Below, one piece after another: positions 1 to 32,000 of a stretch of 32,000 bases of DNA. This DNA is from Lyngbya sp. CCAP 1446/10 (GTDB lineage Bacteria > Cyanobacteriota > Cyanobacteriia > Cyanobacteriales > Microcoleaceae): NCBI RefSeq assembly GCF_026130175.1, contig NZ_JAIGNI010000057.1, positions 1 to 32,000 of the forward strand, in the 5' to 3' direction. A program made the position numbers and the translations under genes. The notes under the pieces are model-generated. The model searched no databases. It saw nothing but the letters and a program-made list of their open reading frames with translations, and was not told the origin of the DNA. Every line of letters begins with the position of its first letter. Position 1 is the first letter of the stretch.

Positions 1-232
1 TGACTTTTTATAAATATCATCATAGTATACTATACAATATGCGTTTTAGATGCTGAACAGCTTAATTCGGGTGTGTGACACCGTAGGGCGGGGACTGTAG
101 ATTTTAAGTTTGTTAAAAATTGCAGAATGTGAGTTATAATAGAAAGTTGCTTTGCCGCGCGCGGCTTTGTTGCAGGCGTAGCGTTTCTTTCGACGAAAGC
201 AGGATGCGCCTCGCTTCGACTCATTATTTTTT

Positions 233-1600
233 ATGGTTTCACTGATGCGAAGTAAAAATAAGCTTTTTTATTACGGAATTACTCTTTCTGCATTTGTTTG
301 TTTATTTGTTTTTTTAGGCATGAGTGTCTTTTCTGTCGCGAGTTCGGCTCAAACCGAAAGCAAATTTCTCTCCGCGCGGGAAAGCGATCCGATCGCAATG
401 GGCTGGATGCAAGGTTTCCCGCCGCCAAAAAATAAGCAGTTGAAATTCGCCGACGGCTCGTTTTTCGAGTTTCCCGCCCTGCGCTGGAGCGTGGCGCACA
501 TGAACGAGTTTATGCCAGCCGTCAACGTTTCACGCGGACTAGGCGCCCCCGATCCGCTGCCTTACCGTCTCGATCCACAAATTGACTCGATCGCATTCCG
601 CCCCCTGAATGCCACTCAAGACATGACATGGGAAGAATCGCTGTGGCAAAACTACACAGACGGCATTCTGGTTCTGCACCAGGGCTCGATCGTGTATGAA
701 AAATACTTTGGTGCGCTTGCAGCCGACAACAAACACGCCGCGATGTCGGTGACAAAATCTCTCACCGGCACCCTGGGCGCAATTTTGGTCGCCGAAGGCA
801 AACTGGACGAAAACAAGCGGGTAGCCGAATACCTTCCCGAACTCAAAGATTCCGCCTTTGGCGACGCTACCGTGCGCCAAGTGCTGGACATGACAACTGC
901 GCTGCAATTCAGCGAAGAATACGCTAACCCCAAAGCCGAAATCTGGGAGTATTCCGGCGCCGGCAACCCCTTGCCCAAACCCAAAGATTACAGCGGGCCA
1001 GTGGGCTACTACGCCGCGCTAAAAACGGTGAAAAAGGCCGGCACCCACGGCGAATCCTTCGGCTATAAAACCCCTAACGCTGACGTGGCGGGCTGGCTGG
1101 TGGCCCGCGCCAGCGGCAAGTCTGTAGACAAACTTCTGGCCGATCGCGTGTGGAGCAAAATCGGCATGGAACAGGATGGCTACTATTCGGTGGACGAACT
1201 GGGTACTCCCTTCGCAGGCGGCGGCTACAACGCCGGTTTGCGCGACATGGCACGCTTTGGCGAGTTGATTCGCAACCAGGGCCGCTGGAAAGGTACGCAG
1301 GTTTTGCCCGCCCGCGCGATCGAAGATATCGCCGGCGGCGGCAGCAAAGCGGCTTTCGCCAAATCGGGCCATCCCGAATTACCAGGCTGGTCTTATCGGG
1401 ATATGTGGTGGAATACCGGAAACGCCCACGGCGCTTTTGCGGCGCGTGGTGTGCACGGACAAACGATCTATATTGACCCCGCAGCCGAAATGGTCATCGT
1501 GCGTTTCGCCTCCCATCCCATCGCTGGAAACAGCGCTAACGATGCGACTTCATTACCAGCTTACGAAGCTGTCGCCCAGTATTTGATAAAAGGAAAATAA
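233..1600 (+). CDS. Serine hydrolase of the beta-lactamase/transpeptidase-like family, probably exported or membrane-anchored
   Basis: 455-aa ORF. N-terminal hydrophobic segment FYYGITLSAFVCLFVFLGMSVFSVASSA. S-x-x-K nucleophile motif in AAMSVTKSLTG. Only 4 nt before the next gene. GC-rich codon third positions. Confidence 0.85.
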   Translation: MVSLMRSKNKLFYYGITLSAFVCLFVFLGMSVFSVASSAQTESKFLSARESDPIAMGWMQGFPPPKNKQLKFADGSFFEFPALRWSVAHMNEFMPAVNVSRGLGAPDPLPYRLDPQIDSIAFRPLNATQDMTWEESLWQNYTDGILVLHQGSIVYEKYFGALAADNKHAAMSVTKSLTGTLGAILVAEGKLDENKRVAEYLPELKDSAFGDATVRQVLDMTTALQFSEEYANPKAEIWEYSGAGNPLPKPKDYSGPVGYYAALKTVKKAGTHGESFGYKTPNADVAGWLVARASGKSVDKLLADRVWSKIGMEQDGYYSVDELGTPFAGGGYNAGLRDMARFGELIRNQGRWKGTQVLPARAIEDIAGGGSKAAFAKSGHPELPGWSYRDMWWNTGNAHGAFAARGVHGQTIYIDPAAEMVIVRFASHPIAGNSANDATSLPAYEAVAQYLIKGK

Positions 1601-1604
1601 GTTT

Positions 1605-2378
1605 ATGCAGCCTACAACTCTTTTCGATTTGAGGGGCAAAGTCGCCATCGTGACCGGCGGCGGTAACGGCATCGGTGCAGCCTGTTGCCGGATGCTGGCT
1701 GATTTCGGCGCCACCGTTGTTATTGCCGATTTGAAAGTAGCGGACGCCCAAAAGGTTGCCGATGAGATTGGTGCCAGCGGCGGCAAAGCTTTGGCTATGG
1801 AGTGCAACGTGCTCCGTGATGAAGATTTAATTAGTCTGGTGGAACGCACCATCGCTGAGTGTGGAGCAATTCACGTTCTGGTCAATAACGCTGGCGGCGG
1901 CGGCGCCGGCAAAGAAAGTCCGTTCGAGATTTCGCAGCAGCAATTCGAGCGCCCCTTTCAAATCAATGTTTTCAGCGCGTGGCGACTGTCGCAACTCTGC
2001 GCGCCGCACATGAAGGCGGCGGGCTACGGTTCGATCGTCAATATGTCCTCGATGAGTTCCATCAACAAAAGCCCCGCCATCAGCGCCTACGCTGCTTCCA
2101 AGGCCGCCATCAATCACATGACGGCAAACCTGGCCTTCGACTACGGCCCGGAAATTCGGGTCAATGCCGTGGGGCCGGGAGCTGTCAGAACGGCGGCCTT
2201 GGCTTCGGTTCTGACTCCAGAGGTCGAAGAGCGAATGCTGGCCCATACTCCGCTCCAACGCTTGGGCGAGCCTGAAGACATCGCCGGAGCGGTTCTCTAC
2301 TTTGCTGCTCCCGTATCTCAGTGGGTCAGCGGACAGGTGCTATTCGTCAATGGCGGTGGCGTGCAGACGCTGGATTAA
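1605..2378 (+). CDS. SDR-family short-chain dehydrogenase/reductase
   Basis: 257 aa. Cofactor motif TGGGNGIG, NNAG, catalytic S...YAASK (Y-x-x-x-K). Likely an operon with the upstream hydrolase. Confidence 0.9.
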   Translation: MQPTTLFDLRGKVAIVTGGGNGIGAACCRMLADFGATVVIADLKVADAQKVADEIGASGGKALAMECNVLRDEDLISLVERTIAECGAIHVLVNNAGGGGAGKESPFEISQQQFERPFQINVFSAWRLSQLCAPHMKAAGYGSIVNMSSMSSINKSPAISAYAASKAAINHMTANLAFDYGPEIRVNAVGPGAVRTAALASVLTPEVEERMLAHTPLQRLGEPEDIAGAVLYFAAPVSQWVSGQVLFVNGGGVQTLD

Positions 2379-2624
2379 GCCTGTCAAAGCCACACTCCTC
2401 GGACACTGCACGGCTGGGATTTTATTTCTAGGCAAATTCCTAAATGCTCGATCAAATGGGCGATCGCGAACAGTGGTGTTTATGGTAGCTAAGCTCGGTA
2501 ATAATGCTGGCGTATGTAGCTCAGGCAAAATGTCAATTCGGCAGAGCCCGATCGCCCCTTGACTCCATGCGCTACAATTATTAAGAAATCTTTAGTTAAA
2601 TCCGTTTAACGTCTCGGACGCATT

Positions 2625-4415
2625 ATGAGTCTTCCCATTCGCAACGTCGCCATCATTGCTCACGTCGATCACGGCAAAACCACCCTTGTGGACGCTCTCC
2701 TCAGACAGTCCGGGGTCTTCCGCGAAGGGGAAGAAGTCCCAGATTGCGTCATGGACTCCAACGACATCGAGCGCGAACGTGGCATCACCATCCTTTCCAA
2801 AAACACCGCTGTCCGATACAAAGAAACCCTGATCAACATCGTCGATACCCCCGGACACGCGGACTTCGGCGGCGAAGTCGAGCGAGTGCTCGGCATGGTT
2901 GACGGTTGTTTGCTGATCGTAGACGCCAACGAAGGCCCGATGCCGCAAACCCGGTTCGTACTCAAAAAAGCCCTCGAAAAGGGACTGCGCCCGATCGTCT
3001 TTGTCAACAAGATCGATCGCGATCGAGCCGATCCCCACAAAGCAGTCGATAAAGTTTTGGATCTGTTCCTAGAACTCGGCGCTGACGACGATCAGTGCGA
3101 CTTCCCCTATCTGTTCGGTTCCGGGCTCAACGGCACTGCCAAAAAAACATTGGAAGACGAAGCAGTGGACATGAAACCGCTGTTTGAAGAAATCCTAGAC
3201 CACGTACCGCCCCCGATCGGCGACCCCAACAAGCCACTACAACTGCAAGTAACCACCTTAGATTACTCAGAATACGTCGGTCGCATCGTCATCGGCCGCA
3301 TCCACAACGGCACGATTAGAATCGGTCAACAAGCAGTCTTAATCACCGAAAGCGGCGCCATTGTCAAGTCAAAAATTACCAAATTGATGGGCTTTGAAGG
3401 CCTGAAGCGGATTGATATCCCAGAATCTTCTGCTGGTAATCTTGTCGCCGTTGCCGGTTTTGCTGATGCGTATATTGGCGAGACAATTACCTGTCCCAAC
3501 GACCCACAAGCGCTACCTTTAATCAAGGTAGACGAACCGACTTTGCAGATGACTTTCTCGGTGAACGATTCGCCGTTCTGCGGTCAAGAAGGTAGTTTGG
3601 TCACATCGCGTCAAATTCGCGATCGACTAATGCGAGAACTCCAAACCAACGTCGCCCTGCGCGTCGAAGAAACCGAATCTCCCGACAAATTCCTCGTATC
3701 CGGCCGTGGCGAACTCCACCTCGGCATTTTGATCGAAAATATGCGTCGCGAAGGATACGAATTCCAAGTATCTCAACCGCAAGTAATCTTCCGCGAAGTC
3801 GGCGGTCGTCCCTGCGAACCCTTTGAATGTTTGGTATTAGACGTACCCGAAGAAGCAGTCGGCGGCTGCATCGAACGCCTCGGTCAGCGGAAAGCAGAAA
3901 TGCAAGATATGCACGTCAGCAGCACCGGTCGCACCCAAATCGAATTTTCAGTCCCCGCTCGCGGTTTGATTGGATTCCGAGGCGAGTTTATGCGCTTGAC
4001 TCGCGGCGCAGGAATTATGAACCACAGCTTCCTCGACTATCGCCCCCTCGGTGGAGAAATTATCGCCCGTCGCAACGGAGTATTAATTTCCTTTGAAGAA
4101 GGAACTGCAACTACTTATTCACTGAAAAATGCTGAAGACCGTGGCGTATTTTTCATTACCCCTGGAACCAAGGTTTACCGAGGGATGATTATCGGAGAAA
4201 ACAACCGAGATGAAGACATGGAACTCAATATCTGCAAGTCGAAGCAGTTAACAAACCACCGCGCCTCTGGCGGTGAAGAATTGGCGCAATTGCAAGCACC
4301 AGTCGATATGAGTTTGGAGCGCGCTTTGGAATACATCGGTCAGGATGAATTGGTGGAAGTAACACCGAAATCAATTCGCTTGCGGAAGTTGTCCAAGAAG
4401 TTGGTCAAACGCTAA
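2625..4415 (+). CDS. typA: Translational GTPase TypA/BipA
   Basis: 596 aa. G1 [10 protein letters not shown]3 [15 protein letters not shown]4 NKIDR. Full-length EF-G-like body with the typical TypA C-terminus. Confidence 0.95.
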
Positions 4416-4420
4416 AAAAA

Positions 4421-4461
4421 AGATTTTTAGGGTGGGGTATAAATCCCCATCCTAAAAATCT
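4421..4461 (+). terminator. Long hairpin immediately after typA (17-bp arms, one mismatch, 7-nt loop)
   Basis: agatttttagggtgggg / tataaat / ccccatcctaaaaatct. An A8 run precedes the stem, but no T-run follows it on the + strand, so it is not a canonical intrinsic terminator in this orientation. Confidence 0.45.
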
Positions 4462-4466
4462 CACCG

Positions 4467-4494
4467 TCAACTATCAACTGTCAACTATCAACTA
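4467..4494. repeat. Heptamer tandem repeat (TCAACTR) x4
   Basis: tcaacta tcaactg tcaacta tcaacta read directly. Confidence 0.8.
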
Positions 4495-4512
4495 TTTTTA
4501 AGGTCTATACCA

Positions 4513-4734
4513 ATAATTACGATTCAAGTTGATGACAATATTAAGACAGCATTTGAAGAAGCTAGTCTTAAGACTTAGCAAGAGTTAAGTTCGATTATTC
4601 AATTGTTTTTTATACAAAATTTACACAACAAAACTTTAACCCAGGTTAGGGCAGAAATTTCTGACAGGGCAACGCAGCGAGGCTTAACGCCAGAAATTTT
4701 ACAAGAGCTTTTAGCAGATAATAATGATGGGTAG
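4513..4734 (+). pseudogene. Decayed RelB/DinJ-like ribbon-helix-helix antitoxin gene
   Basis: Translation (I)ITIQVDDNIKTAFEEASLKT*QELSSIIQLFFIQNLHNKTL...GLTPEILQELLADNNDG follows the DinJ pattern (xIDEDLKxxA....GLTxSxxIRxFL). ATA sits where the ATG is expected (4513). In-frame TAG at 4576-4578. The stop overlaps the next ORF's ATGATG. Confidence 0.4.
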
Positions 4735-4924
4735 AAAACGCGATATTAAACAGATTGATGCGATCGCTAGGGAGTTTAAGATGGGAGGTGAATTAAGGAT
4801 TGCTTTTGGTTTATTCATTGAGGAAGAAAAGAAAAATGGTTATGGTGGAACTTTAAACCGTAGAGGCGATTTTACTTAGGTCGAACTCCGCCAGAAAGCA
4901 AAAGAATTTTTAGAGGATATTTAA
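4724..4924 (+). pseudogene. Small ORF of unknown function interrupted by an in-frame TAG
   Basis: MMGRKRDIKQIDAIAREFKMGGELRIAFGLFIEEEKKNGYGGTLNRRGDFT, then TAG (4877-4879), then VELRQKAKEFLEDI and TAA (4922-4924). That TAA abuts the ATG of the next gene at 4925. The abutment suggests the 66-codon form was the original gene. Confidence 0.3.
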
Positions 4925-5461
4925 ATGGCTATTCAAACATCTATTGCTAATCAGAAGCCAAATATCGAGCAAATTATTTCAGTCATTACTAAACCAATTA
5001 TCGGAGAAATTTGTCATCAGGTTATATTTAGTTATGGGGATGAATTACGGCTAGATTTCGGTGAGATGTCTGCCTATACTCACCCAAAACTAGCACATCT
5101 ATGCAAAGGTAGTTGGCAATTTGGCGCAAGGGCAACACCTTGGGTTTTCAAGCAAGGCGATCGAATCTTAACTTCTTCCTTGCCAGTAGATATAGATGCA
5201 GAAATAGATGAGGTAGAAATAGATGCTGTCAAAAAAGTTTTGCAGCAATTGGAAAATAAAGAATTGATTGATTTTGTGATTGATACTCATAATATTAGTA
5301 TCACTCTAGTTTTTGAGGGTGATTACCAACTAATTTTACAGCCAGATTTCCAAGATGATTCTGGACTTCCCTATTGGGAATTGTTCATGCCAACAGAACA
5401 AGTTTTGACGGTTGGGCCTAGATTTTTTTGGGAATGTAAATCAATTCATGAACGTTATTGA
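4925..5461 (+). CDS. Hypothetical protein (178 aa), no recognisable family
   Basis: Clean ORF whose start abuts the upstream stop. Acidic, beta-rich sequence with a two-half pattern (..YGDELRLDFGE..W.. / ..LVFEGDYQLILQPD..W..). AT-rich. Confidence 0.6.
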   Translation: MAIQTSIANQKPNIEQIISVITKPIIGEICHQVIFSYGDELRLDFGEMSAYTHPKLAHLCKGSWQFGARATPWVFKQGDRILTSSLPVDIDAEIDEVEIDAVKKVLQQLENKELIDFVIDTHNISITLVFEGDYQLILQPDFQDDSGLPYWELFMPTEQVLTVGPRFFWECKSIHERY

Positions 5462-5507
5462 TCTTAAATTCAATATGCTTGTACTGTAGTTTAGCAAATT
5501 TAGGATC

Positions 5508-5523
5508 TCGATCGCGCGATCGA
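5508..5523. promoter_or_regulatory. Perfect 16-bp palindrome upstream of the parA-like gene (candidate operator)
   Basis: TCGATCGCGCGATCGA is its own reverse complement. It lies 58 bp upstream of the ATG at 5581. Confidence 0.3.
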
Positions 5524-5580
5524 CTAACAGCCACAATATGTTTTAATTTATATTTGAGCAAAATTAAAGCAAGCCCAGCC

Positions 5581-6453
5581 ATGAGTCCTAAATCCATAGC
5601 CGTAATCAACTTCAAAGGCGGAGTCGGAAAGACCACCGTAACTTGGAGTCTGGGAAATATTATATCCCAAGGAACAGACTTAGAAGTCTTGATGTTAGAC
5701 CTAGACCCGCAAATGTCCCTCACAGAAGCGATCGGGCTTAACGAAAATACAGGTCATTTAGAGGATAAATTTGGTAAGTGGTACGAAAAATCTCTGAAGC
5801 ACAGACTCACAATTTACGACGCCCTCGAAGTCTTTAAAAAAGCCGGACAAAACTTTAAATTTCCCGTGGGTTTCGACACGATTTATCAGATTGACGAACA
5901 GTTGCATTTTATCCCTTCAGTTGAAGAATTGTATTGGTTAGATTTGGATGGATTTGAGGGGAAAAGTGTTAAAGACTTTATCCGCCAGTTCAGTGGCAAA
6001 ATCGCCAACTCTCCCAATCTCCCCAAATACGACTTGATGCTTTTTGACTGTTCGCCTTCCTTCAGTCTCCTCACCTACAGCGTACTCTCTTGTTGCGACT
6101 TAATATTAATTCCCGTCAATCCAGATTATTTTGGTTCTAGGGGATTGAGTTTAGTTTTAAACTCGCTCCAGAAACGGATTGAGCCTTACCCGTTTCCCAA
6201 GATTGCCGTGTTTATGAATAAAGCTAAAATTTATGGAGGATTGCTGACAAATGAAGTTCAGTTTTATATGAGAGAAGTCAAGAGACTTTGCGCTGAAATC
6301 TCAAAAGACAATAACATAGAAGTGAGATTTTTAGAATCGACGATTCGGGAAAGTGTTGGGTTGAAGCGGGCGATTAATGAGGGAGAACTGCCACGAGAAT
6401 TAGTTAGAGAGTTTGAGCAACTGTGGCGCGAGTGTGAGGAGTATCTGAAATGA
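5581..6453 (+). CDS. ParA/MinD-family P-loop ATPase (deviant Walker A)
   Basis: Start chosen at MSPKSIAVINFKGGVGKTTV (KGGVGKT with the signature lysine). LMLDLDPQ and LMLFDCSPS motifs present. The 5458-5580 part of the tracked ORF looks non-coding. Confidence 0.85.
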   Translation: MSPKSIAVINFKGGVGKTTVTWSLGNIISQGTDLEVLMLDLDPQMSLTEAIGLNENTGHLEDKFGKWYEKSLKHRLTIYDALEVFKKAGQNFKFPVGFDTIYQIDEQLHFIPSVEELYWLDLDGFEGKSVKDFIRQFSGKIANSPNLPKYDLMLFDCSPSFSLLTYSVLSCCDLILIPVNPDYFGSRGLSLVLNSLQKRIEPYPFPKIAVFMNKAKIYGGLLTNEVQFYMREVKRLCAEISKDNNIEVRFLESTIRESVGLKRAINEGELPRELVREFEQLWRECEEYLK

Positions 6454-6896
6454 TTAAAAAAGATATTTTGCCTGCTGGCGATTCAGAAAGTGGGGGGTTA
6501 GTTGATGAAATTGGCGAACTTAAGGAAATCTTGCGCGAGGTTTCTAAAAAATTAACCAGGATTGAGGCTCAAGTTAAGCGGGGAGTGCTTTCTGCTGGGT
6601 CTAAAAATTCGCAATTATCTACGGTTGCTGATGTGAATAAGCCTGCTAATTTATCGGCAGAAAATGTTTTAGAAGTTTATGAAGAACTGCGTTTGCAAGC
6701 TAAGAAGGGTCATGAACTAGAGGTGAGGCAAAAATTGTCGGCTATGAGTGCAACTGACTTGAATTTGATGTGTTGCGAGTTAGGGATGCCTCCGAGCAGC
6801 AAGAATCCGTCCCGCAAAAAAATGTTTGAGCTAATTATTGGTAGAATTAAGCAGAGTTTGATGCTGTCGCGACATATCGATCGACAAACGCTTTAA
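6450..6896 (+). CDS. Hypothetical 148-aa protein, candidate ParA partner/adaptor
   Basis: ATGA start/stop overlap with the parA-like gene. Central heptad-like helix (EIGELKEILREVSKKLTRIEAQVKR). The C-terminal ATDLNLMCCELGMPPSSKNPSRKKMFELIIGRI resembles a SAP/Rho-N helix-extension-helix (HeH) motif. Confidence 0.55.
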   Translation: MIKKDILPAGDSESGGLVDEIGELKEILREVSKKLTRIEAQVKRGVLSAGSKNSQLSTVADVNKPANLSAENVLEVYEELRLQAKKGHELEVRQKLSAMSATDLNLMCCELGMPPSSKNPSRKKMFELIIGRIKQSLMLSRHIDRQTL

Positions 6897-6980
6897 AAAT
6901 TAGTATCTGAATCGAAAAAATGGGTTTTAATTTGCATTTCTAGCTGGGATCTGGAATCGCATACACAATAAAAACGGCTC

Positions 6981-7031
6981 GTAGTGCGTCTTGGTGTCCG
7001 CTTTTATGCTGCGGGCTACAGCCCGCACTAC
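6981..7031. terminator. GC-rich hairpin region between convergent genes
   Basis: tgcgggc-taca-gcccgca (7010-7027). An alternative outer pairing is gtagtgcg (6981-6988) with cgcactac (7024-7031). No clean U-run on either strand. Confidence 0.35.
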
Positions 7032-7099
7032 CAACCTGGCTTAATTATTGTATTTGTTCGACTGGAGATGATATTAGAGCGTTTTCGATAGAACTTTAC

Positions 7100-8764
7100 T
7101 CAAATTGGAGCAGATGCAATAATCTTTTTCTCCTTAAATTGCTGGTGAACTTCCAATTCATGTCCCTCAAGTTCTAAGTGTTTTTCATCCTGCACCTGTT
7201 TGTCAATTTTGGGCAACTTTAAAATCGCCCCAGCCAAAACCCAGTAATACACCGATACTGGATCTACATCCAGCGGATAGTATTGAGGATTGATCGTAAT
7301 AAATCCCACAAACACCCAAAAACTAGCTCCGTAACTCCGCAAATTTTTGTCCTTCACAGTGCGGTAAGCTCGAAAAGTTAGAAAAGCTAAGTGTAAAAGC
7401 ATGATTTGAAAAGCAATCATTCCCGGATAACCGAGTTCGTAGATCAACTTAGGATGGAAAGTTTCAATTAGCTGCGTGAAACCAAAGATTCGCGTGGAAT
7501 TAGTCGCTCGTCCCACACCTCTACCGAGAGGTCTGTCAATGATAAAATTGTTGCTCTGCTCCAACTGATTTAAGAAAAACTGCTGGGGTGGTGCAGCATT
7601 CCAGCGGTTAACAAAACTCTCCCACCGCTGCTCGATAATTCCTGGGTTAATTGCTGCACCGACAAACAGCAGAATTGCCAGTCCTGCACCGATGGGAATA
7701 AATCGTTTGAAATTAACTAATTGACCTGTGAGAATTAGCAGGATGCCAGTGGCAACTGGAACTAAAACTAAAGCAGCTCTTTGACCGGAAATAACTGCAT
7801 TGGCAAATACTAATGCCATGCCAAATAAACCAATAACTCGCCACCAGAATGAAGGGTCACAAAATGCAGAGGCAAAGGTCAAAAAAGCATTAGCAATTAA
7901 AAACCACGCCCACTGCCAAGGCGCCACAAATGTTCCTGGCAAGCGGATAAATTTGACTTCTGGACTGAATACCAGAGAACCGCCGACAAAACATCTAGCT
8001 TGCAGCGTTGCTTTATATAATTCTTCTCCGCTCATGCCTCGGGTTCCCGCGCATTTTCCACTTTGCAACAACAGGTACTGAATCAAACCAAGAACGCAGC
8101 AAACGATCGCCAAAACTACGTGCATTCGACCAAAAAACACCAAATCCTTCTTAGTGCGGATCAGATAATAGGTACAAGCAATCAGCGGTATGTAACCTAT
8201 CAATACTTTTAAGCCGAGAATTCCTTGCAGAATGGGTTTGTCGCCTTTCATAGGGTGGAGCTGCATCTCCCCGTTGACAAAAATTAAAGTCAGCATTGCC
8301 ATCATCAACAGGATGCTGAAGGTAGAAAGCATTTGTTTGGGAATGAACAGGGGCAACTGTTTCTTTTTGCAGCTTTGAATTAGGGCGATGAGAGCTGGTA
8401 TGTAGAAAGCATCTTTGGCTACTTGAAATGCAGCATTCCCGCCGCCAATTGCGTAAGTAATTGTACCGCTGAAAGGCAGGTAAATTAGAAAAGCCCACAA
8501 AGCTTGACGGGGGTATTTGTAGGAAAGCAGCAAAATGGCTACGGCTGCGCCTCCAGCAATAGCAATCTTAGGGCGGGTAACGAACAATAGGGGGATGCTG
8601 ACAATAGCACTGATTAAGCAGCTTATGACGATCGCCTGCGCTAATTCATTGCACTTTTGTGAAGTTTTACGTTTTTGTGCGGTTACTTCTTTTTTGCTGA
8701 GCGATGTTGTTTTTTCGCTGAGCTTTTGTTGGGATTTCTTGGATTTGCGCTTGTTTTTCAACAT
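7100..8764 (-). CDS. Polytopic membrane protein, O-antigen ligase/polymerase (Wzy_C)-like, with a Lys-rich N-terminal tail
   Basis: 554 aa with at least 10 hydrophobic segments. The segment SGQRAALVLVPVATGILLIL resembles the Wzy_C core. The family call comes from pattern recall only. Confidence 0.55.
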   Translation of the reverse strand: MLKNKRKSKKSQQKLSEKTTSLSKKEVTAQKRKTSQKCNELAQAIVISCLISAIVSIPLLFVTRPKIAIAGGAAVAILLLSYKYPRQALWAFLIYLPFSGTITYAIGGGNAAFQVAKDAFYIPALIALIQSCKKKQLPLFIPKQMLSTFSILLMMAMLTLIFVNGEMQLHPMKGDKPILQGILGLKVLIGYIPLIACTYYLIRTKKDLVFFGRMHVVLAIVCCVLGLIQYLLLQSGKCAGTRGMSGEELYKATLQARCFVGGSLVFSPEVKFIRLPGTFVAPWQWAWFLIANAFLTFASAFCDPSFWWRVIGLFGMALVFANAVISGQRAALVLVPVATGILLILTGQLVNFKRFIPIGAGLAILLFVGAAINPGIIEQRWESFVNRWNAAPPQQFFLNQLEQSNNFIIDRPLGRGVGRATNSTRIFGFTQLIETFHPKLIYELGYPGMIAFQIMLLHLAFLTFRAYRTVKDKNLRSYGASFWVFVGFITINPQYYPLDVDPVSVYYWVLAGAILKLPKIDKQVQDEKHLELEGHELEVHQQFKEKKIIASAPI

Positions 8765-8988
8765 AACTTCTAGAAGGCACTTATGTAGAAGGCTGAAGGC
8801 ACTTTTGTGTACCAGACTATCTGATGTAGGAGGTAGAATGTAGAATGAATAGAAGAAAAAATATTGCGGTAGATGTGGTTACTTATTCTTCAAGTCCAGA
8901 ACTCGAAAAAATCTGGGTCAAGATTGTGGGTGCGAGGCGGGCATAACTTATACTCGCGACCTTGTAGAATATAACTGCTGCATCTATA

Positions 8989-9744
8989 ATGTACAAATCT
9001 CGAAAAAATAATTTTAATCGATCGCTGAAAGTGAATATGAAGTTAACAAAATTGGTATCGATCGGCATTGCCCTAGTTGTAGGAGCAAGCGCGAGCATAT
9101 TATCTAGCAGCAGCAGTAGAGCATTCGGGGCAGAAAAAGTTGTCCTGACATTTGGCCCGATCGCACAAACCATCAATATCAGCGACTTAGAAGACTTTGC
9201 AAAAAACGGCACGACGACACCAACCATCAAACAAATTATCGGGTTCTCCAAAATGGACCCACAAGTGCTGCAGGGATTGATGAGTCTAGAAATCGGTTTA
9301 AAGCCAGCTATTCTGGCCCGGGTAATTTACAGCACCCCAGGCGAAAAAATTACAGACGAAATCGGTCAAGCAATTCGGACTCACCGCCGCACAGAAAGCG
9401 GCAAAGCCCTGCGGGCTGCGGTGATTCTGGCATCCGGCGACGACGGTAAACTGTCGCTGCTAGAAATCCTGAAAAAGTATCCTCTGCCGGAGGTTTACGT
9501 AGATGTTGCCAGCATTGCCGCCACGGTTGGAAAAATTCAGGGTTTAGCCGGCAATCTGAGCAGCCTGCTTCAAGATTCGATGCGCGAGACAACGAGGACA
9601 ACTGAAACTAATCGCACCGAAAGTCCGATCGCACCTCGCCGCAGCGTTGCGCCAACAACCCCCCCTCCAGCGCGTCGCCCCGCACCCGCACCCCTACCAG
9701 CACCAGCACCGCAGCCTGCGAGCCCTGTCAGAGGACTCTGGTAA
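8989..9744 (+). CDS. Secreted DUF1400-like protein with a Pro/Ala-rich C-terminal tail
   Basis: Signal-like MKLTKLVSIGIALVVGASA (alternative start 9037). AEKVVLTFGPIAQTINISDLEDFAKNG...ALRAAVILASGDDGKLSLLEILKKYP matches the cyanobacterial DUF1400 pattern as I recall it. Confidence 0.7.
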   Translation: MYKSRKNNFNRSLKVNMKLTKLVSIGIALVVGASASILSSSSSRAFGAEKVVLTFGPIAQTINISDLEDFAKNGTTTPTIKQIIGFSKMDPQVLQGLMSLEIGLKPAILARVIYSTPGEKITDEIGQAIRTHRRTESGKALRAAVILASGDDGKLSLLEILKKYPLPEVYVDVASIAATVGKIQGLAGNLSSLLQDSMRETTRTTETNRTESPIAPRRSVAPTTPPPARRPAPAPLPAPAPQPASPVRGLW

Positions 9745-9749
9745 GGAGA

Positions 9750-10760
9750 TTATATTAAACTAACCGTCTCCCTAACAGCTTCTCGCAGCCTCTCCACATC
9801 GCGCATCGGCGGTGCACCAAAGAGCCGCTTGTACTCCCGGTTGAAGTGGGAGGCATCGTCATAACCCACACGGTAGGCAGCACTGCTAGCATCGAGGTTT
9901 TCCCCCAGCATCAGACGGCGAGCCTCCTGGAGCCGCAGTTGTTTCTGGAACTGCAAGGGACTCATTGCAGTGACAGACTTGAAGTGATGGTGAAAGCCCG
10001 AGACACTCATTCCAAGCTCTCGTGCGATGCTTTCAATCCGAAGCGGCTCCTTAAAATCTTTACGAAGTCGATCGACTGCAAGAGCGATGTGATGGGTTGA
10101 GCCTCCCAGAACTGCAATCTGACGAAGCCGACCACCTTGCTCTCCCATCAGCAGTCGATAAATGATTTCCCGCTTAATCAATGGTGCGAGAACATGAGCT
10201 TCAGCAGGGGAATCGAGAAGCCTGACGAGCCGCACTACAGAGTCCAACAGATTTGCATCCAACGGACTGACATCGATCGCTTTGACATTGGCACCTCTTT
10301 GTGCTGAGGGATGCCCTGCCTCGACCATGACTGAACCGACAAAGGTAGGGTCGAGATCGAGGCGAAGGCTAAGGTACGGTTGCGCCTTGGACGCTTCAAG
10401 AATTTGACTCACAATCGGCAGTTCAACCGTCGCCAGCAGATAGTGCATCGGGTCGTACTGATAGCGATCGTTACCCAGAAGCACTTCTTTGCTGCCCTGA
10501 GCGATCGCACAAAAGGCAGGAATAGAGACACTATAAATGCACTCCGAAGGCGAAGAGGAGCGATTGAAGTGCAATCCTTTCAGCGGCTCAATCGTCCCAT
10601 CCTGACGAATTGCTTGTGCAATCCGCTCAGTCAGTTCGTCTCTATTGGCTTGCGCTCTGTCTGCCTCACGCTTTGCCTGCGGGTCGTTCCTTAAATCCCG
10701 ATCGGACGTTTCAAGTATTTTAGCAGGGTTCATTTCTAAGTTTGCAGGATTGTACAACAA
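9750..10760 (-). CDS. AraC-family transcriptional regulator (N-terminal AraC_N-type domain plus C-terminal HTH)
   Basis: C-terminus IARELGMSVSGFHHHFKSVTAMSPLQFQKQLRLQEARRLM...VGYDDASHFNREYKRLFGAPP. Divergent from the cupin gene. Confidence 0.9.
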   Translation of the reverse strand: MLYNPANLEMNPAKILETSDRDLRNDPQAKREADRAQANRDELTERIAQAIRQDGTIEPLKGLHFNRSSSPSECIYSVSIPAFCAIAQGSKEVLLGNDRYQYDPMHYLLATVELPIVSQILEASKAQPYLSLRLDLDPTFVGSVMVEAGHPSAQRGANVKAIDVSPLDANLLDSVVRLVRLLDSPAEAHVLAPLIKREIIYRLLMGEQGGRLRQIAVLGGSTHHIALAVDRLRKDFKEPLRIESIARELGMSVSGFHHHFKSVTAMSPLQFQKQLRLQEARRLMLGENLDASSAAYRVGYDDASHFNREYKRLFGAPPMRDVERLREAVRETVSLI

Positions 10761-11036
10761 TCTTAGACGATCGTTCTATGGCTTGCCCCTGAGAGTTCCT
10801 AGAATGAAGCTAAAGCAATAAAAAACGATTCCGGCTTCTTGCAAGCGTCTGGACTTTTATACAAGAGAAAACTCAGTCTTGATTGGGCCAGAGATTCGCC
10901 TACTGACAACCAAAAGGACATCAAGGCTAACCCTGCTGCTTAAAAAATCCATCCCTACCGATAGAGCAGGTGTTAAGTGCTCAATCTCTAAGATTGGGCT
11001 GCAACCAAAATGGCATCAATTGAAGGAATTAACCAA

Positions 11037-11438
11037 ATGAACATCCAAAGAAGTGGCTCACAGCCTTCTGCCAAAGGGCCGGCCGATTATTTTACCGGCA
11101 CTGTCCGCATTGACCCCCTATTCGAGGCACACGATCCGGCACGCACGTCTGGCGCCAGTGTCACCTTCGAACCCGGCGCTCGAACAGCATGGCACACCCA
11201 CCCGTTGGGCCAGACGCTAATTGTGACGGCTGGCTGCGGTTTCGTACAGCTCTGGGGTGAGCCAATTCAGGACATCAGACCCGGTGATGTTGTCCAGATT
11301 TTGCCCGGTGAGAAACATTGGCACGGTGCCACAGCAACCACAGCTATGACGCACATTGCTATTCAGGAATGGCTCGACGGCAAGCCTGTGGACTGGATGG
11401 AACAGGTCAGCGACGAGCAGTATCAAGGAAAATCTTGA
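11037..11438 (+). CDS. Cupin-domain protein
   Basis: [21 protein letters not shown]...[17 protein letters not shown]...PGEKHWHGA (cupin metal-site pattern G(X)5HxH...H). The start at 11037 has gaagga 9 nt upstream. The tracked start is 11010. Confidence 0.85.
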
Positions 11439-11639
11439 GGCTTTTGAGATGGTTTCCTATCAAGGGGAAAAACTGTCAGAAGAGAATGCTGATTTTGGTT
11501 TTCGCCCTAGCGATGTCCCTGAGTTACTCAGCCTGCCGTGCCGACAAAAGTGTGCCGAGCAGTGCCTCGTCGAAGATGCCGACTGAAATATCAATCAAGC
11601 AGGCATACAGTGTCAGTAACTCAGGTCTAAAGACACTGA

Positions 11640-11853
11640 GCTTGCAAGAGTAATCCAGCAAGCTATGCTGACCAGCCTAAGTCTTCACTGACTACGTTTT
11701 TCGAGTCACGACACCCCGGAATGCGAAGCTAGTTCCTTGCTCTGTCATCTGCAATTAAACAGTTTTAAAGTCACTGAAACAGTGTTGCAGGTCTAAAAAG
11801 CTCTTAAAACATTGGCGAAGCTCACATAACCTAAGCAATTAGAGAAGGCAGAA
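11640..11853 (+). ncRNA. Putative IscB omega-RNA (HEARO-class) scaffold; ends uncertain
   Basis: Non-coding leader directly 5' of iscB, which is where omega-RNAs of IscB loci are encoded. Stems seen: agcttgc/gcaagct (11639-45/11658-64), ctgcaa/ttgcag (11749-54/11785-90) enclosing cactg-aaa-cagtg (11772-84). No covariance model was run. Confidence 0.35.
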
Positions 11854-13125
11854 ATGTCAAATTACACATTCGTCATTGATTCAAGCAAACAGCCGTTAAG
11901 TCCATGCCATCCCTCGGTAGCAAGGAAATTACTAGCGTCGGGTCTTGCTGCGGTATTCCGCAGGTATCCATTTACGATCATTCTAAAAAAGGAGATAATC
12001 ACCACACCCCAACCCATTGAAATCAAAATAGACCCAGGCTCTAAAACAACTGGGATAGCCTTAGTTCAAGGGAACAAAGTTATCTTTGGTGCTGAACTAA
12101 CTCATCGTGGTCAAGCTATTAAAGCAAGTCTTGAGTCTCGTAGAGCGTTGCGTCGAGGCAGAAGAAATCGCCATACTCGCTACCGCAGGGCTAGGTTCCT
12201 AAATCGGACTAAACCAAAGGGTTGGTTGGCTCCATCACTAACACATCGGGTACTGACGACACTGACTTGGGTAAATAAGTTTATTCGGCTAGCTCCAGTC
12301 AGTTCGATTTCTCAGGAGCTTGTGAGATTTGACTTGCAGCAAATAGAGAATCCTGAAATATCAGGCATTGAGTACCAGCAAGGCACTCTTTCTGGCTACG
12401 AAGTGCGTGAGTATTTACTTGAGAAATGGGACAGGAAGTGCGCTTACTGCCCGGTGGAAAATATTTCCTTGCAGATAGAACATATTCATCCTCAATCAAA
12501 AGGTGGCTCTAATCGTATCTCCAATCTATGCCTAGCCTGTGAACATTGCAACCTCAAGAAAGGTGCTCAAGATATCAATGTTTTCTTAGCTAAGAAACCT
12601 GATGTTTTGAAAAAGGTACTTGCCCAAGCAAAGCGTTCATTAAAAGACGCAGCAGCGGTCAATTCTACTCGTTGGGCATTGTTCAATGCTCTTAAAACTA
12701 CTGGGCTGACCGTTACTACTGGTTCAGGAGGTAGAACCAAATTCAATCGAACTCGCCTCAATCTTCCTAAGACTCATTGGCTAGACGCTGCTTGTGTCGG
12801 CGAAGTAGAAACATTAAAAGTCCTAACCAAAAAACCTTTGCTCATCAAGGCAACTGGTCATGGCTCCAGGCAACTGTGCAGAACTGATAAATTTGGTTTC
12901 CCGTCCCGATATGTCTGCCGGTTCAAATTTGTCAAAGGCTTCCAAACTGGCGACATCGTGAAAGCGATTGTAACCAGTGGAAAGAAAATCGGAACCTATG
13001 TCGGGCGAGTCGCTGTTCGCTCTACTGGCAGTTTCAATATTTCTGCGTCAACATTAGTCCAAGGTATTAGTCACAAATATTGTTCAGCAATTCATAAAAA
13101 GGATGGTTATGCTTACTCAAATTAA
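11854..13125 (+). CDS. iscB: IscB RNA-guided endonuclease (PLMP, split RuvC, bridge helix, HNH, TI-like C-terminus)
   Basis: KQPLSPCHPSVARKLL..YPFTIIL (PLMP-type). IKIDPGSKTTGIALV (RuvC-I). RRALRRGRRNRHTRYRRARFLNR (RRXRR/bridge helix). GWLAPSL. SQELVRFD (RuvC-II). CAYC..EHIHPQSKGGSNRISNLCLACEHCNLKKG (HNH). THWLDAACVG (RuvC-III). 423 aa. Confidence 0.9.
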   Translation: MSNYTFVIDSSKQPLSPCHPSVARKLLASGLAAVFRRYPFTIILKKEIITTPQPIEIKIDPGSKTTGIALVQGNKVIFGAELTHRGQAIKASLESRRALRRGRRNRHTRYRRARFLNRTKPKGWLAPSLTHRVLTTLTWVNKFIRLAPVSSISQELVRFDLQQIENPEISGIEYQQGTLSGYEVREYLLEKWDRKCAYCPVENISLQIEHIHPQSKGGSNRISNLCLACEHCNLKKGAQDINVFLAKKPDVLKKVLAQAKRSLKDAAAVNSTRWALFNALKTTGLTVTTGSGGRTKFNRTRLNLPKTHWLDAACVGEVETLKVLTKKPLLIKATGHGSRQLCRTDKFGFPSRYVCRFKFVKGFQTGDIVKAIVTSGKKIGTYVGRVAVRSTGSFNISASTLVQGISHKYCSAIHKKDGYAYSN

Positions 13126-13209
13126 GCTAGATTCAATGCGATTGAAATCGCCGAGCCGCTTCCCTCTCAGGACTAAAGTCGCTGAGTTTCCCACTTACCG
13201 AGTTTTCCT

Positions 13210-13566
13210 ATGAAGCTAAACATCAAGGTCAAAGACAAAGTTGTTACAGCCACTTTGATCGACAGCAAAACCACTCATGATTTTATTTCCCTGCTGCCAT
13301 TAACGCTGACTTTAGAAGATTACGCGAGAACCGAAAAAATCAGCGATTTGCCAAAAAGATTATCTACAGAAGATGCACCCGCAGGCAGCGATCCTGCTGT
13401 TGGAGATATTGCTTATTACGCTCCCTGGGGAAATTTGGCGATGTATTACAGCGATTCTGGATACGCAAACGGACTCGTTATCCTCGGAAAAATAGATGGT
13501 GGCATCGAGGCATTTAATGTGCCTAGCTCTGTAGAAGTGACAATCGAGCTTGTTCAATCGCCATAA
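13210..13566 (+). CDS. Cyclophilin-like fold protein
   Basis: 118 aa. TATLIDSKTTHDFISLLPLTLTLEDYARTEKISDLPKRLSTEDAPAG..PAVGDIAYYAPWGNLAMYY matches the family pattern as recalled. Confidence 0.75.
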   Translation: MKLNIKVKDKVVTATLIDSKTTHDFISLLPLTLTLEDYARTEKISDLPKRLSTEDAPAGSDPAVGDIAYYAPWGNLAMYYSDSGYANGLVILGKIDGGIEAFNVPSSVEVTIELVQSP

Positions 13567-13641
13567 AAAGGGCGATCGGCAGATCACCCTCTTTATTGCG
13601 ATGGGTCATGAAACTCAGAACAGAATTGAAGGAGAAAAATA

Positions 13642-14418
13642 ATGACGACGAACGAGAAGGGAAAGTACACAGGAAAAGTTGCGTTTGTGACCGGAGGAGC
13701 CAACGGCATCGGTCGAGCTACGGCGCTGGCGTTTGCTCGTGAAGGCGCTCATGTAGTGGTCGCTGACATTGCAGAACCAGGCAATCAAGAAACGGCCCAC
13801 ATGATTGAGGAACTCGGCGGGCAGGCGATCGCCGTTAGGTGCGACGTGACGCAGGCCGAGGACGTGAAGGCGGCCCTAGCCAAGACCGTTGAGGCTTTTG
13901 GGCGGCTGGACTTCGCCTTCAACAACGCAGGCATCGAGCCGAGGAAGCCAGCTCCGACTGCGGAGTACGAGGAGGAGGAGTGGAACCGGATCGTAGACAC
14001 CAACCTCCGGGGTGTTTTCCTGTGCATGAAGCACGAGATTCCGCTGATCCTCAAGCAGGGAGGTGGCGCGATCGTCAACACCTCATCGGGCGCAGGAATC
14101 ATCGGCATCAAGGGCAGCCCCGCGTACACCGCCGCGAAGCACGGCGTGATCGGACTGACCAAGGCGGCGGCCCTCGACTACGCCGCGCAGAACATCCGCG
14201 TCAACGCCGTCTGTCCTGGCTACATAGACACCCCGATGATGGGTCGCTTCACCGGCGGCACTGCCGAAGGGCGCGCGAAGGTGATTGCGGAGGAGCCGAT
14301 CGGACGGATGGGCAAGCCGGAGGAGATCGCCGCGGCCGTTCTCTGGCTGTGTTCGGATGGAGCTGCCTTCGTCATTGGACACGCTATGGTCATCGACGGC
14401 GGCCAAACGGTGCAGTGA
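13642..14418 (+). CDS. SDR-family oxidoreductase
   Basis: [18 protein letters not shown]. Very GC-rich. Confidence 0.9.
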
Positions 14419-14556
14419 TGTTCGGGGCGATCGTCTATGAGCCAGCCGGAGGAGATGGACGTGAACGAGATTCTGTTCCGACCCACGCGCCAAGTGCTGT
14501 AAAATTCCCCTGCCTTAGTACAGTTCCAGAAGTAAACAAATTAGGAGCATCAATTC

Positions 14557-15618
14557 ATGTACAACACAAAAGCTTATTCCGCAGCCAGTGCAACATCACC
14601 GCTGTCCTCTACCACGATCGCGCGGCGCGATCCAACCGAACACGACGTGCAGATTGAAATCCTCTTCTGCGGCGTCTGCCACTCCGATGTCCATTCCGTC
14701 CGCAACGAGTGGAGCAGCATCATGCCCACGGTCTATCCGATCGTCCCTGGTCACGAGATGGTCGGTCGCGTCACCAAAGTCGGCTCGGCAGTTAGCAAGT
14801 ATAAACCCGGCGATCTCGCAGCGGTCGGCTGTATGGTCGATTCGGATGGAACCTGCCCCCAGTGTAAAGCTGGCTTTGAGCAGTTCTGCCCTTCCCTGAC
14901 CCTCACCTACAACTCCCCGGACAAGCACAAGACCGCTCCTGTCACCTACGGCGGCTATTCCAACAGCATCGTCGTCGATGAAAGCTTCGTTCTGCGCGTC
15001 CCCGACCACCTCGATCTCGCCGGAGTTGCACCGCTTCTCTGCGCCGGGATTACAACCTATTCTCCCCTGCGCCACTGGGGCGTAACGAAGGGCAAGAAGG
15101 TGGGCGTGGTCGGTCTCGGCGGGCTGGGCCACATGGGTGTGAAGTTCGCTCATGCGTTCGGAGCCCATGTCGTCGTCTTCACTACTTCGCCCAACAAGAA
15201 GGAAGACGCACTCCGCCTCGGTGCCGATGAAGTCGTCGTCTCCCGCAACACCGACGAAATGCAGAAGCACGCTGGCAGCTTCGATTTCATCCTCGATACC
15301 GTATCCGCCAACCACGATATCAACGCCTATCTCAACCTGCTCACCCGCGACGGCAACATCACCCTTGTCGGCGCACCTGAGAACCCCCTAGATGTCTCGG
15401 CATTCAGCCTCATTATGGGCCGCCGCAGTCTCTCCGGCTCTAACATCGGCGGCATCGAGGAAACCCAGGAGATGCTCGACTTTTGTGGCAAGCACAACAT
15501 CACTGCGGATGTCGAAGTCATCCCCATCCAGAAGGTCAACGAAGCCTACGAGCGACTGCTCAAGTCCGATGTGAAGTACCGCTTCTGTATCGATATGGCA
15601 TCCCTTAAATCTGAATAA
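14557..15618 (+). CDS. Zn-dependent NAD(P)-alcohol dehydrogenase (cinnamyl-ADH/YahK-like)
   Basis: GVCHSDVH, GHEMVGRV, structural-Zn Cys cluster C..C..C, GVVGLGGLGH Rossmann motif. aggag lies 8 nt upstream of the ATG. Confidence 0.9.
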   Translation: MYNTKAYSAASATSPLSSTTIARRDPTEHDVQIEILFCGVCHSDVHSVRNEWSSIMPTVYPIVPGHEMVGRVTKVGSAVSKYKPGDLAAVGCMVDSDGTCPQCKAGFEQFCPSLTLTYNSPDKHKTAPVTYGGYSNSIVVDESFVLRVPDHLDLAGVAPLLCAGITTYSPLRHWGVTKGKKVGVVGLGGLGHMGVKFAHAFGAHVVVFTTSPNKKEDALRLGADEVVVSRNTDEMQKHAGSFDFILDTVSANHDINAYLNLLTRDGNITLVGAPENPLDVSAFSLIMGRRSLSGSNIGGIEETQEMLDFCGKHNITADVEVIPIQKVNEAYERLLKSDVKYRFCIDMASLKSE

Positions 15619-15694
15619 CTGCGGTGAAACCTCGGCTGATTGGCAAGTCTGTTAGGCGGAACTCAGTAGTGACTCAACAAAAAGAGGAATTAAG

Positions 15695-16438
15695 ATGATT
15701 AAAGACAAAGTTGTGATTATTACCGGCGCATCATCAGGGATTGGTGAAGCAAGTGCGAAATTGCTTGCAAGCAGAGGCGCTAAAGTCTTACTAGGCGCGC
15801 GACGCGAGGACAAACTAAGACAACTGGTTGATGAAATTCGGAAAGCTGGCGGACAAGCAGTCTATCAAGTGATGGATGTAGTTAACCCATCTGATAACGC
15901 TGCGATCGTCAACCTTGCCAAGGAAACATTTGGAAGCCTCGATGTTATTTTCTTGAACGCTGGCATCATGCCAACTTCTCCACTTTCTGCATTGAAAACT
16001 GATGAATGGAATCAAACGGTTGATATCAATATCAAGGGTGTACTCAATGGTATCGCTGCTGTGTTGCCAACATTTGTTAGCCAAAAGTCTGGGCATATTA
16101 TCGCAACTTCATCGGTTGCTGGATTAAAAGCCTATCCAGGTGGTGCGATCTATGGTGGAACGAAATGGTTTGTACGCGATTTCATGGAAGTTCTACGCAT
16201 GGAGTCTGCTCAAGAGGGGACTAACATTCGGACTGCGACAATTTACCCTGCTGCAATTAATACTGAGTTGTTAGATCAGATTACCGACCAAGATGCGGCT
16301 GAAAAAATGACAGCTTTGTATAAGAAATATGGCATCTCACCAGATCGAGTAGCCAATGTTGTGGCGTTTGCGATTGACCAGCCAGAAGACACAAATGTGA
16401 ACGAATTTACGATTGGCCCAACCGCGCAGCCTTGGTAA
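15695..16438 (+). CDS. SDR-family oxidoreductase
   Basis: TGASSGIG, NAG, S..YGGTK. Lower GC than the two preceding genes. Confidence 0.9.
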   Translation: MIKDKVVIITGASSGIGEASAKLLASRGAKVLLGARREDKLRQLVDEIRKAGGQAVYQVMDVVNPSDNAAIVNLAKETFGSLDVIFLNAGIMPTSPLSALKTDEWNQTVDINIKGVLNGIAAVLPTFVSQKSGHIIATSSVAGLKAYPGGAIYGGTKWFVRDFMEVLRMESAQEGTNIRTATIYPAAINTELLDQITDQDAAEKMTALYKKYGISPDRVANVVAFAIDQPEDTNVNEFTIGPTAQPW

Positions 16439-16489
16439 GGATTGTGTTGGCAGTTAGATTGAGTGCGATCGCATCTCGAAGGAGTAATT

Positions 16490-16540
16490 ATGCAGAAGCG
16501 CAAACTTGACAACAGTAACCAGTGTTCGCAGAGGAGGTAA
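16490..16540 (+). pseudogene. 16-codon uORF that is a relic of an aldo/keto-reductase 5' end
   Basis: MQKRKLDNSNQCSQRR*. The first 31 nt match the AKR fragment start at 17255 at 25/31 positions (MQKRKLDNSN vs MQTRKLGNSN). ggag lies 5 nt upstream of its ATG. Its TAA (16538-40) lies 2 nt before the GTG of the next gene. Confidence 0.35.
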
Positions 16541-16542
16541 GT

Positions 16543-17187
16543 GTGGATACCACCCGCTTGGAGGCATTTAGCGACGGCGTATTCGCGATCGCCATCACCC
16601 TCCTGGTCCTCGAAATCAAAGTGCCGCCACCCAATACGGCACTTGGAGCAGAACTTCTCCAACTCTGGCCATCCTATCTCGCCTACGTGGTCAGCTTTCT
16701 GGTGATCGGCGCAATCTGGATCAACCACCACGCTATGTTCCAACACATCGTCCGCGTGGATGGGACGCTGTTGCTGCTGAACGTCCTCCATCTGATGCTG
16801 ATCGCATTTCTGCCGTTTCCAACCGCGGTACTCGCCGAAGCATTTCACCGGGCAACGGACGAGCCAATTGCCGCTGCGTTCTACAGTGGGATCTTGACCG
16901 TCATTGGTATCTTCGTCACCGCTATGTGGCGGTACGCGGCTCACGGGCATAGGCTGCTCGACCCCCGTCTCACGGCGAAAAAGGCACGGCAGATCGGACG
17001 GCAGTTCCTGATCGGGCCGATCGTTTACGCGATCGCCACTGTAGTTGCGCTGGTCGCGCCCTGGCTGGCGGTGCTGCTCTTCATCTTTCTCAACCTCTTC
17101 TATCTCTGGCCTCGCTGGGGTCACAGGAGTACCCTATCCCACACCGGCGACTCCGCTATGAACAGCGATCGCAGCGAAGACGAGTGA
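16543..17187 (+). CDS. TMEM175/DUF1211-family (K+ channel-like) membrane protein
   Basis: Signature RLEAFSDGVFAIAITLLVLEI plus 5-6 further TM segments. GTG at 16543 is preferred because gaggagg lies 5 nt upstream. The tracked start is 16522. Confidence 0.85.
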   Translation: MDTTRLEAFSDGVFAIAITLLVLEIKVPPPNTALGAELLQLWPSYLAYVVSFLVIGAIWINHHAMFQHIVRVDGTLLLLNVLHLMLIAFLPFPTAVLAEAFHRATDEPIAAAFYSGILTVIGIFVTAMWRYAAHGHRLLDPRLTAKKARQIGRQFLIGPIVYAIATVVALVAPWLAVLLFIFLNLFYLWPRWGHRSTLSHTGDSAMNSDRSEDE

Positions 17188-17254
17188 CAACGGCGGGAGC
17201 GATCGATGGCGAAAAATATCAGTTCCATATCATTCCAGATCAAGAAGCAAAACA

Positions 17255-17437
17255 ATGCAAACGCGCAAACTTGGAAACAGCAACTTAGAAGTTTCGGCGA
17301 TCGGGCTTGGCTGCATGGGAATGAGCTTTTCTGATGGCCCGCCCAAAGACACGCAGGAGATGACCGCTCTTCTGGGAGCCGTCGTCGATCGCGATCGGCA
17401 TTCATCAGAAAATTGGGTAGAAACCCCGTCCTTTTAG
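17255..17437 (+). pseudogene. Aldo/keto reductase N-terminal fragment (truncated after ~45 codons)
   Basis: MQTRKLGNSNLEVSAIGLGCMGMSF...EMTALLGAVVDR is a typical AKR N-terminus. The family-like sequence stops near 17390, and no remainder of the gene is seen downstream. Confidence 0.7.
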
Positions 17438-17985
17438 GATGGCTTTATATTACAATATAATTGGTCAACGACCCACCCGAGACGATGGACCAAACAGCCT
17501 ATACGAGCGAAGTTCAGCCTTGTGCTGACGGCGAAGCAAAATCGGTAGACCGGGAAAAGAGGATAGGGCAATGGTAAACATCCCTAGAATCAAAACGTAG
17601 AAGAATTCCGTTTGGTATTCGACACGTAAAAACCGCAGGGCTTGCGGGGTTAGTCTGTGGAGCGAACATAAGACCAAATCTCTTTGAGGGTGGAGGCAGT
17701 TGCGAAGAAGCAGAAATTCAAATCGTGAGGTTTCGGAATCCCCGTGCGTTCACGCCGGGGAGGATGTCAACAATGTGTCCTAGGGAATGGTTGAGCCAGT
17801 AGTTGAGGCCTCCGGCAGACAATTTTGGGGAGCATCTCAGTTTTGCATTTACACGGAGCAAGCGATCGTCCCGCTCGCACTCCTAAAAATGCTTTTTAGA
17901 AAAACGAGATGCTTCCCAATTTTGATACAAAACCCACCCCCGCCCTAGGCCTAGGCCTACTTTTATGGCATTCTTCCTTATTCCT

Positions 17986-18021
17986 GAAATCCGTGAAATC
18001 CGTGACATCCGTGACATCCGT
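17986..18021. repeat. 9-mer tandem repeat (GAMATCCGT) x4, flanked by 13-bp direct repeats
   Basis: gaaatccgt gaaatccgt gacatccgt gacatccgt. cttccttattcct occurs on both sides (about 17972-17985 and 18042-18055). It lies in the 3' flank of sucD. Confidence 0.8.
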
Positions 18022-18076
18022 GGAGCGAATCCGTTGCCGAACTTCCTTATTCCTTCGCCTGTAACTTCCGAAGCAA

Positions 18077-18973
18077 TCATTTTTTCTTGAGCAACTTTTT
18101 GAGCAGCTTAGGAACCTCCGAAGGCCTAGCAGCCACCGGTATTTCCGCCTCTTCAAAGGCAGCCATTTTGTTTTGGGCCTTCACACCAAAGGCTTTCTGG
18201 GCAGCAGCGCGAGAACTGATCAGGATGCCTGCGTGGCCCAAAGACGGGCCTTTGGGAGCGTAGCGGCCGGCCAGATAAGCAACCACAGGTTTGTCGATCG
18301 CCGAAGCGATGTAAGAAGCAGCAGCTTGTTCACTCCAACCCCCAACTTCCCCGATCAAAACCATCGCCTCCGTACTGTCATCTTCGTCCAAAAGTTGCAG
18401 CCACTGCATAAAAGAAGAACCAACAATCGCGTCGCAGCCAATACAAACCGCCATCGACTGTCCCAAACCCGCCTCAGTCAGTTCTAGGGCAACTTCGTAA
18501 GTCAAAGTGCTGCTGCGGCTGATTACGCCGATCGAGCCGGGAGTGTAAAATTCCTTGGGGTGAGTTCCCAGCAGCAGTTGATCGGGGACAATAATCCCTG
18601 GACTGTTGGGCCCGATCACCAAAGTTTCCGTGGCCTCTGCTTTTCTGACTAAGTGCACCAGATCCAGAGGAGGCACTCCCTCCGTGACGATCGCGATTTG
18701 CCGAATTCCCGCCGCGATCGCTTCTAGAGCCGCATCCAGCACCCAGTAAGCGTCTACCAAAATTACCGTAGTATCAATATGACCTACTGCCGCCACGGCT
18801 TCTTCTACCAAATCAAAAATCGGAATTCCCTCCAAATCCAGCCCTCCCCGACCGGGACTGACACCGGCGACTACATTAGTGCCGTATGCTTTCATCATCA
18901 GGGCGGCGCGGGTTGAGGCGGGAGATTCTGTAATGCCCTGTACTAGGACTTTGCTTTCAGGAGTTAAATTCAT
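18077..18973 (-). CDS. sucD: Succinate--CoA ligase subunit alpha
   Basis: 298 aa. VLVQGIT...YGTNVVAGVSPGRGG and the phosphohistidine loop SLGHAGILIS. Confidence 0.9.
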   Translation of the reverse strand: MNLTPESKVLVQGITESPASTRAALMMKAYGTNVVAGVSPGRGGLDLEGIPIFDLVEEAVAAVGHIDTTVILVDAYWVLDAALEAIAAGIRQIAIVTEGVPPLDLVHLVRKAEATETLVIGPNSPGIIVPDQLLLGTHPKEFYTPGSIGVISRSSTLTYEVALELTEAGLGQSMAVCIGCDAIVGSSFMQWLQLLDEDDSTEAMVLIGEVGGWSEQAAASYIASAIDKPVVAYLAGRYAPKGPSLGHAGILISSRAAAQKAFGVKAQNKMAAFEEAEIPVAARPSEVPKLLKKLLKKK

Positions 18974-19054
18974 GTTTTCCTAGTTAACACTCGATCTTTA
19001 AAAAGTAGAAGGCTTTGATTTGTCCAGAGTTCTCGTTTTGCCGATCGACTCTCG

Positions 19055-20287
19055 CTACTTGGCAGATGATACAGCTTGAGCCACAGCTTCATCTAAAGTT
19101 CTAGCTAGCTGCACCGGCAACTGTCCCAAACGCTTTTTCACTGCATCAGCATCGATCGCTACCAGGCGAAGCACAACTTGAATGTGCCGGTTGGCGCGAG
19201 CTTTCCGTTCCAAATAGCCCACTACGGCCGCGATGATTTCCTCGCTCTTGGAAGCGCTGCCCAAAATATTTACAAGTATCACCTTAACGCTTTTATCCTG
19301 AGCGACTAACTCCAGACCCAAATCCGTGCGATCGCGCAAAGCATTTACTGCATCGTAGCGGTCTAGGGAACCCATATTCAGAAAATTAGCTGGTTTTCCT
19401 CCTTGGTGGGCTACAGCATCCAGAGTTGCCATTGTCAAGCCGACTCCGTTGCACAAAATCCCGATATTCCCATCTAGTTCGATTAATTGCAGGGATTCGG
19501 AATTCGAGATTGGGGATTGAGATTTGGAGTCAAACTGCGACGGCGACTGCTGCGCCTTTGAGTTAGAATTCCGGCGATCATCGCCCACATAGGGATTTCT
19601 CCTGTCCCCTACCAACCCGCTGCTTTGGCTTTCACCCGAAAGTGCGGCCAAGTCTGGATGCCGTCCCAAGGCATCGTCGTTGGCGCTGACTTTACCATCT
19701 AAAGCCATTAACTCTCCCGTTGGACTGATGCCGAGAGGATTGATTTCTACTAAATCTAAATCTTTTTCGACAAACAACCGGTACATTTTCTCGACAATGG
19801 TACTCACCGATTGAATCAAATCTCCCTGCAATCCCATTTTCAGCATCAGACGCCTCGCGTAGAATGGCGAAAATTCCTGGTCTACGGCAACTTGCTGCAT
19901 TTGGTCGATCGACCGTTCGACATCCATACCTCCTTGTCTCGAACCCAGAAGTACCGGGCGGCGGGCTATGGGGTCTAGGAGTACAGCCAAGTACAATTCT
20001 TGGTCAGCGTTGTACTTGGCTTCTGCTAACAGGACTTGCGGATATTCATTCTCGATCGGCAAATTAAAAATTGTTTGAGCCGCAGCGACTGCATCGATCG
20101 TATTTTCCACAAATTTAATGCCACCCGCCCGGCCTCGTCCCCCAGCCCGCACTTGCGACTTAAGTACAACTGGGTAGGGAATTTTCAGCCCTTTGAGGTC
20201 GGCGGGTTTGTCAATCCGCTGCGACGGCAAAATCGGAATTGCCATCTGGCGAAATAAAGATTTAGCTTGGTACTCTAACAAATCCAT
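19055..20287 (-). CDS. sucC: Succinate--CoA ligase subunit beta (ATP-grasp), with an expanded inter-domain linker
   Basis: Start chosen at MDLLEYQAKSLF (canonical SucC N-terminus; the tracked ORF starts 25 codons earlier). VLKSQVRAGGRGRAGGIKF, LDGNIGILCNGVGLTMATLD, NILGS. Confidence 0.88.
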   Translation of the reverse strand: MDLLEYQAKSLFRQMAIPILPSQRIDKPADLKGLKIPYPVVLKSQVRAGGRGRAGGIKFVENTIDAVAAAQTIFNLPIENEYPQVLLAEAKYNADQELYLAVLLDPIARRPVLLGSRQGGMDVERSIDQMQQVAVDQEFSPFYARRLMLKMGLQGDLIQSVSTIVEKMYRLFVEKDLDLVEINPLGISPTGELMALDGKVSANDDALGRHPDLAALSGESQSSGLVGDRRNPYVGDDRRNSNSKAQQSPSQFDSKSQSPISNSESLQLIELDGNIGILCNGVGLTMATLDAVAHQGGKPANFLNMGSLDRYDAVNALRDRTDLGLELVAQDKSVKVILVNILGSASKSEEIIAAVVGYLERKARANRHIQVVLRLVAIDADAVKKRLGQLPVQLARTLDEAVAQAVSSAK

Positions 20288-20581
20288 TTTTAATAACGAG
20301 TGATGGGTATTTTGCAACAAGCAATTCGTCGTTCTTGGCAATTCATAATTAATAGATACCAATTAGCTTTTTGTCAAGTTAAAATTTAAAAGTTAGGGCT
20401 TTGAGCTTTTAATTTTAATCTTAAATTTTTATGTTGCCGATTACTTATTCGGTATTGCTAGAAGATCACCTATCGATTAAGCTGTTTTGTAGTTTTTGTT
20501 TTGCGATCGACTAATTGCAAAATTTTACTGTTGACTCGCGCGGGGACAGGGTAGGGAGATGGTTGGTAGTTGTTTTATAGC

Positions 20582-20722
20582 CTTTCTCAGAAAGATCAGG
20601 TACGCGAACGGCATTGGGCATTGGGCATTGGCCAAACAGGGCATTGGGCGAAGCGAAGCGGAGGGATTGGGCATTGGGCTATCCTCACTTTTTTGAGAAC
20701 CGCTATATCTTCGTACTTTGGG
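20582..20722 (+). repeat. Composite GGGCATT-type repeat element, copy 1 (core)
   Basis: ctttctcagaaagatcaggtacgcgaac..(cattggg)n..ggcgaagcgaagcggagggattgggcattgggctatcctcac..gagaaccgctata..ctttggg. Nearly identical blocks recur at 22526-22743 in the same orientation. Weaker similarity continues to ~20785. Confidence 0.85.
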
Positions 20723-20827
20723 CAATACTGATCCGAGATATTTCTGCCAGCTAATTATCAATTGATGCTAAGTAAATCCACCTAATTAAACGTCAAATAC
20801 GGCTCGCGCTCAAGCTTGCCGTGTATG

Positions 20828-20868
20828 TCTTCTTCCTTCTTCCTTCTTCCTTCTTCCTTCTTCCTTCT
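20828..20868. repeat. Pure polypyrimidine heptamer array (TTCTTCC) x5, equal to (GAAGGAA)n on the - strand
   Basis: Read directly. The array overlaps the stop codon (20867-20869) of the minus-strand GT2 gene. Confidence 0.9.
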
Positions 20869-22375
20869 AATTAGCAGTGCCTTGATGGACGGTTTTAACC
20901 CATTTCAGTCGCTTGGGACGCACCGAAATCCGAGCCGTCACAATCCCTACCAGCAGCCAGTGCAACATATACACAGTACCCCGCAGCGTTTGCAGCAAGG
21001 TGACAAAAACTCTTTTAATGTCAAATTTCGTCTCTTTGCGAGTGCGACGCAAACCGACAAACATTCCGACCAGCGACAAGGTAAGAGTCATCACAGTTAT
21101 CGGACTGGCTAGAGGCATCCGGCGCAGCGCAATTGACATCAAAAAGTCAGGCAGCGCTACTGTGGGCAAGAAATATTGAGATACCCAAAATCCAAATAAA
21201 TCCCAAGTTTTCCCCGTTCCCATCCGGTTGCGAAAAATTAGCCGCCAATAGTCAAGATAACGCTGATAGCCGCCTTCTGCCCACCGATTGCGCTGGTGCC
21301 ACAGGGCGCGAGCATTGGTGACTCCTTCTTCTGACACGGCTGGGGAAGCCAAAAATTCAATGTCCCACTGGTCTAGGTGCAGCCTCACGGTCAAATCTAG
21401 GTCGTCGGTAATCGTTTCCTCGTTCCAGCCGCCGCAGCGTTCTAAGGCTGTACGGCGCATGAATTGGCCGTTACCGCGCAATTCTCCTATGCCGCCGATC
21501 GCAATCCGTTGCTGCTGGAAAAAACTATCGAGAGCCATTTCTGCTTCTTGGCCGCGAGTCCACACATTTACCGCAGCATTGGCGATGGCTTTTCTGACTT
21601 GCACCGCGCCTACCTGTTCTGCATTGAACATCGGCAGCACCCGGCGCAGCAAATCCGGTGTTACCGTGGCGTCGGCGTCAAATATGCCCACAAATTCACC
21701 GCGAGTCAGCGGCAAAACTTGATTCAGGGCTCCTGACTTACCGCCGCTGGCATTTGCTCCTCTGCTAAATACTTTGAGCTGCGGGTACTGTTTGGTTAGC
21801 TGTTCCAAAACCAGCGCTGTGCTGTCGCTGCTGTGATCGTCGATCGCCCAAACTTCGTAACGGTCGATCGGGTAATCTACATTGCAGATTGATTGTACGA
21901 ATCGGGCAATCACCGCTTCCTCATTTTTCGCCGCCACCAGCAGCGACACAAATGGCCAATCCTCTCGACTTTCATCGGCAAGAGGAGGCAGTGCGGGCTT
22001 GGGCTGGGCAAACAAAACTCGCAATGCTTGCATCCACAGCAGTCCCGTCAACCCCCACACTACCCACGCACCCCAAGAAATCAAGTGTAGGGCGATCGTC
22101 CCTCCCCAAATCGCAGTCAGCACCGCGGCAGCTTTTCCCCGCCGTCCCCGGTACAGATTCTGAGGAAAAGATGGAGATCCCGGCACAGACACCGCAACTG
22201 GGAGCTCTGATGAAGTTTCTGCGTCAAACACCCTGTCGCCCATGTCTGGTAGGGCAAATATTTTGCTTACCTTCGAGTTCGAGGTCAAACTCTTGAGCTC
22301 TTCTTTCGCTAAATCAGGGATGTCCAAGTTAAGCTCGCTGCGATCGTCGTTTTCTGGCCAAGAACTCTCCTGCAT
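20867..22375 (-). CDS. Membrane-bound family-2 glycosyltransferase (processive-type D,D,D,QxxRW)
   Basis: 502 aa. VSLLVAAKNEE, WAIDDHSSD, GKSGALN, IFDADA, TITDDLD, HQRNRWAEGG. TM segments lie on both sides of the catalytic domain. Confidence 0.85.
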   Translation of the reverse strand: MQESSWPENDDRSELNLDIPDLAKEELKSLTSNSKVSKIFALPDMGDRVFDAETSSELPVAVSVPGSPSFPQNLYRGRRGKAAAVLTAIWGGTIALHLISWGAWVVWGLTGLLWMQALRVLFAQPKPALPPLADESREDWPFVSLLVAAKNEEAVIARFVQSICNVDYPIDRYEVWAIDDHSSDSTALVLEQLTKQYPQLKVFSRGANASGGKSGALNQVLPLTRGEFVGIFDADATVTPDLLRRVLPMFNAEQVGAVQVRKAIANAAVNVWTRGQEAEMALDSFFQQQRIAIGGIGELRGNGQFMRRTALERCGGWNEETITDDLDLTVRLHLDQWDIEFLASPAVSEEGVTNARALWHQRNRWAEGGYQRYLDYWRLIFRNRMGTGKTWDLFGFWVSQYFLPTVALPDFLMSIALRRMPLASPITVMTLTLSLVGMFVGLRRTRKETKFDIKRVFVTLLQTLRGTVYMLHWLLVGIVTARISVRPKRLKWVKTVHQGTAN

Positions 22376-22525
22376 AGGTTACTTGATTTAACCACCAATA
22401 GTTTTTGATTTTAGAGATAAGTATCTACTGTACCAGTTTCTGGGCTTTTGTCGAAAGCCAATGGGAGCAGGTTTGTGGGGACTCGCCCAAGAGTACGGCC
22501 CAGGGAAACTGGCATTGCATAGAGT

Positions 22526-22743
22526 CTTTCTCAGAAAGATTAGGTACGCGAACCGCATTGGGCAAACAGGGCATTGGCCAAACAGGGCATTGGCCAAACA
22601 GGGCATTGGGCATTGGCCAAACAGGGCATTGGGCGAAGCGAAGCGGAGGGATTGGGCAAACAGGTCATTGGGCGAAGCGAAGCGGAGGGATTGGGCATTG
22701 GGCTATCCTCACCACGCTTGAGAACCGCTATAGAGTCTTTGGG
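22526..22743 (+). repeat. Composite GGGCATT-type repeat element, copy 2 (expanded)
   Basis: Same ends as copy 1. Internal 16-mer (ccaaacagggcattgg) is present about 3-4 times, and a ~39-bp unit ending gcgaagcgaagcggagggattggg twice. atagagtcttt occurs at both ends (about 22519 and 22729). Weaker similarity continues to ~22850. Confidence 0.85.
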
Positions 22744-22843
22744 ATTACCCATCCAAAAACGGATACAAGCCCCCGATAATTATCGTGATCCGATCCAAAT
22801 TTTATAGCCAAATTCAAGCCCGCAGATTTACTACGCTGCAAGT

Positions 22844-22878
22844 AAATCTAGGATCTAAAATCTAAAATCTCAAATCGA
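22844..22878. repeat. Degenerate heptamer repeat (AAATCTA-like) x5
   Basis: aaatcta ggatcta aaatcta aaatctc aaatcga. Confidence 0.6.
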
Positions 22879-22957
22879 CTGAGTTTTGCTTGCGATCGAC
22901 TAGGAATATCTGCTAGTTTTTTCAGATGATCTCAACCCACTGTCAGGATGCGGAAAT

Positions 22958-23332
22958 ATGTCTCTTCCTCAACTGAAACCAGCCGACGACAAAGAAGTGA
23001 AAGTCTACGCGCCTTTCTATCAAGAGCCCAAGCGCAAGTTCTTGCCGCACGCTATTGGCCTCTACAAGCTCAAAAGCTTGGAGGGGGCAAGAAAAATTGA
23101 CGGCGGCGAAGATGTACCCTTTGTAGCTAGTTGGAATATCTCGTCGCTGCCGATGGATTTGACCCGCTGTCGGGTGTTGTTTGACGGCAATGCTGAACTC
23201 AGCTACGAAGTGACTCTGCAAAGCTCGGAGTTTGTCAGTTGCTTAATTGAGGTACTTTTGACTTTTCAGCGGACTCGTACCGTCGATTTTTCTAAAACGT
23301 TTTACCGGAAGCTCATGCGCATGGATGAGTGA
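22958..23332 (+). CDS. Hypothetical protein (124 aa)
   Basis: Clean ORF with no overlapping alternative, followed by a long hairpin. No motif I can name. Confidence 0.55.
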   Translation: MSLPQLKPADDKEVKVYAPFYQEPKRKFLPHAIGLYKLKSLEGARKIDGGEDVPFVASWNISSLPMDLTRCRVLFDGNAELSYEVTLQSSEFVSCLIEVLLTFQRTRTVDFSKTFYRKLMRMDE

Positions 23333-23384
23333 TTTTCACCGCACCCGCGCTTTCCAAAGTTTGTAATTAATTGCTACATAAAAT

Positions 23385-23450
23385 GCGCACTAATAATGTA
23401 ATGCCATCGGGACGGCGAGATTATATTATTGGTGCGCTATTTCTATTTTA
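23385..23450 (+). terminator. 13-bp stem (one G-U pair) with a 27-nt loop and a T-rich tail
   Basis: gcgcactaataat (23385-97) pairs with attattggtgcgc (23425-37), followed by tatttctatttta. Confidence 0.4.
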
Positions 23451-23875
23451 GGATTTACGCGCGCTGACTGATGAAACCTGGTTTCTACGAGATTTAGCGT
23501 TTAGTAATGAGAAATATACGAATAAGCCTGGTCTTTCGCCTCCCATGCGTAAGCCTTGTATTTCAAAAGCCGGAAGACTAACTGAGTTATTTTATTGTTA
23601 TCAAGCATCCCTTGGGCGATGCTTTAAAGTGCGATCGCACCTTCGCATTTCGTTCAATTTTAAATAGTTATTGAAAACCGATGCTCAAAAAAAATATGAA
23701 AAAAAATGTAAAAAAAATGCGAACAAAAGGGTGGCGAACAAGTGAATAAAAGTTTCCACAAAAAAATCAATCTACGCAAACGCGACAAAATCGAGTATAA
23801 TCGGATAGCGAAATTGACTCGCCGTGCTGAAATACTGTTGAATAAACTAAATTTATTTAAATAGACAGGTGCAAA

Positions 23876-24973
23876 TTGAGGAGAGAAGGCGTACCAAAAT
23901 TGACTAAATATTTGCTGATCGGTTCGACAAAAGCTTACAGCGGCAAGTCTGCGATCGCCCTGGGGATGGCCCTCGCACTTCGGGAACAAGGACTGGCGAT
24001 CGCCTACGGCAAACCTCTGGGAACCTGTTTCAGCTCGGAGGGAGCTGGAGCCGAGGAGGAAGACGTGCGGTTTGCGGTAGAGACGCTGAAGCTCTCAGAA
24101 AGTCAGATACCGTCAACTCTGCTGTCTTTGGACGAAGAGACGGTTCACAAGCGTTTGCGCGGAGAAGACAAGATAGATTACCGCCAGTCTCTGGCGCAAT
24201 ATTTGCAAGATCCCAGCGGAGACTTGGTGCTGTTGGAAGGCCCGGCTAATTTGGAGGAAGGCAGTCTGTTTGACTTGTCTTTGGCTCAAATTGCTGAGGT
24301 AGTTGATGCCTCTGTGCTTCTGGTAGTCCGCCCGATCGATCTTTATGTAGACGATTTGCTGTCGGCTAAACGGCGTTTGGGTTCCCGCTTGGCTGGTGTT
24401 GTACTCAACGACGTTCCCTCGGACAAACTCGAATCCATCACGGCGACTGTGCGGCCTTTTCTGGAGCGTCGCGGCATTCCGGTTTTGGGAATGCTACCGA
24501 GAAGCGCTTTGCTGCGCAGTGTCAGCGTCAAAGAATTGGTGCACCAATTGAAAGCTGATGTCCTCTGCCGTCGAGACCGTTTGGACTTGATGGTGGAAAC
24601 CTTGACAATTGGTGCGATGAATGTTAGCTCAGCTATGAAGTATTTCCGCAAAGCAAGAAATATGGCGGTAGTCACCGGGGGCGATCGCACCGACATTCAG
24701 CTAGCAGCTTTGGAAAGCTCGACTCAGTGCTTAATTCTCACCGGCCACTTGCCTCCTTCTCCCCTCGTGATTGGCAGGGCAGAAGAAATGGAAATTCCAG
24801 TTTTGTCTGTTGATTTGGATACCTTAACCACGGTGGAAATTATCGACAGCACCTTTGGCAGCGTGCGCCTGCACGAACCGATCAAGGTGGAATGCGTTAG
24901 TCAGCTAATGGCAGAACACTTTGACCTCAAGAGCATGATGGCATCCTTGGGTTTGGGCGATCAAGTCCATTAA
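23876..24973 (+). CDS. Phosphotransacetylase-N-terminal-like protein (BioD-like P-loop plus DRTGG domain)
   Basis: KYLLIGSTKAYSGKSAIALGMA, VVLNDVP, VVTGGDRTDIQLAAL. The start is uncertain: TTG at 23876 or TTG at 23900. Confidence 0.8.
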   Translation: MRREGVPKLTKYLLIGSTKAYSGKSAIALGMALALREQGLAIAYGKPLGTCFSSEGAGAEEEDVRFAVETLKLSESQIPSTLLSLDEETVHKRLRGEDKIDYRQSLAQYLQDPSGDLVLLEGPANLEEGSLFDLSLAQIAEVVDASVLLVVRPIDLYVDDLLSAKRRLGSRLAGVVLNDVPSDKLESITATVRPFLERRGIPVLGMLPRSALLRSVSVKELVHQLKADVLCRRDRLDLMVETLTIGAMNVSSAMKYFRKARNMAVVTGGDRTDIQLAALESSTQCLILTGHLPPSPLVIGRAEEMEIPVLSVDLDTLTTVEIIDSTFGSVRLHEPIKVECVSQLMAEHFDLKSMMASLGLGDQVH

Positions 24974-25182
24974 GCACGCAGCCCGAACTGAGCGAAGAAG
25001 CTATTCGGCAGAGCGAAGAAGGCCAAGAGAGTTTTTTATTGGAAAAATAAAATAAAAAGTTCTTAAATTCTCAATTTTTCTTGAATTCTACCTTCAGACA
25101 TTCTGCCTTCTGGCTTCCTCAAATCTCCCCATTTCTGGTCAGATATCGTAAATCAGGAATTCTTAACTTCTTTTTGGCGGCA

Positions 25183-25743
25183 ATGGCTAGTGAGTCTGCT
25201 AGAATCCACAACGTAGTTTTATTTAATTTAATAAATTCTTTGAGTCAATCAATTGAGCTACCCAGAGTTGATGATTTTTTACAAGAACTTGCGGCAATCC
25301 AGCAAACCAGCTCCAAGCGGATTGCTCTTTTGGGTTCTCGCCACGTTCCTATTACCCACCAGCAGCTAATTGAGATGCTGAGCTACGCCATAGTTCTGGG
25401 AGGCAACCAGCTCATCACATCGGGGGCTACAGGCACCAATTCAGCCGCAATTCGGGGCGCAATGCGAGCAGATCCTAATCTGCTGACAGTGATTTTGCCA
25501 CAAAGTATGAGCCGCCAGCCGCGGGAGTCCCGCGAGCAGCTCGAACAAGTCATACATTTGGTAGAAAATCCCAAAAATGACAGCTTGTCTCTCCCGGAAT
25601 CCAGCGCCATGTGCAACCAGGAGATTATTTCTCGCTGTCAGCAACTGATCTGTTTTGCTTTTCACGAAAGCCACACTTTGCTGAAAACTTGCCAGGATGC
25701 GGAGGAACAGCGCAAAGTGGTGACTCTGTTCTATTTTGATTGA
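25183..25743 (+). CDS. DprA/SLOG-like Rossmann-fold protein
   Basis: Start chosen at MASESARIH. RIALLGSRHVP....LGGNQLITSGATGTNSAAIRGAM....LTVILPQS follows the DprA-type pattern (GSR..SG.A.G.D.AA). Confidence 0.6.
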   Translation: MASESARIHNVVLFNLINSLSQSIELPRVDDFLQELAAIQQTSSKRIALLGSRHVPITHQQLIEMLSYAIVLGGNQLITSGATGTNSAAIRGAMRADPNLLTVILPQSMSRQPRESREQLEQVIHLVENPKNDSLSLPESSAMCNQEIISRCQQLICFAFHESHTLLKTCQDAEEQRKVVTLFYFD

Positions 25744-25755
25744 AATGCGAGGCGG

Positions 25756-26175
25756 ATGATGCTGTTGGGATTGCCTGTGTCGGTTATTCTGCTTGATTGT
25801 ATTGCTGCTGCTGCTGCGCTGGTTTATGCACCGTTTTTGGTGGTTGCCCTCGCTCGCTTGCAGCTAGGTTACGATCAAGCAGCACCTCGCGCTATGTTTG
25901 AGAGCTTGCCTGCTTACGCTCAGCGGGCAACTTGGGCTCACCAAAATTCGTTTGAGACGTTTATGCTGTTTTCAGCGGCGGCTTTGATGGCTTTTGTGAC
26001 AGGAGTAGATTCGGAGGCGGCGGGCTGGGCTGCGATCGCTTTTCCTCTAGCCCGGTTGTTGTTTTCGGTTTTCTATATTCTGAATGTGCCTCTGGGGCGA
26101 TCGCTCATGTTTGCGATTAGTTCTTCTTGCGCTGTTTCTTTATTCTATATCAGTTTGATGGCTGTGAATGGCTAA
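25756..26175 (+). CDS. MAPEG-family membrane protein
   Basis: 139 aa, four hydrophobic helices. [16 protein letters not shown] motif region ([16 protein letters not shown]). Confidence 0.7.
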
Positions 26176-26247
26176 TTGTCAGTTGTCAGAAAGAAGAAGG
26201 AAGAAGGAAGAAGGAAGAAGGAAGAGGGAAGAGGGAAGAAGGAAGAA
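26176..26247. repeat. (TTGTCAG) x2 followed by a 60-nt pure polypurine array, about 8 units of GAAGGAA/GAAGAGG
   Basis: ttgtcag ttgtcag at 26176-26189. An all-purine run spans 26188-26247. Confidence 0.9.
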
Positions 26248-26256
26248 TATTTTAAA

Positions 26257-26363
26257 TTCCCAATTCCCAATTCCCAATTCCCAATTCCCAATTCCCAATT
26301 CCCAATTCCCAATTCCCAATTCCCAATTCCCAATTCCCAATTCCCAATTCCCAATTCCCAATT
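26257..26363. repeat. (TTCCCAA) x15 perfect heptamer array
   Basis: 15 uninterrupted units at 26257-26361 plus tt. The array ends 10 nt before the yajQ ATG. Confidence 0.95.
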
Positions 26364-26371
26364 ACTAATTT

Positions 26372-26863
26372 ATGGCTGCTAATTATTCATTCGATATTGT
26401 CAGCGAGTTCGATCGACAAGAATTAGTTAACGCTGTTGACCAAACAGTGCGAGAAATTCAAAGCCGCTACGATTTAAAAGATACCAAAACAACCGTAGAA
26501 TTGGGCGAAGAATCAATCACTGTTAATACCGACAGCGAATTTACTCTCGATGCGGTTCACACTGTTTTGCAAACTAAAGCCGCCAAGCGGAATTTATCTT
26601 TGAAAATTTTTGATTACGGCAAAATTGATCCTGCTAGCGGCAGCCGCGTCCGTCAAGAAATTAAACTAAAAAAAGGACTAACTCAAGAAATCGCCAAACA
26701 GATTACTAAGTTAATCCGCGATGAGTTCAAAAAAATTCAAGGTTCGATTCAAGGCGATTCAGTGCGGGTTTCTGCTAAAGATAAGGATGATTTGCAGTTG
26801 GTGATTCAACGATTGAAGCAAGAAGATTATCCCGTGGCTTTGCAGTTTAACAATTACCGGTAA
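26372..26863 (+). CDS. yajQ: YajQ-family (UPF0234) nucleotide / cyclic-di-GMP-binding protein
   Basis: 163 aa. [33 protein letters not shown] is the canonical YajQ N-terminus. Confidence 0.9.
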
Positions 26864-26864
26864 A

Positions 26865-27848
26865 TTGGTGAAAGCTAAGTATTGGATTGTCAGTTGTGCG
26901 ATCGCATCTTTGAGTGCTATAGAACTTGCCTTGCGCTTGCTCGGATTCGGAAATCCTGCCTTGCTGCAAGCTGATGCGAATGCTGGCTATATATTTGCAC
27001 CAAATCAACTTGTATATCGCTTTGGCAATAGACTTGAGTACAATCAATTTTCTCAGCGTTCTGAACAAATCGATTCAGCAAAGCCTGAAGGTACTCTCAG
27101 AATTTTGATGATAGGAGATTCGGTTCTCAACGGTAATAATACCACCGATCAGCAAGAAACTATTCCAGAATTGTTTGAAGCGCGTTTGTTGGGCATAAAA
27201 AACCAAGTTGAGGTGCTGAATGCTTCTGCAGGTTCTTGGGGAATTGGCAATCAATTGGGATATATTCGCAAGTTTGGCACTTTTGAAAGCGATGCTGTGA
27301 TTTTGCAAATTGGTACTCACGATTTGCTACAACCTCCAAGCAGCAGCGCGGGGGTGGGAAATGACCCGCTGATGCCGAATCGCAAACCGTTATTGGCAAT
27401 TCAAGAAGCGTTTCAAAGACACGTTAGCCCCAAATTGTCAAGTATTTTTGTATCGAATTCTCCTGCGGCGGGAGTGCCGGTGTCGGAATCACAACGGTTT
27501 AGGGAAAATATGCAGCGATTTGAGCAAATAGTTGCTTTGGTGCGAGCTAAGAATATTCCGTTGTTTGTGTTGTATACTTGCGATCGAGCGGATTTACTGC
27601 CGATACCGAATCAGCCAAGGTTTAAATCTGAGTTTGTCGATCGGCTAAAAGCTTTGAAAATTCCAGTCATAGACATTCACGTAGCCTGGTCAAAATTGCC
27701 GAAAACCACGGTAGAAAGTTATTTTCGGGATGGCGTACACCCCACAGCCCCAGCCTATGAATCAATCGCAGATTTAGTCTTTCAGCAGTTGTGTACTGAG
27801 AAAAAATTAGCTGCTTGCTCATTAACTAATACCAACTCTGAAAAGTAG
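26865..27848 (+). CDS. SGNH/GDSL-family hydrolase
   Basis: N-terminal hydrophobic helix. Block I ILMIGDSVLNG, block III GTHD, block V DGVHPT. Confidence 0.8.
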   Translation: MVKAKYWIVSCAIASLSAIELALRLLGFGNPALLQADANAGYIFAPNQLVYRFGNRLEYNQFSQRSEQIDSAKPEGTLRILMIGDSVLNGNNTTDQQETIPELFEARLLGIKNQVEVLNASAGSWGIGNQLGYIRKFGTFESDAVILQIGTHDLLQPPSSSAGVGNDPLMPNRKPLLAIQEAFQRHVSPKLSSIFVSNSPAAGVPVSESQRFRENMQRFEQIVALVRAKNIPLFVLYTCDRADLLPIPNQPRFKSEFVDRLKALKIPVIDIHVAWSKLPKTTVESYFRDGVHPTAPAYESIADLVFQQLCTEKKLAACSLTNTNSEK

Positions 27849-28153
27849 TGCCACACATATATTTTACGCGATCGTCTGTAAGCAAACGGTATTGCCCTTT
27901 CCCGATCCCGATCGGCGAATTTCAATAATTGGTAAAAAATTTAATTGTGTAGCAATATCTAATCGAAATTGATTTTAAATATCTAAATTCATGACTCTTT
28001 TAGTCTCAAGTTTACCCGCACTTACTGCAAGTTGGTCGCACTTAACCGACGTAAATCCTGTGGCGCTGACTGCCGATGAAAAACCAAGTTTCTGCGTCTA
28101 GGACTATACTTTACATTTTTTAAAGTGGATCTATTTAGCTGCCGAAAGATGGG

Positions 28154-28639
28154 ATGAACATCAGGATGTCTGTGATGGATGGCGGCGAAGCCACAAAATA
28201 CGTCAAATATATCACCAAAGGCAATGCTACAGCTATAATTGCTTTAACCGCGAGTGTGTTGGAAGAAGAAAAGGCGATCGGGCTTTCAGCCGGTTGTGAT
28301 GACTTCCTTCGCAAACCCTTCGTTGAACACAGTATTTTTGATGCACTAGCTAAGCATTTGGGAGTCAAATATATCTATGCAGAAACAATATCTCCTGTCT
28401 TGGATGATACAGAAAAAAGCCCATTGACATCGGAAGATTTAAGCTGTATGAATCAAGAATGGATTAGTCAACTATACGAAGCTGCACTTGAGGCAAATAC
28501 TAACCTCGTGTTACAAGTCGTAGGAGAAATTCCTCAAACAGAAACTCGTTTGATAAAATCCCTAACAAAACTTGCCAGTGAATTTAAGTTTGAGCAGATT
28601 CTTGATTTAGTTGAACCCCTAATAAGCAATGAATCTTAA
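28154..28639 (+). pseudogene. 3' remnant of a hybrid sensor kinase (second half of a receiver domain plus a helical C-terminal module)
   Basis: Begins inside the receiver beta3 region (NIRMSVMDGGEAT...AIIALTASVLEEEK..GCDDFLRKPF). In-frame TAG at 28136-38. No HisKA/HATPase or receiver beta1-beta2 upstream. VDLF is readable in another frame just upstream. Confidence 0.5.
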
Positions 28640-29999
28640 TTCGGAAATCGAAAAGAAAGGTAATATTCTAATTGTAGACGATCTTCTAGAAAATCTACAA
28701 TTACTAAGCGATGCGCTCCTCAAACTCGGCTACACTGTTCGCAGCGTCACCAGTGGGCGAATGGCAATGAAAACGGTGAAGGTAAAGCGACCAGATGTGA
28801 TACTTTTAGATGTTAAGATGCCAGAAATGGATGGTTATCAAGTCTGTAGAACTCTCAAAGCCGATGCAGATTTTAGCCACATTCCAGTGATTTTCATTAG
28901 TGCTTTAGATGATGTCTTCGACAAAGTAACCGCCTTTGATTCAGGGGCTATAGACTACATCACCAAACCATTTCAAATCGAAGAAGTAGTGGCGCGTCTG
29001 GAAAATCAGTTAACGATTCAACGCCAGCAACAGCTTCTGGAACAAGAAAACATTAAGCGCCGGGAAGCAGAAGAGGTACTTTATCAATCGAGGGCTTTAC
29101 TGGCTAGTGTTTTGAATAGTTCCCTTGATGGTATTGCGGCAATGCAGGCTGTTCTTAACCCCCAAACAGGGGAGATTGAAGATTTTCGGTGTTTAGTTGT
29201 CAACCCCGTGATTGCTAGAGCTTTTAAATGCAGTAGTGAAGAGATGATTGGCAAATTGGTACTAAAAAACTTTTTGAACAATATTGATCTAGAATTATTT
29301 AATCGCTTCGTTAATATTGTTGAGACGGGGGAATCTTTAGAACAGAATTTTTACTATGAATCGGAAAAATCTTGCTGGTTTCACTTCGTAGCAGTTAAGT
29401 TAGGAGATGGTTTTTCTGTTACTATTCGTGATATTACCGCCCGCAAACAAATAGAATTGGCTCTCCAAGATGCCAATCAAAAATTAGAAGAACTGGTAAA
29501 TATCGATGGTTTGACTCAGGTGGCTAACCGTCGCTGTTTCAACAATCGCCTTCAAAGTGAATGGCAACGCCTAGCGCGAGAAAATCAGCCACTTTCTCTA
29601 ATTTTATTGGACGTTGATAAATTCAAATCCTACAACGACTACTATGGTCATTTGGCTGGCGATGATTGCTTAATTAGAATAGGTCAAACATTACAAAAAG
29701 TAGTCCGTCGTCCCACCGATTTAGCAGCGCGTTACGGTGGCGAAGAATTTGTGATACTCCTCCCGAATACGGATTTAGAAGGAGGGATTAAGGTGGCACA
29801 AAACATTCAAGAAGAAATTCACAATCTGGCGATTCCTCATGCAGAGTCTGACGTGAAGGAAATCGTCACAGTTAGTTTGGGTATTTCCTCAGTCATACCC
29901 ACCTTGGAAGTTCAACCAGATACACTGGTAGCCTTTGCAGACAAAGCTTTGTACGATGCGAAACAACAGGGGCGCGATCGCTGGAGTACAAATTGTTGA
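28629..29999 (+). CDS. Response regulator with REC-PAS-GGDEF architecture (diguanylate cyclase)
   Basis: ILIVDD...LLDVKMPEMDG...KP (REC). Coiled linker. PAS-like segment. DVDKFKSYND, RYGGEEF with an I-site-like RPTD five residues upstream. Confidence 0.9.
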   Translation: MNLNSEIEKKGNILIVDDLLENLQLLSDALLKLGYTVRSVTSGRMAMKTVKVKRPDVILLDVKMPEMDGYQVCRTLKADADFSHIPVIFISALDDVFDKVTAFDSGAIDYITKPFQIEEVVARLENQLTIQRQQQLLEQENIKRREAEEVLYQSRALLASVLNSSLDGIAAMQAVLNPQTGEIEDFRCLVVNPVIARAFKCSSEEMIGKLVLKNFLNNIDLELFNRFVNIVETGESLEQNFYYESEKSCWFHFVAVKLGDGFSVTIRDITARKQIELALQDANQKLEELVNIDGLTQVANRRCFNNRLQSEWQRLARENQPLSLILLDVDKFKSYNDYYGHLAGDDCLIRIGQTLQKVVRRPTDLAARYGGEEFVILLPNTDLEGGIKVAQNIQEEIHNLAIPHAESDVKEIVTVSLGISSVIPTLEVQPDTLVAFADKALYDAKQQGRDRWSTNC

Positions 30000-30253
30000 A
30001 AAATCGGGGCGTTTTTTTGAGGAAGGGGGAATTATGCCGTTAGACAGGACTTTTCGCCAGTTGTAATTAATCCTGGTTTGTTCTTTTTCATGGTCAGATG
30101 GTCAAACTTTTGATCATGAAAGTTTGATATTTTCCGTCCCCTGACGCTTCCGCAGAGGGTGGAGATCCTGCCTTTCTCACAGGATGGAAATAGGGTTGGC
30201 TGAAAGAGAAATAAGCTGTAGCTAGGGCTACACATTAAGAATGTAAATCCTAA

Positions 30254-31933
30254 CTAAATATCTAAACCAATGACTGTCAAGTCGGGAGGATGTTCGACAA
30301 CAAACTGGTAATCTAACTCTTGTTTGGCTTGCGGGGGCAGAGACATTATCCATTCCAACATTCCCATTTCACCTGCTACTATCTTCGGATTAGTTTGAGT
30401 CAACCGCACTTTAACTTGTTCATTGCGGCTGACTGGTAGTTGCTCTTTCAATGTCAAGTTTACAGGCAGTTGCTGCAAGTTGGTCACAATTAACCGATAA
30501 GCGTAACTCGTGCGCCGCTGATTCCCGATCAGTTTTTTATCTACTTGTCTTTCCACTAATTCTCGCTCGATTTTTAGTCCTTCATCTATTCCTAAATTCA
30601 GCTTGAATTCTTGGCCAGGGGAAATATTTGCTAGCTGTAAAGTACCTACGAAAGTGTTGTCGCGAAAGATATTTGCTTGACCGGGCAGGAGAGTTGCACC
30701 TGTCATTGGATTGGTGACAATTGCTTGCAAATAAGCAAAGCTGACTAAACGCGGAACGGCTATGTATTGAAGTTGGGAGGGATAATTTTCGCTGAAAATA
30801 GTGACTTTGTGCGGCGTGCCGTCGCTGGGAATATTGGTATTTCCTCCTACTTGAAAGGTGACTGTGCCGCCTGCTTTAGATACTGTTGCTGTGGCGGTTT
30901 GAGCTGCTATGGGTTCGGGTGCGGGAGCGCTGCCACCAACAGCCATCATGTCTAATTGCTCCTCGTCTTCCATCTCAGATTCCATGAAATTGTCATACAC
31001 TGCTGACGTTTCTGGTTTCGCACTTCGTTCCATCCGCGCTCTGGGAAAGCCTTGGCTTTGAGCAGATTTTGGGCGAACAATATCGATAAACCAGGGTTGG
31101 AGTTTGGGCGGCAAAGTTCCCATTCCGGGTTTTGCTGTTGATAAAGTTAGCGCTACTCCCGTCCAATCTTCGCCTGTATTTTGATTTACTTCGGCTAGGT
31201 AATTGAGATTGATTTGGTTGTTGGTAGTATCTATTCGCAAGTCGTAAAGGGGAGTCCAACGGGCTTGGGTTACTACATAGGAAATTTCGAGTTCAAAATT
31301 GCCGCTGCCGCTTGGTTCGATCGCCACAATGATGTTAAAACTTTTCTGGGAATGGGGAGTTTGTAGTTGGCGCAACTGCTGGCGCAAAGCTTCTATTTGC
31401 TTGTCTAATTCGCGCTGCTGTCTTTCGTGTTGCCCGATCGCACTTACGTACTTTTTATAATTGCTGCCTAAAAAATTGAGCAATTCTCCGGTTTCGTTCA
31501 AACCAATTTGCTGTTTGGCGATGCCACTGGCAAAGGAACCGACGCTTTTTGCGCTCAAATTCTCGACAAAGTTGAGTTGAATTATTCGCGCGGCGATTTG
31601 GTCTTTTATGGCGCGTTTTTGGGTTTCTAATTCTTGGATTTGGTGGGTTAATTCGGCGATGCGATCGCCCGTAGGTTCGCTGCTAAACACTGTTTCGCTA
31701 CGCACTCCCAGCAATCGCACGGCGACTGTACCCGCGCCGGTGGCCCTGACTGACTCTGTTTCGAGGGTTGTGGGGAGGGAGGCGATCGTCAATTCGCGCT
31801 CGTTTCCCGTCAGGGCTACTGTGCCGCGGCGGGTGATCAGGGCGCGATCGGTGTACGCGGTAACTTCGGAAATTTGCGACTCTACTATTTTGATATTATC
31901 GCGATCGAGTAAATTTGAATCAGTCATTGCCAC
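30254..31933 (-). CDS. DUF4140/DUF4139 (MuiA-like) protein
   Basis: 559 aa. N-terminal ISEVTAYTDRALITRRGTVAL...LPTTLETESVRATG. Central coiled coil. C-terminal beta-rich domain. GTG start at 31933 or ATG at 31927. Confidence 0.8.
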   Translation of the reverse strand: MAMTDSNLLDRDNIKIVESQISEVTAYTDRALITRRGTVALTGNERELTIASLPTTLETESVRATGAGTVAVRLLGVRSETVFSSEPTGDRIAELTHQIQELETQKRAIKDQIAARIIQLNFVENLSAKSVGSFASGIAKQQIGLNETGELLNFLGSNYKKYVSAIGQHERQQRELDKQIEALRQQLRQLQTPHSQKSFNIIVAIEPSGSGNFELEISYVVTQARWTPLYDLRIDTTNNQINLNYLAEVNQNTGEDWTGVALTLSTAKPGMGTLPPKLQPWFIDIVRPKSAQSQGFPRARMERSAKPETSAVYDNFMESEMEDEEQLDMMAVGGSAPAPEPIAAQTATATVSKAGGTVTFQVGGNTNIPSDGTPHKVTIFSENYPSQLQYIAVPRLVSFAYLQAIVTNPMTGATLLPGQANIFRDNTFVGTLQLANISPGQEFKLNLGIDEGLKIERELVERQVDKKLIGNQRRTSYAYRLIVTNLQQLPVNLTLKEQLPVSRNEQVKVRLTQTNPKIVAGEMGMLEWIMSLPPQAKQELDYQFVVEHPPDLTVIGLDI

Positions 31934-32000
31934 TAATCCCTTTACGAAACTCCTTTAATGCTTCCAAAGGCGAAGCAAACAAAATGCAGCGCTTCAACAA

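Follow-up and report, generated by a model that had tools for sequence, protein, structure and literature searches.

The locus described here lies on the forward strand of a 32,000-nt stretch of DNA from Lyngbya sp. CCAP 1446/10 (contig NZ_JAIGNI010000057.1, positions 1 to 32,000), all of which was analysed and which we call the window. Within it, a gene predicted to encode a lipoprotein is interrupted by a 1598-bp element that consists of an omega-RNA gene, an open reading frame (ORF) for the predicted RNA-guided nuclease IscB and two transposon ends, each with a bulged hairpin. The individual features are as follows:

11486..11611, forward strand: 5' part of the interrupted host gene, with a predicted lipoprotein signal peptide and linker, MLILVFALAMSLSYSAC...KQAYS
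11596..11611, forward strand: predicted omega-RNA guide CAAGCAGGCATACAGT, 16 nt of host DNA directly 5' of the scaffold
11612..13209, forward strand: the whole non-autonomous IscB element, 1598 bp, delimited by sharp homology edges and empty sites
11612..11830, forward strand: omega-RNA scaffold, HEARO (RF02033), cmscan score 152.4 bits (gathering score 83)
11620..11640, forward strand: bulged hairpin in a subterminal position, CTCAGGTCTAAAGACACTGAG, separated by 8 nt from the edge of the element
11854..13125, forward strand: iscB ORF, 423 aa, ATG start, zero internal stops
13126..13209, forward strand: downstream transposon end (the TnpA 'left end'), class-A relatives being alike up to the base before ATGA
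13166..13186, forward strand: the bulged hairpin again, CTCAGGACTAAAGTCGCTGAG, separated by 23 nt from the edge of the element
13210..13213, forward strand: host ATGA, the conserved insertion target and presumed TAM
13210..13566, forward strand: 3' part of the host gene, cyclophilin-like domain, 118 aa, beginning at an in-frame Met

The protein belongs to the IscB family. Its domains follow one another as a PLMP-like N-terminus, RuvC-I, an Arg-rich bridge helix, RuvC-II, HNH, RuvC-III and a conserved C-terminal tail, and the motifs can be located at residues 59-63 (IDPGS), 96-118 (RR-rich), 123-129 (GWLAPSL), 154-160 (QELVRFD), 196-199 (CAYC), 209-213 (EHIHP), 224-237 (NLCLACEHCNLKKG) and 308-316 (HWLDAACVG). 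The original prediction had described an uninterrupted 423-aa ORF with these motifs in this order and with the expected residues at the catalytic positions, and the profile searches and alignments that it proposed as a check agree with it on each count. Thus, the NCBIfam equivalog model NF040563 (guided_IscB) recognises the ORF with 464.3 bits (cutoff 175), and the Pfam domains present are RRXRR (247 bits) and HNH, the latter at residues 196-238 and therefore inserted between RuvC-II and RuvC-III. D60, E155, H308 and D311 align to D61, E193, H340 and D343 of OgeuIscB, forming a split RuvC, while the HNH histidine H210 corresponds to H247; all five OgeuIscB residues are among those named as RuvC or HNH catalytic residues by Kato et al. 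(PMC9640706). Among 42 relatives, D60, E155, H210, H308 and D311 are all invariant, as are the cysteines of the HNH knuckle (C196, C199, C229 and C232) and N233. At the N-terminus, PLSP (residues 14-17) aligns to the PLMP region of the solved IscBs, with P17 invariant and P14 and L15 nearly so in the same 42 proteins. When the sequences of solved structures were searched with phmmer, TbaIscB, OgeuIscB and HfmIscB ranked first, and a profile built from 42 family members improved the matches to solved IscBs to E = 1e-57; both kinds of match end at about residue 344. The C-terminal residues, from about 317 to 423, are conserved among the relatives. Compared with L001, the closest protein relative in our genome scan, dN/dS is 0.13 for the protein and 0.09 from residue 317 onward, so the tail is under selection; an AlphaFold2 model made from a 56-sequence alignment was too poor for a comparison of folds (pLDDT 47), and this region (about 317-423) may have the TAM-interacting fold. 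On these grounds we read the ORF as an intact OMEGA-class IscB, for which RNA-guided, TAM-dependent cleavage of double-stranded DNA is predicted.

Systems of this kind are well known, and this very member is already named 'RNA-guided endonuclease IscB' in UniRef. The identical protein (100%) is listed at NCBI as 'HNH endonuclease [Lyngbya sp. CCAP 1446/10]', a label which, together with the name 'McrA' given to relatives by JGI and the Pfam HNH matches themselves, would suit a stand-alone restriction endonuclease of the McrA-like HNH kind. However, the HNH domain sits within a split RuvC and is accompanied by the RRXRR bridge helix, the guided_IscB equivalog is matched, a cognate HEARO RNA lies upstream and the top solved-structure matches are IscBs, which together refute that identity; we give it practically no chance of being correct. 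IscB is the ancestor of Cas9, and a weak match to the NCBIfam Cas9d model covers the HNH region (51 bits, below the 375-bit cutoff).

Immediately upstream lies an RNA gene that had escaped the original prediction. The HEARO match has an E-value of 2e-32 and covers the full model (positions 1-211 of 211); its 3' end is 23 nt from the iscB ATG on the same strand, the position of a cognate upstream omega RNA, and HEARO is the sole Rfam family found in the whole window. HEARO is what is today called the IscB omega RNA. [quoted passage not shown]

To fix the limits of the element, we compared it with 80 relatives from cyanobacteria and with five homologous loci that have no interruption (L081-L085), the latter found in a protein-based scan with the downstream host protein. 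Nucleotide homology to the relatives begins sharply at 11612 (GTCAGTAAC...) and stops at about 13213 (...TTTTATGA), the outer flanks being unrelated. The five homologous loci, whose flanks are 81-90% identical to those in the window and which share its cupin, cyclophilin-like and SDR gene arrangement, have no insertion: ...CAAGCAGGCAGACAGT (...ACAGT) runs straight into ATGAAG..., that is, position 11611 is joined to 13210. It follows from this junction that the element spans 11612-13209, that the target was not duplicated at all and that the ATGA at 13210-13213 is host DNA. A search of the complete genome for an empty site had been suggested in the original prediction as a way to define the ends; the homologous loci served this purpose. 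An exact 22-mer spanning the reconstructed empty site had no match in metagenome contigs.

Both ends bear the same 21-nt hairpin, CTCAGnnCTAAAGnnnCTGAG, which occurs exactly twice in the window (0.04 occurrences expected). The two copies are in direct orientation, each with an 8-bp stem, one bulged base and a TAAA loop, and the inner stem shows compensatory changes among the relatives (GGC/GCC, GAC/GTC, GTC/GAC, CCC/GGG and CTC/GAG). In the terms used for IS200/IS605 elements, the upstream copy, at 11620..11640, is known as the TnpA 'right end'; it also forms the first hairpin of the omega RNA. IS200/IS605-type (ISC) elements are marked by imperfect, directly oriented subterminal hairpins at either end, by the lack of terminal inverted repeats and by a fixed tetranucleotide that adjoins the insertion without target-site duplication, and from the sequence we assign the hairpin layout to that end architecture.

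The interrupted gene can be reconstructed with some precision. Its 3' part matches Pfam Cyclophil_like2 (121 bits, residues 5-113), no stop codon breaks the reading frame where the two parts meet in the reconstructed empty site, and in the uninterrupted homologues L081-L085 the same signal peptide and the domain share one frame. As reconstructed, the host gene would specify a lipoprotein precursor that starts at the ATG at 11486 and comprises the predicted signal peptide MLILVFALAMSLSYSAC, a linker and the Cyclophil_like2 domain; the element, placed at an in-frame internal Met codon, thus parts the signal peptide from the domain. The 'oxidoreductase island' in which the gene had been placed is, consequently, an incomplete account of the setting, which lacked the interruption of this lipoprotein (cyclophilin-like) gene. 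The host 5' ORF now extends into the element as far as a stop at 11651-11653 and so reads 42 nt into the scaffold, where translation might interfere with folding of the RNA.

Once the 5' edge of HEARO (11612) and the empty sites are known, a guide (11596-11611) and its target become predictable, although both had been declared not knowable from the sequence. The guide length of 16 nt is carried over from OgeuIscB, for which 16-17 nt are enough (PMC9640706). CAAGCAGGCATACAGT is unique within the window, and the target can be predicted to be the empty allele, in which CAAGCAGGCATACAGT is followed by ATGA. This tetranucleotide is almost fixed in the clade: over 51 distinct insertion sites, the 4 bases after the element are ATGA in 50 and GTGA in the remaining one, and the fifth base is A in 59%. 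Insertion of HEARO beside ATGA or GTGA was reportedly noted in 2009. ATGA is likely to combine the roles of TAM and TnpA target. A promoter scan of the interval between the cupin gene and the guide revealed no convincing sigma-70-like promoter.

Taken together, these observations suggest the following course of events. The element would have entered the lipoprotein gene directly 5' of ATGA by single-strand transposition of the TnpA type, for which a TnpA acted in trans. Transcription of the host gene would then run into the element and generate a two-part RNA, whose 5' portion of about 16 nt (11596-11611), derived from the host, would serve as the guide and whose next 220 nt or so would fold as the omega-RNA scaffold. 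Loaded with this RNA, IscB would recognise an uninterrupted allele by CAAGCAGGCATACAGT and the TAM ATGA that follows it, and the HNH and RuvC sites would cut both of its strands. Repair from the element-bearing copy would reinstall the element, as the retention (homing) model has it. We therefore consider it very probable that the locus is a non-autonomous IS200/IS605-type (ISC) element, composed of iscB, an omega-RNA gene and a hairpin at either end, which would be retained by RNA-guided homing.

Non-autonomy follows from the content of the 1598 bp, where iscB and the RNA gene are the only genes. There is also no match to Y1_Tnp among the 30 main ORFs of the window, which had been described as free of TnpA, and no recurrent TnpA-like small ORF was found beside the 80 relatives. 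Such a lack is normal for iscB: just 1.5% or so of iscB genes have a tnpA nearby, and about 98.5% do not (Meers et al., bioRxiv 10.1101/2023.03.14.532601). The exact protein is reported on one contig only and there is thus no sign of recent multiplication in the Lyngbya genome. Absence of TnpA from the 32 kb, confinement of the identical protein to a single contig and the want of a recurrent TnpA-like ORF near the 80 relatives are also what one would expect of a stranded or domesticated copy, immobile without TnpA, left without a target once fixed, and either decaying or adopted by the host, for example for RNA-guided regulation. This we judge improbable, for several reasons: (i) all catalytic residues are kept, unlike in the nuclease-dead exapted relatives; (ii) both TnpA-type hairpins are intact; (iii) the nearest homologous loci are empty, so that the insertion is neither ancient nor conserved; (iv) purifying selection is strong in the family, which has several copies in many genomes; and (v) active iscB elements usually have no adjacent tnpA. 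Of the two terms that had been offered for this copy, 'non-autonomous or domesticated', the first is therefore kept, whereas the intact hairpins and the empty nearest loci speak against the second.

An IS605-type tnpA (Y1_Tnp) and tnpB pair does occur at L168:4890-6282, about 0.6 kb downstream of the closest sibling of the window element. The ends of this pair are without the hairpin of the window element, and it is therefore not an obvious helper. Only this sibling shares the whole element, with 91.7% identity over 11611-13219, and its iscB is truncated to 387 aa.

That the element arrived recently, as originally proposed, is borne out by the fact that the nearest homologous loci are empty, and not by the two kinds of evidence first put forward for it. 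The contrast between an AT-rich iscB and GC-rich flanking genes was real in the lines that had been counted, but IscB has 43.7% GC against a window mean of 47.8%, the genes of the window range from 36 to 62%, and the 3' part of the host gene (13210-13566) has 43.4%. Similarly, the interval 11439-13209 is indeed free of HIP1, and the window as a whole contains 19 copies (0.9 expected), none of them between 10509 and 13824; however, about 1.05 copies would be expected in 1771 bp, and with P(0) at about 0.35 the absence is no more than chance. GC content and HIP1 were consequently discarded as uninformative on the age of the insertion. It is rather the neighbouring SDR and Zn-ADH genes that look atypical in composition; with the TMEM175-like gene they occupy 13642-15618 and 16522-17187 and have 58-62% GC and a GC3 of 72-75%. 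At the other end of the window, the ORF at 28154-28639 has only the C-terminal half of a response-regulator receiver domain (profile positions 48-110) and is immediately followed by a complete receiver-GGDEF gene. This ORF may represent a fragment, or its start may have been mis-called.

Relatives of the window element are numerous. A scan of representative genomes returned 534, with many copies in several genomes, and the best 80 are all cyanobacterial, with 65-90% protein identity. The ORF is open over essentially its full length at 75 of these 80 related loci, and nearly all of them have a full HEARO. Their insertion sites show a pattern that the window copy does not follow: at 25 of 51 distinct sites the element sits exactly at the start codon of a host gene, compared with 3.6% of the other ATGA sites in the same loci. 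For this count the element end was called independently of ORFs, and a start codon was defined as the ATG of an ORF of at least 100 aa with an in-frame stop no more than 15 codons upstream in the reconstructed empty site. Ten of these ORFs were tested, and 9 match Pfam families, the first domain beginning at residues 4-6 in 3 of them. The elements nearest to ours in their ORF, for instance, are inserted between exbB and the start codon of exbD. Moreover, 41 of 52 loci have GGAG, GAGG, AGGA or GGGG in the end of the element, 4-18 nt upstream of the host ATG; this Shine-Dalgarno (SD)-like motif is found in 7 of 52 native upstream regions and in 11% of random 15-mers, although the few end classes mean that the 41 are not independent events. 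Examples from the last 20 nt of such end classes are AAGGGGGAAG, ACGAGG, GTGAGG and CGGAGG; the class to which the window element belongs (ACCGAGTTTTCCT, within 13190-13209) is the exception, having no SD-like motif. We found neither the start-codon bias nor an SD-bearing end described in the searchable literature, which excluded Weinberg 2009 and Altae-Tran 2021.

The pattern in the family fits the survival of insertions that spare the host gene and have their guide transcribed. A stronger version, to which we lean somewhat less than to its opposite, is that the clade has become specialised for start codons, with ATGA as target and TAM and with an SD-like motif in most end classes that can re-drive translation of the displaced gene, the window copy being a 'miss' on an internal Met codon. 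On this start-codon reading, sites between the host 5' UTR and the ATG would let the host promoter and UTR supply both transcript and guide. One could go further and see the clade's elements as portable expression cassettes, which land at start codons with a ribosome-binding site of their own and are tolerated or even favoured by the host for reasons beyond homing. The exact start codons at 25 of 51 sites, the SD-like ends and the fact that the downstream ORFs are real genes, some with a Pfam domain from residues 4-6 onward, would all agree with this; but the survival of transcribed, harmless insertions accounts for the same pattern, the SD count loses weight with the few end classes, and the idea is inapplicable to the window copy, which lies at an internal Met codon, takes the signal peptide off its host protein and has an SD-less end. 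We regard it as very unlikely, and retain homing of a non-autonomous element as the working interpretation.

The window element is mosaic with respect to L001, L161 and L165, being 88-90% identical to them over 11808-13115 (the ORF and about the last 45 nt of the RNA) and different from them in the 5' part of the scaffold and in the downstream end. At a site shared by three Microcoleus loci, in front of a gene for a CHASE2-domain protein, the element at L026:5754-7344 is 64% identical to those at L056:5744-7356 and L065:5744-7358, while the flanks are 96-98% identical. Either two insertions took place independently at one ATGA, or one element was replaced by another, and the presence of 64%-identical elements at one site hints at its re-use. 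Four other loci from Microcoleus or Microcoleaceae (L032, L038, L040 and L050) have an IscB element exactly at the start codon of a CoA_binding plus Ligase_CoA gene (starting MNLTPESKVLVQGITES), with left flanks that differ; the window has a sucD/sucC-like pair, to which this type of gene is homologous, at 18077-20362 on the reverse strand. Additional RNAs and nucleases accompany some of the elements: an extra full-length HEARO at L005:5042-5258 (reverse strand), head-to-head with the IscB element; a second IscB, 62% identical, with a 5'-truncated HEARO at L024:9103-10570; and further full-length HEAROs downstream of the respective IscB elements at L066:9583-9827 and L079:8305-8523.

Considered by itself, the window copy is of little importance: it is an ordinary representative of a family already studied in depth. 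It does, however, provide a fully specified natural IscB system, with scaffold (11612-11853), predicted guide (11596-11611), presumed TAM (ATGA) and a compact protein of 423 aa, and the combination of an ATGA TAM with an IscB of this size may appeal to groups that work on genome editing. For transposon biology, the start-codon sites, the SD-like ends and the site with two different elements are a more interesting lead; the start-codon pattern would tie the need of the IscB guide for transcription from outside to a concrete insertion strategy.

Comparison with characterised systems places the element among close kin: (i) OgeuIscB and its omega RNA (PDB 7XHT, 7UTN and 8CSZ) share with it the domain order, the five catalytic residues and a guide at the 5' side of a scaffold of about 200 nt encoded just upstream of the gene. 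They differ in protein length (496 aa in OgeuIscB, 423 in the window protein), in the HNH domain, which in the window protein has a four-Cys zinc knuckle (C196, C199, C229 and C232) as in TbaIscB, in the C-terminal domain, which is not alignable by sequence, and in the TAM, presumably ATGA here and NWRRNA or NNRR in OgeuIscB. (ii) The IscB element of Geobacillus stearothermophilus (bioRxiv 10.1101/2023.03.14.532601) is likewise a non-autonomous IS200/IS605-type element with the omega RNA at its right end, a guide drawn from flanking DNA, a TAM that is also the TnpA target beside the left end, and the same orientation as the upstream gene; it belongs to another host phylum and has another target motif. 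(iii) HEARO RNA (RF02033; Weinberg et al. 2009) is matched at full length directly upstream of an HNH/IscB ORF, with no notable difference. (iv) TnpB of IS605 elements and Cas9d follow the same logic of a transposon-borne RNA-guided nuclease, but TnpB has RuvC only and a guide at the 3' end of its RNA, whereas Cas9d is larger and CRISPR-associated, and the window protein stays below its 375-bit cutoff.
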